In this document: positions 1-64,000 of the stretch, one piece after another
Numbering within the stretch: position 1 is the stretch's first letter
How the letters are laid out: each line of letters begins with the position of its first letter
Sequence record: MN106245.1
Length of the DNA stretch: 64,000 nucleotides
Strand: one strand, 5' to 3'
Source: Klebsiella phage EI
The notes under the pieces: model-generated
Told to the model about the DNA's origin: nothing
The model's database searches: none
What the model saw: the letters and a program-made list of their open reading frames with translations, nothing else
Program-made: the position numbers and the translations under genes

Positions 1-819
<819 letters not shown>

Positions 820-849
820 AGATAAAGCAAATCACTTTGAGGAATAATC

Positions 850-2832
850 ATGGCTTTAATCTCTCCTGGAATTGAGCTCAAAGAAACGAGCGTCCAAAGC
901 ACGGTAGTCATTAACGCTACAGGTCGTGCTGCATTAGTTGGTAAGTTTCAATGGGGTCCAGCATACCAAGTTACTCAGGTTACTAACGAAGTAGAACTTG
1001 TTGACCTGTTTGGTGGACCGAACAACCAGACAGCTGACTATTTTATGTCTGGTATGAACTTCCTTCAGTATGGTAATGATCTTCGTACCGTACGTGTTGT
1101 AAACGAAGAGGCTGCTAAAAACGCAAGCCCTATCGCTGGTAACATTGAATGGACCATCGATACCGCAGGTACTAACTACTCTGTAGGTGATAAACTGACC
1201 GTAAAATATCTGACTACGGATGTTGAAACAGAAGGTCGTATTACTAAAGTAGATACCGATGGTAAAATCCTTTCAATCTTTATCCCGACTGCAAAAATTA
1301 TCGCTTACGCGAAGTCCATTAATCAGTATCCCAATTTAGGCAGTTCTTGGACCGTTGAAATCGCAGGAACTTCTGCAGGTGTTTCTGGCGGTATTAGCTT
1401 AGGTAAAATTATCGTTGATTCTGGTATTCTGTTGACCGATACAGAAACGGCCGATGAAAAAATAACTAATACTACCTTCCAAACTGCATTATCTAAGTAT
1501 GGTATGCCTGGTGTTGTGGCGATTTATCCCGGTGAAATCGGTTCTACTTTGGAAGTAGAAATTGTTTCTAAAGCTACCTACGATGCTAATGCAGTTTCTC
1601 TGTTAGATATGTATCCGGGTGGTGGTACTCGCGCGTCAACAGCCAAGTCTGTATTCGGCTACGGCCCTCAAACGCCAGATCAATATGCTATTATCGTTCG
1701 CCGTGACGGGACTTTAGTAGAAAATGTTATCCTATCCACTAAGCGTGGCGATAAGGATATGTACGGTAATAACATCTTTATGGATGATTATTTCGCCAAC
1801 GGTTCTTCTAAGTTCATTTTTGCTACTTCAGAAGGCTGGCCTAAAGATTTCAGTGGTATTATTCAGTTAAATGGTGGCGTTTCTGCTAATGAATCTGTTA
1901 CTGCGGCGGATCTTATGAAAGGTTGGGATCTGTTTGGTGACCGTGAAGCACTGCGTGTTAACCTGCTTATTGCTGGTGCATGCGCCGGTGAAGAAGCCGA
2001 AGTTTCTTCTACCGTACAGAAACACGTCGTTTCTATCGGCGATGAACGCCAAGACTGTTTAGTTCTTATTTCTCCGCCTCGTTCTGCTCTTGTTAATGTT
2101 CCGCTAACGCGTGCTGTTGACAATCTGATTGATTGGCGTGAAGGTACTGGTTCTTATACAGATTCTAACATGAACATTAATACCACATACGCGGCAATTG
2201 ACGGTAACTATAAGTATCAATACGATAAATATAACGACGTTAACCGTTGGGTTCCTTTAGCAGCTGATATTGCAGGTCTCTGTGCTCGTACCGACACAAC
2301 TTCTCAGCCTTGGATGTCTCCGGCTGGATACCGTCGCGGCCAGATCCTGAACTGCATTAAACTGGCTATTGAACCTCGTCAATCGGCACGTGATCGCATG
2401 TATCAAGTAGGTATTAACCCTGTTATTGGCCAAGGTACAGGTGAAGGTTTCATCCTGTTTGGCGATAAAACCGCTACTACAGTTCCGACTCCGTTCGACC
2501 GTATTAACGTTCGTCGTCTGTTTAACATGCTGAAAACCAATATCGGTGACAGTTCCAAGTATCAAATCTTCGAGCTGAATGATAACTTCACACGTTCCTC
2601 GTTCCGTATGGAAACAGGTCAATACTTAGCGAACATTAAAGCTCTTGGCGGTGTGTACGATTTCCGTGTTGTCTGTGATACTACTAACAACACCCCGGCG
2701 GTCATCGACCGTAACGAATTCGTTGCATCGTTCTACATCAAGCCGGCCAGATCGATAAATTATATTACTCTTAATTTCGTAGCTACAGCTACTGGCGCAG
2801 ACTTTGATGAACTGATTGGTGTTCAACAATAA
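850..2832 (+). CDS. 18: tail sheath protein gp18
   Basis: 660 aa; N-terminus ...LISPGIELKETSVQSTVV...GKFQWGP... matches the T4 gp18 start almost residue for residue; RBS GAGGAA upstream. Confidence 0.95.
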   Translation: MALISPGIELKETSVQSTVVINATGRAALVGKFQWGPAYQVTQVTNEVELVDLFGGPNNQTADYFMSGMNFLQYGNDLRTVRVVNEEAAKNASPIAGNIEWTIDTAGTNYSVGDKLTVKYLTTDVETEGRITKVDTDGKILSIFIPTAKIIAYAKSINQYPNLGSSWTVEIAGTSAGVSGGISLGKIIVDSGILLTDTETADEKITNTTFQTALSKYGMPGVVAIYPGEIGSTLEVEIVSKATYDANAVSLLDMYPGGGTRASTAKSVFGYGPQTPDQYAIIVRRDGTLVENVILSTKRGDKDMYGNNIFMDDYFANGSSKFIFATSEGWPKDFSGIIQLNGGVSANESVTAADLMKGWDLFGDREALRVNLLIAGACAGEEAEVSSTVQKHVVSIGDERQDCLVLISPPRSALVNVPLTRAVDNLIDWREGTGSYTDSNMNINTTYAAIDGNYKYQYDKYNDVNRWVPLAADIAGLCARTDTTSQPWMSPAGYRRGQILNCIKLAIEPRQSARDRMYQVGINPVIGQGTGEGFILFGDKTATTVPTPFDRINVRRLFNMLKTNIGDSSKYQIFELNDNFTRSSFRMETGQYLANIKALGGVYDFRVVCDTTNNTPAVIDRNEFVASFYIKPARSINYITLNFVATATGADFDELIGVQQ

Positions 2833-2991
2833 TATAATCACCTACCGGAAAGACCTGAAGTCATTATACTATGGCTTCAGGTTTAGCAATAAATCCGTAG
2901 GACGCCGCCAGGCGAATCCTTTTTAGAGGATAATAAATTATATTAACCACAATTTAAATTATCCCTGGCGTCCACAGACACTTCCAGGCGA

Positions 2992-2999
2992 TATAAATA
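2992..2999 (+). promoter_or_regulatory. late promoter TATAAATA upstream of gene 19
   Basis: Exact TATAAATA 14 nt before the gp19 ATG. Confidence 0.6.
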
Positions 3000-3012
3000 A
3001 GAGAGATTACTT

Positions 3013-3504
3013 ATGGAGCTTACAGACATCACCAAAGCATTCGAATCCGGTGACTTCGCTCGTCCTAACCTGTTTGAAGTTGAAATCCCATTCCTTGGCC
3101 GTAACTTCAGCTTCCAGTGTAAAGCTGCTACTATGCCTGCGGGTATTGTAGAAAAAGTTCCTGTTGGATATATGAACCGCAAAATTAATATTGCCGGAGA
3201 CCGTACATTCGACGATTGGACTATCACAATTTATAACGATGACGCTCATGAAGTTCGTAAAGCTATTATTGCTTGGGCTGCCATGGCTCATTCCCAGGGT
3301 AATGAAATTACAGGTTCTACCCCTGCTGAATATAAGAAAACTGCTAAAGTTCGTCAGTTCTCACGTGATGGTAAAACTGTCACTAATGAACACGAAATCG
3401 TAGGCCTTTGGCCGACCAACGTAGGCGAAGTTACCCTCGATTGGGATTCGAATAACGAAGTTGAAACATTTGAAGCTACCTTTGCCCTTGACTGGTGGCT
3501 GTAA
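3013..3504 (+). CDS. 19: tail tube protein gp19
   Basis: 163 aa, same length as T4 gp19; position between genes 18 and 20. Confidence 0.9.
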   Translation: MELTDITKAFESGDFARPNLFEVEIPFLGRNFSFQCKAATMPAGIVEKVPVGYMNRKINIAGDRTFDDWTITIYNDDAHEVRKAIIAWAAMAHSQGNEITGSTPAEYKKTAKVRQFSRDGKTVTNEHEIVGLWPTNVGEVTLDWDSNNEVETFEATFALDWWL

Positions 3505-3510
3505 TTCTGG

Positions 3511-3528
3511 TAGGGTCTTCGGGCCCTA
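3511..3528 (+). terminator. UUCG-tetraloop hairpin after gene 19
   Basis: tagggtc-ttcg-ggcccta stem-loop followed by a T-rich tract. Confidence 0.45.
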
Positions 3529-3566
3529 TCGCTATTTCTTAAGCGAATGATCTTACGAAATAGCGA

Positions 3567-3574
3567 TATAAATA
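3567..3574 (+). promoter_or_regulatory. late promoter TATAAATA upstream of gene 20
   Basis: Exact TATAAATA; it overlaps the 3' arm of a 12-bp inverted repeat (tatcgctatttc / gaaatagcgata). Confidence 0.6.
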
Positions 3575-3590
3575 GTAGTAAGAATCATTA

Positions 3591-4751
3591 TTGGAGAAAG
3601 TAATGAATTTCAACATTCTAAGTTTATTCGCTCCGTGGGAAAAACACGATGAGTCCGAATATAAACGACAAATTAGAGACGATTTAGAATCCATTACCGG
3701 ACCCAAATTCGATGATGGAGCTCATGAAGTAGAAACTAATGAGCAAGATGCCCCGTATAACGCGTTTAACCAAATGATGTTTGGTACTCAGTTGCCGGGA
3801 ATGAAAACTACTCGTGAGCTTATTGACACTTACCGTAGTTTGATGAACAACTATGAAGTAGATAACGCAGTCCAGGATATTATTTCAGATTCCATCGTTT
3901 ACGAAGATGGCCACGATGTAGTATCTTTAAATCTCGACTCTACCAACTTTAGTGCAAATATAAAAGAACGAATGATGGACGAATTCAAAGAAATTTTGAA
4001 CTGTCTTGATTTTGAAAGAAAAGGTAGTGACCATTTCCGCCGTTGGTATGTAGACTCGCGCATCTTCTTCCATAAAATTATCGATCTTAAGCGCCCTAGA
4101 GAGGGTATCAAAGAGCTTCGTCGTTTGGATCCACGTAACCTTCAGTATGTTCGTGAACTAATCACAAAAGAAGAAGCCGGTGTTAAAGTCGTTAAAGGCT
4201 ATAAAGAATACTTTATCTACGATACAGCTAACGAAAGCTACTGCGTAAATAACAAAGTTTATTCTGCCCACACTAAGATTAAAATTCCGCGGTCAGCTAT
4301 TACGTATGCTCATTCAGGTTTAGTTGATTGCTGCGGTAAAAGCATTATCGGTTATCTTCATCGTGCAGTTAAGCCTGCTAACCAGCTTAAACTCTTAGAA
4401 GATGCGTTAGTAATTTACCGTATCACACGTGCACCGGACCGCCGTATCTTTTATATTGATACCGGGAATATGCCTTCTCGTAAGGCGACAGCACATATGC
4501 AGCATATTATGAACACAATGAAAAATCGTGTTGTGTATGACGCTTCTACCGGTAAAATTAAAAACCAACAACACAATATGTCTATGACTGAAGACTATTG
4601 GTTGCAACGACGTGATGGTAAAGCAGTAACAGAAGTTGATACCTTACCGGGTGCCACTAATATGAGTGACATGGATGACGTACGTTATTTCCGTGCAGCT
4701 CTTTATATGGCTCTTCGTGTTCCGTTATCTCGTATGCCGTCTTCTGCTTGA
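3591..4751 (+). CDS. 20: portal vertex protein gp20, N-terminal 386 codons ending at an in-frame TGA
   Basis: Clear gp20 homology; ends ...LSRMPSSA then TGA at 4749-4751 followed by A10. Confidence 0.85.
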
Positions 4752-4760
4752 AAAAAAAAA

Positions 4761-5171
4761 GTGCAGTTCGATGCTGGAACCGGTATCACTCGCGAAGAAT
4801 TAGATTTCCGTAAATTTATCCGAGACCTTCAACATAAGTTTGAAGAAATTATGCTTGATCCTCTGAAAACCAATCTTCTTTTGAAGAAAGTTATTACAGA
4901 AGATGAGTGGAATAAAGAGATAAATAATATTAAAGTTGTGTTCCACCAAGACTCATACTTCACAGAAATGAAGGATGCAGAAGTGATGGAACGTAGAATC
5001 AATATGCTAACCATGGCTGAACCGTTTATTGGGAAATACATTTCTCACCAATATGCCATGAAAACTTTCTTGCAGATGTCTGATGAACAGATTGATCAAG
5101 AAGCTAAGCAAATTGAATTAGAGTCTAAAGAGGCTCGTTTCCAAGACCCAGAAAATGTAGAGGACTTCTAA
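4761..5171 (+). CDS. 20: portal vertex protein gp20, C-terminal 136 codons, same frame as the upstream part
   Basis: Begins with GTG; ...[12 protein letters not shown]...[14 protein letters not shown]... matches the gp20 C-terminus; 3591 and 4761 are in the same frame, so the gene is interrupted only by the TGA. Confidence 0.85.
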
Positions 5172-5375
5172 ATGGAAGAATTAATGGAAGCAATTAAGGC
5201 TAACGACCTCGTTGCAGTACGTAAAGCCGTGGCTCCACTGCTGCAAGAACGGACGTCTAGTTTAATTGAAGAGCTTAAAGTCAAAATTGCAAGCTCAGTC
5301 ATGATCGAAGGCGAAGAACCTGAAGAAGATTCGGAGGATGACGCCGATGACGACGATGATGAGGACGACGAATAA
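5172..5375 (+). CDS. 67: prohead core protein gp67
   Basis: 67 aa; [15 protein letters not shown]... with an acidic D/E-rich tail as in T4 gp67. Confidence 0.85.
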
Positions 5376-5800
5376 TGTTGATACTCCCTGAAAATTTCGA
5401 ATTAGTTATCGAGAACGTTGAAAGCAAAATTCAAGAAGCTCAGGGCCGCATAGACCATTTGTCTAAAGCATTCGATAAAGACGGTATAAATACAATTGTA
5501 GAGAACATGATGGCTAGCGAAACCGAACTGGCCATCGCAATGGGCGCTCTCAATGAAGATATGCAACTTAATGAATTTATCGTTAAGCACGTCAATAGCC
5601 GCGGTGAAGTGACCCGCCTTAAAGACCGCAAAACTCGTGAGCGTAATGCTTATCAAACTACTGGTCTTTCTAAATCGAAGCGCCGTCAAATTGCTCGAAA
5701 AGCGGTCAAATCTAAACGGGCGAACCCGAGCGTGATAACTCGTGGTATTCGCAAACAAAAGAAAGCTATTAAACGCCGTCAAGCACTAGGACTGAGCTAA
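5375..5800 (+). CDS. 68: prohead core protein gp68
   Basis: 141 aa, the T4 gp68 size; ATGA overlap with gene 67; position. Confidence 0.8.
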
Positions 5801-6465
5801 TGTCAAACGTCAATGAACAACTCTTAATTGAGAACTGGGGAATACCGGGTGAAATCATTGATGGAAAACCTATGCTCGAATCGTTTGAACAGCCTTCAGA
5901 CGGGTCGAGCGGTTTAAAGCCAGGGCTGTATATTGAAGGTATTTTCCTTCAAGCCGAAGTGGTAAACCGTAATAAGCGGTTGTATCCTAAAGCTGTCCTA
6001 GAGCGTGCCATTGACCGGTATATAACCGAACAAGTTAAAACTAAGCAGTCATTAGGAGAACTAAATCATCCTCCTCGTGCAAACGTCGACCCAATGCAAG
6101 CTGCTATCATTATTGAGGATATGTGGTGGAAGGGTAATAACGTTTATGGACGCGCACGTGTCATCGAAGGTGACAACGGACCGGGTGATAAATTGGCTGC
6201 TAACATCCGAGCAGGGTGGATTCCTGGAGTGTCTAGTAGAGGCCTGGGCACATTAAAAGATTCAGGTAAAGGATATAACATCGTACAAGAAGGTTTTCGC
6301 CTGACGGTAGGTGTTGATGCAGTTTGGGGTCCCTCAGCTCCAGATGCGTTTGTAGCACCGCGAGAAATTCGTGAGTCTACAGAAAAGGTAGAAGCAACTG
6401 CCAAGATGAATGCTGATAAAGCATTTACCGCTCTAATCGAGAGCCTAGAAAAGCATTATAAATAA
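5800..6465 (+). CDS. 21: prohead core scaffold protein and protease gp21
   Basis: ...LIENWGIPGEIIDGKPMLES...LYPK...LGELNHPPRANVDPMQAAIIIEDMWWKGN... is near-identical to T4 gp21. Confidence 0.95.
   Translation: MSNVNEQLLIENWGIPGEIIDGKPMLESFEQPSDGSSGLKPGLYIEGIFLQAEVVNRNKRLYPKAVLERAIDRYITEQVKTKQSLGELNHPPRANVDPMQAAIIIEDMWWKGNNVYGRARVIEGDNGPGDKLAANIRAGWIPGVSSRGLGTLKDSGKGYNIVQEGFRLTVGVDAVWGPSAPDAFVAPREIRESTEKVEATAKMNADKAFTALIESLEKHYK
6457..6464 (+). promoter_or_regulatory. late promoter TATAAATA upstream of gene 22
   Basis: Exact TATAAATA 30 nt before the gp22 ATG. Confidence 0.55.
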
Positions 6466-6493
6466 TAATGTAACTTAACAACAGGACACCAAA

Positions 6494-7300
6494 ATGCTTA
6501 AAGAACTTCTGATGACCGAAGCTCAGACTATTGATGCTAAAGTCGAACTAGATAGCATTTTCGAATCAGTTGAACTGTCTGCCGATGTTAAGGCTAAGTT
6601 TGAAACTGTTTACGAAACTGCTGTAAAAGCCGCCGCTGTAAAGCTGGCTGAATCTCACATCGAAAAAATCGCCACCCTGGCCGAAGAAAAAGTCGAAGAA
6701 GAAAAGGAAAAAGCTGAGAAAAAAATCACTGAATCGGCCGCTAAGTTCCTCGACCACGTTGCCAAAGAATGGCTTGCCGAAAACAAACTGGCTGTAGATC
6801 GTGGTATTAAAGCTGACTTATTCGAATCCATGGTTGTCGGTCTGAAAGATCTGTTCGTCGAACATAACGTTGTGGTTCCAGAAGATGCTGTAGATGTTGT
6901 TGCAGAACTTCAAGAAGAAATCGCTGAACAGAAAGCTGAAACTGCGCGTCTGTTTGAAGAAGTAAACATGCGCGATGCTTATATCAATTACGTTCAACGC
7001 GAAACTGCTATGAACGAAGCTACCCGCGACTTAACTGAATCCCAGAAAGAGAAAGTTATTTCTCTGACTGAAGGTTTGGAATATTCTGATGCATTCGGTA
7101 CTAAACTGGCCGCCATCGTAGAAATGGTACAGTCCTCCGCTGAAGCTTCAGCAATTGTCGAAAGTGCTGATATAAATACTATTGACAAAGATGCTGAGGG
7201 TCTTAACTTCACTGTCGAAGCTGTAGAACCCGAAGAAACTCCTAAACAATCCGGTGGCCTGATGGCTGCATATGTCGCTTCAGCGGCTCGTATTTCTTAA
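6494..7300 (+). CDS. 22: prohead core scaffold protein gp22
   Basis: 268 aa, acidic, E/K-rich and helical; position between genes 21 and 23. Confidence 0.9.
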   Translation: MLKELLMTEAQTIDAKVELDSIFESVELSADVKAKFETVYETAVKAAAVKLAESHIEKIATLAEEKVEEEKEKAEKKITESAAKFLDHVAKEWLAENKLAVDRGIKADLFESMVVGLKDLFVEHNVVVPEDAVDVVAELQEEIAEQKAETARLFEEVNMRDAYINYVQRETAMNEATRDLTESQKEKVISLTEGLEYSDAFGTKLAAIVEMVQSSAEASAIVESADINTIDKDAEGLNFTVEAVEPEETPKQSGGLMAAYVASAARIS

Positions 7301-7320
7301 TTTAAAAAGGTTATTAACAC

Positions 7321-8886
7321 ATGAAAACTAACAAACTCGTAGAAAAATGGACTCCGCTGCTTGAAGGTGAAGGTCTACCGGAAATCGTTGGCGCCGGTAA
7401 GAAAGCACTGATTGCAAAAATTATGGAAACCCAGGAAGCAGCTATTCAGACTGAACAGGCTTTCCGTGACGAAAAAATTGCTGAAGCTTTTGGTTCTTTC
7501 CTGAGCGAAGCAGAAATTGGCGGTGACCACGGTTACGATGCTCAGAATATCGCAGCAGGCCAGACCTCTAGTGCTATCACTCAGATCGGCCCGGCAGTAA
7601 TGGGTATGGTTCGTCGTGCTATTCCTAATCTGATTGCTTTTGATATCTGCGGTGTTCAGCCTATGTCCAGCCCTACCGGCCAGGTATTTGCACTGCGTGC
7701 AGTATACGGTAAAGATCCGATTGCTCCAGGTGCTAAAGAAGCTTTCCATCCGATGTTTGCTCCGGATGCAATGTATTCAGGCCAGGGTGCTACCGCTCAG
7801 GGTCGTGCATTCGCTGAAATTAAAGCAGGCACTGAAATCACCGAAGGTGATATTGTTAAGCATGTATTCCAGGAAACCGGGATTGCTTACTTCCAGGCTG
7901 TTGAAACCGTAACCCCGGGAGCTGCCGCTAACGCCGCCGCACTGGATGCAGTTGTTATGGGTCTGGTTGAAGCCGGTAAACTGGCTGAACTGGCCGAAGG
8001 TATGGCTACTTCTATCGCTGAACTGCAGGAAGGCTTCAATGGTTCCAAAGACAATCCGTGGAACGAAATGGGCTTCCGTATCGATAAGCAAGTTATCGAA
8101 GCTAAATCTCGTCAGCTGAAAGCTCAGTATTCCATCGAACTGGCACAGGATCTGCGCGCTGTCCACGGTATGGATGCAGATGCCGAACTGAGTTCTATTC
8201 TGGCTACTGAAATTATGCTGGAAATCAACCGTGAAGTTGTTGACTGGATCAACTACTCTGCTCAGCCTGGTAAAACCGGCATGACCCAGACCATTGGTTC
8301 TAAAGCAGGCGTGTTCGACTTCCAGGATCCGATTGATATCCGTGGTGCTCGTTGGGCCGGTGAAAGCTTTAAAGCTCTCCTGTTCCAGATTGACAAAGAA
8401 TCCGCTGAAATCGCTCGTCAGACCGGTCGCGGTGAAGGTAACTTCATTATCGCTTCCCGTAACGTTGTAAACGCACTGGCTGCTACTGATTCTGGTATCA
8501 CCTATGCTGCACAAGGCCTGGGTAAAGGTTATAACGTTGATACCACTAAATCTGTGTTTGCAGGTGTTCTTGGTGGCAAATACCGCGTCTACATTGACCA
8601 GTATGCTCCGCAGGACTACTTCACCATCGGTTATAAAGGCAGCAACGAAATGGATGCCGGTATCTACTATGCTCCTTACGTTGCGCTGACCCCGCTGCGT
8701 GGTTCCGATCCGAAGAACTTCCAGCCGGTCATGGGCTTCAAAACCCGCTACGGTATTGGTATTAACCCGTTCGCTGATTCTAAACTGCAAGCTCCTGGTG
8801 CACGTATTCAGTCCGGTATGCCGTCCATCGTTAACAGCGTTGGTAAAAACGCCTACTTCCGGCGTGTATGGGTCAAGGGCCTGTAA
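7321..8886 (+). CDS. 23: major capsid protein gp23
   Basis: 521 aa; ...KWTPLLEGEGLPEI...GGDHGYDAQNIAAGQTSSAITQIGPAVMGMVRRAIPNLIAFDICGVQPM... matches T4 gp23 with very high identity. Confidence 0.97.
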   Translation: MKTNKLVEKWTPLLEGEGLPEIVGAGKKALIAKIMETQEAAIQTEQAFRDEKIAEAFGSFLSEAEIGGDHGYDAQNIAAGQTSSAITQIGPAVMGMVRRAIPNLIAFDICGVQPMSSPTGQVFALRAVYGKDPIAPGAKEAFHPMFAPDAMYSGQGATAQGRAFAEIKAGTEITEGDIVKHVFQETGIAYFQAVETVTPGAAANAAALDAVVMGLVEAGKLAELAEGMATSIAELQEGFNGSKDNPWNEMGFRIDKQVIEAKSRQLKAQYSIELAQDLRAVHGMDADAELSSILATEIMLEINREVVDWINYSAQPGKTGMTQTIGSKAGVFDFQDPIDIRGARWAGESFKALLFQIDKESAEIARQTGRGEGNFIIASRNVVNALAATDSGITYAAQGLGKGYNVDTTKSVFAGVLGGKYRVYIDQYAPQDYFTIGYKGSNEMDAGIYYAPYVALTPLRGSDPKNFQPVMGFKTRYGIGINPFADSKLQAPGARIQSGMPSIVNSVGKNAYFRRVWVKGL

Positions 8887-8901
8887 TTTTAAAACCTTTA
8901 T

Positions 8902-8931
8902 GGGAGAGCTTTCGCTCTCCCATTTTTGTTT
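8902..8931 (+). terminator. rho-independent terminator after gene 23
   Basis: gggagagc-tttc-gctctccc hairpin followed by ATTTTTGTTT. Confidence 0.7.
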
Positions 8932-8940
8932 GTAGACCTT

Positions 8941-8948
8941 TATAAATA
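8941..8948 (+). promoter_or_regulatory. late promoter TATAAATA upstream of gene 24
   Basis: Exact TATAAATA 28 nt before the gp24 ATG. Confidence 0.6.
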
Positions 8949-8975
8949 GAATTATATCAACCCGAGGAAAGCGCA

Positions 8976-10247
8976 ATGGCTAAAATTAACGAACTTCTGC
9001 GCGAATCAACTGTAACGAATAGCATCCAATATGGTCGCCCGAATCTCGTTGCATTGACCCGCGCTACTACTAAATTGGTTTACACTGACATCGTCGCCGA
9101 ACAACGTACTACTCAGCCTGTTGCTGCTCTGTATGGTGTTAAATACGAAACCCCAGACGATGAACTCTCTTTTAAAACAGGTGCTACTTACGGCGGTGCT
9201 GCTTCTGCATCTGACCGGGATAGTATAGAAGAAATTACTTCTGCAACACACTCTGTGACGGCAGGGACACTTTATAAGTATAACAATGTGGTTTATAAGG
9301 CCTTAGAATCGGGTGCTCTAAACGGCGCTACTATTGACGAAGCTCTGTCTGAAGCCCTTATCACTTTAAAGCTTCGTTTTTATTCTGAGGCAGCTGAAAC
9401 GGTTAAATTTGAATCTAATAATGTAGAAATTAGTTCTGCTAATTTCACTGTTAACAAATGGAACGCTCGAGTTAAAACCCGTAAGCTGAAAACTTCTCTG
9501 ACTGTTGAACTGGCCCAGGATCTAGAAGCTAACGGCTTTGATGCTAACATGTTTCTTGAAGATCTTCTTGCAACAACAATGGCCGATGAAATCAATAAGG
9601 ACGTTCTTCAATCCTTGATTACAGTTTCTAAACGTTATAAAGTTGCAGGCGTTTCTGACGACGGATCTGTTGATTTATCTTACTCAAGCGCCCCTGAAGC
9701 GGCCCGTAAACTTTACCAATTAGTTTGCGAAATGAACAGCCATATTCAAAGTAAAACTTCTTATTCTGGAACCTATGTCGTTGCTAGTGCTCGTGCTGCT
9801 GCTGTTCTGGCTGGGTCCGGATGGCTGAAACACCGCCCTGAAGATGACGAATACCTTGCAGAATCTGCGTACGGGTTCCTGGCTAACGGTCTTCCGGTAT
9901 TTGTTGATGTTAATAGCCCATTAGATTATGTCACTGTAGGTGTTAAAGAATCCTTCGGCGGTAGTGAAGTTATTGGATCTTTGTTCTATGCACCTTATAC
10001 TGAAGGTCTTGATCTTGATAATGACGAACATGTCGGCACCTTTAAGGTAGTTGTCGACCCTGATTCTTTACAGCCTACTATTTCGTTGATGGTTCGGTAC
10101 GCGTTGTCTGCTAATCCATATACCGTTGCTAAAGATGAAAAAGAAGCTCGAGATATTGATGCAACCAATATGGATAAGATGGCAGGTCAAAGCGACATGT
10201 CGGTCCTTCTGGGTGTTAAACTCCCTGCTATTTTAAGTGAGCCATAA
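8976..10247 (+). CDS. 24: head vertex protein gp24 (copy 1)
   Basis: 423 aa; gp23/gp24-fold paralog downstream of gene 23 as in T4; contains the conserved ...KLKTSLTVELAQDLEANGFDA... block. Confidence 0.9.
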   Translation: MAKINELLRESTVTNSIQYGRPNLVALTRATTKLVYTDIVAEQRTTQPVAALYGVKYETPDDELSFKTGATYGGAASASDRDSIEEITSATHSVTAGTLYKYNNVVYKALESGALNGATIDEALSEALITLKLRFYSEAAETVKFESNNVEISSANFTVNKWNARVKTRKLKTSLTVELAQDLEANGFDANMFLEDLLATTMADEINKDVLQSLITVSKRYKVAGVSDDGSVDLSYSSAPEAARKLYQLVCEMNSHIQSKTSYSGTYVVASARAAAVLAGSGWLKHRPEDDEYLAESAYGFLANGLPVFVDVNSPLDYVTVGVKESFGGSEVIGSLFYAPYTEGLDLDNDEHVGTFKVVVDPDSLQPTISLMVRYALSANPYTVAKDEKEARDIDATNMDKMAGQSDMSVLLGVKLPAILSEP

Positions 10248-11515
10248 TGAAAATAGATCGATTAATTCAAGAAAGTACTTTAACCTCTTCTAATCAGGCC
10301 GGGAGGCCTGATTTACTTTCGTACACCAAAGCAACTAATAAAAGAATCTTTAAGGCCCTCGTAGCAGAACAACGCACTCGTCAACCTGTTGCCGCTTTAT
10401 ATGGTATCAGAGTTCTGAACCCTGAAGATAATATGACTTATGTAGGCGGTGCTACATTCGGTGGTCTTATGGGCCCTGAATCCAGAGCCAATACTCCAGA
10501 ATTCGTCGGCCAGGCACCGTATAATAAAGGTGACTTATTCAAACACGAATCTGTCATCTTTAAAGCTCTTGAAGATAATCCTTTTGCTGGATCTACTGAA
10601 ACCAGTCATGACGAGCTTATTTCTGAAGCTATTGCGGCCGGAACTATCCGCATGGTTTCTGATGCCGCTCCAACTGCACAGTTTGAAGCTGGTCACCCTG
10701 AAATAGCTGAAGCCGGGTTCCGTGTCGATAAATGGCAAACTACGGTTAAATCCCGCAAACTTAAAACTTCTGTTACTGTTGAATTAGCCCAAGATCTAGA
10801 AGCTAATGGATTCGATGCCCCTGATTTCTTAGACGATATGCTAGGTATCCAGATGGCTGAAGAAGTAAACAAAGACATTCTTCAATCGTTGGTTACAGTT
10901 TCTAGTAGGTTTAAAGTTCACGGTGTGTCATCTAAAGGGGTTTTAGACCTTACAGATCCTAAATATGATAACGCCCAGGATCGTGCACGTACGCTGTATT
11001 ACTACATGTGCGAGATGAATTCTGCCGTCCAACGCAATACTTCGTTCGCTGGGACATATGCCGCAGCTAGTTCTCGCTGTGCGGCTATTTTAGCTGCTTC
11101 AGGCTGGGTTGAAAAGCGAGATGACGGTGATGAGTTAGCCTACGGCTATCTGAAGAATGGTCTGCCTCTTTACGCGGATATGAATACGCCGGCAGAATAT
11201 GTTATTGTTGGTGTTAATGCAGATATGGGTGAAGGCCAGACGGTGGCATCATTATATTATGCGCCTTATACTGAAGGTATGGATGTAGAAGATGATATTG
11301 ATCAAATGGGCGAATTCAAGATAGTTGTCGACCCTGATTCTTTACAGCCTACTATTTCTTTACTCGCACGGTATGCTTTGTCTGCTAATCCGTACACTGT
11401 TGCTAAAGATGAAAAAGAAGCTCGAATCATCGATGGTTCTGATATGGATAAGATGGCTGGTCAGAGTCTATTAAGTTCTTACCTCGGCGTTAAGTTACCA
11501 CCGCTCGAGAAATAA
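10247..11515 (+). CDS. second gp24-like head vertex protein (tandem paralog)
   Basis: 422 aa; TAATG overlap with copy 1; shares the internal ...KLKTS(L/V)TVELAQDLEANGFDA... block and a near-identical 3' end (VVDPDSLQPTISL..RYALSANPYTVAKDEKEAR..D...MDKMAGQS). Confidence 0.9.
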   Translation: MKIDRLIQESTLTSSNQAGRPDLLSYTKATNKRIFKALVAEQRTRQPVAALYGIRVLNPEDNMTYVGGATFGGLMGPESRANTPEFVGQAPYNKGDLFKHESVIFKALEDNPFAGSTETSHDELISEAIAAGTIRMVSDAAPTAQFEAGHPEIAEAGFRVDKWQTTVKSRKLKTSVTVELAQDLEANGFDAPDFLDDMLGIQMAEEVNKDILQSLVTVSSRFKVHGVSSKGVLDLTDPKYDNAQDRARTLYYYMCEMNSAVQRNTSFAGTYAAASSRCAAILAASGWVEKRDDGDELAYGYLKNGLPLYADMNTPAEYVIVGVNADMGEGQTVASLYYAPYTEGMDVEDDIDQMGEFKIVVDPDSLQPTISLLARYALSANPYTVAKDEKEARIIDGSDMDKMAGQSLLSSYLGVKLPPLEK

Positions 11516-11519
11516 AAAT

Positions 11520-11545
11520 GGGAGCCATAAGGCTCCCTTATAAAT
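11520..11545. terminator. bidirectional terminator hairpin between the gp24 paralog (+) and the DprA-like gene (-)
   Basis: gggagcc-ataa-ggctccc stem-loop flanked by A/T runs on both sides. Confidence 0.65.
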
Positions 11546-12083
11546 TAAAAATATCAAACTTTGGCCTATATTTGTCTTCGAATTTTTTAAATACTTCTGA
11601 ATTGTTCAGATTAATACATTTAATACCATACTTTTTAGCTATATCAACTGCAACTCTAGTTCCGCCTTGAACTCTGCCATTTCTAACCGGGGCCCAGTAT
11701 AAAACTAAATCCACAGGGTTTTGACATGATAATCCAAAAACTTGACATGCATTACGAGCAAACAACTTTCTAACTATATCTGAGCAATTTTCCCAGTACG
11801 AGGTAACTGATTGGGCTATTCTATAACTAGCTGTTTGAACGTCCACTGGTAAGTTTTCAAAACTTACAACCCCTAAGCCAACAAAATGGCCACAGAACCC
11901 GTTGTAAGGTATTATCCTCAGAGATTTAGACCTATCATATTTTGCCAGCCAAGCTTCATCTGAACCAGGCGCTCCGCCACTATAAGCTAAATATCCTTTA
12001 TTTGAAAAGTTTTCACCTATAGATGTCATCAAATCAAGAACTTTGCGGGGCGCCTTTCGAGAACCAATCAGCGCCACTCTCAT
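11538..12083 (-). CDS. DprA/Smf-like (SLOG-superfamily) Rossmann-fold protein
   Basis: 181 aa; VALIGSRKAP...YSGGAPGSDEAW...ARN...GGTRVAVDIA resembles the DprA Rossmann domain layout (GS-R, GxxG-D-A glycine loop, RN motif); its ATG overlaps the rnlB stop (TAATG). Confidence 0.5.
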   Translation of the reverse strand: MRVALIGSRKAPRKVLDLMTSIGENFSNKGYLAYSGGAPGSDEAWLAKYDRSKSLRIIPYNGFCGHFVGLGVVSFENLPVDVQTASYRIAQSVTSYWENCSDIVRKLFARNACQVFGLSCQNPVDLVLYWAPVRNGRVQGGTRVAVDIAKKYGIKCINLNNSEVFKKFEDKYRPKFDIFNL

Positions 12084-13081
12084 TAATTACTTACCAATTC
12101 AAACCACGCCGGACGAAGCACGTCTTGTATCAGCTTAGTAATTTCTTTCTTCACGATATCAGGCTGTTCTGCTTGAATGACTTCAAGACCTTCTCGTTCA
12201 GCTTCAATAAGGATATCTTGAACTGTTAAGCCCATAACCTTTCCAAAGTCTTTAGGACCAACCTTACCGATCTTACTAATAACGTTGTTCACACGCTGAA
12301 TAGTAACGTATTCAGAGAATTTCTGCAGAACGTCTTGGTCAATTTCACTCAGAACAGCTTTAGGCTTAATAGGCTTATCAGATTTAGCTTTTTCGCTGAA
12401 CTTAGAGTTCTTACACTTGATAGCCACACGACTGCCGTTAGCCAGGAACCGTGGATAATTAGGTTTCAGTACATAGCCTTCAGCCGTATTATCGGTGGCT
12501 TCTTCAGCCGGCCAGATGCGGGTATTAGCATTTCTGAGGTCTACTTCTGCGGCTTCGTTGTAACGATTAACGTTAATCTGGAACTCATTAGGCAGTTTAA
12601 TCAGTTCATCAAATGAACCACGACCCATCAGAGGTGCAACCTTGAAACCAAAGGTGCAACACATCTGTTCCATCATAAAATCATCTACAAATTGATGAGT
12701 ACCTTTATCGGTTTTAACCAAGATATCAAAGACATAGAAATCTTTCTCGCCGTAATCAACACCTTTCTGGATACCGCCACCAGCGAATTCACCGAAGATC
12801 TGCATACTAGAGCCTTCTTTAATTGTATTTTGTACGGCTTTAATAGAGTCGTTATATTTCTTTAAAATAACAGTGTACCCAAAGAAGTCTTCAGCTGGAA
12901 GAATAGGACCTGTGCGCTTCGCGCATGTGACTGCATCACGTTCAATGATAATAGAAAAGTTGGTACCATGAATCTTTTCACGTGCACACCAGCCTTCAGT
13001 TACATCATAGCCGTGGTGTCGAATCTTTTCAATAAATTTATTATTGTAGTGGTTCTCAAGACTAGAATATTTCTCAAACAC
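12083..13081 (-). CDS. rnlB: RNA ligase 2 (RnlB)
   Basis: 332 aa; [19 protein letters not shown]...[35 protein letters not shown]... is near-identical to T4 Rnl2, including the ligase KxHG motif I. Confidence 0.95.
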
Positions 13082-13195
13082 ATTTCACCTCTAAATATCA
13101 GAACAAACATAATTAAAAGAGTAAAGACTTCTACCGCCAGTACTCTTAGCTTAAACCCATTATACCGAATATATCACAAAAATTTTTAAAGCATA

Positions 13196-13306
13196 TTAGA
13201 ATGTAATTTCTACCCAGTCACCGTCTCGTTGATCATGCTTCCAATTAACTACCACACCATCGTCTTGCATCCATTTAATCAGCTGGTCTTTATATTTCTT
13301 TGCCAT
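13196..13306 (-). CDS. possible small ORF (36 aa, MAKKYKDQLIKWMQDDGVV...)
   Basis: Fills the rnlB-upstream gap with a coding-like sequence; no clear RBS. Confidence 0.2.
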   Translation of the reverse strand: MAKKYKDQLIKWMQDDGVVVNWKHDQRDGDWVEITF

Positions 13307-13322
13307 TGAGGATGGATACCAA

Positions 13323-13559
13323 TTAAACTTGGCGTTTGCCTTTCAGAGCATGAGTTTTAAATTCCAGTTCAACTTCGTCTTTGGCTTTTTTCAATTCAGT
13401 AGTAGCGACAGAGTCCGCCAGGGCACCATAGTGTTCTACTAATGTAGAAACACGTGGCTCGTTAACGAGTGCCTTCAGGCCGCCAATAGGTTGCCCTGAT
13501 TCGTCCCATCCTTGAATACGTCGAGATTTTAGATCCGGTTGAAATGCAGAATCATGCAT
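13323..13559 (-). CDS. hypothetical protein (78 aa)
   Basis: ORF in operon context between hoc and rnlB (T4 24.2/24.3 position). Confidence 0.45.
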   Translation of the reverse strand: MHDSAFQPDLKSRRIQGWDESGQPIGGLKALVNEPRVSTLVEHYGALADSVATTELKKAKDEVELEFKTHALKGKRQV

Positions 13560-13782
13560 TATAACACCTCATTTTTTCAACTAATTTAGTATGGTCTGTA
13601 ATAAGCCGTTTACGATAAATTACTCTTTCTCGAGCCTTGGCTCGCTCTCTGGCTTTTTCGACTTTTATCCATTCCTGCATAGCTTCTTTAGCACTGATAC
13701 CAAACTGTTTAGCGATATCAATAAAACTAGTACCAGTTTCATGCATCATATGAATCTTTAATGCTTGCATGGTTAGCTCCAC
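13552..13782 (-). CDS. hypothetical small protein with a helix-turn-helix-like segment (76 aa)
   Basis: ...TSFIDIAKQFGISAKEAMQEW... looks like an HTH; overlaps the downstream ORF by 8 nt. Confidence 0.45.
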   Translation of the reverse strand: MELTMQALKIHMMHETGTSFIDIAKQFGISAKEAMQEWIKVEKARERAKARERVIYRKRLITDHTKLVEKMRCYNA

Positions 13783-13849
13783 TTAGTGATGTTGAGGTTA
13801 TTAAATCATAAAAATTTTAAAGCTAACTCTGGAGCCTTTAGATGCCAAT

Positions 13850-13867
13850 GTGGGGCCGAAGCCCCAC
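13850..13867 (-). terminator. UUCG-tetraloop hairpin (on the - strand transcript) downstream of hoc
   Basis: + strand gtggggc-cgaa-gccccac, so the - strand RNA reads gtggggc-uucg-gccccac. Confidence 0.5.
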
Positions 13868-13889
13868 TATCAATAGATATAGTCGTAGA

Positions 13890-14696
13890 TTATTCCAACA
13901 TCAAGAGCGGACCGGTGAACAAAACACGTCCATTTCTAGATTCTTGGACATCGACTTCAGGGTACTCTTCTAGCATTTTAGCCAGAGTATACCGATGCAG
14001 GTAATAATCACTGTCAGGGTCGTCGAGTTTCCAATCTTTGCCCTCAACAGTCATTCGCTGGATTTCATCCATTACCCACCATCCACACCGGATATAGGCT
14101 GTTCCACGGAACGGTAGAGGATGAATATATGGAAGTTCTCCGTCTGGCTCAGGGGCTACTCTTTTAGTAAAAGCAACAGCAATACCTTTAGTCGCGGTTC
14201 CATTATTATAATCCGGCGCAGAAACCTTTACTTCACAATTAAGTGTGTAGCTAGTTTCCGCTGATTCAGTTAAGGTAATTGTTTTACCTGTTTGGCCTGC
14301 AATAACAGTAGTACCACGTTTCCACACGTAAGCAATGCTTGCTCCAGCCGGCGCCCCGCTAACATCCGCTGTAACTACTTGAGATTGGCCAATTTCTTTA
14401 GAAACTGAAGTTGGGCTCAAAGTTAAAGTAATAGCAGGCATGGTTTTGTTCTTAACCGTCAGAGTAGTTTCTGCTTCGGCCGTTTCAGGATCGCCTTCAG
14501 CCGGAGTGACGGTAGCAACTACTTTAATAGTCTTACTACCTGCAGGTCCTGCAGCAACATACTTCATAGCTGCAGTAACAGAAGATTGCTTTACACCATT
14601 TACAGTCCACACAAATGATTCTGTACCTTCGACAGCAGCACCAGACGTGGTTGCAGTAAAATTAGTTGTGGCCCCAATGACTGCTGAAGCAGCCAA
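13890..14696 (-). CDS. hoc: head outer capsid protein Hoc (shorter than T4 Hoc; start codon uncertain)
   Basis: C-terminal capsid-binding domain ...APEPDGELPYIHPLPFRGTAYIRCGWWVMDEIQRMTVEGKDWKLDDPDSDYYLHRYTL...YPEVDVQESRNG... is near-identical to T4 Hoc; upstream are Ig-like repeats (KTIKVVATVTPAEGDPETAEAETTLTVKNKT). No in-frame ATG near the 5' end; TTG at 14696, and the frame stays open to 14738. Confidence 0.85.
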   Translation of the reverse strand: MAASAVIGATTNFTATTSGAAVEGTESFVWTVNGVKQSSVTAAMKYVAAGPAGSKTIKVVATVTPAEGDPETAEAETTLTVKNKTMPAITLTLSPTSVSKEIGQSQVVTADVSGAPAGASIAYVWKRGTTVIAGQTGKTITLTESAETSYTLNCEVKVSAPDYNNGTATKGIAVAFTKRVAPEPDGELPYIHPLPFRGTAYIRCGWWVMDEIQRMTVEGKDWKLDDPDSDYYLHRYTLAKMLEEYPEVDVQESRNGRVLFTGPLLMLE

Positions 14697-14733
14697 AGGA
14701 GCAATAGATACGCCTATAAGCCATAGTCGGTCC

Positions 14734-15453
14734 TTATTTTAAAGTTACAAACGAAGAATTACGGGTTTCACGAATCATAATAGATCCGTTTCTTTTGATG
14801 TAATAAATTAAACTAAACAGTGTCTGGTGTGCACTAGGGTGTGGGAAGCTGGTAGGTCTTGATTTCCAATCAGGCGTATCTTTAATCCACTTATAAATCC
14901 ACCACGGTAAAGTCACATACCCTGGATTTCGGCCCATCAGAATAAAATGAGGACTAAAGTTTTCTGGTAGTTCAAAAGTAGTTTCGTCAGCGATAATTTT
15001 AGATACGGCTTCTTCAAAGGTATTTTCAGAAAGCTTAGCCTTGGGTTCGGAGAATTCACCTATAGGCGCCTCAATATGAATAGCTTTTTCTTCAATAACT
15101 GATTGATCTTGAACGGGTTCTTTGATTTCGTGAATAGATACAGGAATTTCCGGAGAATCAAATAACAGTTTAGCTTCGGGCTTAGCTTCATCATCACCAA
15201 GTACAAAGTCGTTCTTGCCTTCAAGTTCATCATCAGCGGCAATAAGGTCACTGATACTCAGACCTTCGTTATCTTCTGGCATAGGCTCTTCGGCCATCTT
15301 TTTAAAAGCTGCTTCGATATCTAAGACCAGATTTTCAAAGCCTTTACTCTTTTTCAGTTGGATATTAAATCCTTCGGCATATTCAATAAGTTTGGATTTG
15401 GCTTCTTTTTTATTTTCAAGACCACGAAGGTCATCAATATATTGTTTATCCAT
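14734..15453 (-). CDS. inh: Inh-like protein (inhibitor of prohead protease), by position and size
   Basis: 239 aa ORF directly upstream of hoc on the same strand, as inh is in T4; preceded by a - strand late promoter. Confidence 0.55.
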   Translation of the reverse strand: MDKQYIDDLRGLENKKEAKSKLIEYAEGFNIQLKKSKGFENLVLDIEAAFKKMAEEPMPEDNEGLSISDLIAADDELEGKNDFVLGDDEAKPEAKLLFDSPEIPVSIHEIKEPVQDQSVIEEKAIHIEAPIGEFSEPKAKLSENTFEEAVSKIIADETTFELPENFSPHFILMGRNPGYVTLPWWIYKWIKDTPDWKSRPTSFPHPSAHQTLFSLIYYIKRNGSIMIRETRNSSFVTLK

Positions 15454-15474
15454 AGTGTCTCTCTCTTTCTAGTG

Positions 15475-15482
15475 TATAAATA
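15475..15482 (+). promoter_or_regulatory. late promoter TATAAATA for uvsW
   Basis: Exact TATAAATA 31 nt before the uvsW ATG. Confidence 0.55.
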
Positions 15483-15488
15483 TGTATG

Positions 15489-15496
15489 TATTTATA
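15489..15496 (-). promoter_or_regulatory. divergent late promoter TATAAATA (- strand) for inh/hoc
   Basis: TATTTATA on the + strand equals TATAAATA on the - strand, 36 nt upstream of the inh start. Confidence 0.5.
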
Positions 15497-15512
15497 ACTG
15501 AGGCTATACGCT

Positions 15513-17012
15513 GTGGACATCAAATTAAAATTTCATGATTTTAGTCACGTTCTGGTTGAATGCGATGAAGGCATCTTCTATGAACTAAGAGACTTTTTCT
15601 CCTTCGAAGCAGAAGGCTATAAGTTTAATCCAAAATTTCGTTATGGACAGTGGGACGGGCGTATTCGTCTATTAGGTTATGACAGATTACTCCCCTTTGG
15701 ACTGGTGAACCAGGTACAGAAATTCGCCAACAACATGGGATATAAAGTTCATGCCGACCCTATGATTTTTGAAAAAGAAGAAATCACTCAAGAATCTTTT
15801 GATAAATGGCTCGATTCTAAAGAAATCTATTCTGGATTGACTAAGATTACACCTCATTGGTACCAGAAAGAAGCCGTGTTTAAGGGTCTTAAAGAAAGAC
15901 GTGCTCTGTTGAATTTACCTACATCGGCAGGTAAATCATTGATTCAGGCGCTCCTGAGTCGTTATTACGTAGAGAACTACGAAGGTAAAATTCTGATAAT
16001 TGTTCCTACTACCGCCCTTGTCGACCAAATGATCGATGACTTCTGTGATTATCGCCTGTTCAAAAGAGACAATATGCTTGGTATCAGAAGTGGTACTAAG
16101 AAAGATTCTTCTGCAGTGGTTTATGTTAGTACTTGGCAGACTGCTATTAAACAACCTAAAGAATGGTTCAGCCAGTTTGGTCTTATGATGAATGATGAAT
16201 GCCATCTTGCGACAGGTAAATCTATCTCTACCATTATCGCCGGGTTAAATAACTGTATGTTCAAATTCGGACTTTCCGGTTCTTTGAAAGACGGCAAAGC
16301 TAATTTGATGCAGTACCAAGGTCTGTTTGGTGATATCTTTAAACCGGTATCAACTTCACAGTTGATGGAAGAAGGCGCTGTTACTGAACTTAAAATTAAC
16401 GCTATCAGACTTCGGTATCCAGATAACATTACTGTTGCTTTGAAAGGTAAAACTTACCAAGAAGAGATTAAATATATCACTTCAGTTAAACGCCGTAATA
16501 AATGGATTGCAAATCTGGCTGTTAAATTAGCTAATAAAAACCAAAACGCCTTCGTGATGTTCAAGAACATCAGCCATGGCAAAGAATTATTCCAGATGAT
16601 TAAAGACCTTGGACACGACAAAATATTCTATGTATCTGGTGAAATTGATACAGATACTCGTACTGCTCTTAAAAAGATTGCAGAAAACGAAGCCGGAATT
16701 ATTGTTGTCGCATCGTACGGCGTATTCTCTACCGGAATCAGTATTAAGAATCTACACCATGTTATTTTAGCGCACGGTGTTAAATCAAAGATTATCGTAC
16801 TTCAGACTATCGGTCGAGTACTTCGTAAGCATGGCTCTAAAGATGTAGCAACGGTTTGGGACATCATCGATGACTGCGGTGTTAAACCTAAATCTGCCAA
16901 TGCCAAAAAGACTTACACTCATATTAACTATTTGCTCAAACATGGCTTAGAACGTATCCAGCGTTATGCTGATGAGAAATTCGATTACGTCATGAAACTT
17001 GTCGAACTCTAA
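15513..17012 (+). CDS. uvsW: UvsW SF2 DNA helicase
   Basis: 499 aa; Walker A ...LNLPTSAGKS..., DEC H box ...MMNDECHLATGK...; overall matches T4 UvsW. Confidence 0.95.
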   Translation: MDIKLKFHDFSHVLVECDEGIFYELRDFFSFEAEGYKFNPKFRYGQWDGRIRLLGYDRLLPFGLVNQVQKFANNMGYKVHADPMIFEKEEITQESFDKWLDSKEIYSGLTKITPHWYQKEAVFKGLKERRALLNLPTSAGKSLIQALLSRYYVENYEGKILIIVPTTALVDQMIDDFCDYRLFKRDNMLGIRSGTKKDSSAVVYVSTWQTAIKQPKEWFSQFGLMMNDECHLATGKSISTIIAGLNNCMFKFGLSGSLKDGKANLMQYQGLFGDIFKPVSTSQLMEEGAVTELKINAIRLRYPDNITVALKGKTYQEEIKYITSVKRRNKWIANLAVKLANKNQNAFVMFKNISHGKELFQMIKDLGHDKIFYVSGEIDTDTRTALKKIAENEAGIIVVASYGVFSTGISIKNLHHVILAHGVKSKIIVLQTIGRVLRKHGSKDVATVWDIIDDCGVKPKSANAKKTYTHINYLLKHGLERIQRYADEKFDYVMKLVEL

Positions 17013-17021
17013 GGACCCACT

Positions 17022-17249
17022 ATGGACTTTAAACAATTTTTATACGAAGCCGCCATTGAAGATTTTATGTCTAAAGTAAACTCTTGCCGGACCCTTGATG
17101 GCCTTAATGAGTTGGAAAAATATTACAAGAAGCGTGTAAAAGAAGCTGATTTGAAAGATTCTGATGATATCACTATCCGTGATGCTTTGGCCGGTAAACG
17201 CGCAGAACTGGAATCAATAGATTCTGATGAGGAAGAAGAAAACTTCTAA
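17022..17249 (+). CDS. uvsW.1: UvsW.1 small acidic protein
   Basis: 75 aa ORF immediately after uvsW, the size and position of T4 UvsW.1. Confidence 0.75.
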   Translation: MDFKQFLYEAAIEDFMSKVNSCRTLDGLNELEKYYKKRVKEADLKDSDDITIRDALAGKRAELESIDSDEEEENF

Positions 17250-17310
17250 TCTCTAGATACAAAAAAGGCCCTCCATACGGAGAGCCAAGAATAACCAATA
17301 AGGTTACACA

Positions 17311-17475
17311 CTAGATTAAAAGCTGCACTTCGTTAAGTTGCTGTTCTGTATCCTCAGTAACTGGCATCTCAACTGCATGATTATAGCATTGACCGGGATG
17401 AACCGGACCTTTGTCTGATTGAACAACCAATACATCATCGATTGGAGTCTTACAGACGACACAAATACACGACAT
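17311..17475 (-). CDS. small Cys-rich protein (54 aa, MSCICVVCKTPIDD...PGQCYNH...), uvsY.-2 position
   Basis: Strong RBS GAGGAGACAAC-ATG; CxxC...C..H arrangement suggests a zinc-binding mini-protein; it is below the 60-aa cutoff of the ORF track. Confidence 0.55.
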   Translation of the reverse strand: MSCICVVCKTPIDDVLVVQSDKGPVHPGQCYNHAVEMPVTEDTEQQLNEVQLLI

Positions 17476-17505
17476 GGTTGTCTCCTCTGTTAATAAACTT
17501 ATTTA

Positions 17506-17925
17506 TTAAGCTTCACCTGCTTCGAATTTACGAAGATCAATAATTGCTTTTATTGCGAATCCTCGGGCTTTAATAGCATCCATAGCATCACTACAGAACT
17601 CAAGCAGAATACCCCAGTACTGAAGTTTGGTTTCAGTTCCTAAGATAGTTTCGTCGGCAGCCATTACAGTTTTTAGTTCAGACTTCTCATACGAATCCAT
17701 ACACACTTCTTCGCCAGGCTCTACACGTCCCGTGTAGTAATCAAGCCTTTTCTTCATAGCTTGTTTCTTCATGGCTTCAATACGGAGCATTTCTTTACGA
17801 CATATAGAGTGCTTACGTACCCACCGCCCGTAGACAACAGGATTATTGGCAGCTTCATACTGAAGTTTTGTCTGGTCAATAACTAAATCCCGGTCTAATT
17901 CATCTTGTAAATCTTCCAACTTCAT
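17506..17925 (-). CDS. uvsY: UvsY recombination mediator
   Basis: 139 aa; MKLEDLQDEL...KLQYEAANN...EMLRIEA.KK...RLDYY.GR...QYWGILLEFCS.A.DAIK.RGFAIK.I... matches T4 UvsY. Confidence 0.95.
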   Translation of the reverse strand: MKLEDLQDELDRDLVIDQTKLQYEAANNPVVYGRWVRKHSICRKEMLRIEAMKKQAMKKRLDYYTGRVEPGEEVCMDSYEKSELKTVMAADETILGTETKLQYWGILLEFCSDAMDAIKARGFAIKAIIDLRKFEAGEA

Positions 17926-17969
17926 TTAATCACCAATCTCAATTTAAAGGACCTAAACCATTATACACA

Positions 17970-18362
17970 CTATTGACGAGAAGCACGTAATTTGATCTTG
18001 ATGCGTTCTAAGACATCTGGGTCGTCGACGATAGAAAACATCACCGTAACGACTACAGCATTATCATCATATAGCGCCAAGACCTCAACACGTAGACGTT
18101 CTACCCGTGGCTCGTAGGTTTGGATGGCCGATACAATATTACGCTGGATAGTATCAGCAGTTAATGGGGTCATGTTTTCGAACAACTCATCCGAAAGGCT
18201 ACACCCAAAGTCTGGATTGAAAGGGCGACTGCCCTTTCTTGTGGTGATAATTCCTAAGATGCTGTTTTTTACTGCCCTTGCGCCTACAGTTCTTGCAACG
18301 TCTTTATCCCAGGCCATTCTAAGGTCCGGGTCTAAGTCAGAATACATGGTGTCTATATTCAT
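17970..18362 (-). CDS. 25: baseplate wedge protein gp25
   Basis: 130 aa; ...YSDLDPDL...WDKDVAR..G.R..KNS.LGIITTRKGSRPFNPDFGC.LSD.LFENMTPLTADT..RNI... matches T4 gp25. Confidence 0.95.
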   Translation of the reverse strand: MNIDTMYSDLDPDLRMAWDKDVARTVGARAVKNSILGIITTRKGSRPFNPDFGCSLSDELFENMTPLTADTIQRNIVSAIQTYEPRVERLRVEVLALYDDNAVVVTVMFSIVDDPDVLERIKIKLRASRQ

Positions 18363-18985
18363 TGGATAACCTTAAAGAACTCTTTGAGTCCGGTAATTTG
18401 GTGTACATGATTCTTCCCACACTTGCAAGAAATAGGAACTGCCAGCTGTATCTGTGGCTTCAGTAGCATATCTTTTATTTTCAGGACATCTTCGGTAGTT
18501 ATAGCAGAATAAAGGTCATCTATCTCTTGGTCTGATAAATCGTCAACAAAGATCTGCTCACCGTTAACAATAATGTAATCGATAGATTTAGCTATCATTA
18601 AAGCAATATCATTATCATCAAATAATTCAGGGTATTTGAACTGGATACGAAGTTCGCCTATGGAATACAAGAGATCGCTAGAGCCCATGATTTGAATACG
18701 GTTAGTATTAATTGGCACGTCGATTTCGTTGCCACACTCGCACACCCAGGTGGCTGTATGATTAACTTCACCTAATGAATGGGCCCACAGATTAACTAGA
18801 AGAAGTTCGGATTCATGTTTATTTAAGCCTTTAGCATTAGTACAATCTTTAATCAGCTGCTTAATCGTTTTATCAAGAACCTTATCAGCTTTAGCTTTTA
18901 TAAGATTCAAATATTCTTCTAGTGTAAACGCTCGGCAAGAAATATTTTTGCCATTTATAGTTAGGTCAAAATTATAAGTTGTCAT
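18359..18985 (-). CDS. 26: baseplate hub subunit gp26
   Basis: 208 aa, the T4 gp26 length; overlaps the gp25 start; preceded by a - strand late promoter. Confidence 0.85.
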   Translation of the reverse strand: MTTYNFDLTINGKNISCRAFTLEEYLNLIKAKADKVLDKTIKQLIKDCTNAKGLNKHESELLLVNLWAHSLGEVNHTATWVCECGNEIDVPINTNRIQIMGSSDLLYSIGELRIQFKYPELFDDNDIALMIAKSIDYIIVNGEQIFVDDLSDQEIDDLYSAITTEDVLKIKDMLLKPQIQLAVPISCKCGKNHVHQITGLKEFFKVIQ

Positions 18986-19001
18986 ATGTTACCTCTAGAC
19001 G

Positions 19002-19013
19002 TATTTATAAATA
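19002..19013. promoter_or_regulatory. palindromic divergent late promoters TATTTATAAATA (TATAAATA on both strands) between genes 26 and 51
   Basis: + strand TATAAATA at 19006-19013 lies 23 nt before the gp51 ATG; - strand TATAAATA at 19002-19009 lies 17 nt before the gp26 ATG. Confidence 0.6.
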
Positions 19014-19035
19014 CAATAAAATAAGAGGACTCCCT

Positions 19036-19794
19036 ATGGCTAATATCGTAAGGTGTGAATTACCAGACGGTGTTCATAGATTCTCTCCGTTCACAGTCTC
19101 TGATTATAGAGATTTTCTTCTGGTACGGAACGACATGAACACTAAGTCTCCAGAAGATCAAGAAAAACTTATTGAAGAACTCCAAAACGACTACTTCAGT
19201 GATATCCCTAAAGAATATAGAGCATTTGTGTTCTTAAAAGTCTATTTATCTAGCATAGGTAAGACTAAAATCCCGGTTAAGGTTGAATGCCCTAAATGTG
19301 GAAAAGCTAAAATGGTGCTGATTAATTTCCACCAAGAAGCAGTTGAGCTTCCTGTAGTCGAAGTGTCCGGGCTTCGACTTAAATTTAAGCATCCATCTAA
19401 AAACTATAAAGAAAACATAGCCGGGCTAGTAACAGAAAACATTTTGACCGTAGAAGATTCTAATGGGGTCTATCAGTGGTCTGAGCTGTCTACAGAAAAC
19501 AAAGTTCAAGTTGTTGAAGCTATTGATATAGAAACCTTAGAACTTATAATCAAAAAATTGAACATATTTGACTTTGTACTAAAATATTCGTGCTGCGATT
19601 CTCATGAGATCCATTACACTAATTTTATGGATATCTTTAAGCTTCTTCTGAACCCAGATGAAATATTTACATTTTATAAAATCAATCACTTGATAGTTAA
19701 ACAAGGCTACGATCTTTCGTCTATTATGAATATGATTCCTATTGAGCGAAGCATCACATTATCTCTGATTGAAAAGGACCTAGCACAAAAATGA
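19036..19794 (+). CDS. 51: baseplate hub assembly catalyst gp51
   Basis: [34 protein letters not shown]...CPKCGK... matches the T4 gp51 start; RBS AAGAGGA 7 nt upstream. The ORF-track start at 18979 is too far upstream, since it overlaps gp26 and the promoter. Confidence 0.85.
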
Positions 19795-20933
19795 TTTCAC
19801 ACCGTCCCGGATTTCCAAATGTTAGTATTAAGCTTTATCAAAACTATGATAAGTGGCTTGATAATAGCTTCGTTGAACTCGGCGCCACATTTACCACCTT
19901 GACCATGAGAGATAGTTTGTCTGGTATTAATGAAGGTATGCTCCAGTTCTATGATTCTAAAAATATTCACAACAAGATGAACGGAGACCAAATTATTCAG
20001 ATCTCTGTTTCTAATAGCAATACATCGAGAACACAAACACGAATCTATGGAATAAAACATTTCACAGTTCGAGTCGATGATAAGGGCGATAATATTATAG
20101 CTATCCAGCTTAGTACGCTCCATGATATAATGAATTTGAAGTTCAGCCGTTGCTTCTTCAGTTCAGCTTATGAAACTCTGGTTGAAATGATAGGCGTGAT
20201 TTACCAAAAATATCCTAAGCTGGCTCCTCCTATAAACGGAATAAACACATATGTTCCTAGGATCCCTTGGACTTCTAATATAAAGGAATTCATGCAATAT
20301 ATCCGAGATGTAGGTCTATCTGTAGAAAGTGACCAGTTTGTTTTTGCTTGGGAAGACATAACAGGTATAAACATGATGGACTACAATGCGATGATTGCTC
20401 AGAACGCTGCATCTTTTGTTGTCGGCGCACCTCAGACTATTGGGCAATTCGCAGACCAGCTACCAGTATCTTTAGCTTGGGATTTTGAATGGCTTGTAAA
20501 AGCTAATGCTTATACTAGAAACCCATTCAAAGACGCTACATTCTATGCCCAGAGTTTTACAGACAAAGAAATCACAAAAATAACTGTAGGTGAAGGTTCT
20601 AATAGTATCTATATTAATAGAAGCGGCGGTTATTCAGAAATGATTTATCGTAATGGTTACGAAGAAGCTAACCGCATCGTTACTATGTCTCAGTACGATG
20701 GCTACGCGTCTGCTAAAATATATGGTAACTTTGAAGTGACCCCTGGGATGAAGTTAAACTTCTACGATCCTAAAGAACAGTTCCGTACTGATTTCTATGT
20801 TGATGAAGTTATCCATGAAGTTAGTAATAACCAGTCAATCACTAACATCTATATGTTTACTAACGGTTCTACTATCGAACCAGTTCAAATAGCGAAGGTA
20901 AAAAATGAACTTAAACGTGATTCTGCCTATTAA
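19791..20933 (+). CDS. 27: baseplate hub subunit gp27
   Basis: 380 aa; position between genes 51 and 28; ATGA-type overlap with gene 51. Confidence 0.85.
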
Positions 20934-21432
20934 GAAAATTACAATTGATGGTATTGAAATTTCATTGCCTAAGCTTGGACTTAAGCACCACAACTTAATG
21001 AAAGAAGTAAAAATGCCGGACGAAAATCTGGCAATTCTTTTAGATTCTATTAAACCAGGTCTAGATGCCGTGCAAAGTGATATTGTTCTATTACAACTTT
21101 TGGCCTTTAACGGTAAGATTAAAGAAGAAGTTGAAAAGGATGGATTCACCTATCGCTTATCAGATGTGTACGGATGCCGTATATTAACACACCGTTTAAA
21201 CGGTCAAGAATATAAATTTAATGCCCCAGAAAGGTTTAGTAAATTCGGCTCGGCTGACGCAATTCTTGACAAGTATTTTTCTTCTGTAGATGGCAGAACA
21301 GAGAAGCCTGATTTTATGAAGCTTCCAGCATTCGTAATTAAATGGGTTGACGGTATCATTAATACCGTAGCTATTCCTGGCCCTAATGGCCCTATAAAAG
21401 GAATTGGCAATATAATAAGGCTCTTTGAATAA
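20905..21432 (+). CDS. 28: baseplate hub distal subunit gp28
   Basis: 175 aa (T4 gp28 is 177 aa); position. Confidence 0.8.
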
Positions 21433-23132
21433 TGGCTAGAAAAGTAAACAGTAAAACACAATCTCTGCGTCGGGTAATCGCCGACGCAGCACCACAAAAA
21501 CGTAACGAAGCACTACAAGAAGAACAAAACAATTCACTAGGCACTATTAATGGAACCCTTGAAGGGATCCAAGCTGCTGCTGAAATGGGTGCCGAAGCTA
21601 CAGAGAATGGTCTTGCTAATGTAGGAAATTCTTTATCCGATACTAATGCTGGCATCGAACTTCAATTAGATGAATTAAGTGCTCTTAATACCACAGCCTC
21701 TTTAATAAGTGACAGAATCAATAAATTGGCTGAAAAACTAGGAGTAAAAGTCGAACAAGCCACTCCGCAGACAGCAAATGTTCCGTCTGTCGAGGTTGTA
21801 CAGGATTCTATTCCTGAGCCGGTTCCGGAGATTCCATCGTTAGACGATCTTCTTCAAGACCTTATTCCGCCGCATGAAAACAGACGTCCAGATTCTGATG
21901 TATTACCACAGGAAGAACCTAAAGTAATTCCAAAAAAGGAAGATGACGAAAAGAAAAAGAAGGATGATACAGACCTTCTTAAAGCCCTTTTAGATACCAC
22001 TAAAGCCGGATTTAAGAAATCAATTTCGTTAACTGACAGAATTTCCAGTATGCTCTTTAGCTATACTGTGTCCGCTGTTGCTAATATGGCCAAAACAGCC
22101 GCTATGGTTTTAGCTTTGATTATGGCTATTGATATTATCAAAATCCATTTCAAATATTGGACCGAACTGTTCAAATCAAATTTTGAAGAGTTCACTAAAT
22201 TGGCCGGGACTTGGGCTCCTATATTAACATCTATCAGCGAAATGGCTCAAAGCATTCAAGATACTTTTAATGAAGGTTCTTGGTTAGGATTAGCTGAAGC
22301 TATTGTTAAAGGTCTTGTCGGCGTTTTAGATACTTTAGGCGAAACAATTATGTTTGGTCTTTCTAAATTGGTTGCTGCTGTTCTTAGTAAAGTTCCTGGT
22401 ATGGGCGATGCCGCTGATAATATTCGCGGTTCTGCTGCAGATCGTTTCCAGTATCGTACTGGTGCCGAACTTTCTGAAGAAGACCAAGATTACGTAGCTA
22501 AATATAAAGATAATCAGCGCTTGAAAGAAGAGCAGGATTCTCCGATGGAACGTAAAATTACTGCTTGGGGCGATAGATATTTACTTGGTAAGATTGATGA
22601 TGCTGAATACGAAAAACGTATGAAATTAGCTGATTCTGATACTAAAGACCCGGCCTTTGAAGGTAAAACCCGTGAACAGCGCTTAGAAATGTATAAAGCC
22701 CAAGGCAAAATGCAGGCTGAATTAAAAAGAACTTCTGAATATGCTCAGAACACTCGACCTGAAAATACCGAGCGTATGGAGTCTGCCGCTAACGCTGTTG
22801 CTAAAGCTTCTAAGAACTTCGAAGAGTTCAAGAAGAATAACCCTAGTTTAGCTAAAGAACTAGAGCCTCAGTATCGCTTTATGCAGGATGAGTGGAACAA
22901 AAAACGATTCCCGACTGTTAGTCCAGAACCGACAGAAGACAAGCAAGAATCTCAGCAAGTTAAGGTTATTGAGAAAATCGAAGCCCAACATAAAGTTGGT
23001 GATAAACTAGCTTCTCAAGCTTCTGTGAATGTTAACACAGCCATTAACAAAAATAACACTACCGTTATGCCTATGCAGCCGGTTACTAGTTCTCCAGCTC
23101 CAGGTATGGTCGGATTTACAAAATCTAATTAA
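21432..23132 (+). CDS. 29: baseplate hub subunit and tail length determinator gp29
   Basis: 566 aa; low-complexity helical N-terminal half and conserved C-terminal half; between genes 28 and 48. Confidence 0.85.
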   Translation: MARKVNSKTQSLRRVIADAAPQKRNEALQEEQNNSLGTINGTLEGIQAAAEMGAEATENGLANVGNSLSDTNAGIELQLDELSALNTTASLISDRINKLAEKLGVKVEQATPQTANVPSVEVVQDSIPEPVPEIPSLDDLLQDLIPPHENRRPDSDVLPQEEPKVIPKKEDDEKKKKDDTDLLKALLDTTKAGFKKSISLTDRISSMLFSYTVSAVANMAKTAAMVLALIMAIDIIKIHFKYWTELFKSNFEEFTKLAGTWAPILTSISEMAQSIQDTFNEGSWLGLAEAIVKGLVGVLDTLGETIMFGLSKLVAAVLSKVPGMGDAADNIRGSAADRFQYRTGAELSEEDQDYVAKYKDNQRLKEEQDSPMERKITAWGDRYLLGKIDDAEYEKRMKLADSDTKDPAFEGKTREQRLEMYKAQGKMQAELKRTSEYAQNTRPENTERMESAANAVAKASKNFEEFKKNNPSLAKELEPQYRFMQDEWNKKRFPTVSPEPTEDKQESQQVKVIEKIEAQHKVGDKLASQASVNVNTAINKNNTTVMPMQPVTSSPAPGMVGFTKSN

Positions 23133-23141
23133 GGATTCTTT

Positions 23142-24197
23142 ATGTTTTTCGAAGAATTAAAAGATGGGCTAGAGAATATTAAGAAATCCGGTTCTAAGAT
23201 TTCTCAAGGTACATCTAAGCACACTTTAAAAAATGCTGCCAGCACCGTGACGGCTCAATACCCGGCAGAACGTTCTGCCGGGAACGATTCAAGTCAAGAT
23301 ATGAGAGTTCATGATTTGTATCAGAACGGGCTTTTGTTTACTGCATACGATTTTAAATCTCGTGTTTCTCCAGATTTACGAGATTTCCGAAGTGCTGTTA
23401 GTAAATCATCTGTTTTTGATGCTCCGGAAAAAACTAACACCGGCTCCCAGAGACTTTCTAAAGCCCCTGTAGCTAACATCCTGTTGCCTAAGTCTAAGTC
23501 TGATGTAGATTCTGTGTCTCACAAATTTAATGATGTAGGCGAATCCCTGATCACACGAGGCGGCGGCTCTGCTACCGGTGTTTTAAGTAATGTGGCTTCT
23601 ACCGCTGTATTCGGCGGGTTGGAATCTCTAACCCAAGGAGTGATGGCAGATAAAGGGGAACAAATCTATAATACTGCCCGCAGTATGTATGCTGGTGCAG
23701 AAAATAGAACTAAGGTTTTTACTTGGGATCTTACGCCAAGAACTCCTCAAGATCTTATTCAAATTGTTAAAATCTATGAGATCTTTAACTATTATTCTTA
23801 TGGTGCCACAGGAACATCAGACTTTGCTAAAGAAGTTAAAGAACAAATAGATGAATGGTATAAAAGCACTTTAGAGTACGCCACTCCGGAAGGGTCCTCT
23901 AAAAGCGGGACTATGTTTGAGTCTATTACTTCTTTCCTTACTAATGTAATTGTTGTAAGCAACCCAACTATTTGGACGGTTCGTAACTTCGGATACACTA
24001 GTTCTTATGACGGGAGAGAAGATATATTCGGGCCTTGCCAAATTCAAAGTCTTAGGTTCGATAAAACCCCTAATGGTCACTTCAATGGTCTGGCTATTGC
24101 TCCTAACTTGCCTAGCACTTTTACCCTTGAATTAACCATGAGAGAAATCTTGACTTTGAACCGTAGTTCTCTATATTCTAAAGGATTCCAATCGTAA
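23142..24197 (+). CDS. 48: baseplate tail-tube junction protein gp48
   Basis: 351 aa; position and size. Confidence 0.8.
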   Translation: MFFEELKDGLENIKKSGSKISQGTSKHTLKNAASTVTAQYPAERSAGNDSSQDMRVHDLYQNGLLFTAYDFKSRVSPDLRDFRSAVSKSSVFDAPEKTNTGSQRLSKAPVANILLPKSKSDVDSVSHKFNDVGESLITRGGGSATGVLSNVASTAVFGGLESLTQGVMADKGEQIYNTARSMYAGAENRTKVFTWDLTPRTPQDLIQIVKIYEIFNYYSYGATGTSDFAKEVKEQIDEWYKSTLEYATPEGSSKSGTMFESITSFLTNVIVVSNPTIWTVRNFGYTSSYDGREDIFGPCQIQSLRFDKTPNGHFNGLAIAPNLPSTFTLELTMREILTLNRSSLYSKGFQS

Positions 24198-25114
24198 TGT
24201 ATACTTTAGATGAATTCGTGGCACAGGCTGCTAATAGTGATTTTCAGAGAACTAACATGTTCTCTGTTATTTTTGCTACAGCGCCATCGAGTAAAACTCA
24301 GACTCTACTAAATGAATTTGGTGGGGAACTTTATAATAACGTAGGTCTTAATGACAACTGGCTTGGATTAACACAAGGTGAATTTACGAGAGGTGTTACA
24401 TCTCTTATTACTGCCGGGACCCAGCGATTGGTTAGAAAATCAGGCGTAAGTAAATTTTTGATAGGAGCCATGACTCAACGCACCATCCAATCGTTATTAG
24501 GGGAATTCACTGTAGGGACCTATCTGCTTGATTTCTTTAATATGGCTTTCCCTACTACAGGATTATTGATTCATTCAGTTCAGATTCCTGAAAATAGGTT
24601 AGCCCATGAAATGGACACCTTCCATAACAGCCCTAACATCAAAATTACAGGACGAGAATATGCTCCGTTGGTTATAACATTCCGTATGGATTCAGAGGCC
24701 AGTAATTTCCGAGCTATGCAAGATTGGGTAAATGCAGTTGAAGACCCTGTAACAGGATTAAGAGCATTGCCTTCTGATGTTGAAGCGGATATCCAAGTTA
24801 ACTTGCATGCCCGTAATGGATTACCTCACACGGTGTGTATGTACACAGGATGCATCCCTGTGGGCGTCAGTGCACCCCAATTTAGCTATGAAGATAATAA
24901 TCAGATAGCTACATTCGAAGTCACCTTCGCTTACAGAGTTGCACAGATCGGTGCCGTCGGTAAACAAGCTGCGATGGATTGGTTAGAAGATAAAATTGTT
25001 CAGAAGATTGATACTATTAACCCAAATCTAAGTGCTCAAGGATTAGGTAGTATTTCAAGTAGATTAAGCCGTGTTGCAGGCGTTGGGAATGGACTTAGTA
25101 AGATTTTAACCTAA
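24197..25114 (+). CDS. 54: baseplate tail-tube initiator gp54
   Basis: 305 aa; gp19/gp54 tube-fold paralog; position. Confidence 0.85.
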   Translation: MYTLDEFVAQAANSDFQRTNMFSVIFATAPSSKTQTLLNEFGGELYNNVGLNDNWLGLTQGEFTRGVTSLITAGTQRLVRKSGVSKFLIGAMTQRTIQSLLGEFTVGTYLLDFFNMAFPTTGLLIHSVQIPENRLAHEMDTFHNSPNIKITGREYAPLVITFRMDSEASNFRAMQDWVNAVEDPVTGLRALPSDVEADIQVNLHARNGLPHTVCMYTGCIPVGVSAPQFSYEDNNQIATFEVTFAYRVAQIGAVGKQAAMDWLEDKIVQKIDTINPNLSAQGLGSISSRLSRVAGVGNGLSKILT

Positions 25115-25118
25115 AAAA

Positions 25119-25150
25119 GGGAGCCTCACGGCTCCCTTAGGGGGTTTATT
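25119..25150. terminator. bidirectional terminator between gp54 (+) and the alt region (-)
   Basis: gggagcc-tcac-ggctccc hairpin followed by a T-rich tract. Confidence 0.7.
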
Positions 25151-25433
25151 TACGGAAACCAAAAAACGCGGTAGAAGTGGCGATTAAACCGGTTTCATCA
25201 GCAACCTGAATTTGTACCGGAGCTTCAGATTCAAGCTGGCCAGATATAATACCATCAAAGATAGTGTCTGTTTGGTCCGGGTTGGTAAAGTTCTGCATCG
25301 GGGCGAAAGCAAAGAGTTTATCGCCATAGACTTTCTGCAGCTCTTTTACTACAACTTCATTAAACTGCTCTGAAGCAGGGATAACGTCATCGATAGAAGC
25401 TTCGATACCATTTAAACGGATGAATGAACGCAT
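25146..25433 (-). CDS. hypothetical protein downstream of alt (alt.-1 position)
   Basis: Probable start at the internal Met (MRSFIRLNGIEAS...) with RBS GAGGAAATCAAA-ATG. The ORF-track start at 25529 would overlap the end of alt. Confidence 0.5.
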   Translation of the reverse strand: MRSFIRLNGIEASIDDVIPASEQFNEVVVKELQKVYGDKLFAFAPMQNFTNPDQTDTIFDGIISGQLESEAPVQIQVADETGLIATSTAFFGFRK

Positions 25434-25494
25434 TTTGATTTCCTCATTTGTATGTTGTAATAAGACTAATACCACATCCATGCGGTGTTGTAAA

Positions 25495-27639
25495 CTAGCC
25501 TTGTACAAATTTTTCCGGGGTATCTTCAATATCGATAAACGAAGCCAAGATGCTAAGGATGTCCCGTTTAGTAGTCAAGAACGTAGAAGCACTGATATCA
25601 GTATCTTCGCCGTCAACAGTAACGATAGTACCAGAACCTACCGGAACCAGTTCACCGGATTCTACCAGAACATCGCCGTCATAAACAACCATAGATTCTT
25701 CAATTTGGTCTGAAGTCATAACCTCAGCCTGAATGAATTTTTGGTTATCATGTACTATGCCGTCAGAATAAGATGCATCTACAATCTTATTAATTTGAAG
25801 CATAGTCCCTCGCGGCAAGATAACTTCCATTTCACCAGACATATTACTTAAGTCGCCTGGATAAACGACGTTGGTTTTATGGCCGCCTTCAATAGCCCAA
25901 CCGATCATAACTTTATTAAGTTCGGCCTGCTTACGGTTATCGACAACCTCACTTTCGCCATTAGTATCTACCTCGGCGTTAAGCCAACTGGCCGGTTTAA
26001 CTGTTTCTGCGCTATTGCCAGGAGTGTTTAAAACAGCCCTAGTATTATCTGAAGTCATTGCTACAGATTGATTACCTTTCCAGCCACCAAAAATAATAGG
26101 CATCAAAGACGTCGAAACGTAGTTTCGGAAATAAAATACCCTATTTTTAACAAGAGATTCAAAAATAGGCTGACGAACAGTCTGAGAGCGCCATAAAGTA
26201 AGTCCTTCTGGTAAACGGTCACCTTTCTTAAATGCATCATCAAGATTTTTAATAGCCGTTGTAACTTCTTTAGCGCTTAATGTATCATAGTTGTCTTCTG
26301 TATATCTTCCAAGAAGCATATTATTGATACCAGTGTACCCAGAACCTACGTATTCTCTAATTCCGCGCTTTTCTGCAGGAGTATACTGGGCAGGACTGCG
26401 AGTCATTGTAATTAACTCAATTCCTGAAGAAACATTTTTGGCATACCCTTGGAGAGCTGATTTGATTAATTTAGTCCGTTCGATGTTCCAAAGATTTCTG
26501 GCCATAGCTTCGCGTTCAGACTGTTCCAGGTACTCTGGAGTACGAGACATGATGTGTTCCATGGCCTCGTATTCACGTTCGGCTAAAGCATCTAAAAGAG
26601 TCTGGGCATAAGCCTGCATGCTCTTAACAGAAGTTAACGGGGCATCGCCGATTCTTTTAATAAGCTCTTTAGAGAAATACTCTTCAAACTGATCTCGTTC
26701 ACTTAGTTTAATAGTAATTAAAGAGCTTAATTGGAAAGCTGCACCGGATGCCGCTAATTTTGCGGATTGGGCTCTAGAAGCTTTAGAACTGACAGAGTCT
26801 AATATTTGGGCTGCTTCAGGAATTTCCTGAGCAGTACTAGGCTTAATGAATTCTATAGCAGAAGCTTCATATTCTTCAAACTTAGAAGGGTCCATAATCA
26901 CATCAGTAGAAAGAGCCTGGCTAGCAGCAACTTGTCGACGAGAAATTTTAGTACGACGAATAACAGCGATATCTGTACGAGTTTTCTCTACCTCGGCAAT
27001 AGAGCCGGCGATAGCTTCATCTTTAGTGACTTGAATACCGTCTTTCTTGGATACCCATACATCGCCTACGGCAGAATCAACTTTAGTATATAGCTCAGTA
27101 TTGATACCAGGAATCCCAGAGATGTCCTCTAAGGGTTTATTTTTACGGTAGATAAGAATATATGTATGTTTACCGGTAAAGTTATAGAGAGCATCCAGGA
27201 CTTTAAATTTACCACCAGTGCGGGACATACACAGACGAGCAATAAGACGTTGCAGAACAGGACCTTGGCCTTTCATCTTTTTAGTCGGGAACCGGAACAT
27301 CACAGCATCCATTCTTAGCTGTTTTACTTGCTCATAAACAGTATCAAAAATTGTATTAATCGCCCCGATTGGATTACTACCCAAGCCACCTTTAAGCTCG
27401 GCTGGGGCCCCTTTAGCACTAAGAGACATTAAAATTAAATGGGCGTATTTGTCACCCATTTTAACCTGTTTAATAGCATCGCCTTCAGATTGGTATGATA
27501 CCATTCTAGCTACTAAGTTTTCATTTCCAGGTACTTTAATAGCCCAGATCTGTGGTACTTTAGATTTTAAATTCAAGTTCACGACAGGATAGTTCTTATC
27601 ACTATCAGAGTCGAAAACTTCGTTAAGTTGTTCAGACAT
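25495..27639 (-). CDS. alt: Alt ADP-ribosyltransferase (packaged head protein)
   Basis: 714 aa; ...KMGDKYAHLI...AKG..A.LKG.G..P...IN..F..V...V...R.DA.M.R......G....QRLIARL...R.GGKF.VL..LY........YILI.RKN..LEDI.G.P.I.TEL.TKV.S.VGDV...K.G.QVTK.EAIA.SIA... aligns with T4 Alt. Confidence 0.9.
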   Translation of the reverse strand: MSEQLNEVFDSDSDKNYPVVNLNLKSKVPQIWAIKVPGNENLVARMVSYQSEGDAIKQVKMGDKYAHLILMSLSAKGAPAELKGGLGSNPIGAINTIFDTVYEQVKQLRMDAVMFRFPTKKMKGQGPVLQRLIARLCMSRTGGKFKVLDALYNFTGKHTYILIYRKNKPLEDISGIPGINTELYTKVDSAVGDVWVSKKDGIQVTKDEAIAGSIAEVEKTRTDIAVIRRTKISRRQVAASQALSTDVIMDPSKFEEYEASAIEFIKPSTAQEIPEAAQILDSVSSKASRAQSAKLAASGAAFQLSSLITIKLSERDQFEEYFSKELIKRIGDAPLTSVKSMQAYAQTLLDALAEREYEAMEHIMSRTPEYLEQSEREAMARNLWNIERTKLIKSALQGYAKNVSSGIELITMTRSPAQYTPAEKRGIREYVGSGYTGINNMLLGRYTEDNYDTLSAKEVTTAIKNLDDAFKKGDRLPEGLTLWRSQTVRQPIFESLVKNRVFYFRNYVSTSLMPIIFGGWKGNQSVAMTSDNTRAVLNTPGNSAETVKPASWLNAEVDTNGESEVVDNRKQAELNKVMIGWAIEGGHKTNVVYPGDLSNMSGEMEVILPRGTMLQINKIVDASYSDGIVHDNQKFIQAEVMTSDQIEESMVVYDGDVLVESGELVPVGSGTIVTVDGEDTDISASTFLTTKRDILSILASFIDIEDTPEKFVQG

Positions 27640-27699
27640 AATTATTCCCCTTATAAGATACTACTATTTATGCCAAAAAGGCTCCAGAAGGCTCCTTAA

Positions 27700-29178
27700 T
27701 TAGAACGGCCAATCGCCAAACACCTCTTCAAAGGTATCAGCTTTTTCTTTATCAAATCGCCAACCTTTAATAATTGGTAAAAACAAGCCTACAGTTCCGT
27801 CTTTACGGCCTTTAGAAGTCGTCCAGCCATTACATTCACAATCGGCAATACGGTCAATTAACTTACCAGCAATAGCATCTTGCATCAGAGATTCACGGTC
27901 AAGTTCGCCACGTTGGTCGATAGGAATCAGAATCCATTCACCATCAATTTTCTTATGGGTTGTATCTGTGAAACCTGAACCACAGTCAGTAGTAATACGT
28001 CCACATTCAGAAGCTAGGTTAACACCACCAATTTTATTCGGATCTTTAGAGTGAGCATAGTACCCAGTAACTCGTAAAGCAATATCTATTACTGCTTTGA
28101 ACTTAAACTGGTTCTTAGAGCGAGCATCTTCCCACAGGCCATCTGTATTCTTAAGAATGATGCCTTCTAAGCCCTGGTCACGGTATTTCTGGTAAACGGC
28201 TCGAGCTTCTTCAAGGCTATTAACCAAATGATTTTCGATAAGAACAATCTGGCTGAAGGATTCAGCCATAAGTTCTAATGCACGGAAACGTACATCGTAC
28301 TTAAAGCTCTTGAGTTTACCTTCAGAATAAATTACATCTAGAGGAACGTAATCCCAGACCTGGAATTTCATACCTTCGGCTTCTTCAGGAGTAATTGTGC
28401 CCTTCAGAGATTTGTTTGCTAACCCATTTGAAGTGCTGCGGTCAGCAACAGTTTCTTCTTGTTCTTCAACAACGTCGCCGAACAGGAAGTCAAGAGAATC
28501 TTTCTCTTTGAAATTGGCCGGGGCATGATAAACTAGCTCACCATCAATCATTACACCGCCAGGGTGTTTCTCGCGGGCTTCTTTAGTCATTTCCATTAGC
28601 TGTTCAGCCAATTTATCTAGATCTAAATAATTGTTACCAGAGCGAGAAAAGAACAAAACCCCATCATCACGTACTTCAGCAAAGCACCGTGCACCGTCAG
28701 CCTTTAGCTGAGCATACGCTGGAAACTTAATATGCTTTTTAATTTTGGCTTCGTCAAAAGATGAAGCCAACATCTGTGGGTACTCAGGAACTAGGTTTTT
28801 CCAGGTTTTATTAGCAATCGTTGTACCTGTGCCACATTCAAGGTCCCGCATCAGAACACGGCGTAAAACTTCTATAATTTCCGGAGAACCATCTGCGATA
28901 TACGAGGCTAACTCAGCAATGGCCGCATTACCTGTTACCTTTCTAGGAGCTAAAGTAAACTCTGCGAAATCCAAGCAATCTTCTAAAGTTAAAAGGCCCG
29001 CGGCTTGTGTGGGTTCACCGGCCTGTGGCCATTTTTTGATACCATAGTTCAAACGACGAGAATACGCCATTCTGAATACACGCTTCAGAAGTTCGTTATT
29101 CTTTTCGCGATTCATAATCGCTTTCTTTTCGTTAGTTGAATCCGTAGCAGCAAGTTCGTTAAGGATATCTAAAATCAT
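27700..29178 (-). CDS. 30: ATP-dependent DNA ligase gp30
   Basis: 492 aa; ...MILDILNELA...KFPAYAQLKADGARCFAEV... carries ligase motif I KADG.R and is collinear with T4 gp30. Confidence 0.95.
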   Translation of the reverse strand: MILDILNELAATDSTNEKKAIMNREKNNELLKRVFRMAYSRRLNYGIKKWPQAGEPTQAAGLLTLEDCLDFAEFTLAPRKVTGNAAIAELASYIADGSPEIIEVLRRVLMRDLECGTGTTIANKTWKNLVPEYPQMLASSFDEAKIKKHIKFPAYAQLKADGARCFAEVRDDGVLFFSRSGNNYLDLDKLAEQLMEMTKEAREKHPGGVMIDGELVYHAPANFKEKDSLDFLFGDVVEEQEETVADRSTSNGLANKSLKGTITPEEAEGMKFQVWDYVPLDVIYSEGKLKSFKYDVRFRALELMAESFSQIVLIENHLVNSLEEARAVYQKYRDQGLEGIILKNTDGLWEDARSKNQFKFKAVIDIALRVTGYYAHSKDPNKIGGVNLASECGRITTDCGSGFTDTTHKKIDGEWILIPIDQRGELDRESLMQDAIAGKLIDRIADCECNGWTTSKGRKDGTVGLFLPIIKGWRFDKEKADTFEEVFGDWPF

Positions 29179-29450
29179 TTAATTCGCCTTCCGTTATAAG
29201 TAGTCTTATTATAAGCTACTTCTTCCAGAAGCAGATCTAGCTTCTTATGATAAGTAATCATAGCTCTCTGGCCATTAACTGTATCGCAGAGGTATTCGCT
29301 TATATAAATGAACCCTTGTTCAATGCACTGTTTAAAGATTTCTTCATCTTTAGCTTGCCTGAACAGTGGATTTTCGCGAAAGAACATATTAACGTGACCG
29401 AAGTCACGTGTACTATGTTTTCCATCAATAAGAGTGTGAACTACAAACAT
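29175..29450 (-). CDS. hypothetical protein (30.1 position)
   Basis: 91 aa; overlaps the ligase start by 4 nt. Confidence 0.55.
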   Translation of the reverse strand: MFVVHTLIDGKHSTRDFGHVNMFFRENPLFRQAKDEEIFKQCIEQGFIYISEYLCDTVNGQRAMITYHKKLDLLLEEVAYNKTTYNGRRIK

Positions 29451-29457
29451 AGTTACC

Positions 29458-30300
29458 TCAGAAGGATGCTCTTAAAGCAGACGGACTTTTAGCAGTCCAT
29501 TTGTCTCTGCAATTGATGTACGGCTCTGGAGTAAATGGGACAAACGGACGTAAAGGTGTTTGGGCCCAAGGCTTATTTTTATTAGCTTCTTGAGCTTTAC
29601 GGATTAATTCCCAAATGGCATCTTCATGATCTTTACGGGTCCCAGGAGTACCTGCTATTTTATGAAGAGTAGCCAGGTTCCCAATATCAGAAGAACGCTT
29701 AGAAATCATATACTGAACTTCGGCCCAGTCTTTAACAAAATAAGCACCAGTTTTCTCGGCTCTTTCGCCGCGAGGCATAAAGAACACATCGACATCAGTT
29801 CCTTTGAATACCTTCATGGCGGCTTCACAGTGAGAAGGCAGATCATCGATATAACAAACAATCCGGGATCCATACTTTTCTTTAGCCTGAGAAAGAAGGG
29901 CGTCCTTAGACTCTGAATGGCCGCACATCAGGATCTCCTGGAATGCGCCAGGGAACAAAGAATTCAGATTGAACTGTCTATTCAGCTTAGCATCAATACT
30001 GTTGCCTAGCGCAGTTATAGCTACAAATTCGTAGTCTTTCTTTAGGTCATTGATGACCTTAAGGGCATCTTTATACGCGGCAAGGTATCGAATAAAATCA
30101 GAGTTATTGTACTTTTCCATAAGCTGCCTTCCAGTAGCAAGGTCAGTTTGGAAAATATCTGAAGCGCACCGGAACTTTTCGTCTGAAATCATCTCAATAA
30201 TGACGTCAGTTTTGATACCATATTTGTGTGCAAAATAAGCCAGGCCTGATTGCCACTGGATAACCACACCGTCGATATCAGTAAGAATAACCTTCTTCAT
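29458..30300 (-). CDS. HAD-like hydrolase/phosphatase-fold protein (30.2 position)
   Basis: 280 aa; N-terminal ILTDIDGVV (HAD motif I DxDG) and CYIDDLP (motif IV-like DD). Confidence 0.5.
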   Translation of the reverse strand: MKKVILTDIDGVVIQWQSGLAYFAHKYGIKTDVIIEMISDEKFRCASDIFQTDLATGRQLMEKYNNSDFIRYLAAYKDALKVINDLKKDYEFVAITALGNSIDAKLNRQFNLNSLFPGAFQEILMCGHSESKDALLSQAKEKYGSRIVCYIDDLPSHCEAAMKVFKGTDVDVFFMPRGERAEKTGAYFVKDWAEVQYMISKRSSDIGNLATLHKIAGTPGTRKDHEDAIWELIRKAQEANKNKPWAQTPLRPFVPFTPEPYINCRDKWTAKSPSALRASF

Positions 30301-30490
30301 TGGTTAAATCTCTTAGTTTAGATATTTTAAAAAGCTCGCTTTCAGCGTGCAGTGAAGTATTACCATCAACCCAGTTTACATTATACCACGGTTCGATGTG
30401 GTACTGTGGAATTGCTTCTAAACAATAGATAACAACACCTGGGATACCAGAGATGCCTAATGAGACTGTATCATGTCTTCTAAAGCGCAT
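30278..30490 (-). CDS. hypothetical protein (70 aa)
   Basis: ORF in the 30.x operon. Confidence 0.4.
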   Translation of the reverse strand: MRFRRHDTVSLGISGIPGVVIYCLEAIPQYHIEPWYNVNWVDGNTSLHAESELFKISKLRDLTNEEGYSY

Positions 30491-30662
30491 AGCGGTCCTT
30501 TAATTTTTCAAGGTCTACAGATGACTCGAAGTCCGTTATAACTATGTAATTTCCTTGTTCGAGTCGTTTCTTCAGGACTTCCATATAGAAGCCTGATTTA
30601 GGCCACCCAGCCGTGATTAGATGGATTTCGCCTTGTTTAAAACCATTAGCTACTTGAATCAT
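30480..30662 (-). CDS. hypothetical protein (60 aa)
   Basis: ORF in the 30.x operon. Confidence 0.4.
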   Translation of the reverse strand: MIQVANGFKQGEIHLITAGWPKSGFYMEVLKKRLEQGNYIVITDFESSVDLEKLKDRYAL

Positions 30663-30823
30663 TGCACTGTAACCCAGTTAGGAAACTCAAAGAACTCTGG
30701 AGCATCTACGTAATAAACCACTTTATTACTTTCAACTTCACAACTAATAACTTCGATCATTTCGTTATTCATCAAGCAACGAGCCAGACGTGGAGCTTGG
30801 GCTTTAGGAACAGAAACACGCAT
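30659..30823 (-). CDS. hypothetical protein (54 aa from the internal Met)
   Basis: RBS GAGGAAAATATT-ATG at the internal Met; the longer ORF-track version would overlap the upstream gene by 53 nt. Confidence 0.4.
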   Translation of the reverse strand: MRVSVPKAQAPRLARCLMNNEMIEVISCEVESNKVVYYVDAPEFFEFPNWVTVQ

Positions 30824-30833
30824 AATATTTTCC

Positions 30834-31118
30834 TCAGAACTTAGTTTTGAATTTATTAGGCTCTTTAGGCATAACGGCGTTATCACCGTTATCGTCAGAA
30901 TAACCTACAGGACAGCCTGTAACTAATTTTTCCAGATGTGCGTTGATATAGTTGATCTGCAAAGAGTCAACGCCGTTGATAAGACGAAACTCTACAGGAC
31001 AATATTTATCAATATACTTACGAACAGCATCAATAGTAGGTACTTTACCATCGAAGGTATCACTAATGATAGTTTCGATGCCTTTACGTTTTTCGTTCCA
31101 GAAGCTTGATACGATCAT
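30834..31118 (-). CDS. hypothetical protein (94 aa)
   Basis: ORF in the 30.x operon; ATGA overlap with its upstream neighbour. Confidence 0.45.
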   Translation of the reverse strand: MIVSSFWNEKRKGIETIISDTFDGKVPTIDAVRKYIDKYCPVEFRLINGVDSLQINYINAHLEKLVTGCPVGYSDDNGDNAVMPKEPNKFKTKF

Positions 31119-31591
31119 TTGAATTTTACCTCTACAGATGCAGTAGCTTCGATTTTCAGAACCTGAACAACCACTTCAGGAACAGCATTAAGAGCTTGAC
31201 GTTCAGCGAACTCATAAGCATCTTTAGAAGTCAAAGGACCTAAAATAGCTTTGGAGTCTTTGTTAACGGTAAGAACGTAATAATCGGCTTCTTCAGAAGG
31301 AGCCACCACAGGATCTGTCTCAATCAAATGGAACCCGGGAATAGCACTATTGTACGCGGTATCTAAGAAGATACACCAGTACTCGGAAAGCTCACCTTCG
31401 TAGGCTCGAAGGACTTTGCCACCTGGGATCTCAATAGCTAGAATGTTACCGCCTTCATCAGAATCCAAAACCTTGAATGGTAAATTAGTAGGATTACAGT
31501 CAACAAAAACTTCATCTATTTTGCTATAACGACCTAAGTATTCATTGAACTTCTCTGTAGACACTTTAAATGTTTTACCAGTAACGCTCAT
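31115..31591 (-). CDS. hypothetical protein (about 158 aa, 30.3 position)
   Basis: RBS GAGGAAATCACT-ATG at the internal Met (MSVTGKTFKV...); the ORF-track N-terminal extension runs through the upstream UUCG hairpin. Confidence 0.5.
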   Translation of the reverse strand: MSVTGKTFKVSTEKFNEYLGRYSKIDEVFVDCNPTNLPFKVLDSDEGGNILAIEIPGGKVLRAYEGELSEYWCIFLDTAYNSAIPGFHLIETDPVVAPSEEADYYVLTVNKDSKAILGPLTSKDAYEFAERQALNAVPEVVVQVLKIEATASVEVKFK

Positions 31592-31607
31592 AGTGATTTC
31601 CTCAAAG

Positions 31608-31625
31608 ATGGGGCCGAAGCCCCAT
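31608..31625 (-). terminator. UUCG-tetraloop hairpin (- strand transcript) in the 30.x cluster
   Basis: + strand atggggc-cgaa-gccccat. Confidence 0.5.
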
Positions 31626-31629
31626 TCAA

Positions 31630-31797
31630 TTAACCGATAAAGGTCCAATGAGTTAAATCAATAAGACCTTTAGCTTTCATTTTTTCAATCAGGTCATCAG
31701 CCACTTGACGACCGTTTTTGTAATACGTTACATCTTCTGAGTAACCGTCTTCATCTTCGTAAGTCACGGAAATGATTTTACCAACAACAATGGTTTT
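31630..31797 (-). CDS. possible small ORF (55 aa, TTG start, ...YEDEDGYSEDVTYYKNGRQVADDLIEKMKAKGLIDLTHWTFIG)
   Basis: Coding-like sequence fills an otherwise empty 150-nt gap; weak RBS GAAGAG; non-ATG start. Confidence 0.3.
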   Translation of the reverse strand, partial: KTIVVGKIISVTYEDEDGYSEDVTYYKNGRQVADDLIEKMKAKGLIDLTHWTFIG

Positions 31798-31802
31798 CAA
31801 AA

Positions 31803-31994
31803 CTACTCTTCACCAGTGAAGAAATTAGTCAAACGAATTTTCCATGAGAAATCATCTGAAGGGCCTTCAGGAGTCATACAGTAAACCAGTTCGAATTGCT
31901 CTTTGCTAAGCATCCACTGGGCTTCGTGAACTACTTGGGCTTTATAGCCGTCATGGTCTTTACACTTAACAGTAGCATTCAGATTGATTTTCAT
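31803..31994 (-). CDS. hypothetical protein (63 aa)
   Basis: ORF in the 30.x operon. Confidence 0.45.
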   Translation of the reverse strand: MKINLNATVKCKDHDGYKAQVVHEAQWMLSKEQFELVYCMTPEGPSDDFSWKIRLTNFFTGEE

Positions 31995-32098
31995 TTTATT
32001 CTCCGGTTTGTCGGTGTAAGAGTACTATACCACAACCTAAAGGTGATGTAAACACCGCTACTAAAACAAAAAAGGGACTCCCGTAGGAGTCCCTAAAC

Positions 32099-32281
32099 TT
32101 ATGCCTTCGGCTTACCAAAACGAGAAGCATCATCGCGAAGAACCGCACGAGCCCGACGCATGATTTTCTCAACCGTCTGATTGATACGCTTGTTCGACGC
32201 ACGCTTGTAGCCAGCGCGTTTAGAGGTACCAACAACTTCTTTTACTGCAGTTTTTGCTTTTGCTTTTGCTTGTTTAGCCAT
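32099..32281 (-). CDS. small very basic protein (MAKQAKAKAKTAVKEV...RRARAVLRDDASRFGKPKA)
   Basis: RBS GGAAG before the third Met; Lys/Arg-rich; codons look GC-richer than the neighbouring genes. Confidence 0.45.
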   Translation of the reverse strand: MAKQAKAKAKTAVKEVVGTSKRAGYKRASNKRINQTVEKIMRRARAVLRDDASRFGKPKA

Positions 32282-32311
32282 TATAAAGTCTTCCATTTTG
32301 GAGAAATACAT

Positions 32312-32650
32312 GGGAGCACGTTCTTCCGAGGTTCAACTTCTTTCGACAGTTCTTTCGGTTGTAGCTCCCGCAAGCCCTCAAGGGGCAACGTTTAAACTCT
32401 TATCTGTTGCACACCGTTAGCTTAAAGGTTCCGGGTCCGATTTATCGGGGATAAGATATACACCGATGGATGTATAGGCCTTGAGGCGTACTCCCGATTG
32501 GCCATCGCCTCGGGGTAGCATGCACTTGCCGTTTATTTTCTAGCTGCACTTTGGTAGCAAATCACCGTTGGTTTCGGGTGTTTTACGTGGGGATAACCAA
32601 CAACGTCCACATCATACGTTACCCATGCGTACACATGGTGGGCGTACAAA
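32312..32650. other. 340-bp ORF-free, relatively GC-rich, stem-rich region (candidate structured RNA or cis element)
   Basis: No ORF longer than about 33 codons on either strand in a genome that is otherwise about 95% coding; multiple short inverted repeats (gggagc...gctccc, gccctcaaggggc, gaggcg...cgcctc) and direct repeats (ttctttcg x2, gcgtaca x2). Confidence 0.4.
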
Positions 32651-32899
32651 TTACTTCAGCGTCACCACAAAGTGGCGAACAGCTTTATGAGCCTTAGCAC
32701 ACAGAGGCTTAGCATATTTCAGTTCATCTTTAGCAGCTAGTTCAGCTTCAAGAGCTTTCTGGGCCGGATTTAGATGTTTGAAGTAACCAAGCAGATCAAG
32801 CATTGCTGCTTCGACGTCGATGGAGGCACCGTAGTTCTCGTGGCCATTGTTCCAGGATTGACGCTGGATGTCAAGTACAAATTTGATAGTATCTTTCAT
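32651..32899 (-). CDS. rIII: rIII lysis-inhibition accessory protein
   Basis: 82 aa, the T4 rIII length; ...QSWNNGHENYGASIDVEAAMLDLLG.F..LNPAQKALEAE.AAK.ELKYAKP...KAHKAVRHFVVT.K; adjacent to gene 31. Confidence 0.8.
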   Translation of the reverse strand: MKDTIKFVLDIQRQSWNNGHENYGASIDVEAAMLDLLGYFKHLNPAQKALEAELAAKDELKYAKPLCAKAHKAVRHFVVTLK

Positions 32900-33004
32900 T
32901 ATAGAACCTCAAGTGAGGTGGATAAAAGGTGGAACCTTAAGACTCATTTAGCTTAACGCATCTCCACCACATAGAAGAGTCATCTCTTCATACTTTTATT
33001 TATA

Positions 33005-33334
33005 TCACTTATAAACACACGTCAAATTTTTATAGTGTACAGTGACGAATTTCTGCTTAATATCTTTGGCTTTAGCTATACCAGCAGCAACCAAAGGATG
33101 GGTTACGTGTTTAATACTACCTAAAGGAGTAGGGGTCAGATCACCGACTTCAACGAACCCTTTAGGAACATCTTCACCGATAGAATAGATTTCACATAGT
33201 TCAGGAACTTCGCCTTGAGAGCGGCGTTGTTCAATGATAATACCGCCAGCAGAAACTTCTGGCTCGCCAGCCTGGGCAGGTTCAGACACTAAAATAACAT
33301 ACTCACCAAGAGCACGAATTGGTAAATCAGTCAT
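33005..33334 (-). CDS. 31: gp31 co-chaperonin (GroES-like)
   Basis: 109 aa; ...[23 protein letters not shown]...[13 protein letters not shown]...S.G.DVP.GF.EVGDLT..P.G.I..V.HP.VA.G... is near-identical to T4 gp31. Confidence 0.95.
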
Positions 33335-33398
33335 AGTTATCTCTTTTGTTGTTAGGATAGAATAATAATATCAAAACATTCTTAAAGCATATAACAGA

Positions 33399-33722
33399 TT
33401 AGCCAACAAATTGGAGTAAATGCTCTGCTTTCATACCGTTAACAGAGATCAGTTTGTCGATGCTGAATCCACGCCATTGTTTTAATTCGGTATCAAACAG
33501 AGGAACCATATCGGTGGATTCTTTACGTGGCTTAGAAGGATTCACATAACTTTCATAGATCTCAGCGCCAACTAGAGAAGAAACTACATCTTTATCACGG
33601 GTACCTTTCATAGTACGAATAGTGCCGTCTGCTTTTTCGAAAACTATATCTGATACGCCCATAGATAGTTTGACTTTCAGAACTTCACGCAGAGCAATTT
33701 TTTGGTCAGTAGTTAATTTCAT
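33399..33722 (-). CDS. hypothetical protein (31.1 position)
   Basis: 107 aa ORF. Confidence 0.5.
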   Translation of the reverse strand: MKLTTDQKIALREVLKVKLSMGVSDIVFEKADGTIRTMKGTRDKDVVSSLVGAEIYESYVNPSKPRKESTDMVPLFDTELKQWRGFSIDKLISVNGMKAEHLLQFVG

Positions 33723-34054
33723 ACTTCTACCTTAATAAAGTTAAAGCGAACAGTGTATGCAGGTTTACCTTCAATTTCAGTAAAGTCTTTTACTTCACGT
33801 AGATAAACTACATCCGGATTAAATTTCACGATCTCAGAAACCAGGTGATCCAGATCCTGGGCCTTGAAAGATGCAATATCAACTTTGTAACGCTCACCAC
33901 GTTTTATAGTTTGTACAGAAAACGAAGGAGCGCCGATAACAATTACATTAATACCAGCGGCTTTAAGCATAGATGCAAATTCTTCAGTTGCATCCACAGG
34001 CTCTGGCATGGGCGGATTAATATTTACGACAGAGTCGAATTCGTTAAGATTCAT
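33719..34054 (-). CDS. hypothetical protein (31.2 position)
   Basis: 111 aa ORF; ATGA overlap with cd. Confidence 0.5.
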   Translation of the reverse strand: MNLNEFDSVVNINPPMPEPVDATEEFASMLKAAGINVIVIGAPSFSVQTIKRGERYKVDIASFKAQDLDHLVSEIVKFNPDVVYLREVKDFTEIEGKPAYTVRFNFIKVEV

Positions 34055-34614
34055 TATTCACCACAAAAATTACGAATCTGTTCCCAGTTCAGAGAGTTAA
34101 GATTCTTACGGTTATATTCAATAACTTCAATTCCGGCTTCAACTAGAATATCGGCCCAGTCATCAGGAGAGCGATCATAGCGCTCTGCATAAACAACTTT
34201 TTTAATACCTGACTGAGAAATAGCTTTAGTACAATCAGGGCAAGGAGACGCGGTGCAATACAGCGTAGAGCCTTCAATTGAAGAACCTTTACGGGCCGCG
34301 AACAAAATAGCGTTCAGTTCGGCATGGATTTCATTTTTAGAAGACCATTCACTATGTGCAGGTCTGTGTTCTTTAGCCAAAACCACTCGGCCACCTTTAC
34401 CTGAAATTCGCCCAGACCCAGAATTAGGAATAAACCTGGTCCAACCTTGCTGTGCAGCATGGTCACAACAGTTAGTTCCACCAGCCGGAGAACCGTTATA
34501 CCCTGTAGAAATGATGCGACCATCTTTTTCGATAACCGCACCTACTTTCCAAGAGCAACACTTTGATTCTTGGGAAATCAGATACGCGATTTGAAGATAC
34601 GTAGCAGCCCTCAT
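34054..34614 (-). CDS. cd: dCMP deaminase
   Basis: 186 aa; zinc-ligand motifs HAELNAI and PCPDC of the cytidine/deoxycytidylate deaminase family; position. Confidence 0.9.
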   Translation of the reverse strand: MRAATYLQIAYLISQESKCCSWKVGAVIEKDGRIISTGYNGSPAGGTNCCDHAAQQGWTRFIPNSGSGRISGKGGRVVLAKEHRPAHSEWSSKNEIHAELNAILFAARKGSSIEGSTLYCTASPCPDCTKAISQSGIKKVVYAERYDRSPDDWADILVEAGIEVIEYNRKNLNSLNWEQIRNFCGE

Positions 34615-34617
34615 TTT

Positions 34618-34839
34618 TTATTTCCTCAGTTTACAATTATCATAGTGCCATCGAACGGCAGTAGCTTTATTACATATTTTACCACAATGCGGGCAAGGAG
34701 GAACTTTAGCTTTAGGAACACCTTTTAATTTTTCAGAGATGGCAGCTTTTTGACTCTCAGAATTCGGTATTCCTGTCCGTGTAGCACATTTGGCTCTAAG
34801 AACTGGATTCTTCATTCTATCTCTTTGAGCTTTTGCCAT
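34618..34839 (-). CDS. small NUMOD3-like / zinc-finger ORF (possible C-terminal DNA-binding module of the adjacent HNH endonuclease)
   Basis: 73 aa; ...IPNSESQKAAISEKLKG... (NUMOD3-like) plus CPHCGK...HYDNC zinc finger. Confidence 0.45.
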   Translation of the reverse strand: MAKAQRDRMKNPVLRAKCATRTGIPNSESQKAAISEKLKGVPKAKVPPCPHCGKICNKATAVRWHYDNCKLRK

Positions 34840-34874
34840 TTTGGCTTTAGTCTCTTCAGAACGAGGAACTCCTT

Positions 34875-35186
34875 TTAATTTTCGGATAAAAGCTTTTTAG
34901 CTAAAGTGTAATCTCTAGAAGAGACTTTGTATCTTTCAACCCCGTGCTCATTTATCCTAGAATTGCACATCATTAAAAAGGCATAAATCATCGGCCCTTC
35001 ATAAATTTTAGCTAATAATTTGTGAGCTAAAAAGTGTTCTCTTCCTGTTAAATCGACTATGTTGGATTTGTCGTCAGAACCTCCCATAGACTTAGGGAGT
35101 ATATGATGAGATTCTGTATACCCAGAAACTTCTTTTCTGAGTGAGGCCTTTGCCATTAAGGCCTCATAAGCTTTTCTATAGTCCAT
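34875..35186 (-). CDS. HNH homing-endonuclease-like protein
   Basis: 103 aa; ...ESHHILPKSMGGSDDKSNIVDLTGREHFLAHKLL... is a canonical HNH motif (HH...N...H). Confidence 0.75.
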   Translation of the reverse strand: MDYRKAYEALMAKASLRKEVSGYTESHHILPKSMGGSDDKSNIVDLTGREHFLAHKLLAKIYEGPMIYAFLMMCNSRINEHGVERYKVSSRDYTLAKKLLSEN

Positions 35187-36165
35187 TCAGATTACGGAGA
35201 ACCATTTCAGTGGTTTCCCAGCCAATACACGGGTCAGTAATTGACACGCCATATTCAAGGTCTGTAGAAATCTTTTGATTACCTTGTTTAAGATTAGATT
35301 CTAACATAATTCCTCGAACGTTAGCCAATTCTGCTGCTTCAGCACAAACTGCAACCTGGTTCAAGAAAGAACCTTGGGCGTTAGCATGAGAGCAATCAAC
35401 CATCAAGTATTGGTTAACGCCTGCCTTCTGTGCCTGGGCGATAGCATCAAAGACTGATTCTTTATCGTAGTTAGTTCCTTCGGAACCGCCACGCAGAACA
35501 ATATGAGTGCTCTTGTTACCTGGTGCTGAGACGATACCGACTACACCGTTTTGGTCCATACCCATATAGTGGTGTGGGAACGCAGCCGATTGCATAGCGT
35601 CAGTAGCAACCTTAATAGAGCCATTTGTCCCGTTCTTAAAACCGACAGTCATTGGCAGACCTGAAGCAATTTCACGATGAGTCTGTGATTCGGTAGTGCG
35701 AGCACCGATTGCAACCCAAGAGAAAATACCAGACAGATATTTGATAGTGAACGGATCAAGAACTTCTGTTGCCAGTGGTAAACCCATTCGCAAAAGCTTG
35801 CGACATAAGGTGCGAGCAATACCCAGCCCAGTATTAATTTCAAATGAACCATCTAAGAACGGGTCATTGATAAGACCTTTCCAACCGACAGTTGTACGAG
35901 GTTTTTCAAAATAAACACGCATACAAAGCAGAAGATTAGGAAGTTCTTTTTGGAGTTCAGCCAGGCGCTCGCCATAATCAACTGCAGCAACTACGTCATG
36001 GATTGAACAAGGCCCTACTACAACCAGACGGCGTTTATCGCGCCCAGTCATAATCTTATCGATTTCTTGGCGGTGTAAACTGACTTGATTTTGCAGCTCT
36101 GGAGAAATCCTACAACGACGCTCAAGTTCAGCCGGGCTTATCATTCTTTCAATTAAAGGTCTCAT
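35176..36165 (-). CDS. aroG: 3-deoxy-D-arabino-heptulosonate-7-phosphate (DAHP) synthase, class I-alpha (AroG/AroF/AroH type)
   Basis: 329 aa; collinear with E. coli AroG: RRLVVVGPCSIHD, MRVYFEKPRTTVGWKGLINDP, AIGARTTESQTHREIASGL, VGFKNGTNGSIKVA, IMLESNLKQGNQ, ITDPCIGWE. Confidence 0.9.
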   Translation of the reverse strand: MRPLIERMISPAELERRCRISPELQNQVSLHRQEIDKIMTGRDKRRLVVVGPCSIHDVVAAVDYGERLAELQKELPNLLLCMRVYFEKPRTTVGWKGLINDPFLDGSFEINTGLGIARTLCRKLLRMGLPLATEVLDPFTIKYLSGIFSWVAIGARTTESQTHREIASGLPMTVGFKNGTNGSIKVATDAMQSAAFPHHYMGMDQNGVVGIVSAPGNKSTHIVLRGGSEGTNYDKESVFDAIAQAQKAGVNQYLMVDCSHANAQGSFLNQVAVCAEAAELANVRGIMLESNLKQGNQKISTDLEYGVSITDPCIGWETTEMVLRNLNGL

Positions 36166-36208
36166 ATGGTTCCTTACTTACATTATTCTCCAGTAAGAGC
36201 CGAAGCCC

Positions 36209-36445
36209 TTAGAAAGCATATACTGAGGTAGATTGAATATGACTATTAGGCAATAGCTCAATCAAGTAGTACTCTGACTTGAAACCTTTAACGGTAAATA
36301 GATAAGACGCAGGTGTTTCCTGCGTCACATTTAGCTTTGCGCTTGGGTTACGTTCAGATATCTTATTAATCAAAGATTGAGCAAACTTAGGAATTAGCTC
36401 GGCAAACTCTGAAGTTGTGAAGGTCTTATCACTGTACATAAACAT
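36209..36445 (-). CDS. hypothetical protein (78 aa)
   Basis: ORF in the cd-pseT hyperplastic region. Confidence 0.4.
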   Translation of the reverse strand: MFMYSDKTFTTSEFAELIPKFAQSLINKISERNPSAKLNVTQETPASYLFTVKGFKSEYYLIELLPNSHIQSTSVYAF

Positions 36446-36707
36446 TAACCTCTTGGGTGCCGAAAATGCCTGTTACTTCAACAGTGAATCCACCACCGCC
36501 TTCAAAGACAATTTCGACAACTGCCTGAAGGCCAATGCTATTTACTTCGAGAGATACTTTACCATGATTTGGAATAAGCGTATTAATAGCACTTGTGAAA
36601 TCCGCGTGCATTTTAGCTTTCAAGGAGTTGTCAAGAGTATCAGCACAGTAATTACCAACAATCTGCAATGCAACTACTTTAACTACTTCAGAATATTTAG
36701 GGAACAT
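36429..36707 (-). CDS. hypothetical protein (92 aa)
   Basis: ORF in the cd-pseT hyperplastic region. Confidence 0.4.
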   Translation of the reverse strand: MFPKYSEVVKVVALQIVGNYCADTLDNSLKAKMHADFTSAINTLIPNHGKVSLEVNSIGLQAVVEIVFEGGGGFTVEVTGIFGTQEVNVYVQ

Positions 36708-36716
36708 AGCTTTTCC

Positions 36717-36932
36717 TTAATGAACGGTGTGTACTTTAACATTAACAACGAAATGCGTATTAACATTAGAAAGAGGTAAAAACTCAACGTGGTACTCATC
36801 TTTGTAACGAGTGTTCAGGTCTGTACGAATACGCGCCAGTTCATTAATCAAAGCTGGGGTCACGCCCATTCCAACACATTTCCGAAGCATTTTGTAAGCT
36901 TCTTCTTCAACTTCATGATGCTTATTGTACAT
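36717..36932 (-). CDS. hypothetical protein (71 aa)
   Basis: ORF in the cd-pseT hyperplastic region. Confidence 0.4.
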   Translation of the reverse strand: MYNKHHEVEEEAYKMLRKCVGMGVTPALINELARIRTDLNTRYKDEYHVEFLPLSNVNTHFVVNVKVHTVH

Positions 36933-37090
36933 ATCATTTTCCTCAAGTACAAGTAGACTGGAAGTACATCATATCATGCCTTCCAGCCGTTGTAAACAGC
37001 TAGAAATCTTTCCACTTTCGGCCTTGCTGCCAGTCTGGGTGATTCAATCTTGGGTCATTAGGATCTGTGGTAGAAGACTTCTCTCCGGTT

Positions 37091-37685
37091 CTAGAAATGA
37101 GCCATTTTTCTAGATTTAGCAATTTCAGAATATTTCTTTTTAGCTTCATCAGTTCTTATTTTACCTGTGTTGGCTTCAGAGATTCTAGCGCTCCACTGCT
37201 TAATAGCAGATTCACTCATAAAATCTTTTACATTTTTACCGAACATAGGGTTAGAAGAACCTTCAAAGGACCCACCTCGTTCTAATCTAGTATCTCTGGA
37301 TTTTAGCCCATGCCCCGGAAGTTTTTTACCTTTTATCCAGGGTTCTGCACCTGAAGCGTATCGAGCCCTTTTGGCTTTTTGATATTTTACGAGAAGTTTC
37401 TTCACTAGAATTGTTGTTAAGCCCGTTATCGTTAATAAAATCCCAGCCGCCTTCTCCACCAGGCTTTAAGTTGTAGTTAGTATCTAAGCTAACAAACTGC
37501 TCGGTTACTAAGTCTTTTTCAAGAGAATAAGCTTCTTCTTTCGTATCGAAGATTGCTAAAATCTCTTTAACAAAGGAAGATTTACCGTACTTGGCTTCAG
37601 CATTCTTAAATGCTGTCCCAGACCCTAAATAAGAATCGTTCTCTTCTAATGTCTTGTGAACACCGATGTAAATTTTGTTATTCAC
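37091..37685 (-). pseudogene. GIY-YIG (Seg-like) homing endonuclease gene split by a frameshift
   Basis: N-terminal ORF (37326..37685) has KIYIGVHKT...YLGSG (GIY-YIG) and a NUMOD3-like SEETSRKISKSQKG; the second ORF (37091..37459) continues with NUMOD3-like GSSNPMFGKNVKD...SESAIKQWSARISEANTGK in another frame; the frame switch lies near tcaaaaagccaaaaggg. Confidence 0.6.
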
Positions 37686-37776
37686 AAAGACATGTTGTTT
37701 TATATACCGTATGTTTTTCCATAAACACCTCTAATGTTATAAAGGTATTTATTAAGTAAACTACGGTGATTTCTAA

Positions 37777-38691
<915 letters not shown>

Positions 38692-38848
38692 CTAAACATA
38701 TTTTTAATAATGGTCTTTTGCACATCAATAAGAGATAAATGCCTTTTCTCGCATTCTTGAGAACAGCCTTTCTCTACCAGATCGCACAGTGTAAGCCATA
38801 ATTTATCATACCTGTTAAGAGCAAGTAAGAACTGGCGCATATTCTCTG

Positions 38849-39058
38849 TCATTTCACTAACCCGTTTAAAAAGACATGCAACTTATTAGATGCTTCGGTC
38901 CAAGCCTGATGTTTATTGGTTCGATATTTCTTTAAAGCTGGGAACCGAGAGTATTCATCGTTCAAATCGTGCCGCTCACAAGCTCGACCATAAATAAGGC
39001 ATTTCATTTCAACTTCGGAAATAAGACCACGTAGTTCTTCGAGTTGTTCTTTAGTCAT
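38849..39058 (-). CDS. hypothetical protein (69 aa from the internal Met)
   Basis: RBS GAGGAACTTATT-ATG at MTKEQLEEL...; downstream of the spanin genes. Confidence 0.4.
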   Translation of the reverse strand: MTKEQLEELRGLISEVEMKCLIYGRACERHDLNDEYSRFPALKKYRTNKHQAWTEASNKLHVFLNGLVK

Positions 39059-39087
39059 AATAAGTTCCTCAAAAATTTTATCATCCG

Positions 39088-39107
39088 AGTGAGGCCGAAG
39101 CCTCACT
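39088..39107 (-). terminator. UUCG-tetraloop hairpin (- strand transcript)
   Basis: + strand agtgaggc-cgaa-gcctcact. Confidence 0.5.
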
Positions 39108-39396
39108 GACATTTCGGCTCTTTTAATGGAGCGCGATAATAACATATCACGTTATTAGATTGTTGTACATACCGAAGGATGTCGTTAGTCCAGATACGGA
39201 AATCCTGGAACTCGGTGAACGGCATGCCGACCCATTTCTGTCCGTCGATTTCATGCACCTGCCATTCTGCCTGATATTCTTTAATCGGGTCAGGCCAAGT
39301 AGCATCTACTCTTGGCGCAGGTTTCACTTCAGGAATCGCCTGAGAACATCCTACCAGAGCAAGAGATAAACATACAGCTGGTATCATTCTTTTCAT
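39103..39396 (-). CDS. o-spanin (outer-membrane lipoprotein, PseT.2 equivalent)
   Basis: 97 aa; signal peptide with lipobox LVGCS; immediately downstream of the i-spanin and overlapping it. Confidence 0.75.
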   Translation of the reverse strand: MKRMIPAVCLSLALVGCSQAIPEVKPAPRVDATWPDPIKEYQAEWQVHEIDGQKWVGMPFTEFQDFRIWTNDILRYVQQSNNVICYYRAPLKEPKCQ

Positions 39397-39743
39397 CTGG
39401 TCGCTTCCTGGAGCTCTCTAGCGAACTCATTAAATGGATCGTTTACTATTTCTTTTACTGCTTTAGGGTCTACTAATTCAGCTTCACGCTTTTTATTAGC
39501 GGTCAAGGTTTTATCTTTTGCATTACGAGCATCGATAGCAGCCTTGTTCTTTTCTGTAAGAGCTTGGATACCTTGCAGCTGTGTAGCAATAAGATCAATC
39601 TGCAGCTGCTGAGCTTTTGCTACACCTTCAGTCTGGGCTACTTGTTCTTTGAGCGTATCTACGCGATAACTCAGGTACTTTGTAGTACCAAATAGACCTG
39701 CAATTAGTAGACCGACTATAATGTAAATTTTTAGTTTAGACAT
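39393..39743 (-). CDS. i-spanin (PseT.3 equivalent)
   Basis: 116 aa; N-terminal transmembrane helix (IYIIVGLLIAGLFG) followed by a coiled-coil periplasmic domain. Confidence 0.75.
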   Translation of the reverse strand: MSKLKIYIIVGLLIAGLFGTTKYLSYRVDTLKEQVAQTEGVAKAQQLQIDLIATQLQGIQALTEKNKAAIDARNAKDKTLTANKKREAELVDPKAVKEIVNDPFNEFARELQEATR

Positions 39744-40240
39744 AACTTTTTGATTACCTCAACAATCTCATCACGAGACAAGTTGTTGACGAGAATATGC
39801 TTAGGAGCTTTGTCTACCTGGATTTTATAGCCGTCGAGTTCAAGGGCCATATCCTCGCTGGTTTTATACAAATGCTTAATACCTAAGCGATTGAACTTGT
39901 CAGAAAGAGGATCACAAATAATGTAGCATTTATGACCATTCAGATGAACATTAGGCTGGGTGATATTGATTTTCACTTCAGCCCAGTACTTAGTCAACTG
40001 ATTTTCAAGAAATGAATGCATTTCTTCTACTGCGGCCGGCATTGCTTCTCGGCGTTCTTCGGCTTGCTTAGTTGAATACTGTTTTTGCTTAAACTTAGTA
40101 GCCAGTTTTCGACCCATGGTAACGCGCAAGTCCGTAATGAATCCAAGTTTCTTTTGGCCTTTATAAACATAGATCCCGTCATGAGAAGTACCTTCGAAGT
40201 GAGCAACAACGTCATCATTAGAAATGGTTTGTAGGTTCAT
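39731..40240 (-). CDS. alc: Alc (inhibitor of host transcription)
   Basis: 169 aa; ...HFEGTSHDGIYVYKGQKKLGFITDLRVT.GRKLATKFK.KQYSTKQAEERREAMPAA.EEMH.FLENQ... matches T4 Alc. Confidence 0.9.
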   Translation of the reverse strand: MNLQTISNDDVVAHFEGTSHDGIYVYKGQKKLGFITDLRVTMGRKLATKFKQKQYSTKQAEERREAMPAAVEEMHSFLENQLTKYWAEVKINITQPNVHLNGHKCYIICDPLSDKFNRLGIKHLYKTSEDMALELDGYKIQVDKAPKHILVNNLSRDEIVEVIKKLCLN

Positions 40241-40298
40241 TTTGGTTCCTCGTTTGTTGGTATATGGGTATCATAACACGAACAAACGAGGTTGTAAA

Positions 40299-41483
40299 CT
40301 ACTCTTCAACCATTTTGATTTCTTTACTATAAAGAGCAGGCACGTATTTGGGCCAGACCTTCAAGAAGGCCTTTTCAATACCTTTAACAATAGCTTCAGA
40401 GCTCATAGTACCTGAGTACATCTGCATCATAAGGCTGAACAGTTCAGGCTTACCATTTTTTGTGGCTGTTTCCTGGCCTTTGATGGCATAGTCTTTACGG
40501 TCTCGCCCGCGCATGGCGTCGTAGTAACCTTGGACTTCTAGCAGTGCACTAGACAAATACTGGATATACTCGCTTTCAAACGCTGCAATTTTAGAGACAG
40601 CATAAGTATCACCATCAAACATGGCGCGAAGGTCATCAGCGGCACCACCTACGATTGCTTCATACAGACGTTCATTAGAAGTAATCGAGTCTTTAGTATG
40701 GTGAAGCAGACAGTACCAATCAGTTTTAAGCTTGAACCACTGGCCGCTTTCAAGAACAGCAATGTAGCCTTCAATGCCTTCTGCTTTGCGAGTTTCTTTG
40801 ACCCAGGCTTCACCGTCATCAATTACGTGAGAAGGAATTAGATACTGGCGCAGAACAGCATCGGCATAAAGGTCAGCATAAGGAACATACTCGCCGGTAT
40901 CGTTATGACGCACGTTCAGCAGGAAGATAGTTGGCTCTTCATAATATAAAACAACACGGTTGTTTGGGGCTGCGTATTCTAAGTTAAACGTATAGCCTTT
41001 AGGCGCCAGTTCTTCCATCTTAAGATACAAAGGAAGGTACTTATCTTGGTACAGAAGACGTTCGGCAGCAAAAGCCTGCTCTGAAGTAGTAGAAGTTTTA
41101 GATTTCACAAGAACTTTATCGCCTTCGCAATAAGTCGAAATCAAAGAACCATCGGCCTTATCCATAACGTATTGGATTTTAGAAAGATCTAAGTTCATCG
41201 TCAATGGATTTTCGTTCAGATTAAAGAACTTTTCCATAGGGCGAGAGGCAATGCGGACAGGGCCGTTGTCGTCCATCTCGAACATAATGCCACGGGCTTC
41301 CAGAGCGCCGTCTAAGAGCCAATCACTGTACGAGGCATAGTGATAGCTGAAGATACGGAACTTAGTCCCGTAGCGTCCCGTAACATCTTTATAAAAGAAC
41401 TTAGAGGCTTCAGTCTTATCGCAGACCGCCATGAGATTATCGTATAATTCGATCATTTCTTTATCCTGTGTTGGGTGTTCCAA
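40299..41483 (-). CDS. rnlA: RNA ligase 1 (RnlA, gp63)
   Basis: 394 aa; ...FRIFSYHYASYSDWLLDGALEARGIMFEMD...VRIASRPMEKFFNLNENP... matches T4 Rnl1. Confidence 0.95.
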   Translation of the reverse strand: MEHPTQDKEMIELYDNLMAVCDKTEASKFFYKDVTGRYGTKFRIFSYHYASYSDWLLDGALEARGIMFEMDDNGPVRIASRPMEKFFNLNENPLTMNLDLSKIQYVMDKADGSLISTYCEGDKVLVKSKTSTTSEQAFAAERLLYQDKYLPLYLKMEELAPKGYTFNLEYAAPNNRVVLYYEEPTIFLLNVRHNDTGEYVPYADLYADAVLRQYLIPSHVIDDGEAWVKETRKAEGIEGYIAVLESGQWFKLKTDWYCLLHHTKDSITSNERLYEAIVGGAADDLRAMFDGDTYAVSKIAAFESEYIQYLSSALLEVQGYYDAMRGRDRKDYAIKGQETATKNGKPELFSLMMQMYSGTMSSEAIVKGIEKAFLKVWPKYVPALYSKEIKMVEE

Positions 41484-41869
41484 GGTGGATTGAACTTTTT
41501 GATGAACATAGGTTCCTCAAGATCCATAGTCGAAATCGACATCTCACCAAGTTCATTGTTAATGAGTAGGTTGAAACACTGACGTGCATAGAATTCAACC
41601 TTCTTACCGGATATTAACGCGTCAAAAATTTTAGCAGATTTGACAGAATCTGAGTTCGTGTCTCGTCTGTTAATCGATGTCCGGTAGTAATTGATACGTT
41701 TGCGAAGATTCTTAGTTTTACCTATGTAGACTAGTTCATCATCGACCGCTATGGCGTATACTACATTAAATTTGTTTGGTACCTCCAGCTGCTTTATAGT
41801 ACAGTCTGATTCATCTAGTTCTAGACTAACATACTTAATGAAGCTAAATTCATCTGCGATTTCTTTCAT
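41453..41869 (-). CDS. denA: endonuclease II (DenA)
   Basis: 138 aa; MKEIADEFSFIKY...NVVYAIAVDDELVYIGKTKNLRKRINYYRT... is near-identical to T4 DenA (GIY-YIG fold). Confidence 0.95.
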   Translation of the reverse strand: MKEIADEFSFIKYVSLELDESDCTIKQLEVPNKFNVVYAIAVDDELVYIGKTKNLRKRINYYRTSINRRDTNSDSVKSAKIFDALISGKKVEFYARQCFNLLINNELGEMSISTMDLEEPMFIKKFNPPWNTQHRIKK

Positions 41870-41876
41870 ATAACAA

Positions 41877-41892
41877 AGGGGCCGAAGCCCCT
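41877..41892 (-). terminator. UUCG-tetraloop hairpin (- strand transcript) between nrdB and denA
   Basis: + strand aggggc-cgaa-gcccct. Confidence 0.5.
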
Positions 41893-41896
41893 ATCC

Positions 41897-42399
41897 TTAT
41901 AAAGATTTGCGAATTCTGGCCAGTACTTCAGAATCCACATCGTTATCGATTTGGGCTACAAGATAAGAAGAGATTTCTACTTCTTGTGGGGCAGATTGTA
42001 CTGTATCACTATTTAAGTATTCGCGAATCCATGGAATAGGATGGTGAGTACTTTCAAGAATGATAGAGCACGGCAGCCCGACAGCCTTCATACGAGAAAC
42101 AGTAAGATAATCAATAAACTTGTGTAAGATCTCAACATTAAGCCCTGGAAGACCGCCAGCACGGAAAAGATGGATGGCCCAGTCTTTTTCCTGCTGATTA
42201 ACTTCCATGAAGATACGAACAGCTTCTTCTTCGCATTCTTTTGCTACTTGGACCCATTCGTCGCCATCAGTACCAAGTTGCCATTGACGAATCTGGTACT
42301 GGGTTCCTTTAAGATGGAGCTGTTCATCACGAGCGATGAACTTCATAATCTTAGCATTGCCTTCCATGATTTCCATATTCTTATGGAAATTGAATGTAC
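41897..42399 (-). CDS. nrdB: ribonucleotide reductase small subunit NrdB, exon 2
   Basis: After splicing the junction reads ...RFYVSFA|CTFNFHKNMEIMEGNAKI... (T4: ...[21 protein letters not shown]...); the rest matches the NrdB C-terminus. Confidence 0.85.
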
Positions 42400-43489
42400 C
42401 GTTATGTTCGATTGAGCTCGCTAATTCTCAACCCGTTCTCTTATGAACTGCTGCATATTACTATGCAGACCAGACTATATCACAATCCCGGAGGGATTCT
42501 CCCCATTTCGAGTCGCTTGACCCTACGTCCGAAGACTAGTCGTTGAACCTTGTTTTGCAATTGTCGCCGTGCCATCGTTTATATGTTGATGGTGATAAAT
42601 CTTTCTTATCACAGTATGGACAATTCAATTGAATTCTATTTGGATTTAATTTACATCTGTCATTATGTTTTAGATAAAACCCAGGACCTTTACCAATGTG
42701 ACCACAAAAATCACATGTGATTTCTTTTTGTGCAGGATGGGTCCAGTTCTTAACCATTTCTAATGTTTTTGCTGATGTTCTTTTCTTATGGTCTTCTGAT
42801 AAGAAATGATGTGAACCGTCATTTACCCGTTTTGATTGGGTTTCTGACTGCATTTTACCACCGCAAAATACATGGGTACCTTCTTTTATAGCTGCAATAT
42901 TACGTTCTTTAACTTTTGCAATATGCTCAGCTTGTTGAAAATTATGTATACCTAATGCAACTCTATTTAAATTAGATTTACGCTGTATTTCACCATCTAA
43001 AAGATGAAATGTACCATTTTCTATCTTAGATTTAATAGAGGCAATATTTTTAGCTCGTACTTCAGGGATATTAAAAATCTGAATTTCTCTAGATTTTGCG
43101 GCTTTAGAAGCTAATTCAGAAATTTCTTCAGGAGAATATTTCATTCTAAGCTTTATAGCATGACAAGCCTGGTAATCTTTTTGAGCTAAATGTATATCAT
43201 AATGTTCCTGTATAGAAAGGCACATCAAATTATCTAAATCATTATTTTCACGGTTACCGTCTTTATGATGGATTTCGTATGTTCTTCCATCAGAATCTTT
43301 AGGTATAGGTCCGTTAGCATCTATCCAAATTTTTCTATAGTTTCAATTGTGCATCCTCTTAAAAGCATAATCATTTTATATTATACTAATTAAAGGTGCA
43401 AGCAAAACCTTGGCTGCTAGTTTTCCATAAAGGACTTTCCAGCAATTAAAGGAGTTTTCGATAAACGTTACCGTTTAAAGGCGCATTTT
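42400..43489 (-). mobile_element. group I intron in nrdB (1090 nt) carrying an HNH endonuclease ORF
   Basis: 5' splice site after the U of ...gcgU; 3' end ...gaacauaacG; the 3' core (aacgacuagucuucggacguagggucaagcgacucgaaa...gauauagucugg) is closely similar to the td intron 3' core in this window. Confidence 0.85.
42536..43374 (-). pseudogene. I-TevIII-like HNH homing endonuclease in the nrdB intron, N-terminally frameshifted
   Basis: HNH motif ...YEIHHKDGNRENNDLDNL... plus C-terminal Cys/His zinc clusters. The ATG at 43374 (MIMLLRGCTIETIEKF) is in a different frame from the HNH-containing frame, which opens after a TGA at 43343-43345 and has no ATG until MCLS at 43225; the frames switch near gaaaaattt. 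Confidence 0.7.
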
Positions 43490-44129
43490 ACGCAAAAGAT
43501 ACATAAAAACGAATAGCTTCAAGAGCGTTCACTACATGCATGCAAAGGTACATTGCCTTCATCAGGTCATGCTTGGCTTGTTTAATCTCAATATTATCCG
43601 GATTAAAGCAACGTTCTTGAGCATTCTGGTACCGACGATGGGCTTCAGTAACCGCATCATAGTAAACACCGATTGATTCAGCCCGTTTCATGATGGCTTT
43701 GTCGAGAACAATTTCGTCGAAGACCTTAGCCGGATCAGTGAATAAGTTACGCATAATATGCGTATAAGAACGAGAGTGAATTGTTTCACTGAATGTCCAG
43801 GTCTGGAACCAAGTATCAAGGCTCGGATCAGAAATCAACGGGGCAAATACTGCTGAAGGGGCACGGCCTTGAATCGAATCGAGAAGACTTTGATACTTCA
43901 GGTTATCTGTAAACAGGTTCTGTTGGTGCTCTGGCAGCTTTTCAAATTGCCCACGGTCCATCATTAGGTTGACTTCTTCCGGACGCCAAAAGAATGACAG
44001 CTGCTTTTCAATAAGGTCTTCAAAAACTTTATGTCGCTGCTGATCATATCGTGCAATGCCTAGTCCTGAACCAAGGAACATCGGTTCGGTCATGATATCT
44101 ACTTGCTTGGTGTTAAAAACTGTTGTCAT
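43490..44129 (-). CDS. nrdB: ribonucleotide reductase small subunit NrdB, exon 1
   Basis: 213 codons with NrdB di-iron radical-site character; ends ...EAIRFYVSFA at the splice site. Confidence 0.9.
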
Positions 44130-44297
44130 TTAGAATCCTTGAATTTGCATTTATCATAATGCCAACGAAGAGCATTACCTTGTTAACTTTTTACCACAGT
44201 GAGGGCCTGGTGGGTACTCAGCAGACGATGAAGAGAGGCGTAAAGCCTCTCCACTAAGCTATCATATATTTTTTTGATAATTCGTGCAAGTACTATA

Positions 44298-46553
44298 CTA
44301 CAACTTACAGGACGAACATTCTTCTGCTGAAGGCTGTTCAATTTCGTAATCATCTGTACCGGACCCATCACGAGTATTATGGTAATAAGCAGTCTTACCA
44401 CCAAGAGACCAAAAATACAGCATATCACGAATCATCACAGACATAGGAACCTTGCCTTTAGGGAACACCGCCGGGTCGTAACTAAAGTTGGTAGAAATAC
44501 TTTGACAAACAAACTTCTGCATAATAGCCGCTTGCGTCAAGTAACCTCTCATACCACGTTTGGTCATACGCCACAGATAATCGTATAAATCGATGTTGTG
44601 TTCGATATTCGGCACGACCTGATTAAATGAACCTTCTTTAGATTCTTTAACACTTACCGGCCCGCGCGGAGGCTCAATACCGTTAGTAGAGTTGGATACC
44701 TGGCTAGATGATTCGCATGGCATTAGTGCAGAAAGGGTGCTGTTACGAATACCGTACTTAACCAAGTCTTCCCGCAACGACGCCCAGTCACAAACATAGT
44801 TCGGCGCCACAACGGTGTCAACGCGTTTGTTGTACCAGTCAATCGGCAGTTCGCCGCGGGACCAGCGAGTTTCTTCGAAATAATCGCAGCGACCTTTTTC
44901 TTTGGCCAGTTTAACTGATGCCGTAATAAGTCCGAATTGAAGCCGTTCAAATAGTTCATGGGTTAAATCATTAGCATCATCATAAGTAGCAAAGTTAGAA
45001 GCAAGGAATCCGGCATAGTTCGTTACACCAATACCTAATGCACGACGCTTTTTAGCTTTCAGAGCCTGATGAACAGGATAACTCTGGTAATCTAAAAGAT
45101 TGTCAAGTGCACGAACCATGATTTCAGCTAGAGTATTCACTTCATCTTGGTCTTGATAATCAAAGCTATCCAATACAAATGCGGCTAGAGTACACAAGGA
45201 GATTTCTGGGTCATCGCCGCCAACGTCCTTAGTAGGCAATGCAATTTCACAGCAAAGGTTGCTCTGCTTAACAGGAGCAATCTCAGGGATAAATGGGCCG
45301 TGTTTATTAACGTTATCGTTAAAGAATGGGTAGATCCTTGCTGTACCAGCACGTTCTGTAAAGAACAGTTCCCACAGTTCAAGAGCCTTGATGCGTTTCT
45401 TACGAATTGCTGGGTTCTTTTCTAATGACTCGTACAGTTGTTTGAATTTTTCTGGGTCGCCGAAGTAAGAAGTGTACAATTCGCCATTTGCAACATCTGG
45501 GCTGAACAAAGTAATGTAATCATCATTCAGAAGACGTTCAATCATCAGGTCACCGATCTGAAGGCCGTAGTCCATATGACGAATGCGGTTCTCATCGATA
45601 CCTTTATTGTTTTTCAGAACAAGTAGGTTTTCAACTTCTAAGTGCCACATCGGATAGTACATAGTAGCCGCGCCACCACGGACACCGCCTTGAGAACAGG
45701 ATTTCACTGCAGTCTGGAAGTGTTTCCAGAACGGAATAACACCAGTGTGTTTTACTTCACCTGCGCCGATCTTAGAACCTTCAGCACGAATCATACCACC
45801 GTTGATGCCAATACCAGCACGTTTAGAAATATACTTGATGATTGAGTTAGCGGCTTCATTAATGCTATCTAAAGAATCGCCTGCTTCAATAACCACGCAA
45901 GAACTAAACTGCCGTGTCGGAGTACGAACACCTGCCATAATCGGAGTTGGTAAAGAAATCTGACGCTTACTTACTGCATGGTAGAAACGAACAACGTGCA
46001 GCAAACGATCAGTAGGTTCATCTTGGTGCAGACACATACCAATCAGCATAAAGGCAAACTGAGGCGTTTCGTAGATTACACCTGTACTACGGTTCTTAAC
46101 GAGATATTTCTCTTTAAGCTGCATAGTCCCTGCATAAGTCAGTTCGAAATCTCGGTTGTGGTCGATAATGGTGTCAAGATAACCGATCTCTTCTGCTGAG
46201 TACTTAGACAAGATTTCCGAGTCGTATAGACCTTCGTTAACAACACGAGTGATATGATCAATGAACGCGGGAGGCTCGAACTGACCGTATACGTCTTTGC
46301 GGAGCGCAAACATAGCCAGATTAGAAGCAACATATTGATAGTCCGGTTCATTAATAGAGATACTGTTAGCAGCAACTTTAACACAGGCGATTTGGATATC
46401 GCGAGTACTCATGTTGTCAACAATATAAGGCTTAATGCGATCGTACAATTCGTACGGGTCTACTGAGGTATTAGCTGTAGCCCAAGTAAGAACTTGGATA
46501 ATTTTATTTGGAGTGAAAACTTGGCTGCAGCCACTGGATTTTACTACGTTCAT
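44298..46553 (-). CDS. nrdA: ribonucleotide reductase large subunit NrdA
   Basis: 751 aa; class Ia RNR alpha collinear with T4 NrdA (ATP-cone region, active-site Cys loops, C-terminal CxxC tail ...ECSSCKL). Confidence 0.95.
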   Translation of the reverse strand: MNVVKSSGCSQVFTPNKIIQVLTWATANTSVDPYELYDRIKPYIVDNMSTRDIQIACVKVAANSISINEPDYQYVASNLAMFALRKDVYGQFEPPAFIDHITRVVNEGLYDSEILSKYSAEEIGYLDTIIDHNRDFELTYAGTMQLKEKYLVKNRSTGVIYETPQFAFMLIGMCLHQDEPTDRLLHVVRFYHAVSKRQISLPTPIMAGVRTPTRQFSSCVVIEAGDSLDSINEAANSIIKYISKRAGIGINGGMIRAEGSKIGAGEVKHTGVIPFWKHFQTAVKSCSQGGVRGGAATMYYPMWHLEVENLLVLKNNKGIDENRIRHMDYGLQIGDLMIERLLNDDYITLFSPDVANGELYTSYFGDPEKFKQLYESLEKNPAIRKKRIKALELWELFFTERAGTARIYPFFNDNVNKHGPFIPEIAPVKQSNLCCEIALPTKDVGGDDPEISLCTLAAFVLDSFDYQDQDEVNTLAEIMVRALDNLLDYQSYPVHQALKAKKRRALGIGVTNYAGFLASNFATYDDANDLTHELFERLQFGLITASVKLAKEKGRCDYFEETRWSRGELPIDWYNKRVDTVVAPNYVCDWASLREDLVKYGIRNSTLSALMPCESSSQVSNSTNGIEPPRGPVSVKESKEGSFNQVVPNIEHNIDLYDYLWRMTKRGMRGYLTQAAIMQKFVCQSISTNFSYDPAVFPKGKVPMSVMIRDMLYFWSLGGKTAYYHNTRDGSGTDDYEIEQPSAEECSSCKL

Positions 46554-46849
46554 AGATCCTCTATAGTGAATTCATCTTTGAATAATTTGTTAACCACCTG
46601 AGCAATTATATCACCATGACATGGCTTAGGTTTACATGTGCATCCTAGACGCATTCCACGTAAAGTCTCAAGATGCTCCTTTTTGATTACTCCGGTTCTG
46701 AGTTTATTATAAAACTCTTTCTTAAATGCAAGAATAGCAGCCTCACGACTGCCAGCATTCTTACCTACCTCGTTCCCCCACATAGTACCTCGATGAATGT
46801 TTACATCGAAGTCGGAGTGGTATTTATTCACTACACGACAGATCTTCAT
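46550..46849 (-). CDS. DUF4326-like protein (nrdA.1 position)
   Basis: 99 aa; ...RGTMWGNE...GCTCKPKPCHGD... is the pattern of the DUF4326 family. Confidence 0.5.
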   Translation of the reverse strand: MKICRVVNKYHSDFDVNIHRGTMWGNEVGKNAGSREAAILAFKKEFYNKLRTGVIKKEHLETLRGMRLGCTCKPKPCHGDIIAQVVNKLFKDEFTIEDL

Positions 46850-47052
46850 GTGATATCAACTTCGAACCAGCAAATTAATTCACTTTTACCAGAGGTCCAC
46901 TCGTATGATTTAGTAATAGACAGGACCCTTTGTTCTATTTTATCAAAAACTACCGTGTCATTAATTTCAGGCAACTCAATAGGAGACGTATCAAACATTT
47001 CGCCTAATATAGTTTTAGATTGGTGCCTATTACGGACAAATCTGATATTCAT
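46846..47052 (-). CDS. hypothetical protein (68 aa, nrdA.2 position)
   Basis: ORF with ATGA overlap to the downstream gene. Confidence 0.4.
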   Translation of the reverse strand: MNIRFVRNRHQSKTILGEMFDTSPIELPEINDTVVFDKIEQRVLSITKSYEWTSGKSELICWFEVDIT

Positions 47053-47270
47053 TCACAGACCCTTAATGCAGCTTCTAGAACTTCTATTAAAGAACGAGCA
47101 TGGTCTTTATTGATTTCAAAACCAAGCCCGGGAGTATTCATCTTAAGACGAATCCTATTACAATAGTTTAGGATAAACCACTGCTTGGATTTTCTCCCAG
47201 TGGTTATCTGTAACGAATTCTATCTTAACCTGGTGAAGCTTATCACCAGTGTTAGTGTCTTTTCGTTTAA

Positions 47271-47582
47271 TCATACTGCCATCTTAGCTGTGATAGCTGG
47301 GTGACTTTTGTACCCTTGAAGTTTGAAGTCTTTATGAGACATAGATGTAGTGACCCAATCCAATTGAGTCTCTGTCGGCCAGTTTTCAAAATTACTAGGC
47401 CAGGTAATTTCTAAGTTACAAAGTTCTTTAGGTTCACGTCTCAGAACTTCTTCGCACTGTTCCATATGGTTCATATAGATGTGCGTATTGCCGCCTGAGA
47501 ACACGAGGTCGCCTGGAATAAGATTACACATCTTAGCAACAATATGCACAAGAGCGGCGTACGACGCAATATTAAACGGTAG
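47271..47582 (-). CDS. td: thymidylate synthase Td, exon 2
   Basis: Begins LPFNIASYAALVHIVAKMCNLIPGDLVFSGGNTHIYMNH... immediately after the intron-terminal ...CAUAAUG. Confidence 0.9.
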   Translation of the reverse strand, partial: LPFNIASYAALVHIVAKMCNLIPGDLVFSGGNTHIYMNHMEQCEEVLRREPKELCNLEITWPSNFENWPTETQLDWVTTSMSHKDFKLQGYKSHPAITAKMAV

Positions 47583-47897
47583 CATTATGTTCAGATAAGG
47601 TCGTTAATCTTATCCCGGAATTATATCCAGCTGCATGTCGCCATGCAGAGCAGACTATATCTCCAACTTCTTAAAGCGAAGTTGTCTATCGTTTCGAGTC
47701 ACTTGACCCTACTCCCTAAAGGGATAGTCGTTAGGCATTTATGTAAAACCGATTCCACTTTTCATAAACACCTCTTTAAAATATAGAAGTACTTATTAAA
47801 TGGAGGTCCTACAATTTAGCACGGGATTGTCTACTAGAGAGGTTCCCCGTTTAGATAGATTACAAGTATAAGTCACCTTATACCCAGGCCTAAATTA
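47583..47897 (-). mobile_element. group I intron in td, short (315 nt) and ORF-less
   Basis: 5' end uaauuuaggccuggguauaaggugacuuauacuuguaaucuaucuaaacggggaaccucucuaguagacaaucccgugcuaaauuguagga...; 3' end ...ccuuaucugaacauaauG; much shorter than the 1016-nt intron of T4, with no endonuclease ORF. Confidence 0.9.
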
Positions 47898-48446
47898 ACC
47901 TAAGAACACGTCAACAGAACGTTGATACCACTGTAAGTCGAGGTACCCATTACGAACGTTGAATTGATAAAAACAGTGGCATGGTGGAAGCGCCATCTTA
48001 TCGATTTCAGCCGGGTTCCAAGCAGAAACAATTTGCCGACGATCTGTAGGCATCTGTTTAATACGATTAATGACTAATTTCAACTGGTCAATACCGCCAA
48101 AATCACGCCATTGCTTGCCATAAACAGGGCCTAAAGCACCGTCCATATAACCTAGTTGACGGGCTTGAGTCTCGTAGTTCTCGTCCCAAATAGTTTTGCC
48201 TTCGTCTCGAGAGCCATGAGTACGTTCACGAAGATCGTCAACATTAGTAGAGCCTGACAAGAACCAAAGCAGCTCAGAGATACAAGCTTTCCAGGCCAGT
48301 TTTTTAGTTGTTACTGCCGGGAACCCACGAGTTAAATCAAATCGAATCTTCGTGCCGAAGACGGCGCGTGTTCCAGTTCCGGTACGGTCATCAGTGTCAT
48401 AGCCGTCAGTAAGAATGTGTTTAATTAGATCTTGGTATTGTTTCAT
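47898..48446 (-). CDS. td: thymidylate synthase Td, exon 1
   Basis: MKQYQDLIKHILTDGYDTDDRTGTGT...PPCHCFYQFNVRNGYLDLQWYQRSVDVFLG ends in-frame with a stop exactly at the intron start. Confidence 0.95.
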
Positions 48447-48628
48447 TAGTCCATCCAGGAATAAGAAGATTCATAACGAGGATATTTTGGTTTATATCCT
48501 AGCTTAATCATTTGTTTTGCTTTTTTAGTGAACCCTAGAGAACGCTCACCTTTATCTTGTTGACGTGGAGTCATCGGCCCCTTGATGCATCTGCCGACAA
48601 ATAAAAAGTACCATTGCATTAGGTACAT
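48446..48628 (-). CDS. hypothetical small protein translationally coupled to td
   Basis: 60 aa; its TAA stop overlaps the td ATG as TAATG. Confidence 0.45.
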   Translation of the reverse strand: MYLMQWYFLFVGRCIKGPMTPRQQDKGERSLGFTKKAKQMIKLGYKPKYPRYESSYSWMD

Positions 48629-48657
48629 CTTTAACTTTAAGTTTATTGCTCATTATT

Positions 48658-49023
48658 CTACTCTGCGCATGGTTTAAAATTAATTTCTGAGCCCTGTTTA
48701 ACGAACCGTCCGGTAATAGAGAACTTAGACCCATTATACGGCAGAATTCCATTAGCAATTAATACCAGAGTGAATCTGGTATTCATAAGAACAGAAATAA
48801 CTACATTAGGCGCCAGCCTGACACGGATACCTTCATCACGGCTCCAAATAGCATTAGGGTCCAGTTCGAAATCAAGCTGATAAAGACCGTGCTCAATTGT
48901 ATTATATTTGCCAGGGTTACGTTTATATTGCTCTATGGTAGGAGCATTACCTTCAATAACCAAGGCCCAGTTCTTTTGGACCTTATCAGCTTCAAGTAAA
49001 GTCAGTTTCATATGATTTCTCAT
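48658..49023 (-). CDS. hypothetical protein, paralog A of a tandem pair between frd and td
   Basis: 121 aa; shares MKLTLLEADKVQKNW / HGLYQLDFEL / GRFVKQG blocks with the adjacent 94-aa ORF. Confidence 0.5.
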   Translation of the reverse strand: MRNHMKLTLLEADKVQKNWALVIEGNAPTIEQYKRNPGKYNTIEHGLYQLDFELDPNAIWSRDEGIRVRLAPNVVISVLMNTRFTLVLIANGILPYNGSKFSITGRFVKQGSEINFKPCAE

Positions 49024-49043
49024 GTTCAGGAGAAAAATACAGC

Positions 49044-49328
49044 TTAGAAGCCGTGTTTAACAAATCTACCGTAGATAGATGCTTCACCGTTTTTAACTTC
49101 AATGTTTTTAAGCTCGACTGCTTTAAGCCACTGCTCAATTTTGTAAGTTAGGGTAAATGACGGGGCCCCTTTGATTTGCCGAACAGTTGTTTCTGTTCCG
49201 TATGCAGAAGAAAGCTCTTCTAGAGGAACTTTAAGTTTATAGATGCCATGCTTCATATTAAAGCGTTGCCACTTTTTCTGAATAACATCTTCTTTAACTA
49301 GAAAAATTTTAGCCACGGAATTCACCAT
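49044..49328 (-). CDS. hypothetical protein, paralog B of a tandem pair between frd and td
   Basis: 94 aa; KIFLVKEDVIQKKW / HGIYKLKVPLEEL / GRFVKHGF. Confidence 0.5.
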   Translation of the reverse strand: MVNSVAKIFLVKEDVIQKKWQRFNMKHGIYKLKVPLEELSSAYGTETTVRQIKGAPSFTLTYKIEQWLKAVELKNIEVKNGEASIYGRFVKHGF

Positions 49329-49935
49329 ATACAGATTCTGTAATTTGAGTCATCTCATCACACTGGTACCAGTGTGATTCCTTAAGCATACGGGTCATTG
49401 GAAGAGTATTCAAGAACTCTCGAGTCATCTGTACGGTCGAGTTCACACGGTGCTTCTTAATAATGCTAGTGTGTACAACCAGATCAGCGTGAGGGACCGC
49501 CTGCTCAATTAAACCTTTACCGCCGATGATACTTACATCGTAAGTGTTCCGGTCCACTACAGTGTCCCAGGGATAATCTGAGGTGGCTGTAGAAGTAACA
49601 ATACTCACACCTTCTAAGAAGGCCATAAACTCGACCGGATACATAATTTCATCAGGCGAAGTACCATTTTTAGTTTTAGGCTTACCGCGGCCAGGACTAA
49701 TAACTACAATAGATCGACGCCCGGGTAAAGGATCTTTCAACGACTGCCAAGTTTTAGCACCCATAATCAGCACGGTATTATTAGTACGATTACGGAAGTT
49801 AACCATATCCTGGCGGATATGACCCCAAGGCAACCCGTCATCTAACCCAAAAGCAATTTCAGTATTACCATCTACAGTTTTGGTTGCGCACGTAGCGAAT
49901 ACGACCTGTAACATTAGCCTTGCCTCATTCCACAT
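49309..49935 (-). CDS. frd: dihydrofolate reductase Frd
   Basis: ...KTVDG...AFGL.DGLPWG....D...F...T.......IMGAKT.QSL...LPGR...V......HRVNSTVQ......TESVY motifs match T4 Frd; the true start may be the internal Met (MLQVVF...). Confidence 0.85.
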   Translation of the reverse strand: MWNEARLMLQVVFATCATKTVDGNTEIAFGLDDGLPWGHIRQDMVNFRNRTNNTVLIMGAKTWQSLKDPLPGRRSIVVISPGRGKPKTKNGTSPDEIMYPVEFMAFLEGVSIVTSTATSDYPWDTVVDRNTYDVSIIGGKGLIEQAVPHADLVVHTSIIKKHRVNSTVQMTREFLNTLPMTRMLKESHWYQCDEMTQITESVYGEFRG

Positions 49936-50005
49936 TTAAAACAACGGCCGCCTAATTGCCATAGACCGCCACCACAATATTTACACTCCCAACCAGTTAA
50001 AATCT

Positions 50006-50284
50006 TCATTTCTTAGCCTTAGCAAGTTTGAATGCTGCTTTGAAAGCAGGAACATCGTCGATATCGATCCAGAAACCAGAACCAAACCCATCTTCATAGC
50101 TCGGGCAGCCATCACAGTAGTCGTTCCAAGTGCGTGTTTCACCGCCCATAGTGAACCCAGTATCCATTTCGCACAGAGCTTCTTCAACGCGCTCTAGTTC
50201 TTCAGGATTGTTGTCATAAATGCAGAACTGCCACTTACCACGATATTCAGAACCTAATTTAATGCTTTCACGTTGAAGTTTCAT
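50006..50284 (-). CDS. hypothetical protein (frd.1 position)
   Basis: 92 aa ORF between frd and gene 32. Confidence 0.5.
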   Translation of the reverse strand: MKLQRESIKLGSEYRGKWQFCIYDNNPEELERVEEALCEMDTGFTMGGETRTWNDYCDGCPSYEDGFGSGFWIDIDDVPAFKAAFKLAKAKK

Positions 50285-50338
50285 TTATTCTCCTTGTTGG
50301 TGTAGAAGCATAATACTATACCTCTACACCATTGTAAA

Positions 50339-50719
50339 CTATTTCTTGAAATTTTTTATGATTAAATCAATCATGGCTTCGAAGTTCTGGTGATTCACCT
50401 CGATTTTCATAGAAAGCAGACCTTCAGCCTGGTCTTCATTTTCAGCATCGGTGACTTCTTCAAAGAACTTGAACTCGCCTTCTTCCAGCTCAAAGTATGC
50501 ATCGTAGTCACCGTCAGAATCGAAACGGGCCCCATCTGCCATTTCGACAGCGCTGACATAGTGGGTCCCATCTTCTACAGCTGTATGAGTCGGGGTAAAA
50601 CTACCGCCGTGTTCTTTAATTAAGTCGACCATCCGATAATTACTGGTAGAATATCGGGTAAAGTCGTCTTCAAATGCAGGGCGGACACGATAGTACTTGC
50701 CACTAACTAAAGCATTCAT
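50339..50719 (-). CDS. hypothetical acidic protein (frd.2 position)
   Basis: 126 aa ORF. Confidence 0.5.
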   Translation of the reverse strand: MNALVSGKYYRVRPAFEDDFTRYSTSNYRMVDLIKEHGGSFTPTHTAVEDGTHYVSAVEMADGARFDSDGDYDAYFELEEGEFKFFEEVTDAENEDQAEGLLSMKIEVNHQNFEAMIDLIIKNFKK

Positions 50720-51037
50720 TTAAAAATCCTCAATATAAGTAAAAAGTTCAGCTTTCATTTCATCATCCATGCCTTGACAATACAGCTCAGTAAGGAATTT
50801 ATGAATCATTGGATAGGTACCTTCGATGGTGGCATCATACCCAGCACATTCCTGAGATAGATTGACAATATTAAGCCCGTAGGTTTTAATATCTTCTTCA
50901 AACTTATCGATCAAAACAACGAATAATGAAATCTTAGCCATTTTTGTTCTCCCATTTGTTGGTGTAGGGATATAGTAACTCGTTCTAAAGTGGATGTAAA
51001 CCCTTAGATACCAAAATGGGAGACCGAAGTCTCCCAA
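50720..51037 (-). CDS. hypothetical protein (frd.3 position)
   Basis: 105 aa ORF directly downstream of gene 32. Confidence 0.5.
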   Translation of the reverse strand: MGDFGLPFWYLRVYIHFRTSYYIPTPTNGRTKMAKISLFVVLIDKFEEDIKTYGLNIVNLSQECAGYDATIEGTYPMIHKFLTELYCQGMDDEMKAELFTYIEDF

Positions 51038-51043
51038 TCATTA

Positions 51044-51940
51044 TTACAGGCCAGCTAACAGATCGTCCAGATCACCGTCGTCATCAGAAGACGAAGTGTT
51101 CAGTGGGGCAGATTGCTGTTTAGGTTTAGAGTCAAAAGCAGCCATATCGGCATCAAAAGCATCAAGATCGTCACTGAGCTTATCAGCTTGTGCTGCTGCA
51201 TTACCAGCAACCAGAGAAGTACCCATGATTTGTACAAATTTAGCGTGGTTTACATCGTAAGACTTGAATTTGTCTTTAGATACGATGTCATTCAGCTGTA
51301 CCATACCATCATCGAGTTCTTTCTGATAAGCTTCATCGTTGATGTTAGGAATTTCAGACTGAGCACCAAACTTACAGTCATCATAGTTAGTGAAACCGCC
51401 AACTTTCTTAACTTTCAGGCTGAAGTGCTTACCTTCAAACGGACAAGTCACATCAACCGGAACTTCGCCAAGATCAGTATCAACTTCGATCTCAGCGTTG
51501 ATTTTGTCCATGATTTTCTGACCGAAACGATATTTAAATACTTTACCTTCGTTTTCTGGAGCCGCAGGGTCTTTAAGAACCAGAATGTTAGCCCAGTAAG
51601 AAGATTTGCGTTTCAGCAGTTTATATTCTTCTTGGTTGGTGTTATATGAATCATTAGAGCTCAGATGCTGGCAAACTGGGCAAGAATCATAGTCACCGTG
51701 GGTAGAAGTACAGTTTTCGATGTACCATTTACCATTTTTCTTGAAGCCGTGGTTAATCAGTTTGACGAACGGAAGACCTTCATCACCTTTACCAGGCAGG
51801 AAGCGAATTACTGCGGAGCCATTACCAGCATTATCGGTCTTCAGTTTCCATTCACCTTTATCGTCGGAAGAGAAAGAAGAACCACCTTTCAGGGAAGCCA
51901 GTTGAGCTTGAAGTTCTGCAGGGTTTTTACGCTTAAACAT
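51044..51940 (-). CDS. 32: single-stranded DNA-binding protein gp32
   Basis: 298 aa; [19 protein letters not shown]...[30 protein letters not shown]....[27 protein letters not shown]... is near-identical to T4 gp32 (zinc-binding site, acidic C-tail). Confidence 0.97.
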
Positions 51941-52019
51941 TTAATATACCTTTTATTTAATTTAACAGTTATTTACGATTGGTGGTGCAACATGAGTCCT
52001 TGCACCTGGACAAGACTTA

Positions 52020-52673
52020 TTATATCTTACATTTATTTATAGCATCAATAAAGAGCTTTTTAGCATCTTTACCGTCGACTTCAAGCAATTTTCTATAAGC
52101 TTTGAGCTTAGTAGAATATGTTTCCCAAACTAAGTTGTTGGTAGCTGAATCATGTTTATTTATTATGTCTAGAAATGAATCAAGCATAATAAACGTCTCG
52201 AATGAAATAACATTCGACTGAAGGAGCTTAAAGATATAGCTCGTTTGTACCTTTTCATTATACTCAAAGATTTCAGAAAGCGCGTTAACTTCAACTTTCT
52301 TAGCAAAATAGTAAATGTTCTTTACATCATCTTCGAACGTATTTTTAATCATCTTAAGTTTACCGATATACTCACGGTAAAAGACGAGGGCGTCAGCATC
52401 ACTGATGTCGCCGATCCAGGCATCTTGGTTAGCAACCAAGTTACTCATGAAAATTAATGTAAGCTCTTTAAGAGTGTGTTTCTCTGCGAGCTTTTCAAAG
52501 AAATACTTGTCACGTCGTTTTTGATAAGCTTTATCAGACACCCGCATAACCCAGTTGTACTTGATAACATCATATCGTCCAGCGAAGTGATTTTTAAGCA
52601 TTAAGTACAATAAATAAACACTTTTACCGTTAACGTAACGAGCGTTATTTGGAGGCATGCGGAGACGAATCAT
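52020..52673 (-). CDS. 59: gp59 helicase loader
   Basis: 217 aa, the T4 gp59 length; MIRLRMPPNNARYVNGKSVYLLYLMLK... between genes 32 and 33. Confidence 0.9.
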   Translation of the reverse strand: MIRLRMPPNNARYVNGKSVYLLYLMLKNHFAGRYDVIKYNWVMRVSDKAYQKRRDKYFFEKLAEKHTLKELTLIFMSNLVANQDAWIGDISDADALVFYREYIGKLKMIKNTFEDDVKNIYYFAKKVEVNALSEIFEYNEKVQTSYIFKLLQSNVISFETFIMLDSFLDIINKHDSATNNLVWETYSTKLKAYRKLLEVDGKDAKKLFIDAINKCKI

Positions 52674-52963
52674 AATAAGAAATCCAAAGTATTTGTTTTC
52701 TGTGTTTTACTTATAGATGGGCGAAGCATGTATTCATTAACAGCTTCAGCTTTAATTTTTTCAACTATTGTAGAAGGAATAAATCTATTGAAATTTCCTT
52801 CAGGAATACTGTTTTCTTCTAGCCACTGTGAAGTAGCCTGAAGATAACCCAGTTCACCTTCAGCAACTATGGCTTCAATAGCGAAGCCATTTGCTTGTTT
52901 GTCAAGAAGTGAATTTAAGTCATCGATCTTGACTTCATCGTTATTAATCAAAGAGGCTGTCAT
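52670..52963 (-). CDS. 33: gp33 late-transcription coactivator
   Basis: 97 aa; position between gene 59 and dsbA. Confidence 0.75.
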   Translation of the reverse strand: MTASLINNDEVKIDDLNSLLDKQANGFAIEAIVAEGELGYLQATSQWLEENSIPEGNFNRFIPSTIVEKIKAEAVNEYMLRPSISKTQKTNTLDFLL

Positions 52964-53213
52964 AGGTTTCTACCACTTCATCTTTTTCGGTTGCGAAACG
53001 TTCACGAGTGCCTTTATGATACATGGTCAGAAGCTGATTAAACAGTTTTGCCTCGACGCCAATAGCTTTTGCTTCAGCCCGGTTGCTTGCGACCTCGTCC
53101 ATATAACCTTCGGCCTTTAGTTTAGCGTCACTAGCAGCTTTAATTAGATTTTTTAGTGTTTCGCCGTCTTGGGCTTCATCAAATTCAACTTTTTCTTTTT
53201 TCTGTTTAGCCAT
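52944..53213 (-). CDS. dsbA: DsbA double-stranded DNA-binding protein (late-transcription enhancer)
   Basis: Probable start at the internal Met (MAKQKKEKVEFDE...), giving 89 aa, the T4 DsbA size; position. Confidence 0.7.
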   Translation of the reverse strand: MAKQKKEKVEFDEAQDGETLKNLIKAASDAKLKAEGYMDEVASNRAEAKAIGVEAKLFNQLLTMYHKGTRERFATEKDEVVETYDSLFD

Positions 53214-53223
53214 TATATTCACC

Positions 53224-54165
53224 TTAATAAAATTCAGCAATGTTGTTGGTTAACTTGGACAGACCATTCTTAACAAAGTAAGTATAGATCTTACCTTTAG
53301 CCGGAACTGTGTAGTTATTATACCGTTCCATGATTGAAGCAACAATGTCATCACGGATGAAATCCATATCGATTAAGATTTGGTTTTCTTTAAAACGTTC
53401 ATACTGTTCAGCAGTAAGAAGTTCTTGTAATTTAGAGTGGTCATAATAATTCATCGCGATCTGTTCAATTTCAGATGCTTTAGTTGGAGGAGTACGTTCA
53501 CCTTCAACCATAGTAAGCCAGTAGTTACCGCGGACTTTAATAGAAGCAACGTTATCTTTACGGTCACCTTTAACGACTTTAGTCACACAATCAAGTAACG
53601 CATCGCCAGATTTAGTTTTAACATATTTTTTCTGCATTGGAGACCACTGCTTCACATTTGGATATTTGTGAAGTTGTGTAAAGTCGCCATCAGATGAAAC
53701 GATTTGGACTGGAATACCTTGGCTAGCCAAGAACTTTGTTAACACAGCAATATGATCATCGGCTTCTACCTTATCAATATTCATAACAATATAAGGCATG
53801 TTTTTCTCAAGTTCTTCGATGATTTTATGCATTGCCGTGAATAATCCTTCCCAATCAAATGGAGATTCTTCACGATCTTTAGAACGGTTTTTCTTATAAT
53901 AATGACTCGCGTCACGACGCCAGTAACCAGACTTAGAGTTATCTACACAGATAATCTGGCGGGTGTACCCTTCTTTTTTAAACTGTTTGATGTTTTTACG
54001 CATACTGTTCAAAACAAGATGTCGTAGCATAGCTTCAGATATTTTAGGAAAGCCTGCTTTTTCACCGAACTCGGTGAAGGCTGCCGCCATAATAATTTGA
54101 CTGAAGTCAATAAGAGTTACACCTTCTTTCTTTTCTTCTTCACCGAACATAAAATTTAGAGACAT
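53224..54165 (-). CDS. rnh: RNase H (5'-3' exonuclease, FEN family)
   Basis: 313 aa; ...LIDFSQI...HL.LNS.......K..GYT.....C.DN.KSGYWRRD...YYKKNR.K.REES..DWEG.F...HK.I.EL...MPYIVM.IDK.EADDHIAVL.....S.G....I.SSDGDFTQLHKYPNVKQWSPM.KK.VK.KSG matches T4 RNase H. Confidence 0.95.
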   Translation of the reverse strand: MSLNFMFGEEEKKEGVTLIDFSQIIMAAAFTEFGEKAGFPKISEAMLRHLVLNSMRKNIKQFKKEGYTRQIICVDNSKSGYWRRDASHYYKKNRSKDREESPFDWEGLFTAMHKIIEELEKNMPYIVMNIDKVEADDHIAVLTKFLASQGIPVQIVSSDGDFTQLHKYPNVKQWSPMQKKYVKTKSGDALLDCVTKVVKGDRKDNVASIKVRGNYWLTMVEGERTPPTKASEIEQIAMNYYDHSKLQELLTAEQYERFKENQILIDMDFIRDDIVASIMERYNNYTVPAKGKIYTYFVKNGLSKLTNNIAEFY

Positions 54166-54200
54166 TGAATAACCTATTCAGTAGTAATGGACAGATCCAT

Positions 54201-54208
54201 TATAAATA
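54201..54208 (+). promoter_or_regulatory. late promoter TATAAATA upstream of gene 34
   Basis: Exact TATAAATA 43 nt before the gp34 ATG. Confidence 0.55.
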
Positions 54209-54250
54209 CTCCTATAATGAAGCATATTTCTAATACCATAAGGAATAAAA

Positions 54251-57200
54251 ATGAGCGACTTAATCAAACAGCATTTTAGAGCAACCAACGGGCTTGATGC
54301 TGGTGGAAACAAAGTAATCAACGTCGCTAAAGCCGATCGTAATGTGATGGACGATGGGGTCAACGTTGAGTATCTTATCCAAGAAAATACCATCCAGCCT
54401 TGGGCCAATGATCGTGGGTATCCTGAAGGCTTTGCGGTTACCATGGAAAAACGTATCTGGGTAGCACGTGCAGATATTGCGGCTCCTATCCCGCCCGCAG
54501 TAAACACCTTTAAACAAGGTGAGTGGATTTCCATGCGTGTTGACCCGAAGTGGGAACAGTATAGTTCAGGGACCACAGAACTTTTACCAGGGACCTATGC
54601 AAACATCGATACTCGTGTTAACCCGGTTACACTGGTTCTTCCTAAAAATAAAGTAGAACAAGGTGATACGATTGTTATCCGGGATATCGGTGGTAAACCA
54701 GGTATCAACCAGGCATTAATTAAAGTACAAGACTCTGCGCCAGCAATGATCTTCCAAGGAAGTATCCTTCGTGAACTGCAGCTGACTCGTCCTTATAGTA
54801 TGCTTCTGCTGACGTTTACATCGGCCGGGTGGTACGTAACTCTTTCAGATCTAAGTTCTTTGGCTCGTACCATTGATTCTACCACACTGGATGCTGCTAC
54901 CGATGTTGGCGCTCAAGTACAGAGTTCTGAGTACATTGTACGTTATTATACTTCTAATAAAAAATTAACAGTTCGTCTTCCTCGTTATGCTAACCATGGT
55001 GATATGATTACCTTTGCTGAACCGGAAGGCAAAACACCATTATACCATTTTACCATTAAGACTTATGATGCAAATAGTTCTATTGGAACTGAAGGGACTA
55101 CATCCTGGACATCTAAGATTAAAGGCGGCGGTGTTCTGATTTATGATGGTCCACGTAAGGTATGGCGCATCAACTCTATTGACATGCAGCAACGTATCAA
55201 AATCGTTACTGACGATGTAGTGATGCAACCTAACGAAGCTATTACCATATTCGGTGCTAACAACTCAACAGTAAAAACTATTTCTGTTACTTTGCCTACT
55301 CAAGTTGCTCCAGGTGATACTGTTAGAATCGGTATGAACTACATGCGCAAAGGGCAAACAGTCAACATCGTTACTCCTCCTGCTCCGGCTAATGGGACCA
55401 AAGATAGGATTGCATCCACAGTTGGCTTACTCCAGTTCCCTAAACGCTCTGAGTATCCGCCTGATGCCGCGTGGACTCAAGTTGATAGTTTATCATTCAA
55501 TGGAACTTCGGACTATCCTCCAGTCCTAGAGTTGGCCTATGTAGAAGCTACACCTAATAATTATTGGATCGTTTCGGAGAACATTCCTAGTGTAGAACGT
55601 GTTGATTGGACCAATGATACCACAAGAGCCCGTGTAGGCGTTATTGCGTTGGCTACCCAAGCTAATTTAGAGGCAAATAGTTCTAATTTGGTCGATGGTG
55701 TTGCTGTTACTCCGCATACCTTAAGTAAAAGAACAGCTACAGAAGCTCGTACTGGTATTGCTGCTATTGCATTAAGCACAGATGTTTTACAAAATAGTAA
55801 CTATGCTTTTATTAACGATAAGATTATTACTCCTAAACGTCTTAATGAAAGAACTGCTACAGAAACGCGTAGAGGATTAGCTGAAATAGCTACCCAAGCC
55901 GAAACAGATGCTGGTACTGATGATACAACTATCGTAAGTCCTAAAAAGCTTAATGCTCGTAAAGCTACTGCTACACTTGATGGCATCATTCAACTGGTTA
56001 ATATAGGCGGAACTCCTGCTACAGTAAATAGAGAAGATGCCGGTCAAGGAATTTATGACCATAATGACTTTTCAAAAGCTGTAACTCCTAAAACTCTTCG
56101 TGGGTATAAAGCTACTGAAATTGCTTCTGGTTGTGTATGGTTAGCTAAAGATAGTGAAGTCCGAAATCCACCGGCTATAAATTCTAATATCCCGTTAGTT
56201 GTTACACCGCAATCTCTTCACAAGAAAGTTGCAGACACGGGCAATATAGGATTTATCCAAATTGCCACTCAAGCAGAAGTTAACGCGGGTACAGATAACA
56301 CTAAAGCAGTTACTCCTAAAACGTTTAACGATCGTATTGCTTCTGAAACTTTGACTGGTATTGCACGTTTTGCTACTCAAAAAGAATTTGATGAAAATAC
56401 CGGCGGCGGTATGATGGTATCAACTTCTAAGATTTCTACATTCTTTAATAGACCTGAACGAGTAGCGGTAAGAACAGAAGCTGGGTTAACCCAACAAGGA
56501 ACTTTATGGGGACAGTTGGTTCTTAATATCCAGACTCCAACAGAAACTCAACGCGGTACGCCTAAGATTGCAACTCAGACGCTTGTCAATGCAGGAACTG
56601 ATGATGTTGATTATCTGACATCTAAAAAGCTTCAAGCTAAAAAGGGTACCGAATCAGCTTACGGTATTGTTAAATATGCCACTCAGGCTGATACCAATAC
56701 TGGCACTGCTAATGATGTGGCTGTTTCTCCGGTTCACTTGAAGTACGTTATTCAGACTTCTGCTGATTGGCGCGCTCAGGATAACGTTCGCGGCACGGTC
56801 CGTGTAGCTAACGGCGATACTGCTTGGACTGGTAATAGTACTACTGGCTCTGATGATAAACCTAAAGAAGTTAATGGTTACGCAGTTTCACCTAACGGTT
56901 TAAAGCAAGCCTTAGCTAATTATCTTCCTTTGAATGCTAAAGCTGATAACTCTGGTTTATTAAATGGCCTTACTTCAGACCAATTTATTAGACGTGACAT
57001 AGATCAAACCGTTAATGGTAAATTGACTCTTACCAAATCTACAGACTTTAATTCAGACGTCAATGTTAAGGGCCTTGGTAATTTTACCGGTGGCGAGGTT
57101 AAGGTATTTGCTACTTCGTCTACAGCCAATTCTCACGTCAGATTTTTAAACTCAGATGGAAATGAACGTGGAATAATTTACGCTAGACCGGTAGCTGCAG

Positions 57201-58129
57201 GAAATTCTCAGCAGCTTACACTACGTGTTAAAGGTTCAGCCCCTGATACAGGTAAAGAATTTTCTTTTGGTAATAATGGTGAGTTTGTTGCACCTGATAA
57301 AATAACCTCTAACGGGACAATTCATTCTGCTTCAGATGTTAACTCAAACACCGTATACCGTGTTAAAAATGCTTCAGTAATCCAACTCCAGGATTCTGAT
57401 AGTGTAGCATCTTTTGGTAATCTTGCTAAGAAAGGAAGAATCTTAACAAACGATGCTAGCCAAACACAAGTTACCGACAACTCCGGAAATTATGTCATTT
57501 TAACCACTAAAAATAAGGATACCATTTTAGATACCAGGTATGTTAAAAAAGGTGGCGATACCATGACGGGCTCGTTAACAATAAACAACGCATCTGTTGT
57601 TGTTAACGGTTCTGAAAATTGGTATAAAAATGATACCTCTGCTGATACAGAAAAATATATGCAGCCGGGTTCTTGGACAGTAGAAATTAAAAATGCTTCT
57701 AAGCTAGCTTCGCTTCGTGGTTATATGGTGCCTGTCAGAGAAGAAAATCCTTTAATCCCAGGCTCTATGATTGTAACCGGCTACGAAGAAAAAACAGCAG
57801 GTGGTGGTTTACTTGCCCAATTTAGCGTTTCTTCTGGATACACCTATCAGACTTGGACCCCTTATCCTAAAGCTGGCGAAAATTCAGAGAAAAACTACGC
57901 CCATACAATGTGGACTAGAGTTTATAATCCACTTAAAGGCAAGTTTGATGAATGGATGCGTGTATTTACTAGCGCCACTCCTCCTACAGCTGCAGATATA
58001 GGTGCTCCGAGTTCAGTAAGTACTTCTGTTAAAACCTTGGAAGTTCAAGAATGGATTAAGATTGGCCCTGTCAAGATTTATCCTGATCGTACTTCTCAGA
58101 CCGTTAAGTTTGAATGGGTAGGTGATTAA
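54251..58129 (+). CDS. 34: long tail fiber proximal subunit gp34
   Basis: 1292 aa (T4 gp34 is 1289 aa); the N-terminus MSDLIKQHFRATNGLDAGGNKVINVAKADRNVMDDGVNVEYLIQENTIQPW... matches; contains tandem ATQ...AGTD...AVTPK repeats. Confidence 0.95.
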   Translation: MSDLIKQHFRATNGLDAGGNKVINVAKADRNVMDDGVNVEYLIQENTIQPWANDRGYPEGFAVTMEKRIWVARADIAAPIPPAVNTFKQGEWISMRVDPKWEQYSSGTTELLPGTYANIDTRVNPVTLVLPKNKVEQGDTIVIRDIGGKPGINQALIKVQDSAPAMIFQGSILRELQLTRPYSMLLLTFTSAGWYVTLSDLSSLARTIDSTTLDAATDVGAQVQSSEYIVRYYTSNKKLTVRLPRYANHGDMITFAEPEGKTPLYHFTIKTYDANSSIGTEGTTSWTSKIKGGGVLIYDGPRKVWRINSIDMQQRIKIVTDDVVMQPNEAITIFGANNSTVKTISVTLPTQVAPGDTVRIGMNYMRKGQTVNIVTPPAPANGTKDRIASTVGLLQFPKRSEYPPDAAWTQVDSLSFNGTSDYPPVLELAYVEATPNNYWIVSENIPSVERVDWTNDTTRARVGVIALATQANLEANSSNLVDGVAVTPHTLSKRTATEARTGIAAIALSTDVLQNSNYAFINDKIITPKRLNERTATETRRGLAEIATQAETDAGTDDTTIVSPKKLNARKATATLDGIIQLVNIGGTPATVNREDAGQGIYDHNDFSKAVTPKTLRGYKATEIASGCVWLAKDSEVRNPPAINSNIPLVVTPQSLHKKVADTGNIGFIQIATQAEVNAGTDNTKAVTPKTFNDRIASETLTGIARFATQKEFDENTGGGMMVSTSKISTFFNRPERVAVRTEAGLTQQGTLWGQLVLNIQTPTETQRGTPKIATQTLVNAGTDDVDYLTSKKLQAKKGTESAYGIVKYATQADTNTGTANDVAVSPVHLKYVIQTSADWRAQDNVRGTVRVANGDTAWTGNSTTGSDDKPKEVNGYAVSPNGLKQALANYLPLNAKADNSGLLNGLTSDQFIRRDIDQTVNGKLTLTKSTDFNSDVNVKGLGNFTGGEVKVFATSSTANSHVRFLNSDGNERGIIYARPVAAGNSQQLTLRVKGSAPDTGKEFSFGNNGEFVAPDKITSNGTIHSASDVNSNTVYRVKNASVIQLQDSDSVASFGNLAKKGRILTNDASQTQVTDNSGNYVILTTKNKDTILDTRYVKKGGDTMTGSLTINNASVVVNGSENWYKNDTSADTEKYMQPGSWTVEIKNASKLASLRGYMVPVREENPLIPGSMIVTGYEEKTAGGGLLAQFSVSSGYTYQTWTPYPKAGENSEKNYAHTMWTRVYNPLKGKFDEWMRVFTSATPPTAADIGAPSSVSTSVKTLEVQEWIKIGPVKIYPDRTSQTVKFEWVGD
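55620..56760 (+). repeat. tandem array of about 35-aa repeats (roughly 9 units) inside gp34 (G.A.IATQAE.NAGTD...AVTPK.L..R.A.E)
   Basis: Repeated protein motif read directly from the gp34 translation. Confidence 0.6.
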
Positions 58130-59262
58130 TGAGTAATTTAATGGCTGCATTTGGTGAAGATTTTGTCGAGACTAACATCTTGTCAGAATCCAACCAAGTG
58201 AGATATTGGATAGAACTTATAGCCACACACGCTAATGCTGTTCCTAATACGCATGTGCTTAAAATTAATCAAGTCAATACTGGAGGTGCCCCAGGACGGG
58301 GCATCAACATTTGGCAGATTAATACTTCGGCAGCTGACGGCACTCCTAAAACTATTGATTTAACAAACGGTGAATCTGCGGCTAACGCCGCATTCGTCGA
58401 GTACATGAATAGTAAAACATCAGGTCTGTACGCAATAATGACTAATCAGAGATGTTTAACTTCTCCTTCTGTAACCGCCTGGTTCAAATCAAAAAGATCA
58501 GTTGTTTGGCCTGAACAACATTATACTGAATTATATCCTAATAGCGCGTATTGCGCCATATTTGCTGCAGGCAAAGGATTAATTTTGTATGAGGCTTTCA
58601 CTGGAAATGACGGAATCATTAAAGAAGATTCTAGAGCAAAACTTGCAGCAGTTTACGATAATGTAGGCACTGTAGGGCTATGCGGTATTCCTGAAAGAGC
58701 TTATGAAAATAACGAGACTTATCGTGATACAACAGGGTATGAATATAAACGATACCCTCAACAAGATGTGGTTATTTCTAAACTAGCTGATTATGGTCTG
58801 CAGCAAAACTTATGGGTTAGATTTACTGCAGATCTTTTTGCTTCGCAGGCTTTAATATCTGCTAATTGCACTACGAGAATGTCTGTAAGGTGGTTCAACG
58901 GATCAACCATGTTAGATTCATTTACAATGGAAGTTCCTGCGGCTTCTGCTGATAAATGGGTTCGTTTTGAAAAGGACCTAAGAATCCCATCCGGTGCAGA
59001 CGGTTTCACTGCTGTAGTTTCTAGGTACCCTAGAACTTCAGTTGTTGCTGAAAGTGCTGTTCAAAATGTCATGATGGTTCAAATTGTAGAACCAGCTCCT
59101 ATACAATCAGCTACTCAAGCTGAATTTGGTGTTAATGGTATTCGAATGAATAAAGCTATAGAAGGTTCTTTAACTCCTGAAGCTGTTATGTTTGAACTGC
59201 CTAATACTAAAGTTGACAGTAGTGGTGATCGTACTGCTAAAGAATTCAGGGAATCACAATAA
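58129..59262 (+). CDS. 35: long tail fiber hinge connector gp35
   Basis: 377 aa (T4 gp35 is 372 aa); MSNLMAAFGEDFVETNILSES... matches the T4 gp35 start; ATGA overlap with gene 34. Confidence 0.9.
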   Translation: MSNLMAAFGEDFVETNILSESNQVRYWIELIATHANAVPNTHVLKINQVNTGGAPGRGINIWQINTSAADGTPKTIDLTNGESAANAAFVEYMNSKTSGLYAIMTNQRCLTSPSVTAWFKSKRSVVWPEQHYTELYPNSAYCAIFAAGKGLILYEAFTGNDGIIKEDSRAKLAAVYDNVGTVGLCGIPERAYENNETYRDTTGYEYKRYPQQDVVISKLADYGLQQNLWVRFTADLFASQALISANCTTRMSVRWFNGSTMLDSFTMEVPAASADKWVRFEKDLRIPSGADGFTAVVSRYPRTSVVAESAVQNVMMVQIVEPAPIQSATQAEFGVNGIRMNKAIEGSLTPEAVMFELPNTKVDSSGDRTAKEFRESQ

Positions 59263-59285
59263 GGAGCCTTCGGGCTCCTTTTTTC
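59262..59285 (+). terminator. UUCG-tetraloop terminator after gene 35
   Basis: aggagcc-ttcg-ggctcct followed by TTTTTT. Confidence 0.7.
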
Positions 59286-59286
59286 G

Positions 59287-59294
59287 TATAAATA
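59287..59294 (+). promoter_or_regulatory. late promoter TATAAATA upstream of gene 36
   Basis: Exact TATAAATA 25 nt before the gp36 ATG. Confidence 0.6.
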
Positions 59295-59318
59295 CGTTCA
59301 TATTATAAGGGGACGAAA

Positions 59319-59996
59319 ATGGCTGATTTAAAAGCAGGTTCTACAGTCGGAGGTTTACCCATTTGGCACCAAGGTACTATGCCATTGGTCCCGGTTGGAA
59401 ACTCTTTGACTTATCGTGGTTATACGGTTTACACGACTAATGATAAACCGCAAGCAGCAGATAATGACTTTGTATCTAAGGCTAACGGTGGCACAGGTTC
59501 TCAAGCTTTCCAAAAAGAAGTAGAATTTAAAGAAGGCATAAAAGTTTCTGCGACCTTCAGTGGCGGCAATAGTTTAAACGGGCTTTATTCTGGTAATGGA
59601 GACTCAGCATCTCTAACAACAGCGAACATTGACATTGTTTCATGGTACGGTGTCGGTATTCGTACTTCACTAGATAATAAAGAACGGACCGTAGTTTGGA
59701 ACGCTAGAACCGGTGATCAAATAAACAAAGGAAGTATAACAGCTTCTATTCTTAGTTCTAATAATGCTCCTACAGCTGCTCAACATTTAACGCGTAAAGA
59801 CTACGTTGACGGGCGAATAAATACTGTTACTACTAATGCAAACAGCCGGGTTTTGAAATCTGGTGATACTATGACTGGCGTACTTAGAGCTGAAGCTGGC
59901 GTAGTTATAGTAAATAAAGCGACATCCGGTGAATATGCTCCTAGATTAGATCAGGTTATTTCGCGCGGAGTAACAATAGATTTTGGCACATACTAA
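59319..59996 (+). CDS. 36: long tail fiber distal connector gp36
   Basis: 225 aa; MADLKAGSTVGGLPIWHQG...KPQAADNDFVSKANGGT...NIDIVSWYGVG... matches T4 gp36. Confidence 0.95.
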   Translation: MADLKAGSTVGGLPIWHQGTMPLVPVGNSLTYRGYTVYTTNDKPQAADNDFVSKANGGTGSQAFQKEVEFKEGIKVSATFSGGNSLNGLYSGNGDSASLTTANIDIVSWYGVGIRTSLDNKERTVVWNARTGDQINKGSITASILSSNNAPTAAQHLTRKDYVDGRINTVTTNANSRVLKSGDTMTGVLRAEAGVVIVNKATSGEYAPRLDQVISRGVTIDFGTY

Positions 59997-60005
59997 GAGG
60001 TAGCC

Positions 60006-63000
60006 ATGGCCGATCAAAACTTAAAACAAATACAATTTAAAAGAACTAGCACAGAGAATAAAGCACCAGGTGCAGATATCGTAGCCCGTGGCGAAATCGC
60101 ATTGAATACCCATGGTCGTACTCTTGCCATTTATACTAAAGATGAAAATGATAAAGTAGTACAGTTAGCTGGTAAAGGTGTTCCATTTTTAGATACCTCC
60201 GGTACCCTTAGTGTTGGTGGAACCACCACATTAAAAGATAACGTTACTATTTCTCCAAATAAAGCAATTAGTTTTGAAACCACTGATTTAAGCGGTGAAA
60301 TAACACGCCATATTGTCGGTAAATGCGCTACTAATGATGGGTGGTATATTGGATCCGGTGGTACAAGCAATAGCGGTATTCTTGAGATCGGTACTATTGA
60401 CGACGGGAATGAAACCATCCAATTCGTACAGCGTGGGGCCGGAAATATAGAAGCCAGAAAATTAGTTTTACTTGATGGCTCTGGTAATACTACTCTTCCA
60501 GGCGATTTAAGATTAACTACTAATAAAGCCGTTAAAATTAGTAATGGAAGTGACCTTGTTCTTGAAATGGGTGTAGGCGCTAATGACGTTTATATTAAAA
60601 ACCAGCGAGGCATAGGGGTTCTTCAACTAACTAATGATAGTAATCTGACGTTTAGAAGTTCCCAGGTTTATTACGCCATGGATGGAAGAGGTCCTGGTAA
60701 ATCCGGTACTCTTCTGACAAACGTAGAAAATGAGCGCCAGCTTAAACAGGATAATTTCCCTATAACTACCGGTTCCGAAACTAGATGGACTAAAGTTGCT
60801 CTTTTAAAAGACCCTGGATCAAGCCAGAGCCGCCTGCAATTAATGGTGACTAATGGCGGTAATTATGGCAGTACTTACAGCTCTATCGACTTTATCGATT
60901 GTAGCGCTAGAAACTTTCCATCTTCGTTAACAAGCAGTAACATTCGTAACCACCTACAGGTCCGTCGTCTCGGTAATCCAGCGCTTGATGACACAAACCA
61001 ATTGCGTTATAGTTTAATTCTTACCTCTGAAGGTTTAGAACTGTGGTTTATGCAACGAGCATTCATCGGTGGTGTTAAAGTTGCACTGTTATCTATTGCT
61101 GGTGGTACTGAATATTATCTACCTAACGGTTACACGTCTTCTTCAACTGCACCAGAAGGTTTAGTTGAGAGTACAGCTATTCGTATCTATGATGAATTTA
61201 ACAAGCCTAACATTGACGGTGGTACTGAGGGTATTCTGCCTATTAGCAGAGGCGGTACCGGCGGCACTTCTTCTGCTGCTGCTCGTAATAACTTAGGTCT
61301 AGGTACTGCTGCTATTCGCGACGTCGGCGAATCCACCGGCAACCTTTTAGAAAACGGTGCTTACGGTTTAGGTGGTAATGGTGGTAAATCCATCAACGAC
61401 ATTATCTCTAATGCGGATATGCTGAATCGTTTAAAAGCATATGGCGGTACTTTCTGGCGTGGTGTTACTAAATCTGGTGTTAGCGTTCAAAATGGCCTTT
61501 ATAGCCACGGCTCCGGTATTTTTATGAATGCTGGTGATACCATGTCAGCTATTAATATCGACTATGCTAGTGCTAAAGTTCGTGTATATGCAGCTAACAA
61601 CAGTGGTCTTGCTGCAGGAAATGTTAACTATAACGAACTTTACGGTACAGCAAATAAACCGTCTAAGGCCGACGTAGGGCTTGGTAATCTGACAAACGAC
61701 ACCCAGGTTAAAAAAGCCGGCGACACCATGACCGGTGATTTGACGGTTCCTAATTTACATGCTTCCGGTACCGGCACCGCATCGGTATATGTTAATGCCG
61801 GGACTGGGAATGCACATGTATGGTTTAGAACCGATGGTAATGAACGCGGTGTAATCTGGGCAACACCTAATACTACGGATTTAGGTCAGATTAATATTCG
61901 TGCAAAAACCACAGCTGGTGTTTCTGCTGGTGATTTTAGCTTCCGTTCTGATGGCCGCCTTGATGTCCCTGTAGCGGTTAAAATTGGCGGTGCCGCAATG
62001 TTAACTAAAGACGGGAACATCACCTCCGGCTCTATGTTTGGTGGTAACCTTAACAACTACTTGACTTCTATTAAAAATGATATCACCGCTGGTGATAGTA
62101 AGCAAGTAAGTAAAACCGGTGACACAATGACCGGCAACTTGACTATTAATGCTAACTTAAAAGTCGAAAACCCTAATGGAACAATGGTTGATTTAGGTTC
62201 AGAGAACTCAGACAAGTACAGCAGACTGACCCTCGCGCGAAAAATTGGTGACGGCTCAGCTGTGGCAATGCTTAAAATTACTCCTGAAGGACACGTACAA
62301 TTTGGGTATCAAACTGCAGTTGCTACTCCAGCTCCTAGCAAGTACATCCTAGTTAAACCCGACGGTCTTGCTGTAGAAGGCGATTTGGTTTTTAATCAGA
62401 CATATCGTGGCGCTGAAGATGCAGTTGATATTTCTGATAAGACTATCGACCTTAATAGTCTGATTATTAGGTTCAGTGATTTAGGTACTCGCCAATTGTA
62501 TAAATGTAGGTCGTCTGGTGGCGGAAGTAATATATCAAACAAACCTACCTCTGATGGCAACTTTGTTCTTGAAGTTCTGTCTTTGCGTAAGGTTTCTGAT
62601 ACCGATTGGTCGTGTAAGCAGACCTTTACCACAAAGAACGATGCCGTTGAAGGTGTATATGTTCGCTACGGACAAAACGGCGGATGGTCTGCCTGGAAAG
62701 AGGTTGTCGCAGGTGTTCAACCGATTAATCTTGGCGGTACTGGAGCAACTTCTGTAGCTTCTGCTCGTAATAACCTTGGCGTTGGCGAAGGTCAAACGGT
62801 GACGTTCGGCGGATTGAAAGTTAACGGTATTGGAACAAATGACCCCTATCTAACATTTAAAAATGGGGCCGCAGTTCGCGAAGCCCAAGGTGGTAGTACC
62901 GGTGCATTACTCATATCAGCTTCTTCTACAGCCGCGGCAGGAGCTAAATATATTGCTTTTAGGCCATTCGGTGATTCGTCCAATTCTGAGATTAGAGTTA

Positions 63001-64000
63001 AAGCTAATGGTTCTGATCCTCTGCTTGAATGGTCTTATGGCCCAGGCATTCGTTCAAACGACTCTGGTGCTTTTGTTGTCTATGCAAAAACAGGTCAGGC
63101 ACTCCATTTAAGACCGAACGGCGACAGTGCGAGCCAAGCTACTGTTATCGATCAGAATGGTAAAATGGTTGTCGGTGGTGAGTTCGAGGCGCAGAACTCG
63201 AAAATCACAGGCAACCTGAACGTCTCTGAAGATAACAGAATGATCGTTCTTGGTAAAAACTCTGATATAGGTTTAGTCAAGAAAAACGGTATGCCAGGAA
63301 AAATGGCTATCAGTAAATCTAATTCGTTTACTGTTATGGCATCAACCAATACCAATAACCAAATTAATCCTGCTGACACGTTTAACGACATATTCAAGGT
63401 AGATGCTGACGGAAACCAAACTGTTTATGGAAATGCCCAAATCAATAGACAGTTAACTGTTTCTAGTGCAGCCACTGTTACGGGTACTATTAATGCCAAC
63501 GGCGGTATTATTGTTCCTACTACCAAGTATGTTCAAATTGCCGATGCTCCTACGCAGAATAACCAAGCCACTAACAAGAAATATGTTGATGATAAGGTTG
63601 CTTCTGCTATTAGTAATGCTGGCGACACGTATCTTCCATTAGCGGGTGGTACTGTAACTGGTAGATTAATAATTACAGGTGATCAGTTAAAAACTACATC
63701 GCTCTGGGTTACCGGAGCTTCGGCCCTTAACGGTAATTTAGAAGTAGGCGGTAATGTTGTTAGTAATACTGGTATTGGTAGTTTTGTTGGTGCTGTAGAT
63801 GTTAAGGCCCCTGCCGTAGATAATGGTACAACGCACCTTTGGTTCCGACATTCTAATGGTGGCGAGCGTGGTGTGATTTACATGCCAGGTAACAATAATA
63901 CCATGATGGGATTAAGAGCCGCTTCTAGTGAATGGCAATTCCACGGTGCTACAGGACAAATTACTGGCCCTGGAGCGCGTTGGACGTTGCATTCTGACGG
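60006..64000 (+). CDS. 37: long tail fiber distal subunit gp37 (3' end beyond the window)
   Basis: MADQNLKQIQFKRTSTENKAPGADIVARGEIALN... matches the T4 gp37 start. No complete stop-bounded + strand ORF is listed for 60006-64000 and spot-translated segments near 61.8 kb and 63.8-64.0 kb stay in frame 0, so the frame appears open to the window end (1331 or more codons, longer than T4 gp37). Confidence 0.85.
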   Translation, partial: MADQNLKQIQFKRTSTENKAPGADIVARGEIALNTHGRTLAIYTKDENDKVVQLAGKGVPFLDTSGTLSVGGTTTLKDNVTISPNKAISFETTDLSGEITRHIVGKCATNDGWYIGSGGTSNSGILEIGTIDDGNETIQFVQRGAGNIEARKLVLLDGSGNTTLPGDLRLTTNKAVKISNGSDLVLEMGVGANDVYIKNQRGIGVLQLTNDSNLTFRSSQVYYAMDGRGPGKSGTLLTNVENERQLKQDNFPITTGSETRWTKVALLKDPGSSQSRLQLMVTNGGNYGSTYSSIDFIDCSARNFPSSLTSSNIRNHLQVRRLGNPALDDTNQLRYSLILTSEGLELWFMQRAFIGGVKVALLSIAGGTEYYLPNGYTSSSTAPEGLVESTAIRIYDEFNKPNIDGGTEGILPISRGGTGGTSSAAARNNLGLGTAAIRDVGESTGNLLENGAYGLGGNGGKSINDIISNADMLNRLKAYGGTFWRGVTKSGVSVQNGLYSHGSGIFMNAGDTMSAINIDYASAKVRVYAANNSGLAAGNVNYNELYGTANKPSKADVGLGNLTNDTQVKKAGDTMTGDLTVPNLHASGTGTASVYVNAGTGNAHVWFRTDGNERGVIWATPNTTDLGQINIRAKTTAGVSAGDFSFRSDGRLDVPVAVKIGGAAMLTKDGNITSGSMFGGNLNNYLTSIKNDITAGDSKQVSKTGDTMTGNLTINANLKVENPNGTMVDLGSENSDKYSRLTLARKIGDGSAVAMLKITPEGHVQFGYQTAVATPAPSKYILVKPDGLAVEGDLVFNQTYRGAEDAVDISDKTIDLNSLIIRFSDLGTRQLYKCRSSGGGSNISNKPTSDGNFVLEVLSLRKVSDTDWSCKQTFTTKNDAVEGVYVRYGQNGGWSAWKEVVAGVQPINLGGTGATSVASARNNLGVGEGQTVTFGGLKVNGIGTNDPYLTFKNGAAVREAQGGSTGALLISASSTAAAGAKYIAFRPFGDSSNSEIRVKANGSDPLLEWSYGPGIRSNDSGAFVVYAKTGQALHLRPNGDSASQATVIDQNGKMVVGGEFEAQNSKITGNLNVSEDNRMIVLGKNSDIGLVKKNGMPGKMAISKSNSFTVMASTNTNNQINPADTFNDIFKVDADGNQTVYGNAQINRQLTVSSAATVTGTINANGGIIVPTTKYVQIADAPTQNNQATNKKYVDDKVASAISNAGDTYLPLAGGTVTGRLIITGDQLKTTSLWVTGASALNGNLEVGGNVVSNTGIGSFVGAVDVKAPAVDNGTTHLWFRHSNGGERGVIYMPGNNNTMMGLRAASSEWQFHGATGQITGPGARWTLHSD

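Follow-up and report, generated by a model that had tools for sequence, protein, structure and literature searches.

The RNA phage Qbeta makes its A1 protein by UGA read-through, and phage T4 provides, in gene 60, the classic case of bypassing. At first sight the portal gene of Klebsiella phage EI recalls both. Like the Qbeta case, it has an in-frame UGA within a virion protein gene and a conserved frame downstream of it; as in gene 60, and likewise in a T4-like phage, a GCU that could serve as a take-off codon stands right before the stop and a matching codon lies downstream. However, the resemblance to Qbeta is superficial, as the EI stop occurs in no relative, is accompanied by no suppressor tRNA and is made of adapter bases. 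Unlike gene 60, the gap in EI is 24 nt long and in frame, and a bypass would remove a conserved motif; the question of a gene-60-like bypass becomes moot in any case because the block in question appears to be adapter.

Two kinds of sequencing error offer closer comparisons. In common with homopolymer-length errors, an A-run adjoins the broken ORF; in contrast to them, EI shows no indel and no change of frame, eleven bases other than A are wrong as well, and the run is the fixed A10 (or, in a second phage, A11) of an oligonucleotide spacer rather than a miscounted native run. The closest described system is contamination with Illumina adapters. All TruSeq index adapters have the string ATCTCGTATGCCGTCTTCTGCTTG at their 3' end, and the P7 PCR primer CAAGCAGAAGACGGCATACGAGAT is its reverse complement (PMC8362010, Table 2); the surface-grafted P7 oligo is built as T10 + P7 (PMC13584795, Table 1). 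The adapter string is present in 326 papers. EI shows exact identity to it over 24 nt followed by A10, as do hundreds of contaminated public contigs. It differs in that typical cases lie at contig ends behind the adapter stem and index, whereas the EI string is internal and preceded by genuine phage sequence; in that it replaces an equal native length in register, anchored on a coincidental 13-nt match; and in that the same site is hit in two independent phage genomes.

An interrupted portal gene in phage EI

We analysed 64,000 nucleotides of the EI record (MN106245.1); this whole stretch is called the window here, and all EI coordinates refer to it. The portal region matches the T4 gp20 chains 6uzc and 3ja7 with a phmmer E-value of 1e-274 and is collinear with the 522-aa portals of phages HMGUkp2, Clarke_MM3 and AmPh_EK29. 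In the EI record it is divided between the ORFs 3591/3603..4751 and 4761..5171, with gp20 homology in frame on either side of a TGA, and an exact protein look-up identified the two products as QEM42387.1 and QEM42388.1, both named 'portal vertex protein' of Klebsiella phage EI. A literature search found no publications on phage EI.

The original prediction, made from the DNA letters, had described a portal gene interrupted in frame by the TGA at 4749-4751 with gp20 homology in one frame on both sides, and our analysis bears this out. It was also right that a true stop is hard to square with an essential portal gene and that slippage on the A-run would be unable to rescue the frame. Its start codon, TTG at 3591, gives way to the ATG at 3603, where homology places the beginning of the protein (MNFNILSLF...). 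Positions 4731-4769 read CGT ATG CCG TCT TCT GCT TGA AAA AAA AAA GTG CAG TTC, of which TCT TCT GCT TGA AAA AAA AAA GTG occupies 4740-4763. The TGA and the A10 that had been reported are thus both present, but the A10 takes in the A of the TGA, i.e., the stop is followed by nine further A. This run is the sole homopolymer of at least 8 nt in the 64-kb window, where a search for others of that length found none. The features of the locus are collected in Table 1.

Table 1. Features of the portal gene and of the interrupting block in phage EI (window coordinates).
Feature	Position	Strand	Remarks
T4 gp20-like portal gene	3603..5171	+	522-codon ORF expected; broken into 382-aa and 136-aa ORFs in the EI record
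Native ATCTCGTATGCCG	4727..4739	+	Within the codons for L-S-R-M-P; coincides by chance with nt 1-13 of the adapter tail
TCTTCTGCTTG, last 11 nt of the adapter tail, complementary to the 5' part of P7	4740..4750	+	Non-phage; apparently overwrites GACCTTAAYAA, the native bases of the relatives
Apparent in-frame opal codon	4749..4751	+	Last two bases of the adapter (TG) plus first A of the poly-A; relatives have AAT (Asn)
A10	4751..4760	+	Complementary to T10, the spacer that the surface-grafted P7 oligo carries; apparently overwrites native TCAAGGNGGN
Native gp20 resumes in register	4761..5171	+	Begins with a conserved Val codon, GTG in relatives too, annotated as the 'GTG start' of a 136-aa ORF

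Comparison with Marfa and intact relatives

The closest genome in the phage collection is that of Klebsiella phage Marfa, with 97.4% identity over 701 nt. No portal CDS is annotated in the Marfa record, and the Marfa genome announcement is silent on the portal (PMC6639630). About twenty other Klebsiella phage relatives have ordinary portal annotations, with lengths of 522-541 aa wherever one was seen. In all others that are at least 90% identical the annotation over the match is uninterrupted, one of them being labelled only 'hypothetical protein'.

We aligned the gene from EI and Marfa with that of three intact relatives, HMGUkp2, Clarke_MM3 and AmPh_EK29. EI and Marfa have TCTTCTGCTTGAAAAAAAAAA in common, where the three intact relatives read GACCTTAAYAATCAAGGNGGN, encoding Asp-Leu-Asn-Asn-Gln-Gly-Gly (DLNNQGG). 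As the overwritten 21 bases and GACCTTAAYAATCAAGGNGGN are equal in length, the portal gene measures 1569 nt in all five aligned phages, and the frame of EI is identical on both sides of the block. The lesion is therefore larger than the single TGA that had been proposed as the whole of it: the 21-nt block at 4740-4760 is wholly unlike the same-length stretch of the intact relatives. Of the explanations offered with that proposal, a point substitution does not fit 21 consecutive differing bases, a homopolymer length error does not fit a gene that has kept both its length and its frame, and natural opal read-through or suppression does not fit a stop that is found in no intact relative, nor the lack of a suppressor tRNA in Marfa. 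In Marfa the run is A11 instead of A10, and the extra A turns the conserved GTG (Val) into ATG. The 13-mer ATCTCGTATGCCG directly upstream of the block is native in HMGUkp2 and Clarke_MM3, and AmPh_EK29 matches it at 12 of 13 positions. When other collections were searched for the exact block together with its native downstream flank, the combination was found only in the IMG/VR copy of Marfa and not in metagenome or genome contigs.

The block aligns to residues 382-387 of T4 gp20, and the overwritten DLNNQGG stretch is the centre of the tunnel loop. In T4 gp20 this loop comprises residues 374-398 and lines the DNA channel, and deletion of residues 377-388 yields non-infectious particles (PMC4493910; PMC12929629). 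Codon differences between EI and Marfa are mostly silent on both sides of the break, with 24 synonymous and 5 nonsynonymous in the N-terminal part and 6 synonymous and 1 nonsynonymous in the C-terminal part. By this measure both halves of the gene are under purifying selection, as expected of an intact gene, and, once the block is recognised as adapter, the selection therefore speaks only for the intactness of the real gene.

The EI portal gene (3603-5171) is a mosaic, equally close to the intact HMGUkp2 gene and to that of Marfa. Variants 12 nt upstream (CCGTTA vs CCACTA) and 13 nt downstream (GCT vs GCC) of the block are each common to different intact phages. Mosaic flanks of this kind fit the view that the block is no inherited marker.

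Identity of the block with the Illumina P7 adapter

Positions 4727-4750 are ATCTCGTATGCCGTCTTCTGCTTG, the entire 24-nt 3' end of the Illumina TruSeq index adapters, matched at 24 of 24 bases; this 24-mer gave 0 matches in 100 shuffles. Because the grafted P7 oligo carries T10, reverse-complementing T10-P7 in full yields exactly the stretch 4727-4760. The first part of this stretch, ATCTCGTATGCCG, is complementary to the 3'-terminal 13 nt of P7, and the foreign part, 21 bases, consists of the remaining 11 nt of P7 and A10. A search of the 64-kb window for further adapter matches of at least 12 nt found none.

We conclude, with a probability of about 97% by our own estimate, that the TGA and A10 block is leftover Illumina adapter written over 21 bases of the true gene, an artefact and not biology. 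The block has what would mark a P7/TruSeq artefact, namely exact adapter identity, an attached poly-A, recurrence in unrelated organisms (see below) and absence from relatives. The original prediction had asked that a sequencing artefact be excluded, and rightly so, although it had not recognised the block as the tail of the Illumina P7 adapter followed by poly-A. Judging from the aligned sequences, the real EI portal is most likely intact, a single chain of 522 aa whose tunnel loop contains DLNNQGG; the exact native EI bases under the block are those that we infer from the close relatives.

The same string in other records

Unrelated IMG/VR contigs, more than 120 of them, contain the 24-mer followed by A8. 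Of the 122 occurrences, 88 are no further than 40 nt from where the retrieved stretch ends, and in 63 the adapter stem and index come before the string. The run after the 24-mer is most commonly A10 (56/122), with A11 next (16/122); these two commonest contaminant lengths are the lengths found in EI and Marfa, respectively. The 34-mer of P7 plus A10 is present in at least 69 unrelated GenBank phage records, including phages of Vibrio, Bacillus, Proteus, Pseudomonas and Enterococcus and other phages, which points to a widespread and uncorrected class of artefact.

Examples of the 34-mer are MK327946.1 76684-76717 (our L132), MN062188.1 33091-33124 (our L133), MT584805.1 107510-107543 and OZ196032.1 30016-30049. 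In several records it sits inside annotated genes, such as the distal tail protein gene of Proteus phage Saba and the DNA polymerase gene of Bacillus phage Tomato, and in eleven Vibrio phages it occurs at the same coordinate. In the E. coli phage vB_EcoM_G4507 the essential gp5 is annotated as two CDSs and is broken at the adapter string. We considered this gene as a comparator for an in-register overwrite and rejected it, as a difference of ~177 nt from its relatives marks it as a join-type misassembly; for Proteus phage Saba, we found no close DNA relatives with which such a comparison could be made.

Internal cases also exist. The IMG/VR contigs L017 (8627, minus strand), L024, L033 (1279) and L069 contain an internal adapter tail with A10-A13 and without the adapter stem upstream. 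In L017 and L033, which are unrelated, one long ORF frame is open on both sides of the string, suggesting that they too were overwritten in register, like EI and Marfa.

Alternative readings of the interruption

If the block were real, EI and Marfa would truly carry these 21 nt, the portal would be made from two polypeptides (or by opal read-through), and the identity with T10-P7 would be a coincidence, which we consider extremely improbable. In the two-polypeptide version, translation would terminate at the UGA and re-initiate 9 nt downstream at GUG in EI or AUG in Marfa, and the fragments would join non-covalently, as the break sits in a flexible tunnel loop. We initially favoured such a split portal on the strength of the block shared by two phages, the start codon that follows the A-run in both (GTG vs ATG), the location of the break midway along the tunnel loop (residues 374-398 in T4 gp20) and the purifying selection on both halves, and EI does have two portal CDSs in GenBank; we dropped it once the block was recognised as adapter. 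Base for base the block is the P7 adapter tail plus A10, with 21 extra matching bases for which the chance is ~4^-21. The stop and the GTG or ATG lie 9 nt apart with no Shine-Dalgarno sequence before the 'start', which is itself a Val codon conserved in intact relatives, and A11 accounts for the AUG seen in Marfa. The arrangement is confined to the two adapter-bearing records, the block being present at the portal site in no other phage or metagenome, and the tunnel-loop deletion of residues 377-388 in T4, with its non-infectious outcome, also counts against a portal altered there (PMC4493910). A genuinely split portal therefore strikes us as very hard to credit. Other metagenome portals that appeared split, P0016 and P0019, were set aside, as they involve N runs (scaffold gaps) or a frameshift in a contig of 1.9x coverage.

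Decoding of a real opal codon, whether by read-through, by a suppressor tRNA or by bypassing from GCU at 4746 to GCU/GCC at 4773, would give one chain with an altered tunnel loop, either SSA-X-KKK or shortened. The TGA is indeed in frame with a conserved frame downstream, and matched Ala codons flank the 24-nt gap. The adapter identity counts against these possibilities as well. The stop is absent from all relatives, occurring only in EI and Marfa and in both within the adapter string; bypassing would lose the conserved VQFD motif; and the seven tRNA genes of the whole Marfa genome (Thr, Leu, Arg, Met, Asn, Gln, Met) include no opal suppressor, no TCA anticodon and no tRNA-Trp. No tRNA genes were found in the 64-kb EI window. 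We rate recoding as even less credible than the split portal.

How the overwrite may have arisen

The Marfa library was made with TruSeq Nano and sequenced on a MiSeq, its reads (SRR8869231) were quality-trimmed with FASTX, and adapter trimming is unmentioned (PMC6639630). The route that we infer, as a hypothesis, starts from the native ATCTCGTATGCCG, which as a perfect complement of the 3'-terminal 13 nt of P7 would serve as an anchor or priming site. P7 oligos would prime internally there during flow-cell cluster amplification or library PCR and give truncated strands reading ATCTCGTATGCCG-TCTTCTGCTTG-A10, so that Read 1 would run from phage into adapter; the A10 would come from synthesis across the T10 spacer that P7 carries when grafted to the flow cell. 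Where a cluster contains truncated as well as full-length strands, the truncated ones would set the base calls for 21 cycles, after which the calls would revert to the native sequence in register, and the assembler would accept an overwrite of the same length. Mixed clusters are suggested by the return to native sequence, still in register, after exactly 21 bases, and we frame this step as a hypothesis because standard de Bruijn assembly alone would not lead from an adapter path back into the genome in register. The sharing of the 13-mer would explain the recurrence at the same site in two independent phages, EI and Marfa. HMGUkp2 and Clarke_MM3 share it too without the artefact, and its appearance must therefore depend on the library, the run or the pipeline.

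The same artefact could also have come about by another route, which is nested within the adapter verdict and differs in mechanism only. Untrimmed adapter read-through or adapter-dimer reads (ATCTCGTATGCCGTCTTCTGCTTG-A10) would be laid ungapped on the 13-nt match during mapping consensus, polishing or mismatch correction and would outvote the genuine reads over 21 bases. An overwrite of the same length with no indel is what a mapping consensus yields, adapter plus A10 strings are abundant in untrimmed data, and the trimming reported for Marfa (PMC6639630) leaves room for such reads. However, 13 nt make a short seed for the usual mappers, which would normally soft-clip 21 mismatches. The IMG/VR contigs, moreover, are presumably assembled de novo with no reference and yet include embedded, frame-preserving cases, which would place the overwrite already in the reads; the open frames of L017 and L033 fit overwrites carried by the reads themselves. 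We regard the mapping route as a minority possibility, to be kept in mind beside internal priming. By whichever route, a native stretch of 13 nt that matches P7 at its 3' end may suffice for a reproducible in-register overwrite of 21 nt that recurs across libraries and survives into RefSeq, and this is far likelier than a real split or read-through portal.

Other interrupted or unusual genes

A group I intron (Rfam RF00028, 63.8 bits) lies at 47631-47907 on the minus strand of the window and has within it no ORF that reaches 60 aa. It divides a gene resembling thymidylate synthase into two exons, with flanking ORFs at 47895-48446 and 47271-47585 (minus strand), and the td gene of T4 is likewise intron-split. 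Within 41897-44129, the minus-strand ORFs 43488-44129 and 41897-42376 look like the two halves of one gene, which by its N-terminal sequence we take to be nrdB-like, and a 229-aa ORF (42536-43225) lies between them. This interruption is probably an intron carrying a homing endonuclease; no Rfam intron was found in the region at the gathering threshold. At 34618-35186 (minus strand), the two ORFs of a homing-endonuclease-like pair, of 103 aa and 73 aa, part frames at GAAAATTAAAAGG. The pair is probably one of the genes that the original prediction had listed as broken at short A-runs. No adapter sequence was found at 34618-35186, and the pair could be a decayed endonuclease gene or reflect a small indel.

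The Marfa record (MN044033) has a second gene that lacks a CDS. At 110870-112629 (10870-12629 of our L011) a ribosome-binding site is annotated for CPT_Marfa_196 and the CDS is missing; by position this is a putative uvsW-like helicase gene. The adapter string is absent there, the portal site being the sole adapter match in the Marfa record.

Implications for phage records and genome scans

The interruption adds nothing to the biology of these phages, because the portal gene is almost certainly intact. What it does mean is that an essential gene is mis-annotated in two public phage genomes, as two portal CDSs in EI and as no portal CDS in Marfa. Marfa gives its name to the genus Marfavirus, and its record is also held in RefSeq as NC_048798; the EI and Marfa records, including this RefSeq copy, need correcting. 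More generally, adapter contamination can sit inside a contig, take the place of native bases in register and look like a recoding signal or a split gene. Anyone scanning for in-frame stops, programmed frameshifts or split essential genes should first mask ATCTCGTATGCCGTCTTCTGCTTG plus poly-A.

Follow-up and report, generated by a model that had tools for sequence, protein, structure and literature searches.

The stretch analyzed, referred to here as the window, comprises 64,000 nt of Klebsiella phage EI (MN106245.1), a Marfavirus that shares 96-97% identity with the Klebsiella phages HMGUkp2 and Marfa, in which the gene pair described below was already annotated. Two gp24-type open reading frames lie head to tail on the plus strand: gene 24a (8976..10247, 423 aa), a canonical T4-type capsid vertex protein gene, and gene 24b (10247..11515, 422 aa), which encodes a deeply diverged gp24 paralogue. 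Their stop and start codons overlap in TAATG (about 10244..10248, plus strand; TAA at 10245-10247, ATG at 10247-10249), an anatomy that agrees with an earlier reading of the window made from its letters alone (the sequence-only reading). The genes lie in the order 21-22-23-24a-24b, and beyond them rnlB and hoc are encoded on the minus strand. Immediately 3' of gene 23 among the late head genes, and with its own late promoter, the pair is placed as expected of a vertex gene.

Upstream of the pair, a stem-loop scan identified a terminator-like stem-loop with a T run 3' of gene 23 (8900..8923, plus strand), at a site where a terminator is annotated in Marfa. It is followed by the T4-type late promoter motif TATAAATA (8941..8948, plus strand), 28 nt 5' of the 24a start codon. 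The late promoter motif occurs 15 times in the window (5.9 expected); in this motif scan TATAAATA was the only occurrence before the pair, and none was found between 24a and 24b. Each of the nine two-copy phages compared also has the motif 5' of 24a. A sigma-70 promoter scan returned nine matches, which is no excess over the shuffled expectation of 6.1. Directly 3' of 24b lies a G+C-rich stem-loop (GGGAGCC..GGCTCCC; 11520..11537, no strand assigned), the terminator of the pair, which scored on the minus strand in the terminator scan; Marfa and PhiKpNIH-6 have annotated terminators at the corresponding position. With a late promoter that precedes 24a but not 24b, and a terminator after 24b, the two genes form one late transcription unit. 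The stop/start overlap makes it probable that translation of 24b is coupled to that of 24a, and the combination of TAATG with a weak SD-like GTGAG within the final 24a codons suggests the same. In every two-copy phage, the stop codon of a and the start codon of b either overlap or are separated by at most 1 nt. Codon adaptation relative to gp23 was 0.449 for 24a and 0.392 for 24b, values that say little about relative expression.

Both products are full-length members of the gp23/gp24 capsid protein family (PF07068), with matches far above the curated cut-off of 24.4 bits (24a, E = 1.4e-98, 331 bits, residues 18-414; 24b, E = 3.7e-94, 317 bits, residues 17-414). Compared with the solved structure of T4 gp24 (1YUE), 24a scored 634 bits (E = 8.8e-190) and 24b scored 498 bits over residues 2-419 (E = 1.7e-148), bearing out the expectation that the second copy would have the gp24 fold. 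Scores against gp23 chains reached only 41-47 bits, placing both proteins much nearer to gp24 than to gp23. At 55-68% full-length identity to a solved structure, the fold of 24a and 24b is settled, and both genes encode complete HK97-fold, vertex-type capsid proteins.

The prohead protease trims T4 gp24 after about residue 10, whereas the prodomain of gp23 is 65 residues long (PMC9958956). The N-terminus of 24a (MAKINELLRE↓S) matches the T4 gp24 propeptide site exactly and that of 24b reads MKIDRLIQE↓S; the protease motif (L/I)xE↓S near residue 10 was retained in all a and b orthologues aligned. Both proteins thus carry a short, gp24-type propeptide site at which cleavage is predicted. Ratios of dN/dS were 0.03-0.16 for each copy, and 0.02-0.10 among b orthologues; strong purifying selection has acted on both genes from a time before at least six phage genera diverged. 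From these features we infer that proheads incorporate 24a as well as 24b as vertex subunits. T4 gp24 (PDB 1YUE, 5VF3) shares with both copies the full-length alignment, the propeptide site and the position after gene 23; T4 has one gp24 copy, against two here. Identity between 24b and T4 gp24 is 56%, and 24b has indels of its own (+3 residues near T4 position 239, -4 near 298 and +1 to 3 near 352).

An expanded repeat created by assembly, a concern raised in the sequence-only reading, is excluded because the same pair occurs in 116 independent records. The copies are moreover only 55% identical in protein, the arrangement recurs in metagenome-derived viral contigs as well as in the independently sequenced genomes, and nothing was found in favor of an artefact, the probability of which is close to nil. 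24b was matched at E < 1e-150 in the 116 phage records; the pair is present in Marfa-, Gelderland-, Dhaka-, Gapriver- and Kanagawavirus and in Erwinia phage Cronus, and in IMG/VR the a-b tandem was found at 17 of 21 loci. Apparent further gp24 duplications in two Aeromonas phages ("3 places per record") were rejected, as they were single genes split by the record start.

A comparison with T4-like genomes annotated with a second gene 24 copy, proposed in the sequence-only reading, was productive: such copies are annotated in JS98, Marfa, HMGUkp2 and others. The labels 24a and 24b were already in use for JS98 (Dhakavirus, GenBank EF469154), and equivalent pairs are carried by S16 and Melville (Gelderlandvirus), by VR5 and VR20 (as "capsid vertex protein II"), and by Marfa and F48 (Marfavirus). 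The window and the JS98-like pairs have the same layout, in which 23, 24a and 24b are followed by an oppositely oriented rnlB, 24a alone is preceded by the late promoter, and the stop of a directly adjoins the start of b. The window proteins are 72% (24a) and 78% (24b) identical to their JS98 orthologues, with congruent subtrees, so that in orthology, order and coupling this is a JS98-like 24a/24b tandem. The Marfa genes are 98-99% identical to those of the window. Marfa-like phages have the TAATG overlap, whereas in JS98 the stop and start are adjacent. The gene pair is therefore already known, being annotated in near-identical genomes and noted in print. The published notice of the S16 and Melville gp24 duplication is one line in the Melville announcement (PMC6486254), the only mention found in a literature search for function, virion proteomics or structure of two-copy gp24. 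The pair goes unmentioned in the Marfa and F48 papers, the paper on the S16-like phage CkP1 has no text on vertex genes, and gp169 is the one vertex protein in the virion proteomics table of Morganella phage MP1.

Neighbor-joining trees with Kimura distances resolved the a and b proteins into separate clades (100% bootstrap each, with Cronus included in the b clade) and the a and b subtrees were congruent. The a clade was nested with the gp24 of T4, CC31 and PM2 (97% bootstrap), and 24b branched outside the clade of 24a and T4 gp24. Protein identities followed the same pattern, at 54-57% between a and b, 56-58% between b and T4, and 68-71% between a and T4; that is, 24b is no nearer to 24a than to T4 gp24. 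The pair is thus older than the split of at least six phage genera. "Tandem duplication", the term used in the sequence-only reading, is accurate as anatomy and misleading as to age.

These trees also bear on whether 24b might have been acquired by recombination from a distant T4-like phage and inserted behind the resident gene 24. 24b is 61-65% identical to Jiaodavirus-type gp24, more than the 54-57% it shares with 24a, and the b clade was placed beside RCIP0032/TG1-type gp24, with 62-66% support. In addition, 24b and the Aeromonas-phage outgroups lack a 4-residue insert found in all other Tevenvirinae gp24 aligned, and descent of the pair by inheritance requires at least three independent losses of b (in the T4/CC31, PM2/PEi20 and L039 lineages). 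Against this, the support for that grouping is low and the RCIP0032 branch is the shortest, attracting long branches, while the phage collection yielded no phage in which a b-type gene is the single copy, the next best b match there being 60.8%. Cronus, furthermore, is basal on both sides of the tree (Cronus_b in the b clade, 100%; Cronus_a to the whole clade of a, T4 and PM2, 87%), as expected under vertical inheritance of the pair. Lateral acquisition is possible, although we consider it rather unlikely, and the region is better regarded as an old, probably vertically inherited gp24 paralogue pair. A weaker side reading of the same trees is that T4-type and Jiaodavirus/Tegunavirus-type gp24 may be out-paralogues, with lineages having lost different members of an a/b pair of ancient origin.

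The 24a and 24b proteins are 55% identical overall (230/415), and nucleotide similarity between the genes is concentrated in two blocks. The internal block (..RKLKTSLTVELAQDLEANGFDA..), noticed in the sequence-only reading and recovered here, spans 9444..9544 in 24a and 10718..10818 in 24b (both plus strand; 77% nucleotide identity). The 3' block, the best ungapped one at this end of the genes, covers 176 nt at 80% nucleotide identity (10017..10192 in 24a and 11291..11466 in 24b, plus strand). Within it is an exactly identical tract of 37 nt (10048..10084 in 24a and 11322..11358 in 24b, plus strand), a candidate short gene-conversion tract that spans twelve residues, VVDPDSLQPTIS. The sequence-only reading held that the last ~190 nt of both genes open with the same sequence. 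The 32-mer GTCGACCCTGATTCTTTACAGCCTACTATTTC does occur exactly twice in the window (10053-10084 and 11327-11358; 0 expected by chance), but the start coordinates it gave were off by 1-3 nt and exact identity extends over the 37 nt only. Its further description of these ends as almost identical did not hold, since 10056-10247 and 11328-11515 are 74.5% identical (143/192), the 79 nt 3' of the exact run are 78% identical between copies, and identity falls to 35% in the last 52 nt.

Most of this block similarity is explained by protein-level constraint. The gp24 alignment, which took in the single-copy phages T4, CC31 and PM2, revealed that the internal block (SRKLKTxxTVELAQDLEANGFDA) and the C-terminal block (VVDPxSLQPxIxLxxRYALSANPYTVAKDEKEARIIDxxDMDKMAG) are conserved in every Tevenvirinae gp24 aligned, and the internal block can be aligned with gp23 as well. 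The profile of a-versus-b nucleotide identity was alike in all nine two-copy genomes, with values of about 0.5-0.6 generally and 0.72-0.80 in the blocks. In the 3' block, 24a was equally similar to the single-copy gp24 of other genera (0.73-0.80). Synonymous differences between a and b have reached saturation over the internal block and the greater part of the 3' block (pS about 0.65-0.75), and more generally outside columns 374-412; the internal block has a pS of 0.65 and is therefore conserved at the protein level only. Blocks that remain similar despite saturated synonymous sites, and that are found in single-copy gp24 too, argue for constraint rather than homogenization as the source of most of the pattern, and the internal and C-terminal blocks are the slowest-evolving parts of every gp24.

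The 37-nt run is harder to attribute to constraint. When the pair was simulated under the observed protein alignment and the codon usage of the genes, a run of at least 37 nt arose with P = 0.0017-0.0018. Identical codons in alignment columns 374-412 numbered 26 of 34 against 15.1 expected (P = 0.0002), compared with 84 of 175 against 78.8 expected in the rest of the gene (P = 0.23). Codon identity in columns 374-412 was 0.76 in the window, with a maximum of 0.64 among 60 cross-genus a-versus-b comparisons. The value of pS in columns 374-388 was 0.22, versus 0.54-0.76 in other genera, and quartets of Marfavirus and other genera in these columns (0/5/0, 1/4/0, 1/5/1 and 0/4/0) favored the concerted topology, on five or fewer informative sites in a 45-nt tract that are common to several of the comparisons. 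Low synonymous divergence, a switch of topology and restriction to one lineage, as in concerted evolution of tandem paralogues, therefore coincide in this tract, on few sites. Both the 37-nt run and the excess of identical codons across about 115 nt are confined to the Marfa-like lineage and fit short-tract gene conversion.

The reading in which constraint and shared codon preference explain everything, with the 37-nt run a product of chance and no DNA exchanged, draws on the location of VVDPDSLQPTIS within the most conserved gp24 segment, on the five of nine two-copy genomes in which the same simulation found no significant run, and on the site-by-site polarization within Marfavirus (match to the invariant paralogue), which was noisy and gave no direction of transfer. 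It has to accommodate, however, a simulation already conditioned on the protein alignment and codon usage that still leaves P = 0.0017 here. It also has to accommodate identical tracts elsewhere in the gene in other genomes (44 nt in Marfa, 41 nt in Melville and 32 nt in Kosakonia phage 305), for which the run simulation gave P values below 0.0003 in the first two and of 0.008 in phage 305. Cross-genome a-versus-b pairs, although equally constrained, have longest identical runs of at most 26 nt (median, 16) and codon identities that stay at or below 0.64, against 0.76-0.79 here. We regard constraint without exchange as improbable.

At the other extreme, ongoing gene conversion could be homogenizing the whole 3' ends of 24a and 24b over their last ~190 nt, which was the leading proposal of the sequence-only reading. 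The exact run, the raised codon identity in columns 374-412 and the concerted quartets in columns 374-388 are what such a process would leave; the rest of the region is not. Apart from the identities of 74.5% and, in the last 52 nt, 35% given above, pS rises to 0.51 in columns 389-412 and 0.85 in columns 413-425, and quartets favor orthology in columns 389-425 and the tail. The paralogue-diagnostic residues M/L and V/A, fixed differences between a and b, follow immediately 3' of the exact run, the whole tail is distinct too, and 24a resembles the single-copy gp24 of other genera equally well in this region. Within-genome likeness of a and b exceeds that of orthologues only in columns 374-388, and partly to 412, while columns 413-440 and the diagnostic residues follow orthology; outside the tract, sites supporting orthology outnumber concerted ones by about 4-5 to 1. 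Concerted evolution across the last ~190 nt was thus not found, and whole-end homogenization, already largely refuted, is very improbable. Of the two causes offered in the sequence-only reading, gene conversion or constraint on an interaction surface, constraint stands for most of the similarity and conversion for the short tract alone.

The preferred explanation, to which we assign a probability of roughly 0.78, is an old, vertically inherited gp24 pair in which constraint forms the main layer and short-tract conversion of the Marfa-like kind a minor one. In the minor layer, conversion between the tandem copies would have left 37 nt identical and raised codon identity over about 115 nt, in a tract interrupted by residues that stay paralogue-specific. 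Similar short tracts lie at other gene positions in other lineages, and conversion is therefore sporadic and local, without homogenizing the ends. Identical tracts of 37-44 nt in the 3' block are limited to the Marfa-like lineage, unlike in JS98-type pairs. The differences from classical concerted evolution are equally clear, as the exact tracts here measure about 30-45 nt, with identity raised over no more than about 115 nt, and vary by lineage, the diagnostic residues are intact, and the genes are otherwise independent. In total, 47 columns are fixed-different between a and b, and T4 has an a state at 34 of these. Positions diagnostic of a or b include, in T4 numbering, 25-27, 34, 56-57, 288-290 and 376.

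A role for 24b other than as a capsid building block, namely as a decoy or spare that evades host defenses sensing the vertex protein, has one published observation in its favor: the T6 gp24 mutation A380V escapes type IV Thoeris, which involves the vertex protein in triggering defense (PMC13243611). The RYALSANPY motif, which includes the T6 escape position, is nevertheless present in both copies, and therefore b would be sensed like a. The entire fold, the protease site and the blocks of the lattice core are also retained in 24b, which is co-expressed with 24a from the late promoter and has a dN/dS (0.02-0.10) as low as that of a structural protein. A decoy function is accordingly hardly to be expected.

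Duplication of a PF07068 member followed by specialization for a position in the capsid lattice has a parallel in gp23 and gp24, which are thought to derive from an earlier duplication (PMC9958956). The internal block was kept across gp23, 24a and 24b. The older pair is about 25% identical, with demonstrated hexamer and pentamer roles, whereas 24a and 24b are 55% identical, and a division of labor between them would be conjecture. In the T4-type virion, gp24 pentamers occupy the eleven non-portal vertices. Tentatively, and with odds well below even, 24a and 24b might both be in every capsid, either at different places (for example, one protein at the apical vertex or at a single five-vertex ring of the prolate head and the other at the remaining vertices) or in mixed pentamers. 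If they do occupy different places, the 47 fixed-different residues, maintained despite occasional conversion, would mark position-specific contacts.

To what was known of the pair, these results add that it is ancient (at least six genera, with 24b outside the clade of 24a and T4 gp24), that both genes are under strong purifying selection, and that their similar blocks reflect family-wide structural constraint with only sporadic conversion tracts of 30-45 nt. T4 needs one vertex protein and can even bypass gp24; yet two vertex proteins have been retained by a large T4-like clade that includes therapy candidates against Klebsiella, E. coli and Salmonella. Should the two proteins prove to sit at different vertices, they would represent a case of position-specific specialization of pentamer subunits in a tailed-phage capsid.

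In Klebsiella phage EI, genes 21 (5800-6465), 22 (6494-7300), and 23 (7321-8886) of the T4-type head-gene cluster are followed on the same plus strand by two gp24-type ORFs, 24a (8976-10247, 423 aa) and 24b (10247-11515, 422 aa), named after the JS98 genes. The sequence-only reading that they lie head to tail with a stop/start overlap held: the TAA of 24a (10245-10247) overlaps the ATG of 24b (10247-10249), and both products matched PF07068 (Pfam) across their full length (E = 1.4e-98 and 3.7e-94, respectively) and the T4 gp24 structure 1YUE (634 and 498 bits; only 41-47 bits for gp23), so the second copy does have the gp23/gp24 fold. An (L/I)xE|S motif is present in 24a and 24b at the site where the T4 prohead protease cuts the first ten residues off gp24 (PMC9958956). 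Judged by sequence, both copies are bona fide gp24. Pairwise dN/dS among orthologues was 0.03-0.16 for each, and long-term purifying selection was shown at the sequence level for both.

Across this region, EI shares 96.7% identity with Klebsiella phages HMGUkp2 and Clarke_MM3, 96.3% with Marfa, and about 91.5% with the F48 group (Marfavirus), and all of these records annotate both genes as capsid vertex protein. The tandem is likewise annotated in Gelderlandvirus (Salmonella phages Melville, STML-198, and S16), E. coli phage JS98 (Dhakavirus; as genes 24a and 24b), P896 (Gaprivervirus), Kanagawavirus CIP9, MY742, and 305 (Enterobacter and Kosakonia phages), and Erwinia phage Cronus. Copy b was matched by 116 phage records (tblastn, E < 1e-150), and 17 of 21 related loci in IMG/VR carried the a-b tandem. 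The pair is therefore real, already known, and no assembly artefact.

Between gene 23 and 24a lie a terminator-like hairpin (8900-8923) and the T4 late-promoter motif TATAAATA (8941-8948), and a G+C-rich hairpin comes after 24b (11520-11537); a motif scan from 8941-8948 to copy b found no second TATAAATA ahead of 24b. The two genes therefore form a single late bicistronic unit, in which translation of 24b is probably coupled to that of 24a. Downstream lie a DprA-like ORF, rnlB, and hoc, all on the minus strand. The first of these (11538-12083, minus, 181 aa), between 24b and rnlB, is labeled "DprA-like DNA recombination-mediator protein" in relatives, and its match to Pfam DNA_processg_A (DprA; E = 1e-3, 18.8 bits) falls below the cut-off of 29.6. 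This slot is variable, holding an unrelated 792-nt plus-strand gene in Marfa, a 477-nt ORF in Melville, and nothing in JS98. The hoc-like ORF with Ig-like repeats (13890-14696, minus) encodes at most 268 aa, against about 471 aa for the 1416-nt hoc CDS of Marfa; from these sequences, Hoc Ig-domain number seems to vary among very close relatives. Nothing suggests that a 399-aa open frame antisense to gene 23 (7777-8976, minus), from a mechanical ORF listing, is a gene.

In neighbor-joining protein trees (bootstrap percentages in parentheses), the a copies formed one clade (100%) nested with the single-copy gp24 of T4, CC31, and PM2 (97%), the b copies formed their own clade (100%) on a long stem, and branching was congruent between the two subtrees. 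Protein identity was 54-57% for a-b, 56-58% for b-T4, 61-65% for b-RCIP0032, and 68-71% for a-T4. A 4-residue insert is missing from 24b and the Aeromonas-phage outgroups and present in all other Tevenvirinae gp24 aligned. The a/b split thus dates back at least to when T4-type and JS98-type phages diverged. The most divergent tandem found was that of Cronus (MH059636; L036, 2213-4778). Its b copy shares 65% identity with EI 24b and is basal in the b clade (100%); its a copy is 67% identical to T4 and RCIP0032 gp24, versus 63% to EI 24a, and basal to the entire a+PM2/PEi20+T4/CC31 clade (87%). On this placement, the Cronus pair moves the origin of the tandem to before the T4/JS98 split. Either an ancient duplication was followed by at least three losses of b, or an ancestor took up b from a distant T4-like phage; the grouping of b with Jiaodavirus/Tegunavirus-type gp24 had just 62-66% support.

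The last ~190 nt of the two genes had been described as almost identical. An exact run of 37 nt was found (10048-10084 = 11322-11358, containing the 32-mer singled out in that description), but 10056-10247 and 11328-11515 were identical at 143 of 192 positions overall (74.5%); identity was 78% over the 79 nt past the run and 35% over the final 52 nt. The best ungapped block reached 80% over 176 nt (10017-10192 versus 11291-11466). The internal block said to be shared, SRKLKTxxTVELAQDLEANGFDA, is indeed common to both copies. It and the C-terminal block VVDPxSLQPxIxLxxRYALSANPYTVAKDEKEARIIDxxDMDKMAG are kept in all Tevenvirinae gp24 aligned, including that of single-copy T4, and gp23 is alignable to the internal block. 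All nine two-copy genomes compared gave the same a-versus-b nucleotide profile: identity in the internal and C-terminal blocks was 0.72-0.76 and 0.72-0.80, respectively, against 0.50-0.58 in the N-terminal part and about 0.61 elsewhere. In the C-terminal block, 24a scored 0.79 against its own 24b and 0.73-0.80 against gp24 of other genera. Synonymous difference (pS) between a and b was saturated (0.65-0.75) in the N-terminal part, internal block, and mid-gene. Gene conversion or constraint had been proposed for the pattern; given the family-wide blocks, common profile, and saturated pS, most of it reflects purifying selection acting on the protein's structural core.

The conversion signal is small but genuine. 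In columns 374-388 of the gp24a/b alignment (the 37-nt run), EI, Marfa, and F48 had pS values of 0.22, 0.31, and 0.48, respectively, versus 0.54-0.76 in other genera. Quartet sites there favored the concerted topology for Marfavirus versus Melville, JS98, P896, and CIP9 (orthology/concerted/third, 0/5/0, 1/4/0, 1/5/1, and 0/4/0, respectively), and quartets in the remaining gene favored orthology about 4-5 to 1. With protein alignment and codon usage held fixed in simulations, a run of at least 37 nt had P = 0.0017-0.0018; identical codons numbered 26/34 in columns 374-412 (15.1 expected, P = 0.0002) and, at expectation, 84/175 in columns 1-373 (78.8 expected, P = 0.23). Codon identity in columns 374-412 (EI, 0.76; Marfa, 0.79) was higher than in any of the 60 a-versus-b pairs drawn from different genera, which averaged 0.51 and peaked at 0.64. 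Marfa had its own significant run (44 nt, more 3' than that of EI), phage 305 had one of 32 nt inside the internal block, and in Melville (L002) 24a equals 24b over 41 nt (columns ~215-228, MADEINKDVLQSLITVS region; simulation P < 0.0003), an independent short conversion in another genus and a different conserved block. The simulations found no significant a-b run in five of the nine two-copy genomes. The picture suggested by these sequences is one of tandem paralogues with sporadic, very short conversion within conserved segments.

Residues just past the 37-nt run are still paralogue-specific (M versus L, V versus A; fixed across genera), and the overall picture does not support homogenized 3' ends. 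The original observation was partly confirmed, and its interpretation partly supported, mostly for constraint and a little for conversion. In some relatives, a segD-type homing endonuclease gene lies between genes 23 and 24(a) (PhiKpNIH-6, L020 1914-2576; T4, L009 1733-2395; TG1, L011 897-2411); the 89-nt spacer in EI (8887-8975) is without one. Double-strand breaks at the segD site could drive the short tracts. Separately, comparison with the F48 group (8976-10247 versus L014 3159-4433, F48) shows 24a to be a mosaic, with a synonymous difference of 0.19 in the first 170 codons and 0.46-0.83 more 3', which suggests intragenic recombination between Marfaviruses. In 24b, roughly 11395-11440 shares about 8-9 synonymous changes with HMGUkp2 that are absent in Marfa and F48, some of them also present in Clarke_MM3 or kv8.

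The two intact late genes, co-transcribed and tightly coupled, encode full-length vertex-type capsid proteins, both of which would be assembled into proheads and then trimmed by the prohead protease. The conserved RYALSANPY motif is wild-type in both; its Ala codon (10101-10103 in 24a, 11375-11377 in 24b) corresponds to A380 of T4/T6 gp24 (numbering by alignment), and A380V in T6 gp24 gives escape from type IV Thoeris (PMC13243611). Forty-seven columns scattered along the protein are fixed in a, fixed in b, and different between them, with T4 gp24 in the a state at 34 of the 47; these differences are compatible with stable functional differentiation of the copies. The literature searched gave no proteomic or structural data on any two-copy phage. 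The two proteins may combine in mixed pentamers, sit at separate classes of vertex on the prolate head, or be used under different conditions.

What the first reader, a model, noticed from the sequence alone, without database searches (positions are those of the whole stretch)
32312..32650. 340-bp ORF-free, relatively GC-rich, stem-rich island between rIII and the 30.x genes
In a genome that is about 95% coding with overlapping start and stop codons, this stretch has no ORF above about 33 codons on either strand and is visibly richer in G and C than its surroundings. It contains several short inverted repeats (tgggagc..gctccc enclosing a ttctttcg direct repeat; gccctcaaggggc; gaggcg..cgcctc) and a gcgtaca direct repeat. 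It is immediately followed, in the - strand transcription direction, by a very basic 60-aa ORF (32099-32281) whose codons also look GC-rich. Together this could be a horizontally acquired module such as a structured ncRNA or sRNA, an RNA-protein pair, a cis-acting replication or packaging element, or a decayed intron or mobile remnant.
Basis: seen in the sequence. Interest (0 to 1): 0.55.

Follow-up and report, generated by a model that had tools for sequence, protein, structure and literature searches.

The report
Phage RNA island: antitoxin mimic plus new RNA
The gene-free gap in this Klebsiella T4-like phage encodes folded RNAs rather than protein: one is a near-exact copy of a bacterial suicide-system antidote RNA (ToxI), and beside it sits a 143-base, intricately folded RNA belonging to no described family that phages appear to swap among themselves.

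Summary
Window 32312-32650 is the longest truly non-coding stretch in the window apart from a group I intron, and its GC content (0.50 against 0.41) is in the top 1%. It is a mosaic of small structured RNA modules on the minus strand, the same strand as rIII and 30.9.

- **Module B (32537-32566).** This is a single ToxI unit. Both 14-nt blocks are identical to the 36-nt antitoxin RNA of the ToxIN type III toxin-antitoxin/abortive-infection system. The pseudoknot pairs and the ToxN-contact bases are kept. toxI-toxN arrays occur on Klebsiella and E. coli plasmids.
- **Core (32393-32535).** This is a new RNA with a perfect four-way junction, a 6-bp kissing loop and a three-way-junction domain carrying about 30 invariant unpaired bases. 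Of its 47 pairs, 35 show compensatory changes, and G-U pairs outnumber A-C by 41 to 2, which fixes the strand. It is 83-95% identical between phages whose flanking genes are only 62-81% identical. T4 and T2 lack it. It sits at other positions or loci in other phages and also occurs in a 76-kb non-T4 phage. It has no Rfam match and no bacterial or plasmid match.

The most likely reading is an island of trans-acting, exchangeable RNAs: one antitoxin mimic and one of unknown target. The link to gp30.9, an intron remnant and a DNA-level element are not supported.

The parts
32393..32535 (-). Core: new 143-nt structured RNA, from closing stem P1 to P1. It forms a perfect four-way junction of P1/P2-P3/P4/P5.
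   Evidence: Covariance model R1 finds a single hit in the window at 32384-32545(-), 185 bits. On the MAFFT alignment A2, 97% of cells are paired against 29-44% in slid controls, with 24-27 pairs showing double changes. On the 24-sequence alignment A4, 98.1% are paired and 35 of 47 pairs are compensatory. G-U to A-C is 41:2. The single-sequence centroid fold reproduces the helices.
32531..32535 (-). P1 5' strand (UAAAC), pairing with 32393-32397 (GUUUA).
   Evidence: All 5 pairs covary, with AU/UA/GC/CG variants.
32502..32507 (-). P3 apical loop CGAUGG, the 5' half of the kissing-loop pseudoknot. Its partner is the P4 loop CCAUCG at 32464-32469.
   Evidence: The variants are CGAUGG/CCAUCG, UGAUGG/CCAUCA, CUAUGG/CCAUAG, CAAUGA/UCAUUG, UUGUAUU/AAUACAA and UGCAUU/AAUGCA. 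Five of the 6 pairs show double changes.
32464..32469 (-). P4 hairpin loop CCAUCG, the 3' half of the kissing loop. The P4 stem is 32470-32476 with 32457-32463.
32486..32519 (-). P3 long hairpin arm (GCUACCCCGA...UCGGGAGUACGC with two bulges). It is joined to P2 (32528-30/32477-79) through the conserved internal loop AAGUGCAU / CUCAAG.
   Evidence: Eight of 10 P3 pairs are compensatory. P2 shows C-G to U-A in fHe-Yen9-01.
32398..32456 (-). P5 domain, a three-way junction. It comprises P5 (UCUUAUC/GAUAAGA), hairpin P6 (GNRA-type or UAAA loop) and P7 (ACCCG/CGGUGU), whose loop GA(A/C)CC..GCUAA and junction GCAACA are nearly invariant.
   Evidence: Compensatory pairs: P5 6 of 7, P6 3 of 4, P7 3 of 5. 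Invariant columns are listed.
32537..32566 (-). Module B: a single ToxI-like pseudoknot unit (pseudo-ToxI), GGUGAUUUGCUACC-AA-AGUGCAGCUAGAAA. It is followed by an AA^AU ToxN-type cleavage motif that abuts P1 of the core.
   Evidence: The pattern search gives exactly one match with 0 expected by chance. The published ToxI repeat is quoted. The pseudoknot pairs are 98% kept and 3 of 6 are compensatory. toxI arrays with toxN lie on 65 plasmids.
32567..32617 (-). Module A: a conserved ~50-nt element (GUAUGAUGUGGACG..GGUUAUC..CACGUAAAAC..GAAACC). It is a hairpin with a possible pseudoknot to the downstream AACC tail. T4 has it too, and it lies on either side of the core in different phages.
   Evidence: Alignments are. 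Two of the 5 stem pairs are compensatory. The pseudoknot is only suggestive.
32618..32650 (-). Short hairpin directly after the rIII stop codon (CCAUG..CAUGG).
   Evidence: Read from the sequence. It is shared with Erwinia phage IT22 at a different position. Covariation was not tested.
32374..32386 (-). Hairpin H (GCCCCUUGAGGGC, then UU). It is a GC-rich stem-loop conserved in T4-likes, including T4, without a proper U-tract.
   Evidence: The terminator scan did not call it.
32312..32369 (-). Hairpin C (GGGAGC...GCUCCC) in the 30.9 leader. The base of the stem is conserved and the interior is replaced in other phages.
32099..32281 (-). Gene 30.9 (60 aa, pI 11.6). This is context and not part of the RNA island.
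   Evidence: phrog_1427 at 7e-31. It is about 80% identical to T4 gp30.9.
32073..32094 (-). Intrinsic terminator ending the rIII-30.9 transcription unit.
   Evidence: Nine-bp stem followed by a U-tract. Annotated as a terminator in Marfa.
32651..32899 (-). rIII gene (context). The upstream gene shares the strand of the island.
   Evidence: phrog_1457 at 8e-40.

Best explanation
The gap is a transcribed island of independent, exchangeable structured RNA modules. They are carried on the minus-strand message that runs from rIII to the terminator after gene 30.9.

Shown:
- Module B is a homologue of the ToxI antitoxin RNA of ToxIN.
- The 143-nt core is a discrete RNA under strong purifying selection for a complex fold: a four-way junction, a kissing loop, and a three-way junction with many invariant unpaired bases.
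- Both modules move between phages independently of the flanking genes.

Inferred:
- Module B acts as a decoy antitoxin. It would bind the ToxN endoribonuclease of toxIN plasmids, which are common in Klebsiella and E. coli, and blunt abortive infection, as pseudo-ToxI does in phage PhiTE.
- The core is not a leader controlling 30.9. It acts as a self-contained aptamer-like RNA, probably after release from the mRNA, that binds one specific partner conserved across Enterobacterales (a host or defence protein, or a small molecule).
- Because the core repeatedly sits within 13-16 nt of the ToxI mimic on either side, and because it is patchily distributed and horizontally exchanged, a counter-defence role is the leading guess.

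The confidence figure of 0.6 is for the statement as a whole. By step: real structured RNA and ToxI homology about 0.95 each; core independent of 30.9 about 0.75; module B active against ToxN about 0.45; counter-defence role of the core about 0.25-0.3.
For: Core structure: searches give 35 of 47 pairs compensatory, with 98% paired against 29-42% for slid controls. Strand. The core is 83-95% identical where rIII, 30.9 and gp31 are 62-81% identical.

Modularity of the core:
- It is absent from T4, T2 and RB68, although their flanks are about 95% identical to ACG-C40.
- It lies upstream or downstream of module A in different phages.
- It lies after uvsY, with no gene downstream, in JC221 and Citrof4.
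- It lies in the Grimontviridae phage PKM.Lu.22.1, upstream of a sigma-like gene.

There is one copy per genome. It is restricted to phages of Enterobacterales, about 400 of 50,697 records.

ToxI identity of module B. A bona fide toxI array with toxN lies on a K. pneumoniae plasmid and on 65 plasmids in all. The same unit is found in 189 phage records from several unrelated phage types. Module B lies next to the core on either side.
Against: - No expression or processing data exist for this locus.
- A single aligned pseudo-ToxI repeat and the whole wild-type 1.5-repeat locus of PhiTE did not neutralise ToxN; the repeat number had to expand (paper PMC3475682). Here there is one unit, and only its 3' side has an AA^AU site.
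- T4, which carries a diverged unit, is blocked by toxIN (PMC9391042, abstract).
- The core has no detectable homologue in bacteria, plasmids or E. coli genomes. It is therefore not a simple sequence mimic of a host RNA the way module B is.
- The counter-defence role of the core rests only on association and distribution.
- In nearly all T4-likes the core does lie upstream of 30.9, which a cis-regulator would also do.
- The fold is not thermodynamically exceptional.
Confidence: 0.6

Rival explanations
1. The core is a cis-acting riboswitch or leader. Its aptamer would sense a metabolite or protein and control the downstream gene (30.9 in T4-likes) through the hairpin or terminator that follows.
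For: - The core has the look of an aptamer: a closing stem, tertiary contacts and about 30 invariant unpaired bases.
- It is always co-oriented with its neighbours and lies upstream of 30.9 in almost all T4-likes.
- In PKM.Lu.22.1 the order is core, module B, a strong terminator, 25 nt, then a gene.
Against: - In Citrof4 and JC221 no co-oriented gene follows; the next genes are convergent.
- The distance to 30.9 varies from about 60 to 190 nt, with different modules (A, H, C) in between.
- The downstream genes are unrelated: 30.9 in one context and a sigma-like protein in another.
- T4 expresses 30.9 without the core.
- Hairpin H lacks a U-tract and is present with or without the core.
Confidence: 0.17
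2. The core is an RNA-processing or stability element. It could be a self-cleaving ribozyme, or a nuclease-resistant fold that defines or protects the ends of the rIII and 30.9 mRNAs.
For: - It sits between two cistrons of one transcription unit.
- It has a compact pseudoknotted fold.
- The neighbouring modules are small hairpins or pseudoknots typical of mRNA end structures.
Against: - It does not match any ribozyme family in Rfam.
- Simple hairpins do this job elsewhere in the same gap.
- T4 manages without it.
- A stabiliser would not need about 30 invariant unpaired bases, nor spread to unrelated phages and loci.
Confidence: 0.1
3. It is a selfish mobile or DNA-level element, such as a MITE-like insertion, recombination site or origin, with no RNA function.
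For: The presence/absence polymorphism has boundaries that coincide with the terminal inverted repeat, which is P1. The insertion positions vary.
Against: - P1 varies in sequence while staying complementary. That is the reverse of what a protein-recognised terminal repeat does.
- 41 G-U pairs against 2 A-C show that only one strand is selected to pair.
- The internal helices and the kissing loop covary.
- There is one copy per genome.
Confidence: 0.04
4. It is a missed or decayed protein-coding gene. Some records annotate small ORFs here: CPT_Marfa_223/224 and ACG-C40_0208a.
For: Some depositors called 35-64-aa ORFs across the gap.
Against: - Every frame of the core has stop codons in every one of the 24 members.
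- Indels are not multiples of three.
- The modules are reordered between phages.
- Substitutions follow base-pairing, not codon positions.
Confidence: 0.01

Closest known systems
ToxI antitoxin RNA of ToxIN (type III toxin-antitoxin, abortive infection) and the phage 'pseudo-ToxI' of Pectobacterium phage PhiTE (Blower et al. 2012, PMC3475682)
   Same: Module B matches the 36-nt ToxI unit in both 14-nt blocks. It keeps the two pseudoknot helices, including the U9-A25 pair (C-G or A-U in other phages). It also keeps C27/U28, which contact ToxN, and a 3' AA^AU site. Like pseudo-ToxI it is phage-borne and has no toxN next to it.
   Different: - It is a single unit rather than a tandem array.
- Loop 2 is 2-3 nt shorter.
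- There is no AAAU site on the 5' side.
- It lies in T4-like phages in the rIII-30.9 spacer. The T4/ToxIN papers read here do not mention that location.
- Activity is untested.
TifA, the protein inhibitor of ToxN in T4-like phages (PMC9391042, PMC10853763)
   Same: It has the same presumed target (ToxN) and the same phage group, and it is an accessory counter-defence function.
   Different: TifA is a small RNA-binding protein that traps ToxN on cellular RNA. Module B is an RNA mimic of the antitoxin. The two lie at different loci.
Riboswitch aptamers organised by loop-loop contacts (purine and lysine riboswitches). This comparison rests on my own knowledge of those structures.
   Same: The core has a closing stem P1, a multi-helix junction, a covarying kissing loop between neighbouring arms and many invariant unpaired bases.
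   Different: There is no Rfam match. The junction has no unpaired bases. There is no consistent downstream gene or expression platform.
T4 stable RNAs rnaC and rnaD (species 1 and 2) and phage tRNA genes
   Same: They are small stable-RNA genes embedded in co-oriented transcription units of T4-like phages. They are accessory and exchangeable, and more conserved than their flanks.
   Different: The core model gives no hit on the T4 tRNA/rnaC/rnaD region with filters off (best 5.7 bits). ARAGORN finds nothing in the window.
Mobile intergenic regulatory cassettes of T4-type phages (PeSL: promoter-early stem-loop; Arbiol, Comeau and Krisch 2010, recalled from memory and not checked here)
   Same: Short intergenic modules are shuffled between T4-type genomes.
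   Different: PeSLs are a promoter plus a simple stem-loop. The modules here are pseudoknots and a 143-nt multi-helix RNA with no evident promoter.

Membership tests
ToxI / pseudo-ToxI (type III antitoxin RNA), for module B | Sequence homology to the 36-nt ToxI repeat | tested here: met
   GGTGATTTGCTACC and AGTGCAGCTAGAAA are identical to the published repeat and to a K. pneumoniae plasmid array. There is one match in the window and 0 expected by chance.
ToxI / pseudo-ToxI, for module B | Pseudoknot helices (G2G3U4/A13C14C15 and U9G10C11/G23C24A25) | tested here: met
   98% of cells are paired and 3 of 6 pairs are compensatory across 9 ToxI and phage versions. The U9-A25 to C-G change is the one described for PhiTE.
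ToxI / pseudo-ToxI, for module B | ToxN-contact bases C27 and U28 | tested here: met
   GCAG-CUA-GAAA is retained in the window. Their importance is taken from PMC3475682.
ToxI / pseudo-ToxI, for module B | Tandem repetition with an AA^AU processing site on both sides of each unit | tested here: not met
   There is a single copy in 64 kb. The 3' site is present (GAAAAU), but no AAAU precedes the unit.
ToxI / pseudo-ToxI, for module B | Binds and inhibits ToxN | not testable with these tools
   This needs ToxN binding or toxicity-rescue assays, or plating on a toxIN+ host.
Any Rfam 15 family, for the core | Covariance-model score at or near the gathering threshold | tested here: not met
   The gathering scan of the window finds only the intron. 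E-value scans of 1.1 kb and of the 171-nt element give only chance-level hits. Note that Rfam also fails to detect a bona fide toxI array, so its silence on module B is uninformative.
tRNA / tmRNA / RNase P RNA, for the core | Detection by ARAGORN, or significant similarity to E. coli ssrA or rnpB | tested here: not met
   ARAGORN finds none. Local alignment scores lie within shuffled controls, with 55% and 11% of shuffles scoring at least as well.
Riboswitch (cis-regulatory aptamer), for the core | Conserved aptamer fold with covariation | tested here: met
Riboswitch, for the core | Consistent position in the 5' leader of functionally related genes, with an expression platform | tested here: not met
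   The downstream partner is 30.9, a sigma-like gene or no gene at all. The intervening modules vary.
Riboswitch, for the core | Ligand binding | not testable with these tools
   This needs in-line probing, ITC or SHAPE with candidate ligands.
Group I intron or intron remnant | Match to the intron covariance model; an interrupted host gene | tested here: not met
   RF00028 hits only 47631-47907. The rIII and 30.9 genes are intact on either side.

The most novel reading that the evidence does not exclude
The 143-nt core would be a new class of phage counter-defence RNA. In this reading it is a self-contained, horizontally traded aptamer that neutralises a bacterial immune component, for example by sequestering a defence nuclease or sensor, or an immune signalling nucleotide. 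The rIII-30.9 spacer of T4-like phages would then be an 'RNA anti-defence island' that collects such modules: the ToxI mimic, the core, and possibly the pseudoknot-like module A.
Probability: 0.22. Interest if true: 0.9.

Novelty: new variant of a known kind. Interest (0 to 1): 0.78.

Why it matters
T4-like phages are among the best-studied viruses and are widely used in Klebsiella and E. coli phage therapy. Yet this spacer is annotated as empty or as spurious 35-64-aa ORFs.

- **A ready-made RNA antitoxin mimic.** Hundreds of Klebsiella T4-like phages carry a ToxI unit next to rIII, aimed at a defence (toxIN) carried on plasmids of the same hosts. This makes RNA-based immune evasion look common rather than a laboratory curiosity seen in one Pectobacterium phage. 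It is directly testable by plating on toxIN+ strains.
- **A new complex-folded RNA.** The neighbouring 143-nt RNA is as well supported by covariation as accepted riboswitch and ribozyme classes, but belongs to none. T4 and T2 lack it, as do the RB phages seen here (RB68, RB18), which may explain why it was missed. Natural isogenic-like pairs (ACG-C40-type against T4-type) offer an immediate genetic handle.

If it proves to be a counter-defence aptamer, it opens a new category of phage weaponry.

Tried and rejected
- **Rfam.** The gathering scan of the whole window and the E-value scans of the gap and of the element alone gave nothing beyond chance.
- **ARAGORN.** It finds no tRNA or tmRNA.
- **Resemblances to tmRNA PK1 and RNase P J11/12.** I noticed these by eye. 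Local alignment against E. coli ssrA and rnpB scored no better than shuffles, so I rejected them. A similar by-eye resemblance to 16S rRNA segments is not collinear, and blastn against all E. coli genomes found nothing.
- **T4 stable RNAs rnaC and rnaD.** The model gives no hit with filters off.
- **Host origin of the core.**
  - Two pattern scans of 185,579 species genomes gave 0 hits.
  - E. coli complete genomes gave no match at E <= 10.
  - Plasmids gave no match at E <= 1. A later scan of the whole gap at E <= 10 hit plasmids only through module B.
- **More distant members.** The metagenome and IMG/VR pattern scans returned only near-identical T4-like copies plus chance hits that the model rejects.
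- **Partner gene.** The genes next to the core in PKM.Lu.22.1, JC221 and Citrof4 share nothing with the T4-like neighbours. A whole-genome co-occurrence analysis was not affordable.
- **Further tertiary pairs in the conserved loops.** A mutual-information scan found none beyond the known helices.
- **Module A pseudoknot.** It is suggestive in 4 phages but not significant per sequence.
- **The 1,977-bp 'ORF-free' stretch.** The stretch at 60419-62395 from my own script is an artefact. It is the distal tail-fibre gene running off the window end.
- **Literature.**
  - No paper holds the core's conserved sequence strings.
  - Keyword searches for a T4-like ncRNA at this locus found nothing.
  - PMC10690425 does not name T4-like phages, Klebsiella or rIII in its main text.
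Full report
**What the window is.** The window comes from a Klebsiella T4-like phage. Region 32050-32950 is 98% identical to phage Marfa, and many Klebsiella T4-like phages match at 95-98%. Genes here run on the minus strand: gp31 (33005-33334), rIII (32651-32899), the gap, gene 30.9 (32099-32281), and then a strong intrinsic terminator (32094-32073).

**Checking the observation.**
- No ORF of 60 aa or more touches 32312-32650.
- Apart from the group I intron at 47631-47907, this is the longest genuine non-coding stretch in 64 kb. The two longer stretches my script listed belong to a tail-fibre gene that runs off the window end.
- GC is 0.499 against 0.41, which puts it in the top 1% of 339-bp windows.
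- All six frames of the central element carry stop codons, in this phage and in 23 relatives. The small ORFs that some records annotate here are therefore not genes.
- Folding energy alone is unremarkable, with z between -1.1 and -1.8. The case rests on comparative evidence.

**An ultra-conserved, dispensable core.**
- A blastn search with the gap finds 413 phage records. A roughly 135-nt core (32397-32531) is about 95% identical in E. coli Tequatrovirus-type phages.
- Against ACG-C40, PS2, IT22 and PEi26 the core is 83-95% identical, while rIII, 30.9 and gp31 are 62-81% identical.
- T4, T2 and RB68 have the same spacer (about 95% identical to ACG-C40) but lack exactly this element.
- The core lies downstream of a shared 'module A' in the window and in Serratia PS2. 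It lies upstream of module A in ACG-C40 and Erwinia IT22, and directly after the rIII stop codon in others.
- In Yersinia phage JC221 and Citrobacter phage Citrof4 it sits at a different locus, after uvsY and facing convergent uvsW genes, with no gene downstream.
- It is also present in phage PKM.Lu.22.1, a 76-kb Grimontviridae genome. There it lies among early genes, upstream of a sigma-like gene.
- It is always co-oriented with its neighbours and occurs once per genome.

**Structure of the core.**
- Twenty distinct versions aligned with MAFFT gave an RNAalifold model, which I refined using covariation.
- The fold has these parts:
  - a closing stem, P1;
  - P2 and the long arm P3, separated by a conserved internal loop (AAGUGCAU / CUCAAG);
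  - a hairpin, P4;
  - P5, leading to a three-way junction with hairpin P6 (usually a GNRA loop) and P7, whose loop GA(A/C)CC...GCUAA and 3' junction GCAACA are nearly invariant.
- P1, P2, P4 and P5 meet with no unpaired bases, so the junction is a perfect four-way junction.
- The P3 loop and the P4 loop are complementary and change together: CGAUGG/CCAUCG, UGAUGG/CCAUCA, CUAUGG/CCAUAG, CAAUGA/UCAUUG, UUGUAUU/AAUACAA and UGCAUU/AAUGCA.
- On the MAFFT alignment, 97% of cells pair against 29-44% when partners are slid, and 27 of 47 pairs show double changes.
- I added the divergent fHe-Yen9-01 and Citrof4 copies, found with model R1 at 114 and 98 bits. With these, 98.1% of cells pair and 35 of 47 pairs are compensatory, including pairs in P2 and P7 that had been invariant. 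That alignment is fitted to the model, so it leans towards the structure. The MAFFT result is the independent check.
- G-U pairs outnumber A-C by 41 to 2, so the functional strand is the window's minus strand.

**What the core is not.**
- No Rfam 15 family matches at any threshold.
- It is not a tRNA or tmRNA.
- Resemblances I noticed to tmRNA and RNase P RNA are at chance level.
- It is unrelated to T4 rnaC and rnaD.
- Two scans of one genome for each of 185,579 bacterial and archaeal species, all complete E. coli genomes, and 72,556 plasmids contain nothing like it.
- Metagenome and IMG/VR scans add only T4-like copies.
- Its conserved strings appear in no paper in the library.

**Module B is a ToxI antitoxin mimic.**
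- Just 5' of the core (32537-32566) lies GGUGAUUUGCUACC-AA-AGUGCAGCUAGAAA.
- The published ToxI repeat of the ToxIN type III toxin-antitoxin/abortive-infection system is AGGTGATTTGCTACCTTTAAGTGCAGCTAGAAATTC (PMC8610362).
- Both 14-nt blocks are identical. Only the loop that Blower et al. describe as length-tolerant is shorter. Chance expectation in the window is zero.
- The two pseudoknot helices are kept, and they covary across phage versions: UGC/GCA here, CGC/GCG in other T-evens and PKM.Lu.22.1, CAC/GUG in T4, and GGU/ACC against AGU/ACU.
- C27 and U28, which are essential for ToxN binding, are present.
- An AA^AU ToxN-type site follows the unit and abuts P1 of the core.
- The same sequence occurs as 3-15 tandem copies on 65 small mobilizable plasmids of E. 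coli, Salmonella, Klebsiella, Yersinia, Pectobacterium and Serratia. On K. pneumoniae plasmid CP044396 a 5.5-copy array is followed by a terminator and a ToxN/AbiQ-family toxin gene.
- The unit is found in 189 phage records. These are mostly Klebsiella T4-likes with one copy each, plus unrelated phages of about 75-145 kb.
- T4 itself has a diverged unit right after the rIII stop codon.
- Rfam does not recognise even the plasmid array, so its silence here meant nothing.
- The two T4/ToxIN papers I read do not mention this locus.

**The other modules.**
- Module A (32567-32617) is a conserved hairpin in which two pairs covary. It may form a pseudoknot to a downstream AACC tail, but that is unproven.
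- Hairpin H (32374-86) and the long hairpin C (32312-69) belong to the 30.9 leader and occur with or without the core.
- Module B lies within 13-16 nt of the core in the window type and in fHe-Yen9-01, where it is upstream. It lies equally close downstream in PKM.Lu.22.1 and JC221. It is about 109 nt away in ACG-C40. In PS2, IT22 and Citrof4 it is absent.
- The gap is therefore a mosaic of independently shuffled RNA modules.

**Interpretation.**
- Shown: the island is non-coding. One module is homologous to ToxI. The core is a discrete, strongly constrained and horizontally exchanged RNA that is not tied to 30.9.
- Inferred: module B acts as a decoy for ToxN, as pseudo-ToxI does in PhiTE. Two caveats apply. 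A single pseudo-ToxI repeat was not active there, and T4, with its diverged unit, is still blocked by toxIN.
- Inferred: the core acts as a self-contained aptamer-like RNA on a partner conserved in Enterobacterales, which is the host range of all carriers. A counter-defence role is suggested only by its patchy distribution, its mobility and its company.
- A cis-regulatory riboswitch is the main rival. It is weakened by the contexts that lack a downstream gene and by the variable intervening modules.
- gp30.9 is a conserved, very basic core protein (about 80% identical to T4's) and shows no specific association with the core.

**Confidence in each step.**

| Claim | Confidence |
|---|---|
| The core is a real structured RNA | 0.95 |
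| Module B is homologous to ToxI | 0.95 |
| The core is an independent module rather than a 30.9 leader | 0.75 |
| Module B is functional against ToxN | 0.45 |
| The core has a counter-defence role | 0.25-0.3 |

Noticed in passing
window 31630-31994 (-): The gene 30.8 homologue is split. ORF 31803-31994 matches Pfam Phage_30_8 positions 3-63, and ORF 31630-31800 matches positions 68-123 in a different frame. Marfa annotates one intact 122-aa gene there. This is a frameshift, a pseudogene or a sequencing error.
   Followed up: partly
window 47631-47907 (-): A group I intron (RF00028, 63.8 bits, E = 7e-14) coincides with a 309-bp ORF-free stretch. I did not identify the host gene.
   Followed up: no
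L005 about 1759-1780 (T4 genome about 130758-130779, minus strand): Phage T4 itself carries a diverged ToxI-like pseudoknot unit (GGAGAUUCACUGCCUUAGUGUGAGCUAAAAU) immediately after the rIII stop codon, with compensatory CAC/GUG in helix 2. The T4/toxIN papers read here do not mention it.
   Followed up: partly
phage records MF979563 (Pectobacterium DU_PP_IV), OR426634 (Klebsiella pKMKP103), PQ850628 (E. coli Bas88), MN478377 (Eos), PP989838, PP889506: ToxI-like units also occur in unrelated phages of about 75-145 kb, some with two places per genome. This suggests that pseudo-ToxI is a widely exchanged module.
   Followed up: no
window 32567-32617 (-) and homologues in T4, IT22 and fHe-Yen9-01: Module A is conserved across T4-likes, including T4. 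It has an A-rich tail (GUAAAAC / GUUAAAUA), and its loop is complementary to the downstream AACC tail in several phages (GUUGG/CCAAC, AGUAG/CUACU, GUGAG/CUCAC). It may be a second small pseudoknot of unknown role.
   Followed up: partly
window 43229-43487 and 17250-17505: Two further stretches of about 256-259 bp lack any ORF of 60 aa or more. I did not examine them.
   Followed up: no
records MN044033 (CPT_Marfa_223, 224) and JN986846 (ACG-C40_0208a): Hypothetical proteins of 35-64 aa are annotated across the RNA island in public records. The stop-codon and covariation evidence indicates these are spurious calls.
   Followed up: yes

Follow-up and report, generated by a model that had tools for sequence, protein, structure and literature searches.

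Between cd and pseT, the 64,000-nucleotide stretch of Klebsiella phage EI analysed here (MN106245.1; hereafter the window) carries an ORF for a DAHP synthase, and the locus raises the question of where a T4-like phage obtained such a gene, what its product may contribute to infection and whether this product still answers to the aromatic amino acids that shut off the host isozymes. A preliminary description, made from the sequence alone, had presented the gene as unusual, as host-type and as consistent with acquisition through flanking endonuclease genes. Its presence is, however, already known and ordinary for this phage group, leaving the picture of T4-like phages unchanged: more than 200 GenBank phage records annotate it, it has a PHROG family of its own, and a 2025 paper names it as an AMG, in a speculative mention (PMC11845039). 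The papers on phages F48 and Marfa make no mention of the DAHP synthase gene, and in the searchable literature no experimental (biochemical or expression) data on any phage DAHP synthase were found. In the following sections we argue from sequence comparison that the gene is best read as that of an active, probably feedback-blind DAHP synthase of a phage lineage, and an accessory metabolic gene of the cd-pseT block.

Class and active site of the enzyme

The ORF (35176..36165, minus strand, 329 aa) encodes a class I-alpha DAHP synthase of a Marfavirus-like T4-like Klebsiella phage; its coordinates and all six motifs quoted in the preliminary description (GPCSIHD, KPRTTVGWKGLINDP, IGARTTESQ, VGFKNGT, MLESNLKQGNQ and ITDPCIGWE) were confirmed in the translation. 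The protein matches the Pfam family DAHP_synth_1 (PF00793; E=4.4e-76, 256 bits against a cut-off of 25.5) and passes two NCBIfam models, the aroFGH equivalog TIGR00034 (428 bits, cut-off 173) and NF009395 (454 bits, cut-off 343). Its top solved-structure matches are DAHP synthases (E~1e-98), and the match to PHROG 5045 ('phospho-2-dehydro-3-deoxyheptonate aldolase') extends over 325 of 341 profile positions (E=1.1e-164). KDO8P synthase and the type I-beta and type II DAHP synthases were considered and rejected, the search returning sub-threshold I-beta matches only (about 19 bits; cut-offs 268-335).

The alignment with E. coli AroG, AroF and AroH is collinear, at 50, 49 and 45% identity, respectively, and the phage enzyme has the fold family and the metal, PEP and E4P ligands in common with these isozymes (PDB 6AGM, 1KFL/1QR7). 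The metal ligands C61, H268, E302 and D326 of AroG correspond to C53, H260, E289 and D311 of the window protein, and the PEP/E4P residues R92, K97, R99, T100, R165, K186 and R234 to R83, K88, R90, T91, R156, K177 and R225. The KPRT motif of DAHP synthases is intact, and none of the 10 catalytic residues tabulated varies among the 124 aligned sequences. With the profiles passed and the catalytic residues aligned with those of AroG, the enzyme appears catalytically complete, as had been proposed, and is very likely active in the formation of DAHP from PEP and erythrose-4-phosphate. Differences from AroG comprise the length (329 vs 350 aa), the loss of residues 2-9, short deletions at AroG positions 86, 289-291 and 315-316, the absence of the C-terminal tail and the substitutions P150I, Q151K, S180P, F209Y, T223A and L130C. 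The window protein fails the AroG-specific NCBIfam model NF006723 (365 bits, cut-off 568) and, likewise, the AroH-specific cut-off.

A phage-resident lineage upstream of cd

The location between cd and pseT given in the preliminary description is correct. Every genus examined has the dCMP deaminase gene cd (34054..34614, minus strand, in the window) as the conserved neighbour downstream of the DAHP synthase gene; on the upstream side the variable region is bounded by the polynucleotide kinase/phosphatase gene pseT (37777..38679, minus strand), and T4 has only cd.1-cd.5 in this place. Three small cd.x-type ORFs identified by profile matches (36717-36932, PHROG 3609; 36429-36707, DUF7355; 36209-36445, DUF7320; all minus strand) precede the DAHP synthase gene in the same orientation and are syntenic in Marfa, F48 and Biddle_MM4. 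A Shine-Dalgarno-like AAGGAA (36170..36175, minus strand) precedes the ATG at 36165 by 4 nt, and an equivalent RBS is annotated in Marfa. At the edge of a Seg-like insertion, upstream of both the DAHP synthase gene and the three ORFs, a candidate sigma-70/T4-early-like promoter, (G)TTTACA-N17-TG-TATGAT, is found at 36968..36996 (minus strand) as a consensus match only; in the promoter and terminator scan, promoter-like sites of the region did not exceed chance (6 found, 11 expected). Co-transcription with the cd-pseT block, whose genes have the same orientation, is probable.

Homologues are carried by 212 phage records, including 23 Klebsiella phages with the gene at 92-97% nucleotide identity, and the same locus is occupied in Marfavirus, Mosigvirus, Kanagawavirus, Winklervirus and Bragavirus; the metagenomic T4-like contig L019 holds a 54%-identical copy at the equivalent locus. 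Cross-genus identity (61-67%) tracks that of cd and pseT. T4 and RB69 lack a DAHP synthase gene, and the gene is therefore dispensable. Members of PHROG 5045 include CPT_Marfa_230 of Klebsiella phage Marfa, gp193 of vB_Kpn_F48, gp250 of Escherichia phage HX01 and ORF-233 of Edwardsiella phage PEi20, and these relatives share with the window the order pseT - cd.x ORFs - DAHP synthase - cd, the short N-terminus and an I-K/P/Y signature at the allosteric site, the window differing by an HNH gene on the cd side of the DAHP synthase gene and by a length of 329 instead of 330 aa. The genes of Marfa and Biddle_MM4 are 96-97% identical in nucleotides to that of the window, and the Marfa protein is identical in amino acids over residues 1-327, the two genes being separated by 36 synonymous and no non-synonymous differences. 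Among five Klebsiella phages, dN/dS is 0.00-0.05, compared with 0.02-0.07 for cd and 0.03-0.06 for pseT; the gene is under strong purifying selection.

In a neighbour-joining (NJ) tree the phage copies form a single clade with 100/100 bootstrap support, at Kimura distances of 0.80 to AroG, 0.83 to AroF and 0.68-0.70 to the nearest cellular sequences. No cellular relative exceeds 55% identity, and the nearest ones are spread over diverse phyla, with Geomonas, Halomonas and Dehalococcoidia among them. The NJ sister sequence, P0075, sits on a 2-kb contig. One match (49%) labelled 'Acinetobacter phage MD-2021a' was left out, as it lies beside the cobalamin synthesis genes cobS and cobT and looks bacterial.

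The endonuclease genes near the locus are only in part as they had been described. An HNH homing endonuclease gene (34618..35186, minus strand) does adjoin the DAHP synthase gene, on the side of cd, and the GIY-YIG gene is disrupted; the HNH gene is, however, frameshifted as well, and the GIY-YIG gene is not adjacent, with the three small ORFs and about 830 bp in between. Relative to the intact 179-aa version of Biddle_MM4, a 1-bp deletion in an A-run near 34879 divides the HNH gene into fragments of 103 and 73 aa. Its first ATG overlaps the DAHP synthase stop by 11 nt, and the insertion has altered the last 2-3 codons of the DAHP synthase gene (tail ...LRNLNGL vs ...LRNLNNKG in pzk-kv8). The Seg-like GIY-YIG pseudogene (~37000..37722, minus strand) shows at least four single-base insertions (37734, 37688, 37368 and 37109) against its intact counterpart in Enterobacter phage EnC07 (239 aa). 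Neither copy is thus an intact endonuclease gene. The frameshifts may alternatively stem from sequencing error in homopolymers; a whole-window indel scan against Biddle_MM4 gave many compensating alignment indels in divergent regions and no clean separation of frameshift from error. The HNH gene is absent in Marfa, F48 and pzk-kv8, and in these phages as well as in HX01, PEi20 and contig L019 the DAHP synthase gene stands directly against cd without an endonuclease. By this comparison, both segments, HNH (566 bp) and Seg-like (~800 bp), were inserted later. They resemble the free-standing endonucleases of the seg/mob type of T4, which likewise lie between conserved T4-like genes and occur in some close relatives but not in others, with the difference that both window copies are frameshifted.

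Two other explanations are hardly compatible with these data. Recent capture of an enterobacterial host AroG, perhaps via the flanking homing endonucleases, could be suspected from the endonuclease genes nearby, and homing endonucleases can co-convert flanking markers and so aid spread between related phages; since endonuclease-free relatives have the gene abutting cd, however, the decaying copies of the window were not its carriers, contrary to the route of acquisition first proposed. The label 'host-type' or 'AroG-like' has to be given up as well, in view of the identity of 45-50% to AroG, AroF and AroH, the failed AroG model, a Gly at the position of AroG S211, the distance of all cellular relatives and the phage-only clade; nesting within the enterobacterial AroG or its isozymes, for which a phylogeny had been suggested as a check, is excluded by the homologue search and the bootstrapped tree. 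The GC content of the gene (44%; GC3 35.5%) matches that of its phage neighbours. Host contamination or a chimeric assembly, named beforehand as a possible refutation, is equally excluded, because the gene recurs at one locus in independent genomes, namely those of 23 Klebsiella phages, each sequenced independently, and about 190 further records from several genera. Taken together, capture or contamination is extremely improbable. The second explanation, that the gene is degenerate and without function or that it encodes another enzyme using PEP, for instance KDO8P synthase, could draw on the reduced length and the small internal deletions, but dN/dS does not exceed 0.05, the catalytic residues including KPRT are intact and the aroFGH equivalog is passed, which at the sequence level makes the whole explanation very improbable.

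Remodelling of the feedback-inhibition site

In AroG, the feedback pocket is formed by P150, Q151, L175, L179, S180, F209, S/G211 and V221 together with the N-terminus of the neighbouring subunit, and the side chains of Q151 and S180 bind the inhibitor (PMC9529685). The P150L variant is completely Phe-resistant, and S180F and F209A/S are resistant (PMC9529685). In the window protein the N-terminus is 8 residues shorter than that of AroG, in agreement with the preliminary description, and the shortened N-terminus is found in 25 of 25 phage-clade proteins (the window copy and P0001-P0024), with AroG residues 2-9 missing in more than 80% of the phage-clade representatives. Feedback-resistant mutants of the AroF N-terminus are known, namely N8K and the deletion of Ile11. 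S180 is replaced by Pro and F209 by Tyr in 25/25 phage-clade proteins each, P150 by Ile in 24/25 and Q151 by Lys in 24/25. Among the cellular homologues (n=99), P150 is kept in about 96%, S180 in 99% and F209 in 100%, and position 151 is Q or E with few exceptions. Five of 323 positions strictly discriminate the phage from the cellular clades, and three of these five belong to a set of 11 feedback-resistance positions from the literature (Fisher p=2.9e-4).

Of the two regulatory decorations of the I-alpha class, the N-terminal extension and an inserted hairpin around AroG 211-224, the hairpin region aligns without gaps in the window protein, and the position of S211 is taken by G202, a Gly as in AroF (G212) and not the Ser of the Phe-type. 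We take Ser (Phe-type) or Gly (Tyr-type) at this position to be a specificity determinant, on the strength of work on yeast Aro3/Aro4. With P150I, Q151K, S180P, F209Y and the deletion of the N-terminal cap, several of the elements that form the aromatic amino acid feedback pocket of AroG are not retained in the sequences of the phage clade. Compared with engineered resistant AroG (P150L, D146N, S180F, F209A, L175D), the phage clade is naturally changed at P150, S180 and F209, and the N-terminal segment and Q151, which is involved in Phe inhibition (PMC9529685), are altered in addition. The phage residues differ from those of the engineered mutants (Ile and not Leu at 150, Pro and not Phe at 180, a conservative F-to-Y exchange at 209), and several positions are changed at once. 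These clade-wide changes strengthen what had been a speculation on altered regulation, and no description of them was found in the searchable literature. The phage DAHP synthase is thus predicted to be insensitive to aromatic amino acids, a prediction which we think has the better prospect of being right; because the allosteric pocket is remodelled across the phage lineage, the enzyme most likely sustains shikimate flux whatever the aromatic pools.

Possible roles during infection

The explanation which we propose starts from an old, phage-resident DAHP synthase lineage, kept by some T4-like phages as an accessory metabolic gene directly ahead of cd and probably expressed alongside the co-oriented genes of the cd-pseT block, adding DAHP synthase activity to the infected cell. 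With the pocket through which Phe, Tyr and Trp shut off the host isozymes remodelled (cap deleted, P150I, Q151K, S180P, F209Y), carbon would stay flowing into the shikimate pathway regardless of the aromatic amino acid pools. The product from which the phage benefits might be aromatic amino acids, needed for late proteins, or else folate or quinones derived from chorismate. No other shikimate gene is annotated in the relative Biddle_MM4 (0-160 kb of 167.8 kb), and the sole step supplied would therefore be the committed, feedback-controlled one.

An active enzyme could also have remained under allosteric control, either by binding aromatics differently or with a pocket retuned to an effector relevant to infection. 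Conservation of the replacement residues I141, K142, P171, Y200, A214 and C121 is about 94-100%, against an overall identity of 54-67% in the clade, which is the pattern of a constrained functional site and fits a still-functional pocket, for instance for another effector, better than simple loss; the Gly kept at AroG position 211, the state of the Tyr-sensitive AroF, points in the same direction. Against this stand the loss of Q151 and S180, which bind the inhibitor main chain, and of the neighbouring subunit's N-terminal cap, and the observation that single changes at feedback positions abolish AroG inhibition (PMC9529685), so that we regard retained regulation as rather unlikely. The benefit might, on the other hand, reside in the consumption of substrates, with E4P removal pulling the non-oxidative pentose-phosphate reactions towards nucleotide pentoses, or with PEP being redirected. 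An unregulated enzyme would suit this role, which would also accord with the position of the gene amid those of nucleotide metabolism. All genera examined show tight linkage to cd, which the gene adjoins or overlaps in four phages and in contig L019, and a full T4 nucleotide toolkit is carried alongside no other annotated shikimate enzyme (Biddle_MM4, same 160 kb). Linkage in the hyperplastic regions of T4-like phages is, however, no evidence of shared function, and the sequence fits sink and supply alike; as the main benefit, substrate consumption seems improbable. The two are compatible, and a substrate sink could operate together with supply of the shikimate pathway.

Returning to the proposed supply of an unregulated shikimate entry step, a wider formulation can be offered tentatively, as a possibility which we rate at somewhat less than even: T4-like phages of at least five genera may possess a private DAHP synthase lineage with a rebuilt pocket, either feedback-blind or responsive to an infection-specific effector, by which entry into the shikimate pathway would be uncoupled from host control and might feed folate. 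Within this uncoupling, the product that counts might be chorismate-derived folate for the folate-dependent reactions of thymidylate synthase, dCMP hydroxymethylase and dihydrofolate reductase, rather than amino acids.

The clade-wide remodelling of the feedback site is the part of these findings that could matter. If the enzymes are feedback-blind, the bioproduction of aromatic compounds could draw on them as stable feedback-resistant DAHP synthases that evolved in nature, and the gene would offer a simple genetic handle on the aromatic and chorismate-derived needs of T4-like infection, a genetic test being feasible with RB69, which is without the gene, and its relative HX01, which carries it. 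Feedback-blindness would, moreover, make this lineage a plain example of host metabolic control, outside nucleotide metabolism, being overridden by a lytic phage.

Identity and occurrence of the gene

The open reading frame at 35176..36165 on the minus strand encodes a 329-aa protein whose translation contains all the motifs quoted in the preliminary description, and its identification as a DAHP synthase is, on sequence comparison, confirmed far beyond chance. The protein matches the Pfam family DAHP_synth_1 (E=4.4e-76), scores above the cut-offs of the NCBIfam equivalog aroFGH (428 versus 173 bits) and of the subfamily model NF009395 (454 versus 343 bits), and its top matches among solved structures are likewise DAHP synthases, namely E. 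coli AroF and the Neisseria meningitidis enzyme (332 bits each) and E. coli AroG (314 bits). In an alignment with AroG, AroF and AroH of E. coli K-12 (NC_000913.3), the metal ligands C61, H268, E302 and D326 (AroG numbering) are all kept, as are the PEP/E4P ligands R92, K97, R99, T100, R165, K186 and R234. Among five Klebsiella-phage alleles, dN/dS amounts to 0.00-0.05, a constraint comparable to that on the neighboring genes cd (0.02-0.07) and pseT (0.03-0.06), and over 327 codons all 36 differences between the window and Marfa genes are synonymous. The low dN/dS, taken together with the intact catalytic residues, supports the view that an active enzyme is encoded.

The gene itself is already known and not new. 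The window copy is a new allele, its protein being identical to that of Marfa over 327 residues. By megablast, 23 Klebsiella phage records contain the gene (92-97% identity), mostly under the names phospho-2-dehydro-3-deoxyheptonate aldolase, DAHP synthase or aroF, and in two cases as hypothetical protein. Full-length homologues were detected by tblastn in a total of 212 phage records; Escherichia and Shigella phages (60-80% identity) account for about 160 of them, and the remaining hosts include Edwardsiella, Enterobacter, Serratia, Erwinia, Kosakonia and Proteus. The matching PHROGs family (phrog_5045, E=1e-164) is filed under 'moron, auxiliary metabolic gene and host takeover', and a Klebsiella-phage study published in PLoS One in 2025 lists a phage DAHP synthase as an amino-acid-related auxiliary metabolic gene, speculating that it aids aromatic amino acid synthesis (PMC11845039). 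The gene goes unmentioned in the founding papers on F48 and Marfa, and the searchable literature yielded no experimental work on a DAHP synthase from any phage.

Lineage and locus of the phage enzyme

The preliminary description regarded the gene as host-type and AroG-like, a view that the wider comparison contradicts. The window protein is only 50, 49 and 45% identical to AroG, AroF and AroH, respectively, and falls short of both the AroG-specific equivalog (365 bits versus 568) and the AroH model (380 versus 463). When 5.8 billion proteins were searched, the best 24 clusters all consisted of phage proteins 319-343 aa long (54-97% identity); beyond these, identity is at most 55% and the matches are cellular enzymes, including those of Geomonas, Halomonas and Dehalococcoidia, with no enterobacterial group among them. 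The 25 phage-type proteins group as a single clade in all 100 bootstrap replicates of a neighbor-joining tree built from 124 sequences. The GC content of the gene (44.4%; GC3 35.5%) is similar to that of the adjoining cd and pseT, and its identities to the orthologues of HX01, PEi20, CHI14 and Pm5461 (66.6, 66.0, 62.6 and 61.1%) rank like those of cd (77, 87, 69 and 68%) and pseT (65, 67, 54 and 44%), mostly lying between them (PEi20: 66.0 versus 67 for pseT). Recent capture from Klebsiella is rejected on account of the 45-50% identity, the phage-only clade, and a GC, GC3 and divergence that match those of cd and pseT. The gene represents an old phage lineage of DAHP synthase, which diverged together with its carrier phages.

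Two further matches were observed. The neighbor-joining sister of the phage clade is a 357-aa DAHP synthase (P0075) on a Logan contig of only 2 kb (SRR28702527_769960), whose allosteric residues are also non-canonical (I150, R151, A180). A match in the record 'Acinetobacter phage MD-2021a' (CAKLQF020000009.1) adjoins cobS, cobT and alpha-ribazole phosphatase genes, and the contig resembles a bacterial chromosome, not a phage.

The locus is bounded on one side by cd, the dCMP deaminase gene (34054-34614), and on the other by pseT, which encodes polynucleotide kinase (37777-38679); between the two, T4 has only cd.1-cd.5, as the preliminary description rightly held. Two Klebsiella phages of the genus Marfavirus, Biddle_MM4 and Marfa, are 96-97% identical in DNA to this region. 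An arrangement in which pseT is followed by small cd.x ORFs, DAHP synthase, none to two small ORFs and cd is shared by the Marfaviruses Marfa, F48, pzk-kv8 and Biddle_MM4, by HX01 (Mosigvirus), PEi20 (Kanagawavirus), CHI14 (Winklervirus) and Pm5461 (Bragavirus), and by a metagenomic T4-like contig whose DAHP synthase is only 54% identical. Presence varies even within one genus: RB69 (NC_004928, 134000-144000) has no such gene at cd, whereas HX01 and other Mosigviruses carry it, so lateral spread among related phages by recombination is possible. RB69 and HX01 also provide a natural isogenic-like pair for functional tests.

Endonuclease genes are indeed found near the DAHP synthase gene, one HNH and one Seg-like GIY-YIG, in two segments that are extra relative to Marfa: a 566-bp insertion between DAHP synthase and cd (34619-35184) and a 798-bp segment replacing 311 bp beside pseT (36998-37795). 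The HNH homing-endonuclease gene (34618-35186, minus strand), whose insertion changed the final 2-3 codons of DAHP synthase, is shared with Biddle_MM4, where it is intact (179 aa); in the window, one A is gone from an A5 run (~34879), leaving pieces of 103 and 73 aa; either genuine decay or a sequencing error in the homopolymer could account for this. This disruption had been overlooked, and only that of the GIY-YIG gene (37000-37722, minus strand), which carries at least four single-base insertions and is probably a pseudogene, had been recognized. No other Klebsiella phage record contains the Seg-like gene, and its nearest relative (83% nucleotide identity, intact, 239 aa) lies beside pseT in the Enterobacter Karamviruses EnC07, KMB20 and Ent31, implying that it moved between phage genera. 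The proposal that these endonucleases carried the DAHP synthase gene into the locus is not supported: in Marfa, F48, pzk-kv8, HX01, PEi20 and the metagenomic contig, no endonuclease separates the gene from cd, which it adjoins directly or overlaps, and both endonucleases arrived later in an already conserved locus.

Elsewhere in the window, tandem Gp23-family (gp24-like capsid vertex) paralogues of 423 and 422 aa (8976-10247 and 10247-11515, plus strand), 54% identical to each other, occupy the position of a single Biddle_MM4 gene, with which the first copy shares only ~68% DNA identity. A 181-aa ORF (11538-12083, minus strand) lies within a ~1.9-kb segment missing from Biddle_MM4; its sole match, to DNA recombination-mediator protein A (DprA-like), is sub-threshold (18.8 bits versus a cut-off of 29.6).

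Expression signals and pathway context

A Shine-Dalgarno sequence (AAGGAA) precedes the start codon of the DAHP synthase gene by 4 nt, and co-transcription with the cd-pseT genes is plausible because the gene is co-oriented with this block. A T4-early-like sequence, (G)TTTACA-N17-TG-TATGAT, at 36996-36968 upstream of three co-oriented small ORFs is a promoter candidate only, promoter-like matches not being enriched in the region. A possible UUCG-tetraloop hairpin (AGGGC-TTCG-GCTCT, 36196-36209, minus strand) lies directly behind the stop codon of the small ORF upstream, ahead of the ribosome-binding site of DAHP synthase.

The annotation of 0-160 kb of the 167.8-kb relative Biddle_MM4 contains the usual T4 nucleotide and folate-dependent set (ribonucleotide reductase, thymidylate synthase, dihydrofolate reductase, thymidine kinase and cd) and a second thymidylate-synthase-family gene, with no other shikimate-pathway gene annotated there. 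This suggests that the phage would supply only the committed, feedback-controlled step, while host enzymes would do the rest. Candidates for the benefiting product are aromatic amino acids, folate via p-aminobenzoate, quinones, or the mere removal of E4P or PEP.

Remodeling of the feedback site

The inhibitor pocket of AroG is formed by residues ~146-151, 175-180 and 209-221 together with the N-terminus of the neighboring subunit; the side chains of Q151 and S180 bind the inhibitor main chain, P150L and D146N confer complete Phe resistance, and S180F, L175D, L179A, F209A/S and V221A confer resistance, too (PMC9529685). At these positions, the window protein has I141 (P150), K142 (Q151), P171 (S180) and Y200 (F209), and AroG residues 2-9 have no counterpart. 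The short N-terminus, the Pro at S180 and the Tyr at F209 occur in all 25 proteins of the phage clade, the window copy included, and the Ile at P150 and the Lys at Q151 in 24 of 25 each, despite overall identities down to 54-67%. Among 99 cellular homologues, P150 (~96%), S180 (99%) and F209 (100%) are kept, and position 151 is almost always Q or E. A scan of phage versus cellular sequences over 323 aligned positions, which used no prior knowledge of the site, returned five strict discriminators (L130C, P150I, S180P, F209Y and T223A), three of which coincide with feedback positions from the published set of 11 (odds ratio 58, Fisher p=2.9e-4).

Catalytic residues kept alongside changed feedback positions indicate that the feedback site has been specifically and uniformly rebuilt across the phage clade, with the catalytic machinery untouched. 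The preliminary description had speculated on altered regulation from the short N-terminus, and the clade-wide changes P150I, Q151K, S180P and F209Y make this much firmer. In the most economical reading, aromatic amino acids would no longer shut the enzyme off; the replacement residues at the feedback positions are themselves fixed across the clade, which could mean that the remodeled pocket now serves another purpose. This clade-wide remodeling of the allosteric site is the part worth following up, and it yields a biochemical prediction that is sharp and cheap, the loss of shut-off by aromatic amino acids.
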